Program-made: the position numbers and the translations under genes | Notes under the pieces: model-generated | Database searches by the model: none | The model's input: only the letters and a program-made list of their open reading frames with translations | Told to the model about the DNA's origin: nothing | NCBI GenBank assembly: GCA_030649345.1 | Contig: JAUSKK010000008.1 | Span: 1-32,000, forward strand | Origin: Candidatus Iainarchaeum sp. | GTDB taxonomy: Archaea; Iainarchaeota; Iainarchaeia; Iainarchaeales; 0-14-0-20-34-12 | DNA length: 32,000 nt | Reading direction: 5' to 3' | Shown here: one piece after another, positions 1 through 32,000 of the stretch | Position numbering within the stretch: the first letter of the stretch is position 1 | Layout: the number at the start of each line of letters is the position of its first letter

Positions 1-164
1 ACGATTTTATTCCTTATTCTTACTTCATTTTTGTTTCTTCAATCTTTTTTAACTCTTTTCCTAATTCTTGTTATTTAAACATTATTTAAACCTATTTTAA
101 CTCTTTTTTCAACTCTTTTTTTTTGTTTGTTTATATGTCCAACTTTTTGTGTTTAATGTTTTTT

Positions 165-710
165 TTATTTGATTACTTTTTGTAATTCCAATAATTCTTC
201 TTTGGTTGTGTGTAGTTCTTTAATGTCTTTTTTGATTCCTTTGCTTTTGGTTTCAGTATTGATGTAATCCATGTTTTGACTGCAAGAAGGGCATTTGAAT
301 TGGTATTGTACTGCTATTTCAAAGACTATTTGGTCACATTTTTTCTTGCAAGCAAATACACTATATTCTGTTATCGTGTTTTCTTCAATTTCTAATTTTT
401 TTAGTTGTTCACTTTGTTCTTGGAGCATTAATTCAATGATTCGCTTGTAATTAATTCTCCAATCGTAATTGTACCAGCCTGTTTTTTTGTTTCTGGTCTT
501 ATCATAGTCTGCCATGCCTAAATAGTGCATTTTATTCAATATTGTCCGGATTTCAGTTACTTTAATTCCTATTTTTTTAGATAGTTTGTCTTCTGTTAGG
601 TTTTTTCCTTTACTGTATAATTTGATTAGTTGAATAGAGTGTTCTCCAATTTTTCTTTGGAAAAAATCTTGAACTAGTTTGTTTTCTAATATTTTTTTTT
701 CAAATCCCAT
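165..710 (-). CDS. tfe: Transcription factor E (TFE-alpha / TFIIE-alpha homolog)
   Basis: 181-aa ORF. N-terminal winged-helix-like region plus Cx3C...CxxC zinc ribbon (CKKKC...CPSC), the archaeal TFE layout. GGTGA Shine-Dalgarno a few nt upstream of the ATG. Confidence 0.75.
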   Translation of the reverse strand: MGFEKKILENKLVQDFFQRKIGEHSIQLIKLYSKGKNLTEDKLSKKIGIKVTEIRTILNKMHYLGMADYDKTRNKKTGWYNYDWRINYKRIIELMLQEQSEQLKKLEIEENTITEYSVFACKKKCDQIVFEIAVQYQFKCPSCSQNMDYINTETKSKGIKKDIKELHTTKEELLELQKVIK

Positions 711-761
711 TATTTCACCGGCTTATTGAACTGCTGTGAATACTAATTAAAAACTGTTAAC

Positions 762-1286
762 CTATTTTTGGATTTTTACTTGTTTTCCTTTCTCTGTGGG
801 TATAATTTTGATTTTTGCTTTTTTGAATTTTATTTTAGTTGAATCTTGCAGTCTATCTAAAACCACGGCCAAAGCAGATATTTCGGAATGCGGTTGGTTG
901 GTTACGGAAACATTGTAATCGCTTAAAGTGTACATGTCGCTAGGCACTTTTTGGCTTCCGATAATGATTGCAATTTTTTTTGTTTTTTTGAGTTTTTTTT
1001 GGGCTTTTTGTATTAATTGTCCGTACATGGTTAAATGTACCAATGTGTATTTTTGTTGTTTTAATTGTTGCAAGACTGGTTTCCAGTTTTCTGTAAATTC
1101 TATTTTGAATGTTCCTCCAAATCGATCGGAGATGCTTTGGACTGTTTTTATTAAAATTGGGTCTTCCATTCCGTGAATAATGATCTTTTTACATCCAAAC
1201 GCTCTAGCCACTAAGCAGCAGTGGGTGGTTACGCGTTCGTCTCGAAGCAGTCGATGTCCGTATCTGAAAACAATTAAATCCGTCAT
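762..1286 (-). CDS. trm56: tRNA (cytidine56-2'-O)-methyltransferase, SPOUT family (aTrm56)
   Basis: 174-aa ORF with the aTrm56 signature blocks RYGHRLLRDERVTTH, HLTMYG and TNQPHSEISALAV. Confidence 0.85.
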   Translation of the reverse strand: MTDLIVFRYGHRLLRDERVTTHCCLVARAFGCKKIIIHGMEDPILIKTVQSISDRFGGTFKIEFTENWKPVLQQLKQQKYTLVHLTMYGQLIQKAQKKLKKTKKIAIIIGSQKVPSDMYTLSDYNVSVTNQPHSEISALAVVLDRLQDSTKIKFKKAKIKIIPTEKGKQVKIQK

Positions 1287-1340
1287 TTTATTGAATTTTG
1301 GTTCGTAACCTATTTAAATTATTTTAATCCCTATGTGGGT

Positions 1341-2627
1341 ATGTTAGACCCTGAATTTGTTCGATTGAATGCTGATTTGGTTCGCCAAAGTTTAATTCGA
1401 AGACATGATTTAATTAAAGAAAAATTATTGGCTGAATGGCTTTCAGTTGATGTGGGTTGGCGTAAAACTAAATTAGAATTGGATACTGCGCGTTCTTTTA
1501 AGAATTCTTTAACGGATAAAATCAAAGAAGCCAAGATGAGTGGTTCTTCGATAGATGTTTTATTGAAAGAGGCTAAGCTTTTGCCTGAAAAGATTAAACT
1601 TTTGGAACTTGAAGAAACTGAATTGAAAGAAAAGTCTCAAACTATTTTATCGGGTTTGCCGAATGTTTTGCATGATTCTGTTCCGTTTGGAAAAGATGAC
1701 TCTGAAAATATCCAAGTTCGAACTGTTGGGGAAATTCCTAAGTTTGATTTTGAAATACAACATCATGGTCAGTTGGCGGAAAAAAACGGTTGGGCTGATT
1801 TTACAGATGCAGCAAATATTTCTGGTGCTGGTTTTTATTTTTTGAAGGGCGATTTGGCTTTATTGGAGCAGGCTGTTTTGCGGTTTGCTTTAGATGAACT
1901 TGTAAAGCAAGGATTTTCTTTAATTTTGCCTCCGTTTATGCTTCACCGTAAGCCCTACGAAGGAGTCACGGATTTGCAAGATTTTGAAAATGTAATGTAT
2001 AAAATTGAAGGCATGGATTTGTATTTGATTGCAACTTCTGAGCATAGTATTGCTTCCATGCATATGAATCGTATTTTTGAAGCTAAAGATTTGCCTTTGT
2101 TATATTGTGGTTTGTCTGCTTGTTTTAGGAAAGAAATTGGAAAGCATTCTATTGATGAACGGGGTTTATTTCGAGTGCATCAATTTAGTAAGGTAGAGCA
2201 ATTTGTTTTTTGTTCGCCGAGTGAATCTTGGGAATGGCATGAGAAAATTTTATCCAATGCGGAAAGTATTTTGAAAAAATTGGAAATTCCGTATCGTGTA
2301 GTGAATGTATGTACTGGGGATATTGGAGTGGTTGCGGCTAAGAAATATGATTTAGAAGGTTGGAGTGCTCGTGAAAAAAAATACATTGAATTGGTTTCTT
2401 GTTCGAATTGTACTTCTTATCAAGCAGTTGGTTTAAACATTAAGCATCGTTCAGGCCAAGAAAAAGAATTTGTTCATACTTTAAATAGCACAGCGATTGC
2501 CACACCTCGTGCTTTACGGATTTTATTGGAAAATAATCAAACACAAAAAGGAACTGTGCGTATTCCGAAAGTTTTACACCCTTATATGAATGGTTTGAAG
2601 GAGCTTGTGCCTAAAAATCGTTTGTAA
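1341..2627 (+). CDS. serS: Seryl-tRNA synthetase (standard, non-methanogen type)
   Basis: ORF 1335-2627. The ATG at 1341 gives an MLDPEF... N-terminus typical of SerRS. Coiled-coil N-terminal arm plus class II core motifs (FRKE, RVHQF, TLNSTA). TATA-like CCTATTTAAATTA about 25 nt upstream suggests a leaderless mRNA. Confidence 0.9.
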   Translation: MLDPEFVRLNADLVRQSLIRRHDLIKEKLLAEWLSVDVGWRKTKLELDTARSFKNSLTDKIKEAKMSGSSIDVLLKEAKLLPEKIKLLELEETELKEKSQTILSGLPNVLHDSVPFGKDDSENIQVRTVGEIPKFDFEIQHHGQLAEKNGWADFTDAANISGAGFYFLKGDLALLEQAVLRFALDELVKQGFSLILPPFMLHRKPYEGVTDLQDFENVMYKIEGMDLYLIATSEHSIASMHMNRIFEAKDLPLLYCGLSACFRKEIGKHSIDERGLFRVHQFSKVEQFVFCSPSESWEWHEKILSNAESILKKLEIPYRVVNVCTGDIGVVAAKKYDLEGWSAREKKYIELVSCSNCTSYQAVGLNIKHRSGQEKEFVHTLNSTAIATPRALRILLENNQTQKGTVRIPKVLHPYMNGLKELVPKNRL

Positions 2628-2703
2628 TGTTTAGCAATCGGTTTATATACTTTAATTAAGATTATTTTTTAGTACTCCTTTTTAAGGCCAGTAATTCAGC
2701 TTC

Positions 2704-2730
2704 CTTTTCTTTCTTGGTGTGAAAGAAAAG
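2704..2730 (+). terminator. Perfect 10-bp hairpin downstream of serS (CTTTTCTTTC / GAAAGAAAAG, loop TTGGTGT) followed by a T-rich tract
   Basis: Inverted repeat read directly from the sequence. Position in the serS 3' UTR. The function is inferred. Confidence 0.3.
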
Positions 2731-2815
2731 TGTAAGGTTTTTCCAAAGAACGAATTATGGTCTTATAATTAGGAATAGTCAGGAATCTCTAACAAGGAAC
2801 TTAGTTCCGTAATTA

Positions 2816-2889
2816 GGGCCCGTAGCTCAGCCTGGCAGAGCATTGGACTTTTAATCCAAGTGTCAAGGGTTCAAATCCCTTCGGGCTCG
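2816..2889 (+). tRNA. tRNA-Lys (anticodon UUU)
   Basis: Manual cloverleaf. Acceptor GGGCCCG/CGGGCTC, D-arm GCTC/GAGC, anticodon stem TTGGA/TCCAA with loop CTTTTAA, T-arm AAGGG-TTCAAAT-CCCTT, discriminator G. No encoded CCA, no intron. Confidence 0.9.
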
Positions 2890-2910
2890 TTTTAATTAAA
2901 AATTTAATGT

Positions 2911-2929
2911 ATCCGATTTTTTTCGGATC
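2911..2929 (+). other. Spacer hairpin ATCCGA-TTTTTTT-TCGGAT abutting the 5' end of tRNA-Phe
   Basis: 6-bp inverted repeat ending one nt before tRNA-Phe position 1. Possibly a processing or termination signal between the two tRNAs. Confidence 0.3.
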
Positions 2930-3003
2930 GGGACTGTAGCTCAGCCTGGAAGAGCAATCGGCTGAAGACCGGTGTGTCGCCAGTTCAAATCTGGCCAGTC
3001 CCA
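2930..3003 (+). tRNA. tRNA-Phe (anticodon GAA)
   Basis: Manual cloverleaf. Acceptor GGGACTG/CAGTCCC, D-arm GCTC/GAGC, anticodon stem ATCGG/CCGGT with loop CTGAAGA, T-arm GCCAG-TTCAAAT-CTGGC, discriminator A. T-runs follow. Confidence 0.9.
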
Positions 3004-3066
3004 CAAAATTTGTTTTTAATAAAATTTAGTTTTTTTTGTTTTTAAAAAATAAAAAATTAGAATAAT

Positions 3067-3099
3067 TTATCTTCGTTTTTTCTTTTTCTTTTGAGCCAT
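3067..3099 (-). CDS. Tiny polybasic ORF, 10 aa (MAQKKKKKRR)
   Basis: ATG preceded by GGAGGA at about 7 nt spacing. Ends CGA AGA TAA like its neighbour. Below the ORF-track size cut-off. Coding status is inferred from the SD and the paralogy. Confidence 0.35.
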   Translation of the reverse strand: MAQKKKKKRR

Positions 3100-3184
3100 T
3101 TTAGATCCTCCTGTTTTTAAAATATTTTAAAAAAGAGAAGAGAAAGAGAGATTTATTTATTCTCTCTTTTTCTTTTTGAAAATT

Positions 3185-3226
3185 TTATCTTCGTGCTTTT
3201 TTCTTTGCTTTCTTTTTAGCTGCCAT
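3185..3226 (-). CDS. Tiny polybasic ORF, 13 aa (MAAKKKAKKKARR)
   Basis: ATG preceded by GAGGTGA at 6 nt spacing. TATA-like TTTAAATATA about 60 nt upstream on the minus strand. A hairpin (AAAGAGAG/CTCTCTTT, about 3143-3170) plus T-run lies between it and the 10-aa ORF. Confidence 0.35.
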   Translation of the reverse strand: MAAKKKAKKKARR

Positions 3227-3411
3227 TTTTCTTCACCTCTCCCACTCTTTGAGCATTGAATTAATCAGTAATAGCTGTCTTCTTATATTTAAATGTTACA
3301 GTTTTGTGTTTTTTTTGAGAACTTGAATTTTTTTTCAAAAAATAGAGAAATTTAAGAAAAAATTTGTAAACTGATTAAAAATTTATGAACTGATTGAATA
3401 AAAATAAAAGT

Positions 3412-4152
3412 TTAGACATTGGAATATTCGTCTTCAATTTTTTTTACAGTGATTCCGGTATCGCTTATTTGAATCGGGTGAATTTCTTCACTGTGTTTGG
3501 TTGCTCTCATTTTTCGAATTAGTAGATGTCGTGTGCTTTGGGTTCCAATTCCTAAATAATGCAACATAATAACTCCATCTGCTGTGTATTCTTCGACTCC
3601 ATATTTGCTGAATTTGGCTTCTCCTTCTTCTATTTCTGATGTCATAATGGAAGTTACTCCTGCGCGGGTTAACAAGTAGGCTAGTTTGAGTACTGCTTTT
3701 CGTACGTCTTGTTCGTTTTCAAAATTAAATCCTAAAGCTGGAATGGAATCAATAATGACTCGTTTGGCATTGATTCGTTTAATGGTTCGAATGGTTTCTA
3801 GTAATACTTTGTCAATATCAAATCCTGTGGTGGGTAATGAAAATTCTTCTTCGGAAGGCATTCCTATTTTTGCAATAGATCCATCGATTATGCAGAGTTT
3901 GTTTTCTGATTCCAATTTTTTTAAATCCCATCCAAAACGTAAACAATCTTCACGAATCAATGCAGGTCGTTCATCTAAGGTTACATAGACGCCAGGTTCG
4001 TTGAATTTTTGAGCTCCGTTGTATAAGAATTGCATGCTAAAGATTGTTTTTCCTGTTCCAGTAGCTCCACTAACCAGCATGATTCTTCCTTTAGGAAATC
4101 CTCCTTCAATTAAGGAATCAAACCCAGGTATTCCAGTTTTTATTCGTTCCAT
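3412..4152 (-). CDS. KaiC-like single-domain RecA-superfamily ATPase
   Basis: 246 aa. N-terminal RIKTGIPGFDSLIEGGFPKG, Walker A GATGTGKT, then YVTLDE and FGWDL blocks typical of archaeal KaiC/RadB-like ATPases. Confidence 0.75.
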   Translation of the reverse strand: MERIKTGIPGFDSLIEGGFPKGRIMLVSGATGTGKTIFSMQFLYNGAQKFNEPGVYVTLDERPALIREDCLRFGWDLKKLESENKLCIIDGSIAKIGMPSEEEFSLPTTGFDIDKVLLETIRTIKRINAKRVIIDSIPALGFNFENEQDVRKAVLKLAYLLTRAGVTSIMTSEIEEGEAKFSKYGVEEYTADGVIMLHYLGIGTQSTRHLLIRKMRATKHSEEIHPIQISDTGITVKKIEDEYSNV

Positions 4153-4198
4153 GTGTATCTTCTGATATTTGGGGTTTGTTGTTTTTATATTTATCTAA

Positions 4199-6076
4199 TT
4201 AAATTCGTTCGACTTTTTTGACTCCATTAACTTGAGTTAATTGTTGAGCTATACTTTCAAGAATCTCTGGATTGGATATTTCGATTGTGAATGTGCATAT
4301 AATTGTGTTTCTTGTTTTGCTTTGGGCTTCGGTTGCTTTAACTTTCACTTTATTCAATGCATTAAGTAAATCTAAAAGAATGCTGGTTCTGTCTTCGGCA
4401 GTGATTTTTATTTTGACTTGCATGTTTTTAGTGCTTGCAGACCATCCTACTTCCAGTATTTTAGTCAACGGCAGTTTTTGAATGTTTTTGCATCCAATTC
4501 TATGAATAATTATTTTGCGTTTGGTTGTTTTGATTCCAATGATTTCTTCTCCTTGTAATGGATTGCAGCATTTTCCGAATTGAATGTTTTTGTCGCTGGT
4601 TGTTTTGGTTATTTTTCTTTGAGTTTTTTTTTCTTTAGCTGGAAGAATTAATCCCAGTTTTTGGCGTATTTTGTCTCTGGCTTTTTTAGATTGTACAAAC
4701 AATAACCATTGCCGTTTAAATTGTGCTTTTTTGGATTTCATTATTTTGACAATATCTCCATTTTCCAGTAAATGATCCAAGGTCACAATTTTGTTGTTGA
4801 CCAAAGCTTTTTCGCAAAAATCTCCTAAATCGGTGTGAATGGCGTATGCAAAATCTACCGGAGTCGATTTTTCAGGTAAAATAATAATTTCGCTGTTAGG
4901 GGTTAATACAAAGATTTCACTTTTTCCAAACCCAATGTTGATGGGGGCAATTAAATTTTCAAGTTTTTGTTGTCTTTGAAATTCAACCAATTGTTTGGCC
5001 CAAGTTAATTGTTTGTCAAATAAGGGTTCTTTTTCAAATTTTTTGTATTGCCAATGTGCAGCCAATCCTTCTTCTGCTGTGCGGTGCATATCCCATGTGC
5101 GAATCTGCACTTCAATAGGCTTGCTTTTGTATTCTATGACTGTGTGAATGGATTTGTATTGGTTGGGTTTTGGGTTCGCGATATAATCATCAAAGTATTT
5201 TTCATTGGCATAGCTTTTGAATTTAGTGTATAGTAATCCCAGTATTTTATAACAATCTTCTACACTATGACAAATGATTCTAGACCCCAATAGATCGTGG
5301 AGTTCGTTTACTTTTTTGTTTTGATTTTTCATTTTTCTATAAATTCCGGAAAAACTTTTAGGTCTGCACACAGTTGTGGCTGGGATATGAGCTGTTTTGA
5401 GTGTTTTTTCTAATTCTTCTTTGAATTCACTTAATAGTTTTTCTCGAAAGCTTCTTTTTTCTTTGAGTTCATTTTTGATTTGTCTATAAATTTCCGGATT
5501 GCTGATTTTAAATGTTAAGTCTTCCAGTTCCCATTCAATATCATACGCTCCTAGTTTGTGGGCAATGGGTACATGAATTTCTTGGACGCGTTTACAAATT
5601 TCCGGCAATTTACTTTTTTCTAAATTAGTATAATTTCTTAAATGATCCAGCATGGCTGCCAATTGAATGAATATTGTGCGAATATCTTTGGCAGTTCCCA
5701 ATACTACCTGGGTTAATAGTTTGTTGGATATTTTTCCGCGATTTTTTCGTTCAATTTGATCAATTTTTGCTACTTGCTGTACTATGTCTGCAACTTCTGT
5801 TCCGATTTTGTTTTTAATTTCTTCAATTTTTTTATCTAAATCTACTGTATTGTCCAATAAATCGTGCAATAAAGCACTGGCAATACTTTCGCTGTCTAGT
5901 TTGAGTTCAGTTAAAATATATCCTGTGTTTAATGCGTGTTGAATTTGTTTTTCTGCGTTGGGTGTGTACTTTTCTAGAATTTGAATAGCTGTGTCTATTT
6001 TTTTTATTTCGGATTTAAGTATGTATTCTTCTGCTTTTTCTTTGATTTGGTTTGCATTAACTTCTTTGTATTGCAT
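4199..6076 (-). CDS. Long RelA/SpoT homolog (HD hydrolase + (p)ppGpp synthetase + TGS + ACT-like C-terminus)
   Basis: 625 aa. HD motif ALLHDLLDNT. Synthetase blocks LLGSRIICHSVEDCY, ANPKPNQYKSIHTVI, VQIRTWDMHRTAEEGLAAHWQYK. TGS-like FVLTPNSEIIILPEKSTPVDFAYAIHTDLG. C-terminal ACT-like segment. Confidence 0.85.
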   Translation of the reverse strand: MQYKEVNANQIKEKAEEYILKSEIKKIDTAIQILEKYTPNAEKQIQHALNTGYILTELKLDSESIASALLHDLLDNTVDLDKKIEEIKNKIGTEVADIVQQVAKIDQIERKNRGKISNKLLTQVVLGTAKDIRTIFIQLAAMLDHLRNYTNLEKSKLPEICKRVQEIHVPIAHKLGAYDIEWELEDLTFKISNPEIYRQIKNELKEKRSFREKLLSEFKEELEKTLKTAHIPATTVCRPKSFSGIYRKMKNQNKKVNELHDLLGSRIICHSVEDCYKILGLLYTKFKSYANEKYFDDYIANPKPNQYKSIHTVIEYKSKPIEVQIRTWDMHRTAEEGLAAHWQYKKFEKEPLFDKQLTWAKQLVEFQRQQKLENLIAPINIGFGKSEIFVLTPNSEIIILPEKSTPVDFAYAIHTDLGDFCEKALVNNKIVTLDHLLENGDIVKIMKSKKAQFKRQWLLFVQSKKARDKIRQKLGLILPAKEKKTQRKITKTTSDKNIQFGKCCNPLQGEEIIGIKTTKRKIIIHRIGCKNIQKLPLTKILEVGWSASTKNMQVKIKITAEDRTSILLDLLNALNKVKVKATEAQSKTRNTIICTFTIEISNPEILESIAQQLTQVNGVKKVERI

Positions 6077-6116
6077 ACTATACCTTTATTTATTCCTTTT
6101 TTATTACTACTTATAT

Positions 6117-6851
6117 ATGGGTAAACCGTTGATTATTGCAAACTGGAAGATGAACTTTTCTGTTCTGGAAGCTGAGTCTTTTGCTGAGTTTTTTGTAAAA
6201 AATTTTACTGTTTCAAATGTTGAGCCTGTGATTGCTCCGTCTTTTGTTTTTTTGCAATCTGTTTCTTCTATCTTTAAATCTAAAGTTTCTTTAGCGGCTC
6301 AGAATGTTTCCGAGAAATCTAAGGGTTCTTTTACAGGTGAAGTTTCTGTAGATATGGTTAAACCTTTTTGTAAATATGTTTTGGTAGGCCATTCAGAGCG
6401 CCGTCAATTTTTTTCAGAATCCAATGTTTTGGTTGCAGAAAAAACATTAACTATTTTATCGGCTGGTTTGATTCCGGTAATTTGTGTAGGTGAATCTGCG
6501 GATGATCATAAATGGGGCAAGCGTGATTCTGTTTTGTTGGATCAAATTCAGGCTGTTTTGAAAAAAGTTCCTCAGTTAGATTGGTCTAAACTAATATTTG
6601 CGTACGAACCTGTCTGGGCGATTGGTTCAGGTCAAACTCCTTCTGTGCCTGAGATTGAAGATGCAGTTTCTTTTATTCAGAAAATTACTTTAAATCATCA
6701 GCAAGTTCTTTACGGTGGAAGTGTTTCTTCTAAGAATGCTAAGGAAATTCTTTCCATTTCTTTGCTTTCCGGCTTGCTGGTGGGCTCAGCTTCTTTGAAT
6801 GTAAAAGAATTTTTGGAAATTTTGCGAATAGCAAGTAATTTAAGAAAATAG
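6117..6851 (+). CDS. tpiA: Triosephosphate isomerase, bacterial/eukaryotic-type
   Basis: In-frame ATG at 6117 gives MGKPLIIANWKMN. Catalytic blocks VGHSERR and YEPVWAIGSG. The 42-aa upstream extension in the ORF track overlaps the RSH start and is discounted. Confidence 0.85.
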   Translation: MGKPLIIANWKMNFSVLEAESFAEFFVKNFTVSNVEPVIAPSFVFLQSVSSIFKSKVSLAAQNVSEKSKGSFTGEVSVDMVKPFCKYVLVGHSERRQFFSESNVLVAEKTLTILSAGLIPVICVGESADDHKWGKRDSVLLDQIQAVLKKVPQLDWSKLIFAYEPVWAIGSGQTPSVPEIEDAVSFIQKITLNHQQVLYGGSVSSKNAKEILSISLLSGLLVGSASLNVKEFLEILRIASNLRK

Positions 6852-6879
6852 GTCTTCTGTTGTATTTGAAGGTGAGTTT

Positions 6880-8058
6880 ATGGATATTGCTTCAATGAAT
6901 GTTCGTTCTTTGTTAAAAAAATCGTTTCCTCAAGTGGATGCCGATGTTTCTTTAGCAGATGCTATTGCTAAAATGGTTGGTGTTTTTGAACAAGAAGTTT
7001 TGGTTTTTGATAATGGAAAATATTTAGGAAATATTTCTCCTTGGTTTATTTTGAAATCGCGTGCCGATGTCAGTAAAGCTAAAGCACGTAATTCTGCAGT
7101 TGTTTGCCCTAAAGTTTCTTTGGATGATTCAGTGGTGAGTGTAGCTCAACGAATGTTAGATTCCAATGCTAAAGTGCTGCCTGTTTTTTCGGGTTCTTTT
7201 TTTGAAGGTACGGTGGGTGCTTCGGAGATTATTAAACAAATGGCTTCAGTAGAAGAATTAAGTAACATAAAAGTCAGTAGTTTGATTGCGTATCCTTTAA
7301 CTGTTCAAGAAAATGAAAGTGTTGATAAAGTGATTAAAGTTATGCGTTCTAAAAATGTAGAACGTTTGGTTGTTTTAAATAAAGATAAAGTTTCAGGCAT
7401 GTTGTTTTTTGATGATTTGGCAAAAAAGTTTTTGTTGAAAAAAACAAGCGACTCTAAAGCATATGTTTCTGGTTTTGGAAAAGGAACTTTGCGAAAAAAT
7501 CCAAATATTCCGAATGTTTTAAAGTCTCCAATTTCAAATGAATTGTCTGCTGTTTTTCCAACTGCGGATGTTTCAGATTCTTTGAAGAAAGTTTTGGTTA
7601 ATTTTAATCCCAGAACTGGAATTGTGGTTACTTCCAATGGTGTCTTGAAAGGTCTTTTAACAACCCATACTTTGCTGAAAGTTTTGGCTTCTGTGAAAGT
7701 AAGCACTCGAAATATTCAGTTTAGTAATTTTCCTGTTTTGGATGAAATTGATAAAGCCAAAGCAGATAAAACCATTGAAACTGCTTATGACCGAATTGCT
7801 AAATTGGTAGGGCAAGAATTTACTTTGCATATTCATTTTAAGCAGCATCAAAAACAAGGTTCTAGAATTAATCATTCCATTCATGCAAAAGTTTTGTCTG
7901 CAAAACATAATTTTCAAGCAGATAAAGCAGCTTGGAATTTTTTGACTGCTTTGCAAGAAACTTTGAGTGCTTTGGATCAAGAAATGAAAAAGAAACTAAG
8001 ATCAGTTTCTTCAAAACAAAAAGCTTCTGGTTTTCAAAAAAGCCGCCGAAAAAAGTAA
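6880..8058 (+). CDS. Four-CBS-motif protein with C-terminal HPF/RaiA (S30AE)-like domain
   Basis: 392 aa. Four CBS-like repeats in the first ~270 residues. Residues ~275-370 fit a beta-alpha-beta-beta-beta-alpha pattern resembling ribosome hibernation factor HPF/YfiA (NIQFSNF..., TLHIHFK, HSIHAKVL, WNFLTALQETLSALDQEMKKK). The domain call is by eye only. Confidence 0.6.
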   Translation: MDIASMNVRSLLKKSFPQVDADVSLADAIAKMVGVFEQEVLVFDNGKYLGNISPWFILKSRADVSKAKARNSAVVCPKVSLDDSVVSVAQRMLDSNAKVLPVFSGSFFEGTVGASEIIKQMASVEELSNIKVSSLIAYPLTVQENESVDKVIKVMRSKNVERLVVLNKDKVSGMLFFDDLAKKFLLKKTSDSKAYVSGFGKGTLRKNPNIPNVLKSPISNELSAVFPTADVSDSLKKVLVNFNPRTGIVVTSNGVLKGLLTTHTLLKVLASVKVSTRNIQFSNFPVLDEIDKAKADKTIETAYDRIAKLVGQEFTLHIHFKQHQKQGSRINHSIHAKVLSAKHNFQADKAAWNFLTALQETLSALDQEMKKKLRSVSSKQKASGFQKSRRKK

Positions 8059-8224
8059 ATCAACCCGCGTGCGCAACTTAAACTTTGGTTTAAGTGCGCT
8101 TTCGAACTCAGAGTTCGAAACACGGGTTGGTGGCACGCAGTGCAATCAAAATCTGTTGATTTTGATGCACATAAAACGAATACGTTTTATTGTGCTTTCG
8201 TTACACTTCAGCACTGCTGTTTTT
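8059..8224. ncRNA. Unclassified highly structured, GC-richer RNA-like block (two tandem multi-hairpin modules)
   Basis: Module 1: outer stem CAACCCG (8061-8067) / CGGGTTG (8123-8129) enclosing hairpins 8071-8099 and 8101-8119. Module 2: GCAC (8133-8136) / GTGC (8192-8195) enclosing hairpins 8140-8170 and 8171-8190. T-run at 8220-8224. Strand unresolved: it could be the CBS-gene 3' UTR on plus, or a separate minus-strand RNA behind a TATA-like AATATTTAAAA. Confidence 0.4.
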
Positions 8225-8242
8225 AAATATTTTTTTTAAAGC

Positions 8243-8524
8243 AAAAGTGTGAGCATGCCAAAACATGGGGCAATGGTTGAAGAAAACGTTGTTCTTAAAC
8301 AAAGCTCCATGCTGCGAACTCATAACATTGCTTTTTTGAATTACCGTTGCTTTCTTCCGAATCTGGCGGGTTGGCTTCAATAAGGCAATCCATGAGGACA
8401 GCACTTCGTTGCCGTTGCTTAAGCGTGTTCTACAATTCATTGTTCGCTGTTCTAGCTTCGGTGCACTCTAAAGCAGGTTTAGTGTAACACAGAACTGCTA
8501 CCTCTGCCACCTAGCTCACATAGA
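8243..8524 (-). ncRNA. Signal recognition particle RNA (7S/SRP RNA)
   Basis: The minus strand carries the helix-8 apex CCAGAUUC-GGAA-GAAAGCAACGGUA, compared with the conserved CAGGNCC-GGAA-GGNAGCA(A/G)C. Alu-like 5' domain with two hairpins whose loops GUAGCAG and CCUGC are complementary. Terminal helix UGUGAGC/GCUCACA. TATA box upstream and an oligo-T tract downstream. Ends are approximate. Confidence 0.8.
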
Positions 8525-8540
8525 ATTAATGCGTGCTTGT

Positions 8541-8550
8541 GTTTTTATAG
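8541..8550 (-). promoter_or_regulatory. TATA box (CTATAAAAAC) for the SRP RNA gene, overlapping the Nudix stop codon
   Basis: Lies about 20-25 nt upstream of the first paired nucleotides of the SRP RNA on the minus strand. Confidence 0.5.
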
Positions 8551-9018
8551 TTTGATTTTGTCTGCTTGAATGTCTTTAAATAAATTCTTTAAATTGATGG
8601 TGATATTTTCTGGGATTTCTTCGAATTTAAACCATTTCATTTCACTGAATTTGTTTGGTTCCATTATTTTAGGAATTCCTTGCACGATTTTTGTTTTAAA
8701 AATTGGATTCACCCAATGCTGCAACCAGGGTTCCGGTTGGTCGAACGTGTTGCCTTCGCTGTTGCTTGACAGCACATTTTCTGGTGGAAAATGATCTACT
8801 ACTTTTAGTAATCGTTCGACTTCAATCTTGACTCCAATTTCTTCCATAACTTCTCGTTTGAGTGCTTGTTCTAAGGTTTCTCCGAATTCTACTTCTCCGC
8901 CTGGGAGCCCCCATTGGTTGGGCTCGTTTTTGACTTGGTTTGTTCTGTGTAAAAATAAGATTTCTTTTTTTTCGTTTTGAATTAAGGCTCCTACTCCTAC
9001 TTTGATTACTTTTTTCAT
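8545..9018 (-). CDS. Nudix hydrolase
   Basis: 157 aa. Nudix box GLPGGEVEFGETLEQALKREVMEEIGV. Confidence 0.8.
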   Translation of the reverse strand: MKKVIKVGVGALIQNEKKEILFLHRTNQVKNEPNQWGLPGGEVEFGETLEQALKREVMEEIGVKIEVERLLKVVDHFPPENVLSSNSEGNTFDQPEPWLQHWVNPIFKTKIVQGIPKIMEPNKFSEMKWFKFEEIPENITINLKNLFKDIQADKIKL

Positions 9019-9071
9019 AGTTAATTTGTGAAATGGAAAACTTCTTTAAAGGTTTGTTTAACTGAATCAGT

Positions 9072-9587
9072 ATGGACTTGTTAATTGAATTATTTGAAGA
9101 AGATATTTTTCCTAAACGTAAATCTAAAATTCCTGTTTCATATAATTTGCGTAAAGCTGCGCGTGCTGTTTTAGTAGATTCCAAAAAACAAATTGCTTTA
9201 CTGCATGTAGCTCACCATAATTTTTGGAAACTTCCAGGCGGAGGCATTGAACAAAATGAAACAATTCTGGAAGGTTTGGTTCGCGAAGTTCGAGAAGAAG
9301 TGGGTTGTGGTATTTCTAAAATTAAAGAACTGGGTGAAACTTTAGAATTTAGAAATCAAACCAATACTGTGCAAGTTTCGTATTGTTTTCTTGGAAAAGC
9401 CAGCAAACCTTTTACTGAACTTCATTTAGAAGATGATGAACTTGCTGATGGAATGAATTTGCATTGGGTTTCTTTAACGAAAGCAATTTCTTTAGTAAAA
9501 AATTCAATGCCTTCTAAGTATGAAGGCCATTTTATTAAGTTTCGTGATTTAGCTATTTTGCAAAAAGCAAAAACTTTTTTGAAATAA
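9072..9587 (+). CDS. Nudix hydrolase (second, divergently transcribed)
   Basis: 171 aa. Nudix box KLPGGGIEQNETILEGLVREVREEVGC. Confidence 0.8.
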   Translation: MDLLIELFEEDIFPKRKSKIPVSYNLRKAARAVLVDSKKQIALLHVAHHNFWKLPGGGIEQNETILEGLVREVREEVGCGISKIKELGETLEFRNQTNTVQVSYCFLGKASKPFTELHLEDDELADGMNLHWVSLTKAISLVKNSMPSKYEGHFIKFRDLAILQKAKTFLK

Positions 9588-10205
9588 TTATTTTTTTAAA
9601 TCTTTTTCAAATATTTGTGCAAGTTTTCTAGAAACTTTGCTTACTACCCATTCTTTGAAAGCGTCTTCTAGTGAAACATTTCTTTTTCCAGCTAATTGTT
9701 CAACTTTTTCCATATCTTTTTGTGTTGGAGAAATAACTGCCAAAACATGTTTTTTCTCAATTTCCAACATATGCTCTTTTGGAAAACCAGGTGTCAAAGG
9801 TTTCATTCTTCTTCTATATTCATTCGAGTATGCGTTTCCGTATCCTCCAATAAATTCAACCTGTGCTTGTCCAGTTTCTCGATCTCCTAAAATTACAATA
9901 GCTGGTCTATCTTCTTTGGTTTTCCAATATTTCCAGTGTTCCAGTCTTCGCGCCGCTCCAGTTGCGTGATTAACTGCCGCAAAAATAGTTGTGCGCAATT
10001 CTCTTAAAAATTGCCGGTTGTCATCTATGTTTCTAGGTCTTACCCAGTAATACAAAGTGCCTCCTTCTCTGTTAACTATTTTTGGTTTTCGTGTTCTAGG
10101 TTCCTTTGCATTGGTTCCTCGCAATGCAAGTCCTAATTCTTTTTCTTGAAGCACACTTCCCAATCTTCGTAAGTTAAAAACAGAAGGTCGTTTTCGTATT
10201 GGCAT
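9588..10205 (-). CDS. Hypothetical protein with polybasic N-terminus (MPIRKRPSVFNLRRL...)
   Basis: 205-aa ORF with no recognisable motif. Its stop abuts the stop of the convergent Nudix gene. Confidence 0.55.
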   Translation of the reverse strand: MPIRKRPSVFNLRRLGSVLQEKELGLALRGTNAKEPRTRKPKIVNREGGTLYYWVRPRNIDDNRQFLRELRTTIFAAVNHATGAARRLEHWKYWKTKEDRPAIVILGDRETGQAQVEFIGGYGNAYSNEYRRRMKPLTPGFPKEHMLEIEKKHVLAVISPTQKDMEKVEQLAGKRNVSLEDAFKEWVVSKVSRKLAQIFEKDLKK

Positions 10206-10224
10206 TATGAATGAGTGTTTCTGG

Positions 10225-11148
10225 TTAATAAAATTTCATGCTTAGATATCTTTCTCCGCGGTCTGGGAAGACTGTGCAAATGTTTTTGTATCCTTGTTGT
10301 TGGAGTTGTTGGCAAGCTAAAAAATTAGCTCCAGAGCTAATGCCTGCGAGTATTCCGTAGTCTTTGGCTAATTTTTTAGTCATTTCAATAGCATCTTTGC
10401 TTTTGATTTTGATGACTTCATCCACTAAATATAAGTGGTTTTCGATTATTTTTGGAATAAATCCATCACCGATACCTTCAATTTTGTGATGACTAGGTCT
10501 TTCCCAGTGCATAACTGCACTTTCTTCTGGTTCAACTGCCGCTAGCTTGGCTGTAGGAAACTTTTTTCGAATAGCATTTCCGACTCCAATTAATGTTCCT
10601 CCAGTTCCTATGCCTGCGACAAATGCATCAATGGTTTTCATGTCTTTCAAAATTTCTTTACCCAATGTTTTTTGGTGTGCTTCAATATTCCATTCATTTT
10701 CAAATTGTTTGACTGCATAATGTCCTTTCTTTTTAGAGTATTCATCTTCTAAGCGTACAGCTTCACATAGCAAATCTTCTGCTTTGGGTGTGAATATAAT
10801 TTCGGCTCCATATGCTTTCAGCATTTCCATTCGTTCATTGGTTAGTCCTTCAGGCATGATTACAATCATGTCGTATCCTTTGACTGCGCAAACCATAGAG
10901 AACGCAATTCCTGAATTTCCGGAAGTGGCTTCAACAACTTTATATCCTTTTTTGAGTAATCCTTGTTTTTCTGCTTTTTCAATAATGTATTTTGCAATTC
11001 TGTCTTTGGTGCTTCCGCTGGGATTAAAGTATTCAAGCTTGCAGCCAATGTCTTCAATTTTTACAAACGGAGTATTTCCAATAAAGTCTAAAATTGTTTT
11101 TCCGTTTTTGGTTTTTTGAATAATTTGTTCCGTTATGGGTGCCTGCAT
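10225..11148 (-). CDS. cysK: Cysteine synthase / O-acetylserine sulfhydrylase family PLP enzyme
   Basis: 307 aa. PLP-lysine block NPSGSTKDR, then TSGNSGIAFS and the GIGTGGT glycine loop. Confidence 0.8.
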   Translation of the reverse strand: MQAPITEQIIQKTKNGKTILDFIGNTPFVKIEDIGCKLEYFNPSGSTKDRIAKYIIEKAEKQGLLKKGYKVVEATSGNSGIAFSMVCAVKGYDMIVIMPEGLTNERMEMLKAYGAEIIFTPKAEDLLCEAVRLEDEYSKKKGHYAVKQFENEWNIEAHQKTLGKEILKDMKTIDAFVAGIGTGGTLIGVGNAIRKKFPTAKLAAVEPEESAVMHWERPSHHKIEGIGDGFIPKIIENHLYLVDEVIKIKSKDAIEMTKKLAKDYGILAGISSGANFLACQQLQQQGYKNICTVFPDRGERYLSMKFY

Positions 11149-11272
11149 ATTGGTTATTCGTTGGCTTGACTATAAAAACATTCTTGATTTTTTTTTTGTT
11201 TTTTTCGTCACTTGCACGAATTTTATAGTCTTTCCTATTTATTTAAAAAGTATTTGCTGTTCCAATCTGTGT

Positions 11273-11662
11273 ATGCCTCAAAATGATGCAATTATTTTTA
11301 GAAAACGCGGAGAACGAAAAAATTTGCGTTTAATTTTAGATGACGGAGATGACATTTTATCTTGCGTAAAGCAAGCCATGGCTGAGCATAAAATCGAAGA
11401 AGCTAAAATCGAAGCATTAACGGGTGTCTTTAAAGAAGGCGAAATGAATTATTTTGAAGGCAATAAATACAAAAACTTAAAATTGGATGGACGATTTGCT
11501 TTCTTGGCTTCGGGTCATTTTAAATTAAATTTTAATGAATTGTACGGCAGTGTTCATATCAGTGTAAATGAACGCCATCCCATTACTGGTACTTTGGTTC
11601 GTGGAAAAGGAACTGAAGGATTTGAAGTAAAAGTTTCGTTTATTGAATTACACGACAAATAA
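11273..11662 (+). CDS. PPC/DUF296-like protein
   Basis: The in-frame ATG at 11273 has a TATA-like TATTTATTTAAAAA about 25 nt upstream. The 129-aa product has the general PPC-domain pattern (GEMNYF..., SVHISV, ITGTLVRG, EVKVSFIEL). The upstream extension in the ORF track is discounted. Confidence 0.45.
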   Translation: MPQNDAIIFRKRGERKNLRLILDDGDDILSCVKQAMAEHKIEEAKIEALTGVFKEGEMNYFEGNKYKNLKLDGRFAFLASGHFKLNFNELYGSVHISVNERHPITGTLVRGKGTEGFEVKVSFIELHDK

Positions 11663-11672
11663 TTTTTTCTGG

Positions 11673-11762
11673 CTAATCTTCTTTTTCGCAACCGTAACCC
11701 GGTTGGTGTGTTAGATCATCTTCGTTTCACTCGATGATCTTGATTCAGTCTTCTTTTTCGTA
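11673..11762 (-). mobile_element. Stop-codon-adjacent two-hairpin insertion with flanking duplication of the gene end (copy E1)
   Basis: Minus sense: TACGAAAAAGAAGACTGA (gene end, 11745-11762), then a 54-nt block, then TGCGAAAAAGAAGATTAG (11673-11690). The block is ATCA, hairpin AGATCATC/GATGATCT with loop GAGTGAAACGAA, a 7-nt spacer, and hairpin CAACCG-GGTTA-CGGTTG. Confidence 0.5.
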
Positions 11763-11852
11763 TTCGATTTCAAATTTTGGCAAAGGTGTAATGCTGGCGC
11801 GTACTGTGAGTTTGCTTTTTGTTTTTCGTTTTCGTGTTTTTTTGTTTTCCAT
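11745..11852 (-). CDS. Small ORF, 35 aa (MENKKTRKRKTKSKLTVRASITPLPKFEIEYEKED)
   Basis: AAGGAG/GGAG Shine-Dalgarno upstream of the ATG. AT-rich TATA-like tract follows a hairpin plus T-run terminator downstream of radA. Its last codons are the sequence duplicated by element E1. Confidence 0.45.
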   Translation of the reverse strand: MENKKTRKRKTKSKLTVRASITPLPKFEIEYEKED

Positions 11853-11965
11853 TGCTCCAACTCCTTTGCTGACTAAAACTTAGAATTAATTTTTAAAAAA
11901 ATAAAAATAGTGATGCTGAAATAAAATGCAAACATCACGTACTATCAACTACGATTGGAGTTGAA

Positions 11966-12940
11966 TTATTCTTTGTCTTTTGCGTCTTCTACACCGTTTT
12001 CGGTAATGGTGTAAATACATTCTCCGTCCGGTAAGCTGGGACTGTCCACCAGTTTTGCAATTCGTTTGCTTTCTTTGCTTTTACGCAAATACAACCGAGT
12101 CTTAGCCGCATGTCCTACAATGTTTCCTCCAATTGGTGCTGTGGGATCTCCGAATAAAATATCAGGGCGGTCCATAACTTGATTGGTAACCAAGACTGCT
12201 ACATTACTCATTTCAGCTAACTTGGCTAGAACACGTAAGTGTTTGTTGAGTTTTTGCTGCCGATCCGACAAAGTTCCTCGTCCAATAAACTCTGCTCTGA
12301 ATTGGGAAGTTAAGGAGTCAACAATTACAAGTTTAATATTTTTTTCTTTTACTAATTCACTGGCTTTTTCTGCCAGAATACTTTGATGATCTGCATTGTA
12401 TGCACGAGCTACAAAAATGTTTTTTAAAACTTTTTGTGAATCCAATTTTAAGTATTCAGCTACTTGAATAATTCTTTCGGGTCGAAATGAGTTTTCGGAA
12501 TCAATCCATAAACAATTCCCATTCAATCCGCCTTTTTCTACAGGCAATTGTACTGTGACAGCTGTTTCAAAACATAACTGAGTTTTACTGGAACCAAATT
12601 TTCCATATACTTCTGTAATGCTTTGAGATTCTACTCCACCGCCAATTAATTCATCCAATGCTTTGGATCCGGTAGTAATTTTTCCAATAAGTTTTCTTTT
12701 TTCAGCTAATTTATCTGCACTTTCAAAACCCATGTCTAAAGAATCTCGCGCTGCTTTGATTGCTTTGGTTGCAGTAATTTCTCCCAATCCAGCTGCTTCC
12801 ATTAATTCTGCTGGGCTGGCAATTGCAATGCTTTCTAAAGTTTTGTATCCTGCAGTATTTAGTTTTTCTGCTGCCTGAGTTCCAACTCCAGGTAAATCGC
12901 TGACTTCTTTTATGTCTGTTGGTATTTCTGTTTTCGCCAT
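11966..12940 (-). CDS. radA: DNA repair and recombination protein RadA
   Basis: Start taken at MAKTEIP (ATG at 12940), preceded by GGAGGA. HhH N-terminal domain (LPGVGTQAAEKL), Walker A GKFGSSKT, Walker B LVIVDS. Confidence 0.9.
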   Translation of the reverse strand: MAKTEIPTDIKEVSDLPGVGTQAAEKLNTAGYKTLESIAIASPAELMEAAGLGEITATKAIKAARDSLDMGFESADKLAEKRKLIGKITTGSKALDELIGGGVESQSITEVYGKFGSSKTQLCFETAVTVQLPVEKGGLNGNCLWIDSENSFRPERIIQVAEYLKLDSQKVLKNIFVARAYNADHQSILAEKASELVKEKNIKLVIVDSLTSQFRAEFIGRGTLSDRQQKLNKHLRVLAKLAEMSNVAVLVTNQVMDRPDILFGDPTAPIGGNIVGHAAKTRLYLRKSKESKRIAKLVDSPSLPDGECIYTITENGVEDAKDKE

Positions 12941-13368
12941 ATAGATTCCTCCAAAAGCAAGTACAAAGCACATATTGAGCGCATGCTTTGGCCAGCATTT
13001 GCCCTTGAGCTTTACTTGTTCAATAGTACTTTAGTTTGTTTTATTTATAAACACTTTCCAAGTAGACTTCCGGTATTTCCGGTAAAGAACTAGGTTTAGA
13101 GCAGGATTGCATTTGAATTTTGAAAATGGTGATCGGTTGTAATAACTTTTGCTTTTTCATTTTCTGAATAGCTCAGTATTCACACTATATTTATCGGTCA
13201 TTTAATCTATCCTTTTCAGTCCAAACTATTTTTTGTCCTTTTAATGTTCCGTAAAATGAAGACAATTGTTTGGGTTTACTGATGTTGATTGTCAATTTCT
13301 TTGTTTTCGTAATATGTTCCACACCCCGTGTTTTTTTCCTCTAATAAACCTTGCTCTTTGCATAGTGT

Positions 13369-14700
13369 TCACGCGATTTCAATGATTTCTCGGACTGTGA
13401 ATTCCATTTCTTGATTGAATGGATTTTGCCGTACATTGCCTGTGACAATAATTTCTTTTCCTTCCAGCTTTTGGTTGAGTTCAGTAATAATGCTTTCCAC
13501 ACTTTTTGTTTTCAGTTCTTTTTCCAAGTCATTGGTTTTCATATTTAAAAGTTCTTCAGCTTGTTGGTCAAAAAAAGTTGCTTTAATGCTGCTGGTTCCA
13601 TCGTCGACTTCTAAAGAAATTACTGGCACAAGTAAAGGTTCTTGAATTAAACCGCATTTTTCGCACGAGTAATTATTTTCGCTTTTTTCTAGTTTTCCGC
13701 GGCATTTTCCGCACAATAAGAAATGTAATTTTCCAGATAAGACTTGGGTTATTTTGGCTCGAATTTCTTTGAATTTTTCGCCTACAATTAATTCTGCAAT
13801 GCTTTTTCGTTCAATTTCTTTTCTGAATTCTTTTAATAATGGAATTTTTTTTCCATGGCCAATTTGTTGTTCTATTTTTCCAATTAAGCCTAAGTGTAAT
13901 TCTAATTCTTTGAGTCCTTTTTTAGTATAGGCTCCAGATATTTTGACAATGTCTCCAATTCGAACTAAATTTACTTGGGTAGTGCTTTCGTTCCATGCAG
14001 TACACGTAATGGTTTTGGTTTCATCTCCGATTTCAAAGTTTTGAACTTTTCCTTGTTTTCCGTTTTTGTCAAATTCCCGCAAAGGATAAATTCGGACAAT
14101 TCTTCCAGTAACTTGAAGGTTTTGCTGGTTTTCTTTTAAGCTTCCTAGATTGCTGACCAAGAGTTCGTTTCTGTTTTTAGCTGAACTATTATGTGAATTC
14201 TCTTTTGAATTTTTTTCGATAATTTCTGCAGTAAATGCATTTCCGATATTGAGCTGATTTTTTCCCAAGTATTCGGTTACAAAACAATTGGTAAGTTTGA
14301 GGGTGTCTCCGTTTTCTACTTTTTCAAGTTTTTGAATTTGGTCATTCCAGAATGTGCAGGAAATTTCTCCGCTGCCATCGCTGATTAAAATTGTTTTTCG
14401 TTTTCCTATTTTTTCTCCTTTTTTGAATTCTTTTTCTGGAAAAACAGCTTGTACAATTCCTTGAATTTCCAAGCCTCTTAATCCATTGCGTAATTGTGCA
14501 ATGCTGAGTTTTTCACTGGCATATTTTTCGGTTTCAATTCCTGCGCCCAATTCTCTGGCAACCAAAAAAGCAGCGCCTTGTTCTGTGAGTAATCCTGCAA
14601 ATTTGCTTCGTTTTTCTTGAACTATGGCGTGTATTTCAGAAATAGATTTTCCTGTTTTTTGTACAATAGTTTGAACAATTTCTTCAGCACTTTGTTGCAT
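13369..14700 (-). CDS. Replication protein A-like ssDNA-binding protein (multiple OB folds + zinc ribbon)
   Basis: About 443 aa from the ATG at 14700; the ORF track begins at a TTG at 14724. Repeated OB-fold-like segments and CGKC...CEKC zinc ribbon, as in euryarchaeal/DPANN RPA. Confidence 0.65.
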   Translation of the reverse strand: MQQSAEEIVQTIVQKTGKSISEIHAIVQEKRSKFAGLLTEQGAAFLVARELGAGIETEKYASEKLSIAQLRNGLRGLEIQGIVQAVFPEKEFKKGEKIGKRKTILISDGSGEISCTFWNDQIQKLEKVENGDTLKLTNCFVTEYLGKNQLNIGNAFTAEIIEKNSKENSHNSSAKNRNELLVSNLGSLKENQQNLQVTGRIVRIYPLREFDKNGKQGKVQNFEIGDETKTITCTAWNESTTQVNLVRIGDIVKISGAYTKKGLKELELHLGLIGKIEQQIGHGKKIPLLKEFRKEIERKSIAELIVGEKFKEIRAKITQVLSGKLHFLLCGKCRGKLEKSENNYSCEKCGLIQEPLLVPVISLEVDDGTSSIKATFFDQQAEELLNMKTNDLEKELKTKSVESIITELNQKLEGKEIIVTGNVRQNPFNQEMEFTVREIIEIA

Positions 14701-14752
14701 AGTACTATTGAACCAAGAAAGCAATTAAACCTTTATGCGCTTTTACTGATAT

Positions 14753-15430
14753 ATGAATACTATTAAACAAATTTCTGATCGTGTGTTTATGTTGGCTTCT
14801 TTGAATGCTGGCTCGAATGTGTATTTAATTAACGATGAAAAGCCTGTGTTAATTGATACTTCGTTGTCTTTAAATTCTGTGAAATTGAATGAACTTTTAA
14901 GTAAAGCCAATCTTTCCAAGCAAGATATTGCTTTTGTTTTGCACACTCATGGTCATGCCGATCATTGGGGGAATTCATTTGAATTTTCTGCGCAACAAAA
15001 TTTTATGCATAAATTAGATGCAGAGCTTGTGAATTCCGAACGCGATGATTTTGCGTATGCTTCTTTGTATCATTTAAAAAATTGGCCCAAAATTGGAAAC
15101 AAATTTGAAGGAGAACAAATTCTTAATTTGGGTGAAACAAAATTGCATGTTTTGTTGACTCCAGGGCATACTGCAGGAAGTGTTTCTTTTTATTTGCCTG
15201 AATTAAAATTTTTGTTTTCCGGAGACACTGTTTTTTCGGAAGCCGCTGTTGGCAGAACTGATGTTTTGTCTGGAAATTTTGATTCTTTAAAAGAAAGTGT
15301 TTTGAAATTAAGCAAGTTAGAAATTGAAGCTTTGTTTCCGGGCCATTGGAAGGAATTAGTGAGTTTAAAAGCCAATCAAGAGAATTTTAGGCAAATTTTT
15401 TCAAATTTGAATTTAGGTTCAGGGCGTTGA
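14753..15430 (+). CDS. MBL-fold metallo-hydrolase
   Basis: 225 aa. HTHGHADHWG metal-binding motif and a later TPGHTAGS block. Confidence 0.8.
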   Translation: MNTIKQISDRVFMLASLNAGSNVYLINDEKPVLIDTSLSLNSVKLNELLSKANLSKQDIAFVLHTHGHADHWGNSFEFSAQQNFMHKLDAELVNSERDDFAYASLYHLKNWPKIGNKFEGEQILNLGETKLHVLLTPGHTAGSVSFYLPELKFLFSGDTVFSEAAVGRTDVLSGNFDSLKESVLKLSKLEIEALFPGHWKELVSLKANQENFRQIFSNLNLGSGR

Positions 15431-15525
15431 ATGCTATTTAATATAATATTGCATAAATCTGCCTTTTTATTGATTCAACACCCCGAGTACACTATTTTAA
15501 TACTTTAATCTCCGTAATCTTTTGT

Positions 15526-16314
15526 ATGTTTGTAAAAGATAAGCACAAAGTGTACGATTATGTGCTAAACGAAATTGACTCCAAGAAAGGTTTGGTGTTT
15601 GTGGTCATTGATCCACCCAATCAAGAGCCTAATGTTTCTGGAAAGATTGCAAAGATTGCTGAACAAAAAGGAGTTACTGCAATTGCTGTAGGCGGAAGTG
15701 TAGGAGCTCAAGGTGCTTTATTGGAAGATACCATTCAAGAAATTAAAGAAAATTGTTCTTTGCCTGTGATTTTGTTTCCTGGAAATATTGCCACTGTCTC
15801 CAAAAAAGCGGATGCGATTTATTTTATGACTTTATTGAATTCCAATGATCCTTATTATTTGGCAGGTGCTCAAATTAGTTCAGCATATTCTTTAAAGCGA
15901 ATGAATTTGGAAGTCATTCCTACTTCGTATATTATTGTAGAACCAGGTCGTGCAGCAGGATGGATTGGTTCAGCTAAATTAATTCCTCGAGAGCTTCCGT
16001 ATCTTGCAGGGATTACTGCATTGGCTGGGCAATACATGGGTTCAAAGTTTTCAATTCTTGAATCTGGCGGTGGAGCTCCAGAACCTGTGCCAGTAGAAAT
16101 GATTGCGTATACTAAAAAATTAATTGATATTCCTTTAATTATTGCAGGCGGTGTTCGTACTCCAGAATATGCTTTGCGCACCATTAAAGCGGGTGCAGAT
16201 ATTGTTCATGTAGGAACTGCAGTTGAAGAACAAAACGGAAAACCTGCAGATATTGAAAAAAAGATTTTTTCTATTGTTTCTGCTGTACAGACTGCGTCTA
16301 AATTTAAAAAATAG
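15526..16314 (+). CDS. Geranylgeranylglyceryl phosphate synthase (PcrB/GGGPS family)
   Basis: 262 aa. IDPPNQ, AIAVGGS, ILFPGN, ESGGGAP and IAGGVRT blocks typical of GGGPS. Archaeal ether-lipid marker. Confidence 0.8.
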   Translation: MFVKDKHKVYDYVLNEIDSKKGLVFVVIDPPNQEPNVSGKIAKIAEQKGVTAIAVGGSVGAQGALLEDTIQEIKENCSLPVILFPGNIATVSKKADAIYFMTLLNSNDPYYLAGAQISSAYSLKRMNLEVIPTSYIIVEPGRAAGWIGSAKLIPRELPYLAGITALAGQYMGSKFSILESGGGAPEPVPVEMIAYTKKLIDIPLIIAGGVRTPEYALRTIKAGADIVHVGTAVEEQNGKPADIEKKIFSIVSAVQTASKFKK

Positions 16315-16317
16315 TTT

Positions 16318-16656
16318 TTAATTTTTTCCTGTTTGTGTCCAGCTTTGAATTATTTTTTGTTGAATACTTGCACGCTCATGTAAAGCTTGCCCGACTAAAA
16401 ATCCAAGCTTAAGTGGGCTAATTCCAGGATTTTTTCTTCGAATTCGTGCAATCGTTTTTTGAATAGCTTTAAGTTCATCTTTGCTTAAACCTTGAGTTAC
16501 CATCGGCTTCCATTTGCGTTTTGCTTGCAGTTGTTCTTTTTTTTGCATATTTCTTTTTTCTTTGGCTTGCCGTGTTTGAATGTTTTTTCTTTGAACAAAT
16601 CGTGTAGTTGATCTAGCTTTTGCAGTTCTTCTTCCTTGCGGTCTGCGAGTCGGCAT
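16318..16656 (-). CDS. Hypothetical very basic protein (MPTRRPQGRRTAKAR...)
   Basis: 112 aa. The first ~55 residues are almost entirely K/R/Q. The C-terminal ~55 residues look helical. Lies 8 nt downstream of the preceding ORF, so probably co-transcribed. Confidence 0.55.
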   Translation of the reverse strand: MPTRRPQGRRTAKARSTTRFVQRKNIQTRQAKEKRNMQKKEQLQAKRKWKPMVTQGLSKDELKAIQKTIARIRRKNPGISPLKLGFLVGQALHERASIQQKIIQSWTQTGKN

Positions 16657-16663
16657 TTAAAAG

Positions 16664-17047
16664 TTAAAAATTAGGATTTAATTTTTTGGCTGCTTCAGGT
16701 GTAACCAGCCAAACATTTTCTTCTACGAATTCTAAGATTCCTATTTTTTCAAAATGTTCGGCTGTTCGTGCTCCAATAATGTGTTCAATGTTTCCTTTGA
16801 TGACTACTCCATTGGCGTTATTTCCATACATGCTGACTGCGTATTCAAACAATGCTTCTCCGGGTGTTTTTCCTGTGCTTCTAGTAAATTCTCCGGAAAA
16901 TCCTGGCTTAAATCCTTTGATGAATAATTCGCTTTTTTCTTTTTTGTATTGAATAGATAAAGTGGCTAAAGTTTCAGTTCCGTCTTTGACTAAAGTTAAA
17001 TCAATTTGGACTGCTGTGACTCTTTGCGTGTGTACTTCGTAATTCAT
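16664..17047 (-). CDS. Hypothetical protein (weak GNAT-like pattern)
   Basis: 127 aa. GAAGTGA Shine-Dalgarno upstream. The segment FTRSTGKTPGEALFEYAV faintly resembles the GNAT motif A. Not a secure call. Confidence 0.5.
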   Translation of the reverse strand: MNYEVHTQRVTAVQIDLTLVKDGTETLATLSIQYKKEKSELFIKGFKPGFSGEFTRSTGKTPGEALFEYAVSMYGNNANGVVIKGNIEHIIGARTAEHFEKIGILEFVEENVWLVTPEAAKKLNPNF

Positions 17048-17142
17048 TTTTTCACTTCTCGACAGTTTTGTTTTTTTTATTCATTTTTTACTTTTTTTTT
17101 GTTTTTTCTTTTTAACTTGTCTTTCAACTCTAAAGCTCATTT

Positions 17143-17553
17143 TTATTCACCCCTACTTTTTTTTATTTTCTTTTTATCTGCTTTTTCCTTTTTTTTGATC
17201 TGTTTGTATAATTTCATTACTTCTTTCGAATTTTTAACTTTTACGCCTGCAAACACATGCGGATGTCTTCGAACAATCTTTTGGCGTACTTCTTCCATGA
17301 CTTGTTTTACGTCAAATAAGCCTTGTTCTTGGGCTATTTGGCAAATAAATACAATATTCCACAATAAGTCTCCCAATTCTTCTCTAAGCTCTTCTCGGTC
17401 TCCTGTTTTAACTGCATGCATGACTTCTTCAGCTTCTTCTTCTAAGTGTTTGGAAAAACTTTCAATGGTTTGTTCTTGATCCCAAGGACAGCCTTTTTTT
17501 CCGCGCAATCTTTTCATCATTTTAGTTAATTGTTCAAATTTATTTCCAGGCAT
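17143..17553 (-). CDS. mazG: MazG-type nucleoside triphosphate pyrophosphohydrolase
   Basis: 136 aa. CPWDQEQT, EEAEEV, EELGDLLW and RRHPHVF blocks. Lys-rich C-terminal tail. Confidence 0.85.
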   Translation of the reverse strand: MPGNKFEQLTKMMKRLRGKKGCPWDQEQTIESFSKHLEEEAEEVMHAVKTGDREELREELGDLLWNIVFICQIAQEQGLFDVKQVMEEVRQKIVRRHPHVFAGVKVKNSKEVMKLYKQIKKKEKADKKKIKKSRGE

Positions 17554-17557
17554 TTTT

Positions 17558-18460
17558 TCACTTTTCCAATTCTTTAACTGTAATTTTTAAAGCAGTTTTC
17601 ATGTCATATTTTGGTTTCCATCCCAATTGTTTAATTTTAGAAATAGAATATCTTCGATTTCGAATAATTCGTTGAATATTTTCAGAACTTAAAATATTGG
17701 GTTTTCGTGTAAAAACACAAACAATTCCATTCAAGAATCCTAAAATAGTTCCCATCCAAACTGGAATGTGTTTAGTTTTTTTATTAATTTTCAATTCACT
17801 TGCAAGAGTTTCTACAACTTCATTGAGTGTGCTGGCTTTTTCTTCAGCTATGTTAAATGTTTCTCCGGATGTTTCTTCTTCGTGTTCAATGCAAAAAACA
17901 ATGGCATTGACTACATCTTCTGAATAAACTGTTTGCCATGTATTTTCTCCGGAGCCAATTACTGGAAAACCACTTTTTATTTTTCGAATAATCTCTTTCC
18001 AGTATTTATTCGGTCCAATAACAATGGCTGGCCGCAGCATGGTTACGCTAATTTGTTCTTGAAATTCTTCCACTATTTCTTCAGCTTTTGTTTTGCTTTT
18101 TTCGTATTTTGTAACTGGCCGTTTTTCAGATTCTTCGGTTAATTCAGTTTCTGCATTTCCATAAACTCCTACTGAACTTAAATGAATTACGCGTTCTACT
18201 TTGTTTTTGACACTGGCTTCAAAAATATTTTTGGTGCCTTGGACATTAATTTCAAACAGTTTAGAATTATCTTCATCTAAGGTTGCAGCGCAATGCACTA
18301 CAATTTGCATGTCTTTGCAAGCTGGCAAGCAATCTTGTAATTTTGTAATGTCTTTTCCATTGCTTAAATCAAATTCGCGTACATAATGGTTTTTGTTTCG
18401 CAAAACGATAAGCAACTTTTTTCCAATCATTCCATTAGAGCCAGTAACCAGTATCTTCAT
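17558..18460 (-). CDS. NAD-dependent epimerase/dehydratase (SDR family)
   Basis: 300 aa. N-terminal Rossmann motif ILVTGSNGMIGKKL and a YxxxK-type block (YEKSK). Confidence 0.8.
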   Translation of the reverse strand: MKILVTGSNGMIGKKLLIVLRNKNHYVREFDLSNGKDITKLQDCLPACKDMQIVVHCAATLDEDNSKLFEINVQGTKNIFEASVKNKVERVIHLSSVGVYGNAETELTEESEKRPVTKYEKSKTKAEEIVEEFQEQISVTMLRPAIVIGPNKYWKEIIRKIKSGFPVIGSGENTWQTVYSEDVVNAIVFCIEHEEETSGETFNIAEEKASTLNEVVETLASELKINKKTKHIPVWMGTILGFLNGIVCVFTRKPNILSSENIQRIIRNRRYSISKIKQLGWKPKYDMKTALKITVKELEK

Positions 18461-18507
18461 ATTTTATTTTTGAAACTAAGAGTTTATAATCAGCGTGTTG
18501 TTGAAAT

Positions 18508-19296
18508 CTACTTAACAAATCTAACCCGTGCTTTAGGCTTTAATAGTCCGCGTTCTTTTTGTTTTTGCCTTCTAATTTTTTGCCTGTCTGCATATCTTTT
18601 TCGAGTTCGAACCACACCTTCCATTTCTGTTCTATTCCCTAGATCATATTTTCTGTCTTTGGTTGTATACACTACAACTGCTTTTCGATTGTTTTTTCGC
18701 AAAATATTTTGAACTCTAAAAGCATGCACTTGTCCTGTGATTGCAATCGAAGGATCTATTGAACGAATTTTTTTTGCAAAAATCTTTTCTCGAATTGGAT
18801 CATTTAAAATATCACGAAAATTTTCAGCTGATTTTTCTTCCCGGCGGCCTATATGTTCTTGGTTCAGTCGTGCACTTTGAATAACTGTCCGAATTTGAAC
18901 TGCTTCAGATTCAAAAGCATGGATTCGAATGCCTTTGGTTTTAGCTGTTCTATAAATTCCATACCAAAAAATTCCCGCTCGCGTAAATCCTGCTTCAAGT
19001 GCTGGCTGTAATCTTCTAAGTTCTTTTTCTAATTTTGGCTGAGTTCGAATTGTTTGTTCAATAAATTTTCTAGTATATTCTGCTATTTCTGGATTTTGTC
19101 TTAAAGCTCCAACTTCGGTTGGATAAACTCGTTGAAACAAATTTAGTATACTTGGAGAAATCTCTAAAGCAATTCCTTTTTGTGGGTCAATTTTTCCTTG
19201 AGCCCATAATTCATTCAATTTTTTTAAAGCTTCCGCTAAATATTCTTGTGAATGCCATACTCCCATGATTTGAATTTCAGAATTTTGTGCAGGCAT
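18508..19296 (-). CDS. Hypothetical protein, possible Tiki/TraB/ChaN-superfamily fold, polybasic C-tail
   Basis: 262 aa. GVWH near the N-terminus, ALEISP, and a second GxxH (TGQVHA) match the two GxxH plus Glu pattern of that superfamily. Paralogous to the divergent neighbour. Confidence 0.5.
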   Translation of the reverse strand: MPAQNSEIQIMGVWHSQEYLAEALKKLNELWAQGKIDPQKGIALEISPSILNLFQRVYPTEVGALRQNPEIAEYTRKFIEQTIRTQPKLEKELRRLQPALEAGFTRAGIFWYGIYRTAKTKGIRIHAFESEAVQIRTVIQSARLNQEHIGRREEKSAENFRDILNDPIREKIFAKKIRSIDPSIAITGQVHAFRVQNILRKNNRKAVVVYTTKDRKYDLGNRTEMEGVVRTRKRYADRQKIRRQKQKERGLLKPKARVRFVK

Positions 19297-19349
19297 ACGT
19301 TAAGTTCAGTGCTTGTTTATTTAATCTTTTATTGTTTAATTTTATAGCT

Positions 19350-20168
19350 ATGTTGGAAATTGAGATTATTCCATGGGAACATTCCTTTAACAAGCAAGCC
19401 CATGCAGACGTTGTTTCGTATGTTAAATCTTTGCCTAAAAATTCTGTTTTGGCATTGGAAATTAATCCGCAAGAACTAGCTACCACTCAAAAGTATATGG
19501 ATGCATTAACTTCAGTTAGAGGTCAAGCTACTTTGCCTTTGGCAAATACTGTTCAGTTGGCTTTAGCTGAATTGTTGTTGGAGTGCTCAAAAAAGAATAT
19601 TCAAATAGTGCCGATTCGTTCTATTGCTTCTAGTCGTAGTTCTAAACTTAAAGAAACAAAACTAGGTCCACTTGTTCATACTGTTGATTTGTTTCCAGAT
19701 CATGCTTTTGTTCGAGAACTGAAAGCTGCACTGCATAAGTTTAAGCAGAAGCGATTGGTTGTTGTAGTTGGATTCGGTCATGCTGGAATGGTGCAAGGTT
19801 TATTGCAACTTCAAGGTGTGTCTTCTCGAATTCATTTTGAGCATTTTTCCAATCCTGATCTTATGAAAGCTGTAGCAAATGCAGCTTATGTAATTAAGCA
19901 AGCTTTTATTGCAAGAGATCTTTCCGGCGTTCAACATTTTTCAAGAATTTTTAACAATTTGGCTAAGCAATTAAAGCCAAGAGGAAATGACCTTATTTTA
20001 CGTCAGCAATTTTTAAAAACTTTAATTGCAAGATCTCAAGAACAAATGAAACGACAGTTGTCTAGGAAGAAAACTTTGACTGCAAGCGAGCAAAGACTTT
20101 TGCGTGAAAAAAAACAAAGACAAATTCAAAAACAGAAAAAACGTTTGGCTAAACGAAAGCTGCGCTGA
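19350..20168 (+). CDS. Hypothetical protein, paralog of 18508-19296, polybasic C-tail
   Basis: Start taken at MLEIEIIPWEHS (ATG at 19350), with a TATA-like tract about 25 nt upstream. Shared blocks EI.I..W.HS, ALEI.P, VVGFGHAG. C-terminal K/R/Q-rich tail. Confidence 0.5.
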   Translation: MLEIEIIPWEHSFNKQAHADVVSYVKSLPKNSVLALEINPQELATTQKYMDALTSVRGQATLPLANTVQLALAELLLECSKKNIQIVPIRSIASSRSSKLKETKLGPLVHTVDLFPDHAFVRELKAALHKFKQKRLVVVVGFGHAGMVQGLLQLQGVSSRIHFEHFSNPDLMKAVANAAYVIKQAFIARDLSGVQHFSRIFNNLAKQLKPRGNDLILRQQFLKTLIARSQEQMKRQLSRKKTLTASEQRLLREKKQRQIQKQKKRLAKRKLR

Positions 20169-20207
20169 TTCAACTGTTTTTTAATTCTTTTTAGCTAACT
20201 TAAATAT

Positions 20208-21278
20208 ATGCTTGAAATTGATTGTTCGAAAATAAATGAAGCTGGCGGCCAAATTTTGCGCACTTCTTTGGGTTTAAGTGCTCTTTTACGGAAAGAGGTT
20301 AAAATTACTCATATTCGTTCCGGTCGTCCCAATCCAGGTTTACAGCCACAGCATTTGGCAAGTGTGAACACTATTGCCAGTATGTGCAGTGCTGAATTAG
20401 AGCAAGCGAATCCCAATAGTAGTTCTTTGGTGTTTAAGCCTGGAAAAATTATTCCCAGTCAATTAAGCGTCAATATTGGTACTGCAGGTTCTCTTTCTTT
20501 AATGCTTCAACAATTGCTGCCTGTTTCTTTGGTTGAAAAAATTGAATTGCGTGCTCAAGGCGGAACCCATGTTTCTTTTTCTCCTTCTATGCATTTTATG
20601 CAAGAAGTTTTATTTCCTCAATTGAAACGAATGGGTCTGCATTTGGATTTAGATTTATTGCAGTTTGGTTTTTTTCCAAAAGGTAATGGACGAATTTTTT
20701 TTACCAGTGAAAAACCTAAGTTGCCTTTGAAGGCTTTAAAGCTTTCCAGTTTAGGAAAACTTTCGTACATTAAATGTTATTCAATTTGTTCGGGTTTGCC
20801 TAGAGAAATTGCTTTTGTTCAAGCCAATAGTGCTTTGAAGTCTTTGCAGAAAAAAATTCCCGACAATGATTTTGAGTTTGTAGAACAAGTGAACGCAACT
20901 CCTACACGCAAAGACACAATTGGAACTGCTTTAGATTTGTTTGCATATTTTGATTCTGGTTTAGTTTTAGCTGGCAATGCTTTGGGTGAAAAAGGAAAGC
21001 CTGCAGAACAAGTAGGCCAAGAAGCCGCAGACAATTTGTTAACTCAATTGGAAGCCCAAAAATCCTGCGATCTCCATTTAGCGGATCAAATTATTCCATT
21101 TTGTGCTTTAGCAAAAGGCGAATCAGAATTACGTGTTTCAAAAATTACGCAACATTGTTTAACCAATATTGAGATTGTGAAATTGTTTTTACCAGAAGCT
21201 GAAATGAGTGTTCACGGAAACTTAAATGAGCCTGGAATAATTAAAATTAAAGGAATTGCTTTTACTGGTTTGCCTTAA
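20208..21278 (+). CDS. rtcA: RNA 3'-terminal phosphate cyclase
   Basis: 356 aa. GGGQILRTSLGLSALL N-terminal block and PGLQPQHL, with typical RtcA length. Confidence 0.85.
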   Translation: MLEIDCSKINEAGGQILRTSLGLSALLRKEVKITHIRSGRPNPGLQPQHLASVNTIASMCSAELEQANPNSSSLVFKPGKIIPSQLSVNIGTAGSLSLMLQQLLPVSLVEKIELRAQGGTHVSFSPSMHFMQEVLFPQLKRMGLHLDLDLLQFGFFPKGNGRIFFTSEKPKLPLKALKLSSLGKLSYIKCYSICSGLPREIAFVQANSALKSLQKKIPDNDFEFVEQVNATPTRKDTIGTALDLFAYFDSGLVLAGNALGEKGKPAEQVGQEAADNLLTQLEAQKSCDLHLADQIIPFCALAKGESELRVSKITQHCLTNIEIVKLFLPEAEMSVHGNLNEPGIIKIKGIAFTGLP

Positions 21279-22375
21279 TTTTTGCAAGTAATTAAAATAT
21301 CGTTTCCAGATTTTTGCATTTCTGTTATTTTCAAATTAAATTTTCCTGCAATTTTGGGTTGAATAAAATAAGTGCCTGTCTGAAACACTTTTGGGCTAAC
21401 CACGATCATTATTTGATCTGCAATTTTTGCTTTCAATAAACTGGTATTCAAGGTTTGCCCGCCTTCCACTAAAATACTTCCTATGTTTTGTTTTCCGAGT
21501 TTTTTGAATACTTGTTTTAAGTTAAATTTTCCAGACTGGATAGGCAATTCCAGGAACTGAATTTTTTCTTTGAGTCTTTTTTCCAGTTTTCTTTTTTTAA
21601 TTTTATTTATTGAATCCAATTTGTTTCCAGTTACAATAATGATTTTTCCTTTTTGGTTTAATACTTTTGCAGTCACAGGAATTTCCAAAAATGGGTCTAA
21701 AATAATGCGTACTGGATTTCTTCCATTTTTGATTCTACAAGTCAGTCTTGGATTATCCTGGATAACTGTTTTGACTCCAACCAAAATTCCGTCTAAAGTA
21801 TTCCGCAATTGATGAACAAATCTTTGTGTTTTTTTCCCATTAATCCAGTGTTCTTTTTGTTCTTTGCTCCAAATCAGTCCATTGGCTGTCATTCCAATTT
21901 TTTGCACAATGTACGGTATTCTTGTTTGAATCCATTTCAAATAAGCTTGGTTTATTTCTATGCATTCTTTTTCTAAAATATTTGTTTGAACTTGAATTCC
22001 AGCTTTTTTAAGCGCTTGAATTCCTTTTCCTTTAACTTTGGGATTCAGGTCTTTCATTCCAATAACTACTTTCCGAATTCCAGAATTTACAATGGCCGGA
22101 ACACTGGGAGGCGTTTTTTTTTCTTTTCCAGAATGAAAACAAGGTTACAAAGAAACATACAGTGTACTTCCTTTTGCTTTGTTTCCAGCTATTTTCAAAG
22201 CATTAATTTCTGCATGATTTTCTCCAAACTTTTCATGAAAACCTTTTCCTACAATTTTCCCATTGTTGACAATTAAACAGCCGACCAATGGATTGGTTTG
22301 TGTTCTGCCTAAACCTTTCAGAGCTAAATTAATAGCTAATTTCATAATTTTTTCGTTTTGGTTCAAGAATGCCAT
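21275..22375 (-). pseudogene. ribD: Fused riboflavin RibD (deaminase + reductase) interrupted by one in-frame TAA
   Basis: ORFs 22145-22393 (deaminase N-part, NHAE motif) and 21275-22057 (reductase) are in the same frame. The only interruption is a TAA at 22145-22147, where RibD proteins have the Glu of L-E-P-C. Reading through gives ...TLYVSL*PCFHSGKEKKTPPSVPAIVNSGIRKVVIGMKDLNP... The second zinc Cys (TPPC) is Ser here. Confidence 0.65.
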
Positions 22376-22541
22376 ATATGTCTCTAAAACCAACCTTAAT
22401 TTAGTTTATTCCATTTTAAGGCCTTTTAGTGACCTTTTTAAACCCTGTGTTTTATTATTATTTTAACCAATTGAGCTGATGCTTCGAAAGAAGCAAGCGT
22501 TTTGCTTTGCTCTTGGTTTAAGGAAATTAATTATTAAATAG

Positions 22542-23141
22542 GTGAATTATTTGGCAATTGAAAATGTGCATCCCAGTGACTTGATTTCAGGTCTAGCAAA
22601 TGATTTTGAAAAAAATTTAAAAATGCAAAAACCAAATTTTGCAGACTACGTAAAAACCGGTGTTCATCGAGAACGAGCACCCACTCAAGAAAATTGGTAT
22701 TATTTACGCTTGGGTTCTTTGTTGTATAGAATTTACAAAGACGGCCCAGTTGGAGTTCAAAGTTTACGTTCCTATTACGGCGGCCGGCAAGCACGCGGTG
22801 TCAGACCTCACAGACACAGAAAAGCCAGCGGAAAAGTTATTCGTTTTTGTTTACAAGAATTAGAAAAAGTAGGATTTATTGAAAAGTTTGGAAAAAAAGG
22901 AAGAAAGCTCAGCAAAAAAGGCCAATCTTTTTTGTACCAGAAAGCCAAACAATTAACTGCACAAATGCCTGAAATTTTGGCAGCTAAAGAAGAAGCTAAA
23001 ATTGCCCGTGTTAAAAAATTGGAAACAATTTCAAAACAAGCACCTAAAGAAGATGCTTCTAAACAATTTGCCAGAAAAGGAAAAAAAGACAAAAAAGATG
23101 AAAGTTCTGATTCCGAAAAAGGATCCAAGAACAAAAAATAA
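22542..23141 (+). CDS. rps19e: 30S ribosomal protein S19e with Lys-rich C-terminal extension
   Basis: Conserved S19e blocks (APTQENWYYLRLGSLLYRIY, GGRQARGVRPHRHRKASG, LQELEKVGFIE). The start is ambiguous: GTG at 22542 or TTG at 22551, both downstream of GGTGA. Confidence 0.85.
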   Translation: MNYLAIENVHPSDLISGLANDFEKNLKMQKPNFADYVKTGVHRERAPTQENWYYLRLGSLLYRIYKDGPVGVQSLRSYYGGRQARGVRPHRHRKASGKVIRFCLQELEKVGFIEKFGKKGRKLSKKGQSFLYQKAKQLTAQMPEILAAKEEAKIARVKKLETISKQAPKEDASKQFARKGKKDKKDESSDSEKGSKNKK

Positions 23142-23142
23142 G

Positions 23143-23171
23143 TTATCAGATGTAGTTTAAGGTTCTGATAA
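23143..23171 (+). other. Intercistronic hairpin TTATCAGA / TCTGATAA filling the S19e to PDCD5-like spacer
   Basis: 8-bp inverted repeat with a 13-nt loop. The 3' arm ends 1 nt before the next ATG. Confidence 0.35.
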
Positions 23172-23172
23172 T

Positions 23173-23499
23173 ATGGATGAAAATTTAGATTCATTAAGGC
23201 AGCAGCGCATGCAGCATTTGAAAAAAAATGCAGAAGACAAAAAAAGCCAGCAAGAGCAAGCAATGCAAGCTCAAATGCAAGTGAATGCTTTAATGATTCA
23301 GTATCTAGAGCCGGCAGCCAAAGAACGGTTGAACAATGTAAAATTAATTAATTCAGAATTGTACGGAAAAGTTGTTCAAACTGTTTTGTATTTGGTGAAA
23401 AGCCAAAAATTGAATCGAAAAATAACGGATATTGAATTAAAAAAATTATTAACTTTGGCCACAGGTCAAAAACGAGAAATTAAAATTGTAAGAAAATAA
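23173..23499 (+). CDS. PDCD5/TFAR19-family dsDNA-binding protein
   Basis: 108 aa. Pattern LEPAAKERLNNVKLIN...VVQTVLYLVKSQKL...ITDIELKKLL typical of the family, and the expected position in the conserved archaeal cluster. Confidence 0.75.
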   Translation: MDENLDSLRQQRMQHLKKNAEDKKSQQEQAMQAQMQVNALMIQYLEPAAKERLNNVKLINSELYGKVVQTVLYLVKSQKLNRKITDIELKKLLTLATGQKREIKIVRK

Positions 23500-23580
23500 A
23501 TCAGTAGTGCTGAATGAAATGAAGCACTACGTTCGACCAACCGGAACCCCGGTTGAGAAGTTAAAATTGTAAGAAAATAA
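23474..23580 (+). mobile_element. Stop-codon-adjacent two-hairpin insertion with flanking duplication of the gene end (copy E2)
   Basis: Gene end GAGAAATTAAAATTGTAAGAAAATAA (23474-23499), a 55-nt block (23500-23554), then GAGAAGTTAAAATTGTAAGAAAATAA (23555-23580; 25/26 identical). The block is ATCA, hairpin GTAGTGCT/AGCACTAC with loop GAATGAAATGA, a 7-nt spacer, and hairpin CAACCGG-AACC-CCGGTTG. Confidence 0.55.
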
Positions 23581-23600
23581 AAAAATATTGAGGAATCATA

Positions 23601-23888
23601 ATGGCAAGACATAAAACACAAGAATTCAAACAATTTGCAATTGCAAAACGCAGAAGTGTCGGAAGTACTTTAAGTGCTGCTCCAGTTTGGACTTTTCAGA
23701 AAGCAAATCGCAGATTGTTTTCAAAGACCAGCAAGCGTACTTGGAAACAAATAGGTATTGGGAAGTTATTTGACGAACAACAACATACTAAAGAAACCCA
23801 AGCCATCAAGCATATGAAGCGTTCTTTTTTAGTCAAAAAAAGAGCACGATTAAATAAGAAAATAAAATCAAAAAAGAAAACAAATTAA
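23601..23888 (+). CDS. rpl39e: 50S ribosomal protein L39e with ~40-aa basic C-terminal extension
   Basis: The N-terminal ~55 aa (MARHKTQEFKQFAIAKRR...APVWTFQKANRR...KRTWK) match the L39e pattern. GAGG Shine-Dalgarno upstream. Confidence 0.75.
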   Translation: MARHKTQEFKQFAIAKRRSVGSTLSAAPVWTFQKANRRLFSKTSKRTWKQIGIGKLFDEQQHTKETQAIKHMKRSFLVKKRARLNKKIKSKKKTN

Positions 23889-23906
23889 AATATGGGATGA
23901 CTATTT

Positions 23907-24347
23907 ATGGTTGAAATTCGAGAATTTACAGTGGATTTAAAGAAAAGATACAAACAACCCAAGCCTGGCAGAGCCAATAAAAGTATCAATGCCATTCGCT
24001 TAAAGGTAAGCAAAGCTTTGCATGTTCCTTTAGATACTGTGAAATTATCCAATACTGTAAACGAAGCTATTTGGGAACACGGGCGAACCAAGCCTCCGCA
24101 TAGAATTAAATTAACTTTAAAACAAGACACCGATCGAGTGGACGTATTTTTATTCAGTGAATTTGAAGAAGTTAAAAAATTAGTTTCTGAAGAAAAAAAG
24201 AAAAAAGAATCCAAGAAAACTGAACCTAAAAAAGAAAAAACAGAAAAAGTTGAACCTGAAACAGAAGCAGGTGTTGCTGAAGCAGTAAAACAAAAACAGA
24301 AAAAAGAAATTGAAGAAGCTGCTCAAAGCATGGATCATAAACATTAA
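23907..24347 (+). CDS. rpl31e: 50S ribosomal protein L31e with Lys/Glu-rich C-terminal extension
   Basis: The first ~85 aa carry L31e blocks (REFTVDLKK, RANKSINAIR, NEAIWEHGRTKPPHRIKL). Confidence 0.8.
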   Translation: MVEIREFTVDLKKRYKQPKPGRANKSINAIRLKVSKALHVPLDTVKLSNTVNEAIWEHGRTKPPHRIKLTLKQDTDRVDVFLFSEFEEVKKLVSEEKKKKESKKTEPKKEKTEKVEPETEAGVAEAVKQKQKKEIEEAAQSMDHKH

Positions 24348-24366
24348 TGAATTCTTTTGAATTCAT
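24347..24366 (+). other. Intercistronic hairpin ATGAATTC-TTTT-GAATTCAT after L31e
   Basis: 8-bp perfect inverted repeat beginning at the last base of the TAA stop codon. Confidence 0.35.
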
Positions 24367-24380
24367 AATTAGGTAATCCA

Positions 24381-25040
24381 ATGAAATTTACTAAACAATA
24401 TTTGAATTCCAGCCCCTACATTGGCGTATTTGCAGTTACCAGTGAAACGATTTCTTTATTTCCTGCTTTTATTACAAAAAAACAAAAACTTTATTTTCAA
24501 GACATTTTGGGAACAGAAATTATTCAAGGAACTTTAGCAGGATCGCATTTATTGGGTGTGTTTGCTGTTGGATCGCAAAACAAGTTTTTAGTTTCCAATC
24601 TAATTTCAGACAAAGAATTGGATTTTTATAAAAATCAAGGATTGAAATTAGAAGTCTTAAGTGATAATTTGGCAGTTGGAAATTTAATTGCTTTAAATGA
24701 TTTTGGAGCAGTTTGTAGTCCTATTTTTTCCAAAGAAGACATCGCAAAGATTAAATCTTTTTTGGGCACAGAAGTTGTTACTTCTTTGGTTGGAAATCAT
24801 GATCTAACCGGGGCCAGTTGCAAGGCAACCAATGTTGGATTTATTGTAAGTCCTATGGTTACAGAACAAGAATTTAGTGTTTTGCAGAAAACATTAAAGG
24901 TAGACGGAATGCGAACCACAGCCAATTACGGTGATAGATATGTAGGCAATGGATTAATTGCCAATTCAAAAGGCGCAGTGATTGGTGTTCCAACCACAAC
25001 CCATGAAATGATTCGCATAGATGAAGCATTCAGAAAATAG
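24381..25040 (+). CDS. eif6: Translation initiation factor 6 (aIF6)
   Basis: 219 aa. Pentein-repeat pattern (IGVFAVTSE, LLGVFAVGSQN, VGNLIALND, ATNVGFIVSP, VGNGLIANSKG) and the conserved cluster position. Confidence 0.85.
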   Translation: MKFTKQYLNSSPYIGVFAVTSETISLFPAFITKKQKLYFQDILGTEIIQGTLAGSHLLGVFAVGSQNKFLVSNLISDKELDFYKNQGLKLEVLSDNLAVGNLIALNDFGAVCSPIFSKEDIAKIKSFLGTEVVTSLVGNHDLTGASCKATNVGFIVSPMVTEQEFSVLQKTLKVDGMRTTANYGDRYVGNGLIANSKGAVIGVPTTTHEMIRIDEAFRK

Positions 25041-25156
25041 GAATGAAATTTGAAGAGATGTACCACAAAATTTTAAATTTTGCGTATATACAAAATCGAT
25101 GATTTTGTAGTACATCGAAACCGTAGGTTTGGATAGACGAGGCATTCAGAAAATAA
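25017..25156 (+). mobile_element. Stop-codon-adjacent structured insertion with flanking duplication of the gene end (copy E3, larger and diverged)
   Basis: Gene end ATAGATGAAGCATTCAGAAAATAG (25017-25040), a 92-nt block, then ATAGACGAGGCATTCAGAAAATAA (25133-25156). The block starts GAATGAAATTTGAAG, has a 15-position hairpin 25057-25071/25102-25116 with a nested hairpin, then AAACC-GTA-GGTTT (25118-25130). Confidence 0.5.
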
Positions 25157-25191
25157 GAATAATTGAAACTAATATTTGAAAGGTGAAATGT

Positions 25192-25389
25192 ATGATGAAA
25201 AAATTTGAAATGAAAGGATCTTATAAAGAAAAAAAATCTTGGAAGAAATTTACTAGAACTGTAGAAGCTGTAAGTGAAAAACGAGCCCGAGAATTATTGC
25301 AAAGCTTATTAGGTTCAGAACACCAAGTAGTCAAGCATCATCTTAAAATTGATTCATTGCAAGAAGCTCAAGAAAAAACCGGTGAATAA
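25192..25389 (+). CDS. rplX: 50S ribosomal protein LX (L18Ae/eL20 family)
   Basis: ATG at 25192, 5 nt after AGGTGA. The ~65-aa product has the LX pattern (FEMKGSY...FTRTVEAVSEKRARELLQSLLGSEH) and the expected cluster position. Confidence 0.7.
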   Translation: MMKKFEMKGSYKEKKSWKKFTRTVEAVSEKRARELLQSLLGSEHQVVKHHLKIDSLQEAQEKTGE

Positions 25390-25854
25390 ATGTCTAAATT
25401 AAGATCTGAGTCTAAATCATTGACTGCTCAGCAAGTTATGGAACTGCATTCCATGACTCGAAATCGATTGGAAGGCGTTCAACAACAATTGGGAACATTT
25501 AATTCGTTTTTGCAGGATTTAGTGAATGCCAAAGCATCCATTGAACAATTAGAACAAGCAACTTCAACAGACCCAGTAATGTTTTCTTTGAGTGCCGGTG
25601 TTTTTGTTTCAGCTAACTTGGATAAAAAGCCCAAATTTTTGATTACAATTGGAGACGAAATTTATCATGCAACTACTCCAGAAAATGCTAAACAAAAATT
25701 GGATGCAAGAAAAGAAGATTTATTGAAAGCCATTGCATCCATGCAATTGGATCAAGAAAAATTAATCAAAAATTTACAAGACATGGAATCCATGCTAAAT
25801 CAAGCTCGCCGAAAAGCACAACTTCATCCGGAAACTACTCCGGCTGTAAGTTAA
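25390..25854 (+). CDS. pfdA: Prefoldin alpha subunit
   Basis: 154 aa. Coiled coil, beta-hairpin, coiled coil layout. The start codon abuts the LX stop. Conserved cluster position before ftsY. Confidence 0.7.
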   Translation: MSKLRSESKSLTAQQVMELHSMTRNRLEGVQQQLGTFNSFLQDLVNAKASIEQLEQATSTDPVMFSLSAGVFVSANLDKKPKFLITIGDEIYHATTPENAKQKLDARKEDLLKAIASMQLDQEKLIKNLQDMESMLNQARRKAQLHPETTPAVS

Positions 25855-25863
25855 TTGATTTCA

Positions 25864-26901
25864 ATGTTTGATGTTTTAAAGCAAAAATTAAATGATTTTT
25901 CAAAAAAACTCAAAACTACTTTATCTCGCGAACCCGAATCTTTTCCTCAAGAATCTAAACCTGCGTTACCTGAATCTAAACTAATTTCATCAGAAGAACC
26001 CAAGCGAGTATTGAAAGCAGAAATTTCTGCCATTTCTAAAGTCAAACATGTTTTTTCTTCTAAAGTAAAACTTTCTGAAAAAGACTTAGAAGACTTATTG
26101 TTTGATTTAGAATTATCTTTGTTGGAGGCAGACGTAGCTCATTCCACCAGCCAAGCTATTTGTTCTAGCATTAAAGAAAAACTTTTATCTATGGAATTTG
26201 ATAAATCAAATTTAGATTCAGCTATTCAAAAAGAAATTCGCTCTGTTTTGATTTCTTCGATTTCCATTCCTTCGTTTTCTTTGTTTGATAAAGTCAAACA
26301 GTCTTCCAAAAAACCGTTTACCATTTTATTGTTGGGGCCCAATGGAGCTGGGAAAACTACTACGATTGCCAAGCTTTCGCATTATTTTTTAGAACATAAC
26401 CTTAAAATTGTTTTAGCTGCAGCCGATACTTTTCGTGCTGCTTCCATTGAACAATTGGCTGAACATGCTCAACGTTTAAAAGTTCGAATGATTGCTCACA
26501 CGTATGGATCAGATCCTGCTGCTGTGGCTTTTGATGCAGTGCGTTCAGCTGAAGCTGGGCACATAGATGTAGTGTTAATTGATTCTGCTGGAAGACAAGA
26601 AACGAATACTAATTTAATGCAAGAATTAAAGAAAATGGTCCGCGTAGTTAAACCTGATTTGAAAATTTTTATCGGCGAATCTTTGGCTGGTCATGCTTTA
26701 TTGGATCAAGCATTGGAATATCATGAACAATTGTCTTTGGATGGATTTATTTTAACTAAATTAGATACAGACACTAAAGGTGGCACTATCATTAGTTTAT
26801 TGCATGAAATCAAGAAACCTGTTTTGTTTTTAGGTATTGGTCAAAAATATTCTGATTTAATTGAATTTAATTTAGATTATATTTTAGAAAAAATTATCTA
26901 G
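25864..26901 (+). CDS. ftsY: Signal recognition particle receptor FtsY
   Basis: Start taken at MFDVLKQKL (ATG at 25864). NG domain with GPNGAGKTTT, DTFRAA, DSAGRQ and TKLDTDTKGG motifs. Confidence 0.9.
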   Translation: MFDVLKQKLNDFSKKLKTTLSREPESFPQESKPALPESKLISSEEPKRVLKAEISAISKVKHVFSSKVKLSEKDLEDLLFDLELSLLEADVAHSTSQAICSSIKEKLLSMEFDKSNLDSAIQKEIRSVLISSISIPSFSLFDKVKQSSKKPFTILLLGPNGAGKTTTIAKLSHYFLEHNLKIVLAAADTFRAASIEQLAEHAQRLKVRMIAHTYGSDPAAVAFDAVRSAEAGHIDVVLIDSAGRQETNTNLMQELKKMVRVVKPDLKIFIGESLAGHALLDQALEYHEQLSLDGFILTKLDTDTKGGTIISLLHEIKKPVLFLGIGQKYSDLIEFNLDYILEKII

Positions 26902-27535
26902 CATTCAATCCGCGTTCTACGGCTGCATGAATTAGAGTCATATGATGGGTAATTAAATCCCGGTCTAATTGCATGCGTACTTGTTCATTGAGCCAATGAT
27001 TAAATACTGCAATATTGGCTTGACAAATGTCTTTTACATACGGAAAAATACTATCCCATGCTTCATTTACTTTATCTTTTCGTAAAGCTTGAGTGTGAAT
27101 TTCATCTAAATCTCTTAAAAAATATTCTGCTTCTTTTTGCACTTTAAGTACTCCATCATGTTTTGCAATTTTAATGGCTTGTTGTACTACGCTTCTTACG
27201 TCGGCAAAACTTTTTCGTTCTCCGCTTAACACTGCTATATTTAGGTCTTGCATTTGAAGATGCCGTGCAATTTCATTTCGTTGGCTTTTTTTAACATGGA
27301 GTCCTGCAACTAATTTTCCTAAAACTTTGGCTTTTACTAAATCATGAATAACATCTGCTGGAACTTTTCCTTTCAATTGTTTGCTTAAACGCAAAGCTTC
27401 GCGTACAAATTCTGTTGTAGTAAATTTTCGGTTAACGATTTCAGATTTTCTTCTCCGCTCATTTAATCGAACCCGCAATCCGGGTTTTCTCAAGCGTTTA
27501 ATTGTTCGAACCATTGCTGGTTTTCGCATGCTCAT
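26894..27535 (-). CDS. Hypothetical helical protein with polybasic N-terminus (MSMRKPAMVRTIKRLRKPGLR...)
   Basis: 213-aa ORF. Its 3' end overlaps the ftsY 3' end by 8 nt (convergent). No recognisable domain. Confidence 0.55.
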   Translation of the reverse strand: MSMRKPAMVRTIKRLRKPGLRVRLNERRRKSEIVNRKFTTTEFVREALRLSKQLKGKVPADVIHDLVKAKVLGKLVAGLHVKKSQRNEIARHLQMQDLNIAVLSGERKSFADVRSVVQQAIKIAKHDGVLKVQKEAEYFLRDLDEIHTQALRKDKVNEAWDSIFPYVKDICQANIAVFNHWLNEQVRMQLDRDLITHHMTLIHAAVERGLNAR

Positions 27536-27617
27536 ATCATTGTTTTAGTTGACGTTGTTTATATGACTTTTCTACTAATTAGGCATTGTTTTAAGTTTAG
27601 TTTAAATATTATTTTTT

Positions 27618-28577
27618 ATGCAAAAACCAATTCGCAAACCTTCTAAAGGAAAAATGGCTCCAAGATTGGAACGAAAAGCTCGTGGAGCTTATACGCCAAC
27701 TCAACCTCGTTTATTGGAAAATCGCTGGGCTGTAAATATTGGGACTGAAAGTAAGCCTAGGCTGAAAAGCAGATTGGATAGTCTTTTACGAAATCCAAAA
27801 AAAAGAATTGCTGAACGAAAATACTTTGCTGCTCGGTTGGATGCAGACCTTGAAGTTTTACATGCTTTTAATTCATCGGGTGAACGCAGAAAACCTTTGA
27901 ATGAAACACTGAAAAGATTAACTGAAGTTTTTACTGCTGAAGCAAGTCCGCATGCAGATGTGTATAGTGTTGGTAGAGAAATTCTTAATATTAAATTTAA
28001 TGCATGGCTTCCACGCATTCTTAATTTAGCCGATACTGTTATGGTTCACGGAACTCGAGAAGAACAAGCAAGTCAGTCTGCATTATTTGATGCTGTAATC
28101 AAATATATTTCCAGTCCTCCTGGAAAAGAACTTGAATTGAGTCATAGTAAGTCTATGCGAATGAAGAAAAAAAGAGAGGAAAGACCTGAAGTTTATGCAA
28201 AAGCAAAACAACTCAGAAAAGAAACTAAAAAAGAACAAAAACGCAGAAACTCTGAAAGGAAAGTGCGTTCAATTGTTTTTTTGAAGAAAACTTTTTTTGA
28301 TTCACTTCAAGGCGGATTAAGAGAACTTGCTAAAGCACAAGAAAGACTAAAAGACAAAGCGTCTCCAATGAATCCTAATCTTACTAGGTTATATCATTGG
28401 CTGCTTCGAAGTCAAATTGATCTTATTTTTGAAAGAATTGACGAATTTAAAGCTACTCCAGTATTTCGGGGTATTTCAGTAGACGAACGCAGGCAAATTT
28501 CCGATACTGTGCATGCCTGCAATCTGGTTTTACTAGAGTACTCTTTGAAATTGATTCGCAAGCCTCCAACAAAATAA
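27618..28577 (+). CDS. Hypothetical protein with PIRKP motif at both termini
   Basis: 319-aa ORF. N-terminus MQKPIRKPSKGK, C-terminus LIRKPPTK, central K/E/R-rich coil. No recognisable domain. Confidence 0.55.
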   Translation: MQKPIRKPSKGKMAPRLERKARGAYTPTQPRLLENRWAVNIGTESKPRLKSRLDSLLRNPKKRIAERKYFAARLDADLEVLHAFNSSGERRKPLNETLKRLTEVFTAEASPHADVYSVGREILNIKFNAWLPRILNLADTVMVHGTREEQASQSALFDAVIKYISSPPGKELELSHSKSMRMKKKREERPEVYAKAKQLRKETKKEQKRRNSERKVRSIVFLKKTFFDSLQGGLRELAKAQERLKDKASPMNPNLTRLYHWLLRSQIDLIFERIDEFKATPVFRGISVDERRQISDTVHACNLVLLEYSLKLIRKPPTK

Positions 28578-28618
28578 TACCTTTTAATTAAATTTCTGTC
28601 CTAATTCTTTTAGATTTT

Positions 28619-29977
28619 ATGTCTTTCGGAGAAAAACTAAAAGGTGCATTTGACAAAATCCGCTTAGCTGCTGTAGTCGACAAAGATTTAGTTAAAGAAA
28701 TTAACCGCGAACTTCAAAGAGCTTTAATTTCTGCAGATGTTCCGATTGATTTGGTTTTAGAGTTAAGCAAAAAAGTAGAGCAAGCCAGTATTGAAAAAAT
28801 TCCAGAAGGATTAAGCCGAAAAGAACACTTGCTGAAAAAGACGCATGATTTTTTAATTGAATTATTAAATCCAGGAAAAGAACTTCCTTTAAGGCCAGAA
28901 AAAATTTTATTAATTGGTTTATATGGAAGTGGAAAAACTACGAGTGCTGGAAAATTAGCGAAATGGTTTAAACGAAAAGGACGCAGACCTTTATTGGTTG
29001 CAGCTGATGTTGATAGACCAGCTGCATTTGAACAACTTCAACAACTCAGCGAAAAAATGTTTATTCCTTTTTTTGGAGAAAAACAAAACAAAAATGCAGC
29101 CCAAATTGTCGAACATGCTTTAGAGAATAAAAAAAATGCAGACCTAATTATTGTGGATAGTGCTGGAAGAAGTGCTTTGGATCAAAATTTAATTGATGAA
29201 TTAAAACAAATTAAACAAACTTTAAATCCAGATCAAATTTGGTTAGTGTTAAGTTCAGATATTGGTCAAGTAGCTGGAAAGCAAGCCAAAGCATTCCATG
29301 AATCTGTTGGCGTGAATGGAATTATTATTACAAAAACCGATGGTTCGGGTAAAGGCGGAGGTGCTTTAGCTGCTTGTCGAGTTGTTCAAGCACCTGTGTA
29401 TTTTATTGGAACTGGAGAACATGCCGATGACTTTCAAGTATTTGATGCTGCTCGTTATCTTTCCAGATTAATGGGCTACGGTGATTTGCCGGGTTTGTTG
29501 GAAAAAATTCAAACATTGCAGGCTGAATCTGATTTTAATCCAGAAGATTTATTGCAGGAAAAGTTTTCTTTGAAAACATTTTATGCTCAACTCGAAGCCA
29601 CGAATAAGATTGGAACATTTGATAAAATTACTGAAATGCTGGGAATGAAAGAAGCGGTTCCTAAAAATGAAATGGAACGCATGCAAAAACGTTTAAGTGT
29701 TTACAAATATTTAATGGATTCCATGACTGAAAAAGAAAGACTAAATCCAGATATTATTACTGTTTCTAGAATGAAACGCATTGCCAAAGGTTCGGGCAGA
29801 ACAGAACAAGATGTTCGAGAATTATTAAAACAATTCAAACAAATGGATCGAATGTTTTCAAAAATGCAAAAACTCAATCCAGCCAATATGGAAAACATGA
29901 ACCAACAAGACATTGGAAAACTCATGCAAAAATTGGGTGCTGGAAAACAAAAAAAGAAAAAATTTAGATTCAAATAA
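28619..29977 (+). CDS. srp54: Signal recognition particle protein SRP54
   Basis: 452 aa. NG domain (GLYGSGKTTS, DVDRPAA, DSAGRS, TKTDGSGKGG) plus a Met-rich M domain. Lys-rich tail. Confidence 0.9.
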   Translation: MSFGEKLKGAFDKIRLAAVVDKDLVKEINRELQRALISADVPIDLVLELSKKVEQASIEKIPEGLSRKEHLLKKTHDFLIELLNPGKELPLRPEKILLIGLYGSGKTTSAGKLAKWFKRKGRRPLLVAADVDRPAAFEQLQQLSEKMFIPFFGEKQNKNAAQIVEHALENKKNADLIIVDSAGRSALDQNLIDELKQIKQTLNPDQIWLVLSSDIGQVAGKQAKAFHESVGVNGIIITKTDGSGKGGGALAACRVVQAPVYFIGTGEHADDFQVFDAARYLSRLMGYGDLPGLLEKIQTLQAESDFNPEDLLQEKFSLKTFYAQLEATNKIGTFDKITEMLGMKEAVPKNEMERMQKRLSVYKYLMDSMTEKERLNPDIITVSRMKRIAKGSGRTEQDVRELLKQFKQMDRMFSKMQKLNPANMENMNQQDIGKLMQKLGAGKQKKKKFRFK

Positions 29978-29981
29978 AATT

Positions 29982-30668
29982 TTAAGTTAATAACTTAAGT
30001 CGTTGTGCAGCTATCACATAATCAATTTCAGAAAGCCTAGAAACCGCATTGGTTTCAACTAAAGTTTCACGAACCAAACTATTGGCTTGGTCGAATTCCT
30101 CCAAGGTTAAGTTTAATTTCAAAGAAATTTCATGGGCATCGTATCCTTGAACGGTGAGTTCAAATAATTCACTCAATCTCTGAAAAATTCCAGAAGTACT
30201 GGTTAAGCCATATAAGTTATCTCTGCTGGCTTTTCTTTTCAAAGCAGCTAAAATTGTAGATTTTTTTAAATTTATTCTTTGCAACAAATCTCTAGAAACT
30301 ACTTCCGGTATGTGTTGAAGTAATCTTTGACATTCTCGAATTTGTCTTGCTTTAGTTTCTTTTCTGTATGCTTGTACCTCTCTTGCAATCAAAGGCTGTT
30401 GTCCTAAACGCAGTCTTAGTTTTGCATCTCTTTTTGTTCCCGGAAACTGCTTAACCCAGTTTATGTGAGCTTGTCTTAGTTGTTCTCTGTCTGTCACTCC
30501 TGAAAGAAAGTGATATATTTTGCTGACAACAGGCACTCTTTCTTTACTTTTTGCTCGTTTTTTCATTATTTCCAATATTTCTTCTCTGTTTTTCCCCTTT
30601 AATTTTAAAAGTCCTATTCTTAACAAAAGCCGGCTGCTTTTACTTAAATAGTTGGGTCTTCGAATCAT
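29982..30668 (-). CDS. Hypothetical protein, basic N-terminus (MIRRPNY...), C-terminal HTH-like segment
   Basis: 228 aa. The C-terminal VQGYDAHEISLKLNLTLEEFDQANSLVRETL resembles a LuxR/sigma-70 region-4 type helix-turn-helix. By eye only. Confidence 0.5.
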   Translation of the reverse strand: MIRRPNYLSKSSRLLLRIGLLKLKGKNREEILEIMKKRAKSKERVPVVSKIYHFLSGVTDREQLRQAHINWVKQFPGTKRDAKLRLRLGQQPLIAREVQAYRKETKARQIRECQRLLQHIPEVVSRDLLQRINLKKSTILAALKRKASRDNLYGLTSTSGIFQRLSELFELTVQGYDAHEISLKLNLTLEEFDQANSLVRETLVETNAVSRLSEIDYVIAAQRLKLLT

Positions 30669-30683
30669 TTTTTCAAGCCTTTT

Positions 30684-31319
30684 TTATTTAACTCGTGCAA
30701 ATACTCTGGCTGGAGCTCCATCTTCGCATTTCAAATTCAACGGAGCAACTATTATTTCGCATACCTTTTGTTTAATTTTGTTTACATTCACTAAATTTTC
30801 TACAATCACAATTCCTTTTTTTAACAAAATTTTGTGTACAGTATATGGCGAATTGTCAACTGTAAATGAATCAATTCCAACCAGCTTGATTTTTTTCTTA
30901 ATTAACCATTCAGCCAATTCTTTTGAAATCTCTGGATTTTTTTCCCAATAGTTTTGTTTTCCTATTTTTTGATTCCAGTTAGTACAAAAAATTACGCGTT
31001 TACATTCTTTGATTTCTGTTTCATATTTTTGTACGTTTTTAATTTCAATTTTAGAAATTCCTTGCACTTTTACAATCACAGCTTTTCCAATAAATGTTTC
31101 CAGTGGAATTTGATTTTTGGATTTTCCATTTTTTATAAAATGTCTCGGGAAATCTACATGGGTTCCAGTGTGAGAATTTATGTGAATCAGTGACTGTTTG
31201 CAATATTGGGTTCCACCAGCGTTTATAGATAAAATCTGAATTTTTGGATCACCTAAATGAACTGGTGTTTTCGAGCTTAATTCCATGCTGATGTCAATGA
31301 TTTTATTGTTTTTGCTCAT
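30684..31319 (-). CDS. Putative cyclase / arylformamidase-family hydrolase
   Basis: 211 aa. HTGTHVDFPRHF matches the HxGTHxDxPxH motif of the cyclase (kynurenine formamidase-like) family. Confidence 0.7.
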   Translation of the reverse strand: MSKNNKIIDISMELSSKTPVHLGDPKIQILSINAGGTQYCKQSLIHINSHTGTHVDFPRHFIKNGKSKNQIPLETFIGKAVIVKVQGISKIEIKNVQKYETEIKECKRVIFCTNWNQKIGKQNYWEKNPEISKELAEWLIKKKIKLVGIDSFTVDNSPYTVHKILLKKGIVIVENLVNVNKIKQKVCEIIVAPLNLKCEDGAPARVFARVK

Positions 31320-31329
31320 ATCAAACTAT

Positions 31330-31884
31330 ATGCCTAAACTTAAATTAAATCTTGGTTCTGTGTCCAAGCCTAAATTGCAGGCTGTAGAAGATGCTTTTTT
31401 GAAATATTTTCCAGAAATTGCCTTGCAAGGTTTTCCAGTTTCTTCAGGTGTTTCTTACCAGCCTATGGGTTTGAATGAAATATTGCAGGGTGCTAAAGTT
31501 CGAGCTCATGAAGCTTTTAAGGCTAGAAAATGCGATTACAGTATTGGTTTAGAAGCCGGCTGGTTAGATGTTCCTGGAACCAATACAGGTTACATGGATA
31601 TAGCGTTTTGTGTAATTTTTGACGGGAAAAAAAGCACGTTTGGAGGAAGCCCTTTGTTTGAATTGCCTCATAAAGTTGTTCAAAAAGTTGTTCATGAAAA
31701 AAAAGAATTAGGTTTAGTCTTTCCTGAACTTTGGCCGCATTTGCCGCATTCGAATGATCCGAATCACAAAGAAGCCATTCGTTTTTTATCCAAAGACGTA
31801 GTCAAACGTTCTGCTCTTTTAGAAATGGCAGTATTAATGGCTTTATTGCCAATTGTGTCCAAAGATGATTTTTATGATTTTTAA
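31330..31884 (+). CDS. Non-canonical purine NTP phosphatase (YjjX/DUF84-like inosine/xanthosine triphosphatase)
   Basis: Start taken at MPKLKLNLGS (ATG at 31330). Blocks LGSVSKPKLQAV, SSGVSYQPMG, GAKVRA, IGLEAG fit the family pattern. Confidence 0.65.
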   Translation: MPKLKLNLGSVSKPKLQAVEDAFLKYFPEIALQGFPVSSGVSYQPMGLNEILQGAKVRAHEAFKARKCDYSIGLEAGWLDVPGTNTGYMDIAFCVIFDGKKSTFGGSPLFELPHKVVQKVVHEKKELGLVFPELWPHLPHSNDPNHKEAIRFLSKDVVKRSALLEMAVLMALLPIVSKDDFYDF

Positions 31885-31889
31885 CTGTG

Positions 31890-32000
31890 ATGCAAATGAC
31901 TGACCTTTTACTAATTCGAGAAATTGTTTTATTGCTTGGTTTAATTTTAGCATCGTATTTTGATATCCGTAAACGCATTATTCCAGACAAACTTAATTAT
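31890..32000 (+). CDS. Prepilin/preflagellin peptidase (A24 family), 5' fragment running off the window
   Basis: The N-terminus MQMTDLLLIREIVLLLGLILASYFDIRKRIIPDKLNY has the hydrophobic helix plus D-x-R-x-R-I-P-D pattern of type IV prepilin-like peptidases. Confidence 0.5.
   Translation, partial: MQMTDLLLIREIVLLLGLILASYFDIRKRIIPDKLNY

Follow-up and report, generated by a model that had tools for sequence, protein, structure and literature searches.

The hairpin block E1, which lies directly behind the stop codon of a 35-residue ORF in a 32,000-nt stretch of archaeal DNA (the whole of the stretch analysed, called here the window), is most probably one copy of a non-coding, non-autonomous and repeatedly inserted family of double-hairpin elements of about 54-64 nt in Diapherotrites, a reading to which we assign a probability of roughly 0.78. 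It is carried by features that can be observed directly in the sequences, namely a recurrent unit, covariation in its stems, target duplications, filled and empty sites and one in-frame insertion within a protein gene. The host of the repeat is a Diapherotrites (DPANN) archaeon, and the window (G+C about 34%, archaeal and low in G+C) encodes RadA, the archaeal SRP RNA and a cluster of S19e, PDCD5-like, L39e, L31e and eIF6 genes.

Organisation of the E1 locus

On the minus strand, the TGA stop codon of the 35-residue ORF is followed in order by the leader ATCA, hairpin 1 (arm-loop-arm, AGATCATC-GAGTGAAACGAA-GATGATCT), the spacer AACACAC and hairpin 2, after which comes (TG)CGAAAAAGAAGATTAG. The features of the locus are the following:

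11689-11744, minus strand: E1 double-hairpin element (sequence, folding, strict scan, and covariance model R1 with 62.8 bits)
11741-11744, minus strand: leader ATCA
11713-11740, minus strand: hairpin 1, with arms at 11733-11740 and 11713-11720 and the loop at 11721-11732
11706-11712, minus strand: spacer AACACAC
11689-11705, minus strand: hairpin 2, CAACCG-GGTTA-CGGTTG
11745-11762, minus strand: upstream copy of the target duplication, TACGAAAAAGAAGACTGA, formed by the last five codons and the stop codon of the 35-residue ORF
11673-11690, minus strand: downstream copy of the target duplication, TGCGAAAAAGAAGATTAG, whose first two bases overlap the end of hairpin 2
11745-11852, minus strand: the 35-residue ORF, with an AGGAG-like ribosome-binding site and AT-rich DNA upstream, ending TAC GAA AAA GAA GAC TGA

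The block folds as two hairpins (-18.4 kcal/mol, z -3.1). The two copies of the flanking repeat are identical at 14 of 18 bases, and an equally good match across a 54-nt gap is found (empirically) at 8 of 31,910 positions of the window.

A counterpart of the small ORF in related genomes, for which the earlier note had proposed a check, did not turn up: the ORF belongs to no Pfam family, has no homologue among 1.84 billion representative proteins, and gave no tblastn or blastn match in the relatives' loci. It is unsupported as a gene and its status is uncertain; three bona fide genes also have duplicated tails, and this analogy makes a slight case that the ORF may be a real one.

Further copies of the element in the window

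Besides E1, the window contains three further copies of the same family and one block of a different kind that is flanked in the same way:

23500-23555, plus strand: E2, a double-hairpin element behind the stop codon of the PDCD5-like gene (folding, strict scan, repeat search)
23474-23499/23500 and 23555-23580/23581, plus strand: target duplication of E2, 26-27 nt with one mismatch (25/26) and a spacing of 81
8722-8779, minus strand: E3, an in-frame copy within the Nudix gene at 8545-9018, in sense orientation and with no flanking repeat
11906-11963, plus strand: E4, a degenerate copy (R1 31.3 bits, E about 1e-5) with no flanking repeat
25012-25160, plus strand: E5, a duplication of the eIF6 tail around a different hairpin block (ORF-end tail scan, repeat search)

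E2 has the module order of E1 and also folds as two hairpins (-23.3 kcal/mol, z -5.2); the layout that the earlier note described as common to both (ATCA, the hairpins and a 7-nt spacer) is indeed present in the sequence. Hairpin 2 of E2, together with the spacer, recurs at 8722-8753 on the minus strand (91% over 32 nt), and this recurrence revealed E3. The two hairpins of E3 cover 54 nt (8722-8775), the net insertion amounts to 17 codons, and the hairpin-1 stem is a third one, again different from those of E1 and E2.

In the Nudix protein, the corresponding 17-residue insert occurs only in the window sequence and in a 72%-identical protein from another sample, being missing from the 11 other homologues and from PDB 4dyw in an alignment of 12 homologues with that structure. 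The AlphaFold2 model has a confident Nudix fold (mean pLDDT 87.5), in which the insert is predicted as a low-confidence loop (pLDDT <50 for residues 84-95).

The orthologue of E3 in the related locus L008 (444-501) has GTGCTATC-CAGCAACAGTGAA-GATAGCAC as hairpin 1, the spacer GAGCCAC and CATCCCG-CTCT-CGGGATG as hairpin 2; both hairpins are perfect, and both are altered relative to E3 by compensatory substitutions. Between the two loci identity is 81% in the gene flanks, where the changes show the usual codon-position bias, and 70% in the 54-nt element, where they do not, both stems staying paired through three double and two repairing changes. The 3' half of E3 is identical to E2 at 29 of 33 positions, so that the upkeep of the stems at the E3 locus could be conversion and not selection. 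The archaeal SRP RNA (8247-8521, minus strand) lies directly downstream of the Nudix gene, and this synteny is kept in L008.

E4 is scored by the covariance model R1, which was built from E1, E2, E3 and the L008 copy. It starts 2 nt after the stop codon of radA, is antisense to that gene and is inverted with respect to E1. The orphan 35-residue ORF is bracketed by E1 and E4, with their leader ends pointing inward, in a segment of 275 nt (11689-11963).

E5 duplicates the last 9-10 codons of eIF6 together with the stop codon. Its repeat copies (25012-25044 and 25128-25160) are identical at 28 of 33 positions and end in the stops TAG and TAA, respectively; the 83-nt block between them (25045-25127) consists of a long AT-rich hairpin and then a small one, AAACC-GTA-GGTTT, that adjoins the second copy. 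E5 bears the same insertion signature as the E family and shares its plan, but the block differs in sequence and belongs to another repeat family. The E family thus has four copies in the 32 kb (E1, E2, E3 and E4), and the window holds at least five hairpin-block insertions.

Conserved structure and covariation

In E1 and E2 the element consists of a leader, a hairpin 1 with 8 bp, a 7-nt spacer and a hairpin 2 with 6-7 bp. Across the family the unit measures about 54-64 nt, the spacer 7-8 nt, and the leader is short, A-rich and often provided with a stop triplet (the leaders with stop-like triplets being TGAATCA, TAAATCA, TAGTGAA and TAGTAAA). The 8-bp stem of hairpin 1 is free in sequence, and its cap is made of a tandem 5'-GA/GA(A)-3', a 2-bp helix and, usually, a GAA triloop; hairpin 2 is G+C-rich (6-7 bp) and abuts the downstream flank.

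The earlier note had pointed out that the hairpin-1 stems of E1 and E2 are wholly different around a conserved loop, which is what the sequences contain, and a manual tabulation of nine copies yields nine different stems, each complementary to its own partner. Pairing between cognate arms extends to 7-8 of 8 positions, whereas non-cognate arms average 5.25. The inner 2-bp helix of the cap covaries as well (G-C/A-T/G.T; T-A/C-G) under a constant GA...GA(A): at the sequence level, 5'-GA and GA(A)-3' flank the apical 2-bp helix in six of the nine copies, and the 3' GA is found in all nine. Tandem G.A pairs with GAA triloops form stable structures in RNA and in single-stranded DNA alike. The supposed constancy of hairpin 2 holds for E1 and E2, where it is similar, but not for the relatives, where it covaries (for example, CATCCCG/CGGGATG in L008).

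The covariation was counted on a MAFFT alignment of four copies (E1, E2, E3 and the L008 orthologue of E3), in which 98.3% of the cells pair and 10 of 15 pairs change on both sides, values reached by 0 of 500 shuffles; in slid-partner controls of this alignment the pairing is only 27-52%. When 7-8 diverse copies were aligned with MAFFT, the arms came out of register; these alignments were excluded from the pair counts, and the manual tabulation was used instead. These counts, and the nine stems, bear out the proposal that the covarying stems reflect a structure under constraint, and support the conclusion that structure, rather than sequence, is conserved in the element. At a single locus, what looks like selection may be due in part to ectopic conversion between copies.

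A strict scan (8 Watson-Crick bp, a 9-15-nt loop, a 5-9-nt spacer and 6 bp) of both strands of the 32 kb matched E1 and E2 only, against an average of 0.15 in 20 Markov shuffles. A permissive hairpin scan, with G.U pairs and mismatches allowed, was uninformative, and the strict one was used instead. The hairpin-1 loop motif combined with CAACCGG has one match in the window, against 0 expected. Rfam has nothing at E1 or E2, at either gathering or permissive thresholds (E up to 10). In collections of genome and metagenome contigs, a single degenerate pattern (hairpin 2 plus the hairpin-1 loop), which was too specific to the window's own subfamily, gave 3 + 3 matches, all of them chance occurrences in bacterial coding DNA without a hairpin-1 stem.

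Target duplications, filled sites and an empty site

About a dozen copies were examined in all. Direct repeats lie exactly at the block boundaries of E1 (14/18), E2 (25/26) and E5 (28/33), and of the blocks in the related loci L009 (49/49 and 35/37) and L012 (48/51); overall, the duplications measure 0 (E3, E4), about 4, 18, 26, 33, 37, 49 and 51 nt. When each ORF end in about 110 kb (the window and its relatives) was scanned for a second copy of its tail within 260 nt, the only outliers were E2 (score 24), the eIF6 gene of the window (19) and the radA genes of L009 (49) and L012 (42), while the highest score among the reverse-complement controls was 11 in the first scan and 14 in the second. 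At every outlier there is a hairpin block between the tail copies. The claim that the block is the recurrent unit and the flanks are specific to each locus is upheld by the duplicated tails of the PDCD5-like gene, eIF6 and radA, and by the uninterrupted radA site of the related locus L016.

The duplications have a definite relation to the gene end. In the six long cases, without exception, the stop codon is inside the duplication, whose downstream end falls 0-9 nt past it; the end coincides exactly with the stop codon in three of the six, and in E2 it is 1 nt farther on. Sense orientation is common to all six (and to 11 of about 12 copies overall), and the duplication-flanked copies are all situated between a stop codon and the native T-rich terminator.

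The radA loci of related Diapherotrites genomes provide both filled and empty sites. In L009 the radA tail (5032-5302) is present in three copies with two different blocks between them, one of which belongs to the E family; block 2 has an extra AAAAAATAA upstream, which looks like a transduced donor flank. In L012 two tail copies surround two tandem units of the other (non-E) block type. L016 is an empty site (3836-3960): directly behind its radA stop codon comes the T-rich terminator which, in the two filled genomes, stands after the final tail copy. The RadA of L016 shares 87.9% identity with that of each filled genome. The region upstream of radA holds about five units in a tandem array in L012 (9596-9880), a single unit in L009 (3951-4007) and no unit in L016.

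The tail copies of L009 and L012 are more alike within each genome than between the two, and the duplication boundaries are nearly equal, so that gene conversion or site-specific re-insertion is needed to account for them. Together with the near-identity between the 3' half of E3 and E2, these concerted tails indicate ectopic conversion or repeated re-insertion. Differences between tail copies fall at third codon positions in 8 of 13 cases, against about 47% expected (an expectation of our own estimation), and they fit copies that were once identical, with the upstream functional copy taking synonymous and stop-to-stop changes and the downstream copy decaying. In the closest relative of L009 (RadA P0049, on an NCBI contig of 7,546 nt) the radA gene is annotated as partial, ending at the end of its contig within the tail that is duplicated in L009; repeats of this element probably break assemblies.

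Insertion mechanism and alternative explanations

No well-characterised transposase produces target duplications like these, which range from 0 to 51 nt. Being long and variable, and without terminal inverted repeats, they argue against a classical DDE transposase; they fit two independent nicks, copy-choice during replication or a reverse-transcription route. Among 41 plausible ORFs of the window, none matched the Pfam families of transposases, integrases, reverse transcriptases or Cas1, and there is no Y1 transposase (RAYT) in the window and no reverse transcriptase in the window or in the relatives' loci (Pfam results and gene tables), so that the mobilising activity is hypothetical.

As to the enzyme, the intermediate (DNA or RNA) and the cause of the sense orientation, we infer a scheme of the following kind. 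A trans-acting enzyme encoded elsewhere would recognise the folded single strand, which would enter the target either through a pair of strand breaks or by a template switch, the two points lying between 0 and about 50 nt from each other, and fill-in would then leave the target duplicated. In a gene-dense genome only harmless insertions would survive. In some of the survivors, the duplicated stretch would hold the gene end with its stop codon, the gene remaining complete and its old tail becoming a dead copy behind the element; others would be in-frame, stop-free insertions in a surface loop. With the tail and stop codon duplicated, and the element in sense orientation at the gene end, the gene stays intact. 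The hairpins would be needed either for propagation or for a function of the sense strand. Selection alone falls short of the stop-codon boundary, the sense bias and the stop-like triplets of the leader, which it leaves unexplained; likewise, a random staggered cut followed by selection does not account for the stop-codon endpoints or for the sense orientation of 11 of about 12 copies.

A different reading, which we hold to be possible if rather doubtful, is that the hairpin pair is a functional mRNA module in the 3'-UTR, stabilising transcripts or binding a protein through its tandem G.A pairs, with selection acting at the level of the host and mobility being secondary. The sense orientation of 11 of about 12 copies relative to their flanking genes is consistent with such a role, as are the position of the duplication-flanked copies between stop codon and T-rich terminator (hence co-transcribed), the retention of the cap (GA/GA(A), 2 bp and GAA) while the stems vary, and the keeping of both stems across two lineages by the in-gene copy (E3 and L008). 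A host function is difficult to reconcile, however, with host genes that are mutually unrelated, with the equally related L016, which has no element at radA and no replacement for it, and with a copy in coding sequence and tandem arrays, both of which typify selfish repeats. Moreover, Rfam yields no match even at E up to 10, the 3-nt bulge that defines a K-turn is missing, and neither strand is favoured by the wobble and mismatch positions (four G.U against three A.C, as read from the sequences). Chance palindromes in AT-rich intergenic DNA, for which nothing speaks except the small sample, are refuted by the loop-motif match, the strict scan, the covariation, the R1 scores and the rarity of the flank match, as well as by the orthologous copy in L008 and the copies in the other relatives.

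The remaining alternatives concern how the tails came to be duplicated. Long variable target duplications without terminal inverted repeats are a hallmark of target-primed reverse transcription, and an RNA intermediate could be SINE-like, or involve template switching by a reverse transcriptase onto mRNA 3' regions followed by recombination, with hairpin 2 as the 3'-end recognition structure. The duplications seen here are of that sort and extend upstream from a point at or just after the stop codon, the copies are sense and co-transcribed, and the extra AAAAAATAA of L009 block 2 resembles a transduced donor flank; but the window and the relatives' loci contain no reverse transcriptase, the elements have no A-rich or other simple 3' tail, E4 is antisense, and we know of no archaeal precedent, so that we consider this route unlikely. 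Similarly improbable is an archaeal retroposon-like or copy-choice repeat, in which a small structured RNA, or its single-stranded DNA copy, would be joined to gene 3' ends by template switching, with one junction at the stop codon and the other 15-50 nt upstream. Copy-choice of this type would yield both variable gene-tail duplications and strict sense orientation; to our knowledge, it is an insertion mode undescribed for any prokaryotic repeat. Integrative elements aimed at gene 3' ends bring a replacement tail with them, and the duplicated tails could in principle be att-like junctions left by site-specific integration of larger elements, with the hairpin blocks as deletion remnants, as the nearly shared radA duplication boundary of L009 and L012 might suggest. 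This is very unlikely, given that one block family sits between different duplicated sequences (E1, E2 and L009 block 2) and also occurs without any duplication (E3 and the arrays), that the blocks are just 54-83 nt long with a conserved two-hairpin plan, and that the window has no integrase gene. Hardly credible at all is a recoding or diversification device, be it translational bypassing between matched repeats or a template and variable repeat pair of the DGR type: a hairpin right after a stop codon and between matching codons does formally recall T4 gene 60 and mitochondrial byp, and a gene-end repeat with a hairpin behind it recalls DGR targets, but the first stop yields a complete protein (the 64%-identical homologue P0002 shares the REIKIVRK C-terminus), the second repeat copy meets a stop immediately, the repeat spacing is out of frame in four of six cases (116, 113, 104 and 196 nt), and the mismatches (A/G, C/T, G/A, C/G and others) have no adenine bias, with no reverse transcriptase nearby. 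We retain the mobile double-hairpin family as the preferred explanation of E1.

Comparison with known repeat families

The closest bacterial parallels are found among small palindromic repeats. Like REP/BIME sequences (REPINs), the elements are short hairpin repeats that lie mostly just downstream of genes, are co-transcribed, occur singly or in clusters, are non-coding and non-autonomous, and keep the hairpin more than the sequence; four copies in 32 kb and the tandem array of L012 agree with the definition of a REP/REPIN as a short extragenic palindrome present in many copies or clusters. They differ in being archaeal, in having two unlike hairpins in fixed order and one in-frame genic copy, and in their flanks, since REPs make no target duplication, whereas long direct repeats flank E1, E2 and L009 block 2. 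A REP-type GTAG is located just before hairpin 1, or overlaps it, in E2 and two units of L012, and is not found in E1, E3 or E4.

Rickettsia palindromic elements (RPEs) are likewise inserted in frame in conserved protein genes, where the extra peptide is tolerated and an RNA-type structure is kept, and the Nudix insert, with its 17 residues in a low-pLDDT loop missing from 11 homologues, corresponds to this description. RPEs are 105-146 bp long, with a single long hairpin and terminal inverted repeats (PMC2229807), whereas the Diapherotrites unit has 54-58 nt and two separate hairpins; moreover, just one of the copies seen is coding, most of them following a stop codon, with the gene tail duplicated. 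Gene-fused repeats of archaea have been described by Suyama et al. 2005 (as cited in PMC2229807), and the in-frame insertion of E3 resembles them. The Yersinia repeat YPAL/RU-2 is a palindromic mobile repeat of 168 bp, without terminal inverted repeats and with target duplications of 3-26 bp, which inserts at or beside dyad symmetries (PMC2229807). The Diapherotrites element shares with it a small palindromic form without terminal inverted repeats and a target duplication of variable length; YPAL is enterobacterial, and the duplications found here reach 49-51 nt and systematically include the stop codon of the gene.

Double-hairpin elements and G+C clusters of fungal mitochondria, reportedly the subject of work by Paquin, Laforest and Lang in 2000, are mobile units of two adjoining stem-loops whose structure is kept by compensatory changes, and the Diapherotrites element may resemble them. 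Such fungal mitochondrial elements invade compact genomes, mostly between genes and occasionally within them. They differ in belonging to an organelle and in being rich in G+C amid A+T-rich DNA, and we know of no gene-tail duplication signature for them. With SINE-type retroposons the Diapherotrites element has in common the lack of terminal inverted repeats, the long variable duplications and a structured 3' end by the downstream duplication; it differs in having no A-tail, no partner reverse transcriptase in the loci examined and a prokaryotic host.

Several other classes were considered and rejected. The ends of the element (ATCA... and ...CGGTTG) are not inverted copies of each other, its inverted repeats being the two internal stems only, and the duplication length is neither short nor fixed (0-51 nt), unlike in a MITE. 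An L7Ae-binding kink-turn or K-loop has tandem G.A beside a helix, as is the case here, but the 5'-strand bulge is absent, the 3' strand has 0-1 A, the apical nucleotides form the covarying 2-bp helix, and there is no Rfam match. For an integron attC site, the 3' ends (GTTGAGA and GTTGCGA, compared with the GTTRRRY core), the two separate perfect hairpins and the lack of an integrase are unsuitable. No terminator-like site occurs in 11500-12100 or 23350-25250, which excludes an intrinsic terminator; the junctions are not complementary, as a BHB intron would demand; and a CRISPR-like unit was also dismissed.

No description of such double-hairpin elements in Diapherotrites was found in the literature. 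The repeat joins the small palindromic "selfish" repeats of bacteria as an archaeal variant with an unusual signature, the duplication of gene tails. DPANN genomes are very small, gene-dense and usually called streamlined, and at least five hairpin-block insertions in 32 kb mean that small selfish repeats actively reshape such a genome, adding peptide loops to enzymes and leaving dead copies of gene tails behind. The stop-regenerating duplication of 0-51 nt and the near-uniform sense orientation offer a handle for finding the enzyme or the intermediate that moves the element, and both the tail duplications and the in-frame insert are liable to mislead gene callers and insertion-based phylogenies.

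Other observations in the window and in related loci

A repeat candidate at 7580-7687 was discarded, being the internal repeat of a CBS-domain gene on the opposite strand. The genes for tRNA-Lys(UUU) and tRNA-Phe(GAA) are present at 2816-3004 (plus strand). Long RSH proteins are typical of bacteria, and this archaeal window encodes one, a full-length RelA/SpoT homologue (4199-6076, minus strand) with HD, RelA_SpoT, TGS and ACT domains. A RibD-like gene (21275-22375, minus strand) is split by an in-frame TAA at 22145-22147, which takes the place of the catalytic Glu in the deaminase motif (...YVSL*PCFHSG...); Ser stands in place of the second zinc-ligand Cys, and the reductase domain carries on in the same frame. 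Possible causes of the split are decay of the deaminase domain, a sequencing error and stop-codon recoding.

In the related locus L015 (3448-3517), where the fumarase alpha and beta genes adjoin, two exact copies of an 18-nt repeat, AATTAATTAAATTGAAAA, are separated by only 34 nt; they encode the C-terminus of one protein and the N-terminus of its neighbour. With no hairpin there, it looks like a scar of gene fission and not like a double-hairpin element.

Follow-up and report, generated by a model that had tools for sequence, protein, structure and literature searches.

Genomes of DPANN archaea are tiny, with genes that abut or overlap, and the room for selfish DNA in them is thought to be minimal. 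In bacteria, REP/BIME (REPIN) sequences are extragenic imperfect palindromes located just past stop codons, in either orientation, which are mosaic, undergo concerted evolution and affect the stability of mRNA 3' ends as well as translation when near a stop codon; REPs are not known to make a target duplication, have a conserved GTAG head and need the gene of a RAYT transposase. The Rickettsia palindromic elements (RPEs) are short, non-coding hairpin repeats of ~100-150 nt found both in intergenic regions and in frame within genes, where they form a tolerated translated loop; to our knowledge, long target duplications are not a feature of RPEs. Long and variable target direct repeats, of tens to hundreds of bp, are known from the IS1634 group of the IS4 family, whose members are autonomous and possess both terminal inverted repeats and a DDE transposase gene. 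The mitochondrial GC clusters, double-hairpin elements and byps of yeast, Allomyces and Magnusiomyces are 30-80-nt G+C-rich hairpin modules of A+T-rich compact genomes, with a sporadic distribution, structurally constrained stems, modules that merge and shuffle, occasional residence in coding regions and flanking repeats of 2-3 nt (AG or ACT) (PMC4478555). Among archaea, the Pyrobaculum calidifontis genome has accumulated multiple copies of a small, structured, non-coding MITE-like C/D box sRNA element, whose terminal inverted repeats are conserved, whose C and D boxes fit the consensus, and which lies ~322 nt from genes on average (Lui et al. 2018, PMC6009581).

The 32-kb stretch of a Diapherotrites genome analysed here (the window) contains what, on balance, is probably a dispersed family of ~54-56-nt non-coding two-hairpin elements, a repeat that is non-autonomous, depends on its structure and has spread both here and in related genomes. 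The element looks like an undescribed archaeal counterpart of the bacterial and mitochondrial hairpin repeats. It resembles RPEs in that one copy (N) interrupts the gene of a conserved protein in frame and is missing from homologues; RPEs, however, are bacterial, longer and unrelated in sequence, and no homology to them was detected. As in the GC clusters, the element cores are G+C-rich (46-57%) relative to their surroundings (34% in the window), and mosaics of the modules occur in the relatives L056, L053 and L048, whereas the GC clusters are organellar and have 2-3-nt repeats in place of the 16-38-nt duplications seen here. Unlike the Pyrobaculum element, the present one has no inverted termini or C/D boxes and adjoins genes, and neither the ends nor the transposase gene typical of IS1634 were seen for it in the window. 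The position of copies P, S and R, 0-2 nt from stop codons, recalls that of REP/BIME sequences, yet copy N is intragenic, and the target duplications argue against membership in that family. The features are listed in Table 1.

Table 1. Copies of the two-hairpin element, their flanking direct repeats (DR1 and DR2) and adjoining genes in the window.
Feature	Position	Strand	Description
PDCD5-like (dsDNA_bind) gene	23173-23499	+	ORF; Pfam PF01984, E 9e-18; last 25-26 nt including the stop codon form DR1
DR1 of copy P	23475-23499	+	AGAAATTAAAATTGTAAGAAAATAA; functional gene end with TAA
Copy P core	23500-23555	+	Fold z -6.0; covariance model 61.1 bits; covariation
Copy P, ATCA	23500-23503	+	5' end of the core
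Copy P, hairpin A	Arms 23504-23511 and 23523-23530; loop 23512-23522	+	Arms GTAGTGCT / AGCACTAC; loop GAATGAAATGA
Copy P, spacer	23531-23537	+	GTTCGAC, between hairpins A and B
Copy P, hairpin B	Arms 23538-23544 and 23549-23555; loop 23545-23548	+	CAACCGG-AACC-CCGGTTG
DR2 of copy P	23556-23580	+	AGAAGTTAAAATTGTAAGAAAATAA; non-coding copy of the gene end, directly 3' of hairpin B
L39e-like gene	23601-23888	+	95 aa; downstream of copy P; leader intact despite the duplication
Copy N	8722-8775	-	54 nt, two hairpins; in frame in Nudix gene (8545-9018, minus); encodes VLSSNSEGNTFDQPEPWL; 64.6 bits
Copy S core	11689-11744	-	56 nt; ATCA-A; hairpin A GATCATC/GATGATC with loop GAGTGAAACGAA; spacer; hairpin B CAACCG-GGTTA-CGGTTG; model 58 bits
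DR1 of copy S	11745-11760	-	CGAAAAAGAAGACTGA; end of a putative 35-codon ORF (11745-11852)
DR2 of copy S	11673-11688	-	CGAAAAAGAAGATTAG; begins right after hairpin B
Copy R	11910-11963	+	Decayed two-hairpin copy; 28.4 bits, E 2e-5 to 4e-4; weak fold
DR1 of insert E	25017-25044	+	eIF6 gene end ATAGATGAAGCATTCAGAAAATAG plus GAAT
Insert E	25045-25132	+	88 nt, structured; long hairpin GATGTAC.../...GTACATC; small 3' hairpin AAACC-GTA-GGTTT (25118-25130)
DR2 of insert E	25133-25160	+	ATAGACGAGGCATTCAGAAAATAAGAAT; differs from DR1 by 3 transitions, each in a third codon position or the stop codon

At the junction between the PDCD5-like and L39e-like genes, a first-pass annotation, made from the sequence alone, had described a G+C-rich block of two hairpins that begins immediately past the TAA of the former gene and is followed by a second copy of the gene end, and this layout is borne out by the sequence, by its folding and by an independent assembly. 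The PDCD5-like ORF ends with GAGAAATTAAAATTGTAAGAAAATAA, and the repeat of this end at 23555-23580 is identical in 25 of 26 positions, the sole A>G difference being one that would change Ile to Val. The terminal G of hairpin B is shared with the repeat, and assigning shared bases to one or the other gives a core of 55 or 56 nt and a repeat of 25-27 nt. This is the top-ranking short-range direct repeat of the window (z of 7-8.6 against shuffled controls). The block has a G+C content of 52%, compared to 34% for the window, and its minimum free energy is -23.3 kcal/mol vs -9.5 +/- 2.3 kcal/mol for shuffled sequences (z -6.0; none of 200 shuffles equalled it), with the predicted fold consisting precisely of hairpins A and B. 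DR2 is followed by the 20-nt leader of the L39e-like gene with its Shine-Dalgarno motif (GAGG); both neighbouring genes are intact because the gene junction has been copied around the element. The predicted empty junction reads ...AAGAAAATAA|AAAAATATTGAGG. The Logan contig L034 (SRR13727527), assembled independently, agrees with the window at every position of a 4805-nt stretch that contains both junction duplications.

Additional copies were sought with a covariance model built from four copies and run on the 32-kb window and on short related Logan contigs, a check proposed in the first-pass annotation. In the window, the model recovered 4 copies, at 23504-23555 (+), 8722-8775 (-), 11689-11740 (-) and 11910-11963 (+), hereafter P, N, S and R, respectively. 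Two of the sites, N and R, had been missed by the annotation, which had listed two other copies besides P; both of these exist (11673-11760 on the minus strand and 25017-25160), the former being copy S with its repeats and the latter, insert E after the eIF6 gene, only a looser relative, which shares the common architecture and may be linked to P and S by weak sequence homology. The exact core sequence was matched in none of 100 shuffled sequences and is not expected by chance. P and N are identical at 35 of 36 positions of their 3' part (z 15.8), and an exact 12-nt repeat flanks copy S at offset 0. Copy R lies antisense to its neighbours, with the end of hairpin B 2 nt from the stop codon of radA (11966-12973, minus strand), and folds better on the radA-sense strand; inspection revealed no significant flanking repeat. 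The 5' ends differ among copies, ATCA being present in P and S and not in N and R. Since the same core recurs at unrelated loci, the block is an insertion, as had been suggested, rather than a product of slippage. Consistently, the spacers at the corresponding junctions of 78 related loci typically measure from -4 to about +20 nt, vs 101 and 151 nt in the window.

The family has a common layout, with a hairpin A of variable sequence, a spacer of ~7 nt and a conserved hairpin B (CAACCGG..CCGGTTG). Both hairpins covary: 98.3% of the cells are paired, and 10 of the 15 pairs have changed on both sides, a result reached by none of 500 shuffles, with slid controls being 27-53% paired. A generic two-hairpin descriptor proved too unspecific as a search tool (71 matches in the real sequence vs 40-51 in shuffles).

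Copy N is embedded in a protein-coding gene. Nudix homologues, P0033 of the nearest relative among them, are shorter by exactly 17 residues at the position of N; in alignment A2 this gap is seen in 9 of 10 homologues, and about the same stretch is missing from the closest solved Nudix structures (4dyw, 5gp0 and 6dby). L115 (72% amino acid identity; syntenic, with the SRP RNA gene) retains a 54-nt insert at this site (64.1 bits), so that empty and filled states are both observed for one site. Between N and L115, 3 stem pairs have undergone double compensatory changes and none is disrupted, while the encoded peptides differ. The pairing slightly favours the sense strand, with 2 G.U pairs and 1 mismatch vs 1 wobble and 2 mismatches on the other strand. 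Copy N is a mosaic, its 3' half being close to P and its 5' half orthologous to L115; such mosaic similarity among copies suggests gene conversion or recent copying. A search for a direct repeat flanking copy N found no significant one, and duplication is thus not obligatory.

The flanking duplications start immediately 3' of hairpin B and, as had been noted for the first of them, are unusually long: 16 nt for S, 25-27 nt for P, 28-38 nt for E and ~36 nt for L056. When 118 AACC..GGTT hairpins in 630 kb were compared, the best three flanking repeats were those of E, L056 and P, with DR2 starting 0-2 nt past the hairpin in each. Within the repeat pairs, all 7 differences are transitions, and 5 of the 7 fall at third codon positions, most being synonymous or stop-to-stop changes. 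The hairpins of intergenic copies lie about 0-4 nt 3' of the stop codon of the neighbouring mRNA (0-2 nt for P, S, R and L053). The claim that copies always sit at a stop codon does not hold, with N in frame within the Nudix ORF, R antisense to its neighbours and the duplication of L056 reaching the start codon of the next gene. Strict sense orientation is ruled out by R and L053. A derivation of hairpin A of copy P from a longer duplication of the L39e leader was rejected, the extension being not significant (p 0.98).

Hairpin modules ending in CAC(A)CC-AACC..GGTTG (CACC-CAACC...GGTTG) are also present in the distant relatives L056, L053 and L069. In L056, the duplication spans the eIF6 stop codon and the LX start codon, contains a GGGG Shine-Dalgarno-like run and extends 23 nt beyond the stop. 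Judging from short motifs and the common architecture, E, L056, L053 and L069 may be homologous to P. When the loop motif GARTGAAAYGA was used as a family marker, one extra match in a plausible context was obtained (L076), which folds differently and is of doubtful homology. Exact searches with an 18-mer of the core returned 33 matches in the genome contig collection, all by chance and in bacteria, and those with a 22-mer returned none in the metagenome contig collection; hairpin B had no match in the viral contig collection, and BLASTN with the element yielded none in phages and one chance match, to Shewanella, in plasmids.

No described RNA or element family was matched in Rfam, in BLASTN searches of phages and plasmids or in the terminator scan, in agreement with the annotation, which knew of no described archaeal class combining these features. 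The copies are dispersed and have no coding capacity, with four model matches in 32 kb, but the element is not a classical MITE: its ends (ATCAGTAG... / ...CCGGTTG) are not complementary, the inverted repeats being the internal hairpins, and its duplications are neither short nor of fixed length. The absence of terminal inverted repeats and of coding capacity had been noted in the annotation. Hairpins are shared with elements derived from IS200/IS605 (PATE), but these are rejected by the differing left flanks (ATAA, CTGA and AAAT), the presence of target duplications and the absence of TnpA from the window; an integron attC site by ends that do not pair, by GTTGAGA and GTTGCGA, which are unlike GTTRRRY, and by host genes that are housekeeping; and a template/variable repeat pair of a DGR by differences that are not adenine-specific, again with housekeeping host genes. 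No transposase, integrase, reverse transcriptase, endonuclease, TnpA or RAYT was found by Pfam among the scanned ORFs of the 32-kb window.

Membership in a known RNA class (C/D box sRNA, bulge-helix-bulge (BHB) intron, self-cleaving ribozyme or intrinsic terminator) is very improbable. In the loop of hairpin A, CUGA and AUGAAAUGA bear a loose resemblance to D' and C' boxes, and tandem G.A pairs could form; however, there are no C/D boxes at the termini and no 3-nt K-turn bulge, and the tandem G.A pairs are symmetric. Rfam returned nothing at the gathering thresholds or at E<=1, and at E<=10 only the snoRNA SNORD93 (E 1.4; 16.5 bits vs a 60-bit threshold). The minimum free energy folds show no BHB motif, the direct repeats cannot pair with each other, and the helix closing N is absent from L115; CUGAAUGA does not fit the hammerhead-like core CUGANGA, with no Rfam match. 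The lack of a T-run rules out a terminator, and no terminator-like site was found in 23300-23750.

The element is best read as a repeat, selfish or domesticated, that is under structural constraint and has target duplications of great and variable length, and other explanations differ widely in how well they account for the same observations. The one closest to it is a host-functional structured RNA module of mRNAs, such as an exonuclease protector, an intercistronic processing or insulating site, or a protein-binding site, maintained by host selection and with its spread being secondary; this is a possible, if doubtful, alternative, which overlaps the preferred reading where a mobile element has been domesticated. 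It would fit the strong covariation, the preservation of both hairpins between N and its orthologue despite a changed peptide, the slight preference of the N wobble pairs for the sense strand, the sense orientation of 5 of 7 copies relative to the host gene, the placement of all intergenic hairpins just 3' of stop codons, the better fold of R in the radA-sense direction, and the near identity of spacer and hairpin B in P and N, as expected of a binding site. Moreover, compensatory change between orthologous copies is what one tends to see in an RNA under host selection, and less so in selfish DNA that is decaying. Yet the junctions are without an insert in most relatives, and the element is therefore no conserved part of the operons; its contexts are heterogeneous (within an ORF, in 3' UTRs, antisense and between tRNA genes), copy R is decaying, no Rfam family matches, and termination is excluded as a role. 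A SINE-like origin, in which a ~55-nt RNA would be copied into staggered nicks by target-primed reverse transcription with hairpin B as the recognition element of the reverse transcriptase, appears unlikely. The long, variable duplications (16 to ~38 nt), the conserved 3' hairpin that always adjoins DR2, the variable 5' ends and the beginning of E, which looks like the loop of hairpin A and may include 4 nt of microhomology, are all in its favour, and DPANN archaea do carry reverse transcriptases. Nevertheless, none was seen in the window, a 3' tail is missing, the four events share no nick-site consensus, copy N has no duplication, and the variation at the 5' ends can be read in more than one way, what looks like a 5' truncation of E being confounded by gapped extension of its direct repeat. 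We know of no precedent for retroposed SINE-like small RNAs in archaea.

It had also been proposed that the element brings its own replacement gene end. In one reading of this kind, the block would be the remnant of an integrative element or homing event, with DR1 and DR2 as att-like sites or as a co-converted exon copy from another strain. The excess of third-position differences and of transitions could mean that both copies were once coding, but the synonymous bias is weak (p about 0.05) and would be expected anyway if the changes arose in the coding copy. Because every duplication corresponds to the gene beside it and the residue encoded by DR1, the functional copy, is also that of P0065, the protein of a 64%-identical relative (C-terminus REIKIVRK), a replacement gene end is unlikely; furthermore, the cargo of only 55 nt flanks the ends of three different genes, which would need a different att site for each copy, and there is no integrase or endonuclease gene nearby. 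The integrative remnant as a whole has a very low probability. Local replication slippage, tandem duplication or an assembly artefact, with no element involved, is the least credible explanation of all: tandem duplications across gene ends do exist in the related loci L098, L081/L082 and L055, but the 55 nt between the repeats are not locally duplicated (core vs downstream sequence, p 0.98), slippage is refuted by the sharing of this core among copies elsewhere, and the independent Logan assembly is identical over 4.8 kb.

For a structure-constrained mobile repeat, insertion may make use of a break whose ends are staggered far apart, or of a copy-in step to the same effect, with fill-in duplicating the target. 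Because genes here abut or overlap, the surviving insertions would mostly be those whose duplication spans a gene junction, with DR1 preserving the upstream stop codon and DR2 the downstream leader, Shine-Dalgarno motif or start codon; such a filter would explain why copies tend to be found at stop codons. The hairpins of an established copy, located just 3' of a stop codon in the neighbouring mRNA, may then be retained as a structure of the transcript's 3' end or of the intercistronic region. Survival bias alone does not easily explain the 0-2 nt distance to stop codons in both orientations (P, S, R and L053), and the compensatory evolution of the hairpins, even in a coding region, suggests a role at the RNA level beside stop codons. 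Tentatively, and with less confidence than in the existence of the family, we consider that the copies could represent a new archaeal (DPANN) class of non-autonomous mobile elements, rather than a variant of REP-, RPE- or GC-cluster-like hairpin repeats, with two hairpins in ~55 nt, no inverted termini and variable duplications of 16-38 bp, which would colonize the overlapping junctions of an extremely compact genome, and even coding loops, with the neighbours unharmed, the copies then being kept as structured RNA modules beside stop codons. Target-primed reverse transcription of a small RNA and a widely staggering integrase or nuclease are candidate mechanisms. If this is correct, copying of the junction would be a way into such a genome without harm to either gene and would point to an unidentified archaeal insertion enzyme or retroposition pathway. 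Such inserts also lengthen intergenic spacers, disrupt short-read assemblies and create pseudo gene ends that can lead annotation astray. The PDCD5-L39e spacer is 173 nt in the nearest relative (ENA ERZ27297570), the only one returned by the search for PDCD5 homologues.

Copy P, the two-hairpin element that follows the PDCD5-like gene, lies in a window of 34% G+C, within the archaeal ribosomal-protein cluster S19e, PDCD5-like, L39e-like, L31e, eIF6, LX, prefoldin alpha and FtsY; the remaining window content comprises housekeeping genes, one SRP RNA and two tRNAs. The layout proposed for 23474-23580 in the first-pass annotation, namely a two-hairpin block placed after the stop codon and followed by a repeat of the gene end, was borne out by the sequence, by the predicted fold, which consists of precisely two hairpins (-23.3 kcal/mol, z -6.0, equalled by 0 of 200 shuffles), and by a Logan assembly contig (run SRR13727527) identical to the window across 4805 nt. 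The arrangement is thus not an artefact of a single assembler, and the feature is real and reproducible. The repeat, 25-27 nt in length, is the top short-range direct repeat of the window (z 7-8.6 versus shuffles). Deletion of the core and one repeat leaves, as had been anticipated, a normal junction, with a 20-nt spacer containing a GAGG Shine-Dalgarno motif before the L39e-like start codon, in agreement with the spacer range of 78 related loci at the corresponding junctions, -4 to about +20 nt; the related contig L036, for instance, shows a 4-nt overlap of its PDCD5 and L39e genes. The alternative proposal, a replacement gene end delivered by the element, is unlikely, because every repeat reproduces the end of the gene at its own locus, and at P the coding copy (DR1, the first of the 2 direct repeats and the functional gene end) agrees with the protein of a relative (REIKIVRK).

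The core recurs on the minus strand at 8722-8746, with 24 of 25 positions identical (0 expected from shuffles in inverted-repeat and mismatch searches). A covariance model built from the alignment of four copies, with R excluded from building, recovered N and R in addition to P and S, making the family larger than first seen. Of the 2 homologues suggested earlier, S is supported by the model, whereas the insert after the eIF6 gene (E, reported as 25017-25156) did not match it and shares only architecture, a long hairpin and then a small AAACC-GTA-GGTTT hairpin adjoining the second repeat, and a marginal similarity to S (p 0.05); we treat E as a putative looser relative of the family. Copies S and R flank a 35-codon open reading frame (ORF; 11745-11852, minus strand, MENKKTRKRKTKSKLTVRASITPLPKFEIEYEKED) with a GGAG Shine-Dalgarno motif and without a Pfam family. 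This ORF is a putative gene, which bears on the claim that S is located at a stop codon.

Coordinates and composition of the elements and their flanking repeats
Feature	Position	Strand	Description
PDCD5-like ORF end	last base 23499	+	...GAGAAATTAAAATTGTAAGAAAATAA; sequence reading
Copy P core	23500-23555	+	ATCA, hairpin A, spacer GTTCGAC, hairpin B
Hairpin A of P			arms GTAGTGCT / AGCACTAC, loop GAATGAAATGA
Hairpin B of P			CAACCGG-AACC-CCGGTTG
Second copy of PDCD5-like gene end	23555/6-23580	+	single A>G difference
Copy N	8722-8775	-	covariance model, 64.6 bits
Copy P	23504-23555	+	covariance model, 61.1 bits
Copy S	11689-11740	-	covariance model, 58 bits
Copy R	11910-11963	+	covariance model, 28.4 bits, E 2e-5 with filters off
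Insert E	25045-25132		after eIF6 gene
S repeat			CGAAAAAGAAGA(C/T)T(G/A)(A/G); 16 nt, 12 exact
E repeat			28 nt; ~38 nt if gapped
L056 repeat	directly after insert		~36 nt, gapped; holds eIF6 stop codon, GGGG run and LX ATG

The hairpins are under constraint. Standard pairs fill 98.3% of cells in the four-copy alignment, and 10 of the 15 pairs, including all 8 of the 5' hairpin (hairpin A), are changed on both sides; none of 500 shuffles matched these values, and slid partners gave pairing of 27-53%. The stem sequence of hairpin A is wholly different in P and S, and its loop keeps GA-R-UGAAA-Y-GA, where the R-Y pair covaries (A-U in P, G-C in S). Sequence conservation is found in the spacer and in the 3' hairpin (hairpin B).

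Copy N is an in-frame insert within a Nudix gene. The most similar Nudix proteins of known structure (4dyw, 5gp0, and 6dby) lack roughly this stretch, and exactly 17 residues are missing at the site from 9 of 10 homologues, among them P0033, a protein sharing its ENA sample with the 73%-identical eIF6 relative. An insert of 54 nt occupies this site in the gene of P0032, a 72%-identical protein encoded on Logan contig L115, where synteny with the SRP RNA gene is kept; judging from these sequences, both empty and filled states are represented. The orthologous inserts retain both hairpins, with three pairs altered on both sides (G-C/A-T, A-T/T-A, and G.U/C-G), two further changes mending a mismatch or wobble and no pair-disrupting changes, while the peptide over the same stretch changed from NTFDQPEPWL to STSHHPALGM. 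No flanking duplication was found at N. N resembles its L115 orthologue over the 5' half, and over the 3' half it matches P of the same genome at 35 of 36 positions (z 15.8), a mosaic suggestive of gene conversion among copies or of recent copying from one to another.

The two S repeats directly adjoin the core, one starting after hairpin B and the other ending before ATCA, each with an offset of 0. L056 is a JGI contig with an only about 42% identical eIF6; its insert (~94 nt, four G+C-rich hairpins, 3' end ...CACACCAACCAAGCATGACGGTTG) is flanked such that DR1 supplies the real stop codon and the second repeat, DR2, the real start codon with its ribosome-binding site. When the 118 AACC..GGTT hairpins of 630 kb were scored for flanking repeats, E, L056, and P ranked as the top three. 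All 7 differences between repeats are transitions and 5 of the 7 fall at third codon positions, an only marginally non-random bias (about 0.05), of the sort that accumulation of changes in the constrained coding copy would produce. Further duplications across gene ends in related contigs (L098 9933-10261; L081 and L082 16163-16356; L055 8862-8960) comprise tandem repeats, perfect or nearly so, whose periods are 171 and 95 nt, as well as a gapped ~45-nt junction duplication with a stop and a start codon; duplication of junctions may be widespread in these compact genomes, or some cases may be assembly artefacts. Beyond the eIF6 stop of a 50%-identical relative (L035 1320-1400), ATTGACGAAGCGT reappears as AATGACGGAGCAT ~35 nt downstream (10/13 identical), possibly a decayed junction duplication.

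Modules in L053 and L069 share the 3' end CAC(A)CC-AACC..GGTTG, that of L053 lying between the stop codon of a primase-like gene and a tRNA gene, antisense to both, and L048 has hairpins with a hairpin-A stem or loop between tRNA genes. Together with L056, these modules indicate that the family is spread over distant relatives as hairpin mosaics, as far as sequence comparison can tell. G+C-rich hairpin clusters fill tRNA-gene spacers in L048 (4310-4460) and L053 (5366-5450 and 6089-6139); one such module has the hairpin A stem of P (GCACTAC/GTAGTGC), and two have loops (AAGCGAAGC) resembling that of N. A tRNA-Lys(UUU)-like gene in L103 (about 17830-17960), not called by ARAGORN, has a ~44-nt D-loop insert with a CAACC-TTTTTGAAA-GGTTG hairpin and ACAACAC/GTGTTG flanks, possibly a non-canonical intron whose hairpin resembles hairpin B. 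In a distant relative (L076 9198-9314), a structured insert of 117 nt occupies the PDCD5-L39e junction; it contains GAGTGAAACGA (the loop motif of S) and an AAACC(T6)GTA(A8)GGTTTG hairpin but has a different fold. The 73%-identical relative also has an enlarged spacer at this junction, 173 nt.

The sequences establish that the element is an insertion, that it belongs to a family, that its structure is constrained and that the duplications start at its 3' hairpin. Insertion is inferred to have occurred at breaks with a wide, variable stagger, or by a copy-in process of equal outcome, and where genes abut, the surviving insertions would be mainly those whose duplication spans a junction. Retroposition, in which the element is copied in via reverse transcription, fits in part: it would account for the variable duplication lengths, the constant 3' hairpin adjoining DR2 and the varying 5' ends, but the element is without a tail, no reverse transcriptase, transposase or integrase was found within the 32-kb window, and we know of no archaeal precedent for retroposition of this kind. 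Slippage was rejected as the origin of the repeats, and C/D sRNA, K-turn, ribozyme, BHB intron, terminator, attC site, IS200/IS605-type element and DGR were each rejected as identities of the element.

Contrary to what had been thought, the copies are not always at a stop codon: N is intragenic, R and the L053 module are antisense, and the L056 repeat continues beyond the stop and reaches the gene that follows. Survivor bias does not fully explain why the distance between intergenic copies and a stop codon is 0-2 nt in both orientations (P, S, and L053, 0 nt; R, 2 nt). This proximity may reflect target preference, the pre-insertion stops all being TAR in an A-rich context, or selection in the neighbouring mRNA favouring a hairpin immediately 3' of the stop, as is the case with bacterial REP sequences.

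The element is best classed with short hairpin-forming interspersed repeats. It resembles Rickettsia RPEs in its in-frame coding inserts and bacterial REP/BIMEs in that its intergenic copies sit beside stop codons in either orientation. In its G+C-rich hairpin modules, structural constraint and module shuffling it is similar to the GC clusters and double-hairpin elements of mitochondria, likewise structurally constrained and prone to shuffle modules within A+T-rich compact genomes (PMC4478555). Unlike all of these, it has long variable target duplications and an archaeal host. The archaeal MITE-like C/D element described in Pyrobaculum is a different entity: it is bounded by inverted terminal repeats, contains C/D boxes and is located at a distance from genes (PMC6009581).

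The ORF at the L39e position (23601-23888) encodes 95 aa, about double the usual size, and has a tail rich in Lys; no Pfam family matches it, and its likeness to L39e is limited to the N-terminus. A ribD-like deaminase/reductase gene (21275-22393, minus strand) has an in-frame TAA at 22145-22147 in place of the Glu of (L/V)EPC in homologues, with the next zinc-ligand Cys changed to Ser (TPPS), and represents a pseudogene, a sequencing error or recoding.

Follow-up and report, generated by a model that had tools for sequence, protein, structure and literature searches.

The 32,000-nucleotide stretch of Candidatus Iainarchaeum DNA analysed here (the window) carries on its forward strand the aIF6 gene (24381–25040; 219 amino acids), recognized from the list of open reading frames (ORFs), a match to PF01912 and its homologues; the encoded protein is 100% identical to NCBI MDO8427769.1 (Ca. 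Diapherotrites archaeon). The gene's last eight codons (proximal repeat, 25017–25040, ATAGATGAAGCATTCAGAAAATAG) are followed, immediately past the stop, by a 92-nt insert with a strong fold (E3, 25041–25132, forward strand) and then by a second copy of those codons, apparently a relic (distal repeat, 25133–25156, forward strand, ATAGACGAGGCATTCAGAAAATAA). This succession had been described in a sequence-only reading of the DNA, and direct reading bears it out to the base. The two repeats are identical at 21 of 24 positions, with the codons ATA, GCA, TTC, AGA and AAA in common and the proximal/distal pairs GAT/GAC, GAA/GAG and TAG/TAA at the second, third and last codons. All three differences are silent, as that reading had also stated, and both copies encode IDEAFRK*. 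Since all aIF6 homologues end in ...IDEAFRK/R(R/D), it is the proximal copy that encodes the protein's true C-terminus; the distal copy is offset from aIF6 by 116 nt and thus out of frame. A repeat search detected the duplication as 25012–25044 versus 25128–25160, and none of 500 shuffles reached the observed flank similarity score. The duplicated length is 24–28 nt, as the GAAT that follows both stops is possibly included, which would carry the distal copy to 25160.

The E3 insert has a minimum free energy of -22.0 kcal/mol (z = -3.8), equalled by none of 200 shuffles. It begins with GAATGAAATTTGAAG (25041–25055), continues with a 7-bp stem (GATGTAC at 25057–25063 with GTACATC at 25110–25116) that encloses two AT-rich hairpins, and ends with a 5-bp hairpin (AAACC-GTA-GGTTT, 25118–25130). 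The last of these had been announced as a short GC hairpin before the repeat; it is present at that place, but is not especially G+C-rich.

Two further inserts, E2 and E1, have the same layout of gene end, insert and gene end, with the repeat differences that the sequence-only reading had given for them. E2 (23500–23554, forward strand; 55 nt; fold z = -4.8) lies between the end of a gene for a PF01984 dsDNA-binding protein (gene 23173–23499; proximal repeat 23474–23499) and a copy of that end identical at 25 of 26 positions (23555–23580), whose single difference is GTT (Val) for ATT (Ile). The only close relative (P0032) ends in ...REIKIVRK, matching the proximal copy, and by this comparison the distal Val is the derived state. 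E1 (11689–11744, reverse strand; 56 nt) lies between CGAAAAAGAAGACTGA (11745–11760), the end of a candidate 35-aa ORF (11745–11852), and its distal repeat CGAAAAAGAAGATTAG (11673–11688), the two repeats differing by GAC/GAT and TGA/TAG. No homologue of the 35-aa ORF was found among 1.8 billion representative proteins and no match in Pfam; the ORF is thus a candidate only, and 'silent' is likewise conditional for E1. The next start codon follows the distal copy by 20 nt (E2) and 35 nt (E3), both within a ribosomal-protein operon; no gene lies downstream of the distal copy of E1. E1, E2 and E3 are thus real structured insertions placed straight after stop codons, each between duplicated gene ends, as had been proposed. 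Across E2 and E3 the NCBI metagenome-assembled contig agrees at every base with a Logan assembly made independently, which rejects an assembly artefact.

The loop motif described below places a TGA in frame with the upstream ORF in all three inserts, 1–5 codons past the stop. Read-through into the distal copy, or its translation, was rejected on account of this TGA and, in E3, of the shifted frame. A relaxed scan of E1–E3 and their flanks for the bulge-helix-bulge (BHB) motif of archaeal introns, with 3-nt bulges on either side of a 4-bp helix, gave none joining proximal and distal repeats.

A lineage-specific family of hairpin elements

E1 and E2 are clear homologues: both are double hairpins of 55–56 nt with compensatory change in nine of 13 base pairs, and every base pair of the first stem (P1) is changed on both sides between them. 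E2 reads AUCA, an 8-bp P1 hairpin (loop GAAUGAAAUGA), a linker ending in GACCAACC and a second hairpin, P2 (CAACCGG/CCGGUUG), and the architecture of E1 is the same. E1, E2 and the core of a third member (E0) were used to build a covariance model, which, run over the 32-kb window, matched E2 (73 bits), E1 (69 bits), E5 (32.2 bits, E = 1e-5), E4 (31.5 bits, E = 1.5e-5) and E0 in its 5' part (22.7 bits), giving at least five recognizable copies within 32 kb, with E3 as a probable relative. The family layout comprises a variable P1 stem, a conserved purine-rich loop GA(R)UGAAA(Y)GAA, a linker ending in ACCAACC, and P2, a palindromic stem CAACCxG/CxGGUUG; in the larger members the loops hold additional, nested hairpins. 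Standard pairing is seen in 96% of pair cells and two-sided change in nine of 13 pairs, a result matched by none of 500 shuffles; pairing falls to 25–51% in slid-register controls. These results show that E0, E1, E2, E4 and E5 form one lineage-specific family. Another partial match to the model, 22 nt within the RPA gene (13982–14003), is ordinary coding sequence.

The three members beyond E1–E3 differ in size and state of preservation. E0 (8061–8221, reverse strand; 161 nt; fold z = -9.35; alignment with E2, p = 0) is an expanded member with an E2-like P1 and loop motif; P1 and P2 each contain two nested hairpins. Its neighbours are the SRP RNA and a convergent CBS-domain gene, and the stop of the latter (8056–8058) is 2 nt from the 3' end of E0. 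We considered whether E0 might be a TnpB/IscB guide RNA and rejected this, as the neighbouring 392-aa ORF is the CBS-domain protein and not TnpB. E5 (11906–11963, forward strand; 58 nt) is a decayed member that converges on radA, its 3' end being separated from the radA stop (11966–11968) by 2 nt. E4 (8722–8775, reverse strand; 54 nt) lies in frame inside a NUDIX gene (8545–9018) and encodes VLSSNSEGNTFDQPEPWL. The best PDB homologue (4dyw) lacks this 17-aa segment, which sits in a surface loop of the protein, and so do eight of nine aligned homologues; besides the window protein, only P0034 (72% identical) has one. The orthologous element in the relative L099 (E4', 444–501) scores 34 bits with both hairpins intact. 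The 3' half of E4 is identical to E2 at 25 of 26 positions (E = 7.6e-8), and that of E4' differs from it and is E0-like; on these alignments, sequence exchange among element copies (E2/E4) has clearly happened.

The sequence-only reading had likened E3 to E1 and E2. E3 shares with them a structured body, a position after a stop and a loose similarity (local alignment to E1, E2 and E0, p = 0.02–0.08), but the family model gives it only 6 bits and does not recognize it; from its sequence, E3 is probably a composite or 5'-truncated relative of the E1/E2 family.

The elements matched no Rfam 15 family at gathering score, and at permissive thresholds the element regions returned nothing above noise (E ≥ 0.35); at gathering score the window holds the SRP RNA and two tRNAs only. 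No C/D boxes, H/ACA boxes, hammerhead core or archaeal SECIS were seen in the elements by eye. The ends of E1 and E2, read directly (5' ATCAG../ATCAAG.. versus 3' ..CGGTT(G)), have no terminal inverted repeats and at most CA..TG in common; their inverted repeats are the internal hairpins. The 55–92-nt inserts contain no ORF and are too small for an endonuclease or recombinase, and no transposase, reverse transcriptase, integrase, endonuclease or recombinase was found among the approximately 30 ORFs of the window, nor a RAYT (Y1 HUH transposase) gene. The window does include a gene for an RNA 3'-phosphate cyclase (20208–21278).

Collecting further copies, as had been recommended, brought E0, E4 and E5 within the window and E4' in L099, but none from other collections. 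The GTDB genomes gave 72 pattern matches, all bacterial and none archaeal, most of them at the 5' side of a single locus conserved in Rhodobacterales; the JGI metagenomes gave one chance match, in a coding region; and IMG/VR gave 20 chance matches, some within a 734-aa ORF, with none for a second viral pattern. All statistics therefore derive from about six copies. The ribosomal-protein operon of distant relatives is tightly packed and free of elements, an aIF6 locus at 50% identity has no duplicate downstream, and gene tables of the relative ERZ27297570 (aIF6 73% identical) show a 174-nt gap at the E2 site.

Stop-codon adjacency, duplications and the proposed mode of insertion

In five of the six copies a stop codon lies 0–2 nt from the element, in either orientation. 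The junctions are TGA|E1, TAA|E2 and TAG|E3 (0 nt), E0-AT-TTA (stop of the CBS-domain gene) and E5-AA-TTA (stop of radA). Five of the six copies are co-oriented with local transcription, and E0 and E5 are antisense to the gene of the nearby stop. The 5' flanks (CTGA, ATAA, ATAG, TAAA and AAAT) loosely resemble T-R-A or RAAT rather than one motif, and no DNA-level target motif that would explain the exact abutment on stops could be defined from the copies. A test of the flanks was significant for E1 (p = 0.004), E2 (p = 0) and E3 (p = 0) and found no duplication at E0, E4 or E5; a scan of all ORF ends in the window found no real gene end duplicated besides these three. The duplications measure 16 nt (E1), 26–27 nt (E2) and 24–28 nt (E3), and so are not of fixed length, and all three duplicated copies are sense-oriented. 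Duplications thus accompany the intact, high-scoring copies (E1, E2) and are missing from decayed or expanded ones, as would fit fading with age.

The reading that we favour, with a probability of roughly one half, is that these elements are a lineage-specific, non-autonomous hairpin repeat (of a REP-, MITE- or double-hairpin-like kind) that inserts beside stop codons, the gene-end repeat being a duplication made at insertion. E3 would then be a small non-coding hairpin repeat inserted directly past the aIF6 stop, and the 16–28-nt repeats would be long target-site duplications of variable length, arising through template switching or through fill-in of a staggered break. Of the two copies, the proximal one would be kept as the working end and the distal one left as a relic. 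We infer mobility, the mode of insertion and the origin of the duplication: with no empty-site allele seen at the DNA level for E1–E3, mobility is read from the dispersal of the copies. Fixed duplication lengths are typical of classical transposases. Against our reading stand the variable duplication length, the missing terminal inverted repeats and the three of six copies that have no duplication at all; E4, whose 54 nt are in frame and leave no room for one, suggests that insertion may not always generate a duplication. An autonomous partner of the family is not known. If the duplication is a regular product, the mechanism would differ from that of classical transposases.

The hairpins could instead be functional 3'-UTR or intercistronic RNA modules of local origin (for end protection, processing or protein binding), with the tail repeats incidental. 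Hairpins at stops in both orientations would give each adjacent mRNA a stable stem at its end; the structure is kept by compensatory change even within a coding region of two lineages, and the conserved loop motif supplies an in-frame back-up stop (its TGA) in three sense copies. Related copies at unrelated loci, including a NUDIX segment that relatives lack, nevertheless require copying or insertion, and distant relatives are entirely without elements. We consider a wholly immobile origin improbable; function and mobility can coexist.

The exactness of the stop junctions also invites an RNA-mediated route, in which a structured RNA is joined to an mRNA cut at the A-site stop of a terminating ribosome, reverse-transcribed and recombined at the gene end, duplicating a protected tail of 16–26 nt. 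Such a route would explain why E1, E2 and E3 abut their stops at 0 nt, why every duplicated copy is sense-oriented and why antisense or intragenic copies have no duplication; the duplications (16, 24 and 26 nt) are comparable in size to a ribosome footprint's 5' part, and the predominant co-orientation with transcription and the cyclase gene would also accord with it. It would not predict the antisense E0 and E5 at 2 nt from stops, does not itself explain why the two copies differ, and calls for a reverse transcriptase, which the window does not encode; since both strands fold equally well, nothing favours RNA over DNA. To our knowledge, no mechanism of this kind is known in prokaryotes, and we consider it a very remote candidate.

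Differences between the paired gene ends

Across E1–E3 the repeats differ at seven nucleotides, all of them transitions and six silent; counted by codon, five of six differences are silent. They are clustered, three in E1 and three in E3, and the TGA/TAG pair of E1 requires two steps via TAA. The sequence-only reading took this bias as evidence against neutral drift of a discarded duplication and asked for codon positions to be tabulated against a neutral expectation. In simulations with both copies evolving, the probability of at most one non-silent codon difference in E1–E3 was 0.0008–0.029, depending on transition bias; it was 0.02–0.07 for E3 alone, but 0.08–0.25 when E1, whose ORF is a candidate, was left out, and the pattern had been picked post hoc. 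A bias toward silent change does exist, then, but the original null ignored changes in the proximal copy: a working proximal copy gains synonymous changes too, so a neutral distal copy is not the sole source of differences. If a cluster is a single block, as allelic recombination at the proximal end would produce, only about three independent events remain. That the bias is real rather than chance is suggested by these figures and is not statistically secure.

Under the insertion reading, the differences would be mostly silent because the working copy changes only synonymously, through point substitution or through allelic recombination importing several linked synonymous changes. The relic would be young, with few changes so far, and the only clearly polarized change, Ile to Val in E2, is the sole non-silent one and falls in the distal copy, the direction expected of a decaying relic. 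A relic with drift alone does not predict the silent excess, which is nominally significant if E1 counts; it would need either the proximal copy to have imported changes in blocks or the distal one to be constrained.

Block import leads to the view that one gene end is foreign, the element moving between diverged strains together with a functional gene end by recombination or homing-like conversion. This is unlikely, though not without appeal: all seven differences are transitions and six are silent, including the two-step TGA/TAG, an excess with P = 0.0008–0.03 under drift models; three differences each in E1 and E3 are what imported blocks would give; exchange among element copies is clear from E2 and E4; and the aIF6 C-terminus is nearly invariant in relatives, so that a foreign end would be silent. 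A documented analogue exists in the C-terminal duplications of fungal mitochondria, where mobile ORFs supply a new C-terminus and the resident one is left downstream (PMC6279837). Three different genes are involved, each needing its own captured end, and a step that generates a duplication would still be required at every locus; no endonuclease or recombinase is found in or near the inserts, which are too small for one, and the sole difference in E2 is non-silent, derived and in the distal copy. A milder form, in which allelic recombination after insertion swaps the proximal end for another strain's allele, is possible.

Constraint on the distal copy would follow if both copies were selected. 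Recombination across the repeats, by excision and re-insertion or by gene conversion between the two ends, might repeatedly turn the distal copy into the working end, or the distal copy might be constrained as sequence native to the upstream side of the next cistron. Besides the silent bias itself, the 24–26-nt direct repeats around a hairpin lend themselves well to slippage or recombination, the distal copies of E2 and E3 shortly precede the next start in the ribosomal-protein operon, and the 174-nt gap in the relative with 73% aIF6 identity suggests that the E2 insertion might be old, in which case a repeat identical at 25 of 26 positions would be hard to explain by drift. Constraint on a 5' leader would not be codon-phased, the E1 distal copy has no gene downstream, and that of E2 carries the non-silent change. 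The earlier proposal that frequent excision and re-insertion keeps the distal copy under selection finds no support in the assembly data: a single Logan contig spans E2 and E3 uninterrupted, with no presence/absence polymorphism evident in that sample. We consider selection on both copies very unlikely.

Taken together, expression-coupled insertion (RNA joined to an mRNA cut at the terminating ribosome) and homing-like conversion carrying functional gene ends have, in our judgement, a small chance of being correct. If either were true, both copies of a gene end would have a functional history, and prokaryotes would have a new way of targeting gene ends without damage. Should the silent bias persist in a larger sample of copies, it would make the elements a record of recombination between strains or of a route selecting functional ends. 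The differences run T/C, A/G and G/A in both directions and are not adenine-specific, no reverse transcriptase is present in the window, and the repeats are 16–28 nt rather than about 100 nt; the VR/TR pair of a diversity-generating retroelement (DGR) was rejected on these grounds.

Relation to known repeats

DPANN archaea have tiny, tightly packed genomes with few described mobile elements, and the family would be a rare repeat family in a genome of this type. Three features are unusual: stops 0–2 nt away, a long duplication that spares the upstream protein (three cases) and a copy in frame within an enzyme. The last, E4/E4', preserves both hairpins in two lineages whose host proteins are only 72% identical.

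Among bacterial repeats, the elements resemble REP/REPIN sequences, which are mobilized by RAYT, an IS200/IS605-like HUH transposase (PMC3116915, PMC2817692). Like those, the present elements are short, non-coding hairpin repeats in many copies, found after stops in either orientation, with co-varying stems, and they are short imperfect palindromes near gene 3' ends, extragenic except for E4. REP/REPIN make no target duplication and have a conserved GTAG head, whereas E1–E3 have 16–28-nt gene-end repeats, and the elements, in a DPANN archaeon, consist of two distinct hairpins with a purine-rich loop. IS200/IS605-derived PATEs insert 3' of one fixed tetra- or pentanucleotide and make no duplication; here the 5' flanks loosely resemble T-R-A or RAAT, and three copies have duplications. 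With MITEs the elements share small size, non-autonomy, dispersal in multiple copies (five in the 32-kb window, one more in a relative) and direct repeats flanking some copies; MITEs have terminal inverted repeats and a fixed-length duplication at every copy, neither of which is seen here, and a parent IS with the same ends, none being known for these elements.

Mitochondrial hairpin elements offer a further comparison: the GC clusters of yeast, for example GC42 (PMC4478555), the double-hairpin elements of Allomyces (Paquin et al., 2000, as cited in PMC4478555) and sponge RHEs (PMC2800124). These too are about 40–60 nt long with one or two hairpins, change in structure-preserving ways, spread by an unknown mechanism, nest or merge into composites, as in E0 and E3, and are intergenic, occasionally lying inside genes. 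They are organellar and have no sequence relation to the present family, and gene-end duplication is not a feature described for them.

Integrative elements duplicate tRNA or gene 3' ends at att sites. Homing-endonuclease ORFs of fungal mitochondria carry C-terminal duplications of atp6 or cob (PMC6279837). Both resemble E1–E3 in the order of working end, insert and relic end, with a direct repeat of a gene 3' end, and differences between their ends can look functional, one end being foreign. They are kilobases long and encode an endonuclease or integrase, in contrast to the present 55–92-nt inserts, and here three different genes are hit by one element family.

For E4, the parallels are Rickettsia RPEs and enterobacterial RU/ERIC-type repeats, the latter known to occur inside genes (PMC2759123). 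Both groups are in-frame palindromes that add a peptide segment to proteins; they belong to other taxa, have other sequences and are about twice the size of the elements described here. In practical terms, the inserts lengthen intergenic distances and add peptide loops to proteins, and the relic ends may mislead gene callers. We know of no report of stop-codon association or gene-end duplication for RPE or RU/ERIC.

The duplicated end of aIF6

The aIF6 gene (24381-25040, +) lies within a conserved archaeal cluster (S19e - dsDNA-binding protein - L39e-like - L31e - aIF6 - L18Ae - prefoldin - FtsY) of this Candidatus Diapherotrites (DPANN) archaeon, in a window of 34% G+C, and its protein is identical to NCBI MDO8427769.1. 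The gene end (proximal repeat, 25017-25040, +; ATA GAT GAA GCA TTC AGA AAA TAG) is followed by a 92-nt structured insert, E3 (25041-25132, +), and then by a second copy (distal repeat, 25133-25156, +; ATA GAC GAG GCA TTC AGA AAA TAA). This duplication, first described in a sequence-only reading, was confirmed by direct reading, by an independent repeat search (0 of 500 flank shuffles match) and by an independent Logan assembly identical to the window across 4.8 kb including E3 and E2, the insert after the dsDNA-binding protein gene. Since all aIF6 homologues end in ...IDEAFRK/R(R/D), it is the proximal copy that encodes the true C-terminus; because GAAT follows both copies, the repeat may run 4 nt beyond the stop. 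The block (-22.0 kcal/mol, z = -3.8) comprises a 7-bp stem closing off a pair of AT-rich hairpins, then a terminal hairpin of 5 bp that abuts the distal repeat.

A family of double-hairpin elements

E2 and E1, the insert after the end of a 35-aa ORF, have the repeat structures previously described for them (direct sequence reading), with one difference between the E2 repeats (23474-23499 and 23555-23580) and three nucleotide differences between those of E1 (11760-11745 and 11688-11673, -). The two elements are unmistakably homologous, sharing AUCA, an 8-bp 5' stem (P1), the loop GA(R)UGAAA(Y)GAA, a linker ending in ACCAACC and a palindromic 3' stem (P2), and both sides of every P1 pair differ between them. 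No duplicated ends at real genes beyond those of E1-E3 were found in a scan of all ORF ends in the window. The putative Lys/Arg-rich ORF before E1 (MENKKTRKRKTKSKLTVRASITPLPKFEIEYEKED; 11745-11852, -), downstream of radA and with a Shine-Dalgarno-like GGAG, matched no Pfam family, and a search of 1.8 billion representative proteins found no homologue; its duplicated end is a putative gene end. In all three sense inserts the loop motif GAR TGA AAY continues the reading frame of the preceding ORF (25041-25049, 23512-23520 and 11732-11724 (-)), placing a second in-frame stop (TGA) 1-5 codons past the real one.

BLAST searches, together with a covariance model for which E1, E2 and a trimmed E0 served as input, yielded three copies missed by the earlier reading, E0, E4 and E5, which bring the sample to six. 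E0 (161 nt; 8221-8061, -) has P1 and loop as in E2 (27 of 30 nt), with four further perfect hairpins, one pair nested in each of P1 and P2, and is very stable (z = -9.35). It is located just downstream of the archaeal SRP RNA (8247-8521, -; Rfam, 107 bits), between it and a convergent CBS-domain gene, ends 2 nt from the stop of the latter, has no Rfam match and may either form a small RNA gene of its own or be transcribed together with the SRP RNA; the only other RNAs of the window recognised by Rfam are the tandem tRNA-Lys(UUU) and tRNA-Phe(GAA) (2816-3004, +). E5, a decayed copy (11906-11963, +; 32 bits, E = 1e-5), ends 2 nt from the radA stop, and E4 (54 nt; 8775-8722, -; 31.5 bits) sits in frame within a NUDIX hydrolase gene, where it encodes VLSSNSEGNTFDQPEPWL. 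Across E1, E2, E4 and E5, standard pairs fill 96% of pair cells and both sides have changed in 9 of 13 pairs, a conservation of pairing reached by 0 of 500 shuffles; slid registers drop to 25-51% paired.

E4 represents an old insertion. Its 17-aa segment is missing from 4dyw, the best solved homologue, and from 8 of 9 aligned homologues, and is found only in the window protein and a relative's NUDIX protein, P0034 (the two 72% identical). The contig of P0034 (L099) carries the orthologous element E4' (444-501; covariance model 34 bits) with P1 (GUGCUAUC/GAUAGCAC) and P2 (CAUCCCG/CGGGAUG) both perfect, so that the double hairpin has persisted within coding sequence in two lineages, adding a loop of 17-18 aa to the hydrolase. 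Identity between E4 and E4' is ~79% in the 5' half but only ~52% in the 3' half; the 3' half in the window matches E2 at 25 of 26 positions and that in L099 is E0-like, which indicates that members of the family exchange or recopy sequence. The occurrence of related copies at loci that have nothing in common, together with the NUDIX insertion, contradicts the idea that the elements are purely functional RNA modules without mobility, which we regard as improbable; function and mobility may nevertheless coexist.

E3 appears to belong to this family only loosely. The sequence-only reading had likened its start to the E1/E2 loop, and the motif is indeed there (GAATGAAAT..GAAG), followed by 13 nt similar to the P1 3' strand and linker of E1; the 3' end is an AACC..GGTT hairpin, and CAAAATC/GATTTTG hairpins resemble those nested in E0. 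However, local alignments to the family reach just p = 0.02-0.08, the P1 5' strand is absent, and the family covariance model gives only 6 bits, leaving E3 unrecognised. E3 is probably a composite or a 5'-truncated relative, and its position and flanks match those of E1 and E2. Palindromes merge into composites in mitochondrial double-hairpin elements and GC clusters (PMC4478555).

Stop codons and the origin of the repeats

In five of the six copies one end falls 0-2 nt from a stop, either in sense orientation (TGA/E1, TAA/E2, TAG/E3) or antisense with a 2-nt spacer (E0, E5). By our own arithmetic, random placement in pre-insertion spacers of 20, 35, 10, 55 and 27 nt has a joint chance of ~4e-5, a rough estimate overstated by selection against disruptive insertions; coincidence is unlikely. 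Hairpins immediately past stop codons are otherwise rare across the window. Two short perfect ones, both in the aIF6 operon, directly follow the stops of S19e (23142-23172; TTATCAGA...TCTGATAA) and L31e (24348-24365; TGAATTC-TTTT-GAATTCA), with no sequence kinship to the element family and no duplication. RNA-mediated insertion at a terminating ribosome would account for a junction falling exactly at the stop, for the sense orientation and for tails of footprint size, but it leaves the antisense copies at stops unexplained and the window ORFs scanned include no reverse transcriptase, making it very improbable. The gene for RNA 3'-terminal phosphate cyclase (RtcA; 20208-21278, +) would be relevant only if RNA end-joining were involved in the elements.

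We favour, at a probability of about 0.5, a lineage-specific, non-autonomous hairpin repeat family that inserts beside stop codons. We infer, beyond the directly documented and unusual anatomy, the family, the structure and the placement, that its members are mobile and that their insertion chemistry would generate a long, variable duplication of the gene end, of which the proximal copy would stay in use and the distal one would become a relic; differences between repeats would arise mainly through synonymous change, or through allelic replacement of the working end. The ~30 window ORFs scanned against Pfam are all housekeeping genes, and none codes for a transposase, an integrase, a reverse transcriptase or an HUH protein. 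Only chance hits came from pattern scans of IMG/VR, GTDB genomes and JGI metagenomes, distant relatives with the same operon are without elements, and the family is so far recorded from this organism and one relative only. A flank test detected no duplication at E0, E4 or E5; that duplications are clear at the intact copies E1 and E2 and missing at decayed or expanded ones fits their fading with age, but the exact 54-nt in-frame fit of E4 argues that some insertions made none.

All seven nucleotide changes between the repeats of E1-E3 are transitions, and the chance that a random substitution in these gene tails is silent is 11-29%. The sequence-only reading took the mostly silent differences to suggest a functional history of both copies, against a null in which only the relic drifts. 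This null was too strict, as changes accumulate in the working copy too, though synonymous ones only: at most one non-silent codon difference across E1-E3 has P = 0.0001-0.004 in simulations where only the relic drifts, rising to 0.0008-0.029 where both copies evolve, under which P = 0.019-0.067 for E3 alone (all silent) and 0.08-0.25 for E2 and E3 only (E1 ORF excluded). The pattern was noticed post hoc, and since the differences are clustered the events may number as few as three. The differences are indeed mostly silent, but with P of up to 0.25 once E1 is left out, the bias is suggestive, not established, and the functional history drawn from it is weakened.

Only the E2 difference could be polarised: a relative's protein ends in REIKIVRK, as in the proximal copy, which places the Ile-to-Val change in the distal copy, as expected for a relic. 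The synonymous codons of E3 are G+C-richer in the distal copy (GAC, GAG), which in a 34% G+C genome mildly favours, in our view, change in the proximal copy. Derivation of the element or of the proximal end from another strain would fit the clustered silent transitions and the exchange demonstrated among element copies, and has an analogue in endonuclease ORFs of fungal mitochondria that leave behind a duplicated C-terminus (PMC6279837), but it is without enzyme or donor and we consider it unlikely. According to its gene table, the closest relative (ENA ERZ27297570; aIF6 73% identical) has a 174-nt spacer after the dsDNA-binding gene, versus 101 nt here including E2, and may carry an insertion at the same site; its contig ends 71 nt past the aIF6 stop. 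This hint of an old insertion would suit a distal copy that continues to be selected or converted, yet the Logan contig spans E2 and E3 without a break, and we hold such maintenance to be quite improbable.

Relation to known elements

In how they work, the elements come closest to REP/REPIN elements (PMC3116915, PMC2817692) and mitochondrial hairpin elements (double-hairpin elements, GC clusters; PMC4478555, PMC2800124), and the in-frame copy E4 recalls the Rickettsia palindromic elements. They do not qualify as MITEs, having no terminal inverted repeats and no fixed duplication length, nor, given the duplications, as REPs proper; an integrative or homing element would need an enzyme gene that they do not have, the defining tests for a BHB intron and a DGR failed, and no known Rfam family matched. 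Small hairpin repeats are of a known kind, found here in a DPANN archaeon, beside stop codons and sometimes with a 16-28 nt gene-end duplication, and the earlier interpretation as a whole is partly supported. The window also encodes a long RelA/SpoT homologue (RSH) of 625 aa (HD, RelA_SpoT, TGS and ACT domains; 4199-6076, -). Archaea seldom have RSH enzymes of the long type, so it may be a bacterial acquisition.
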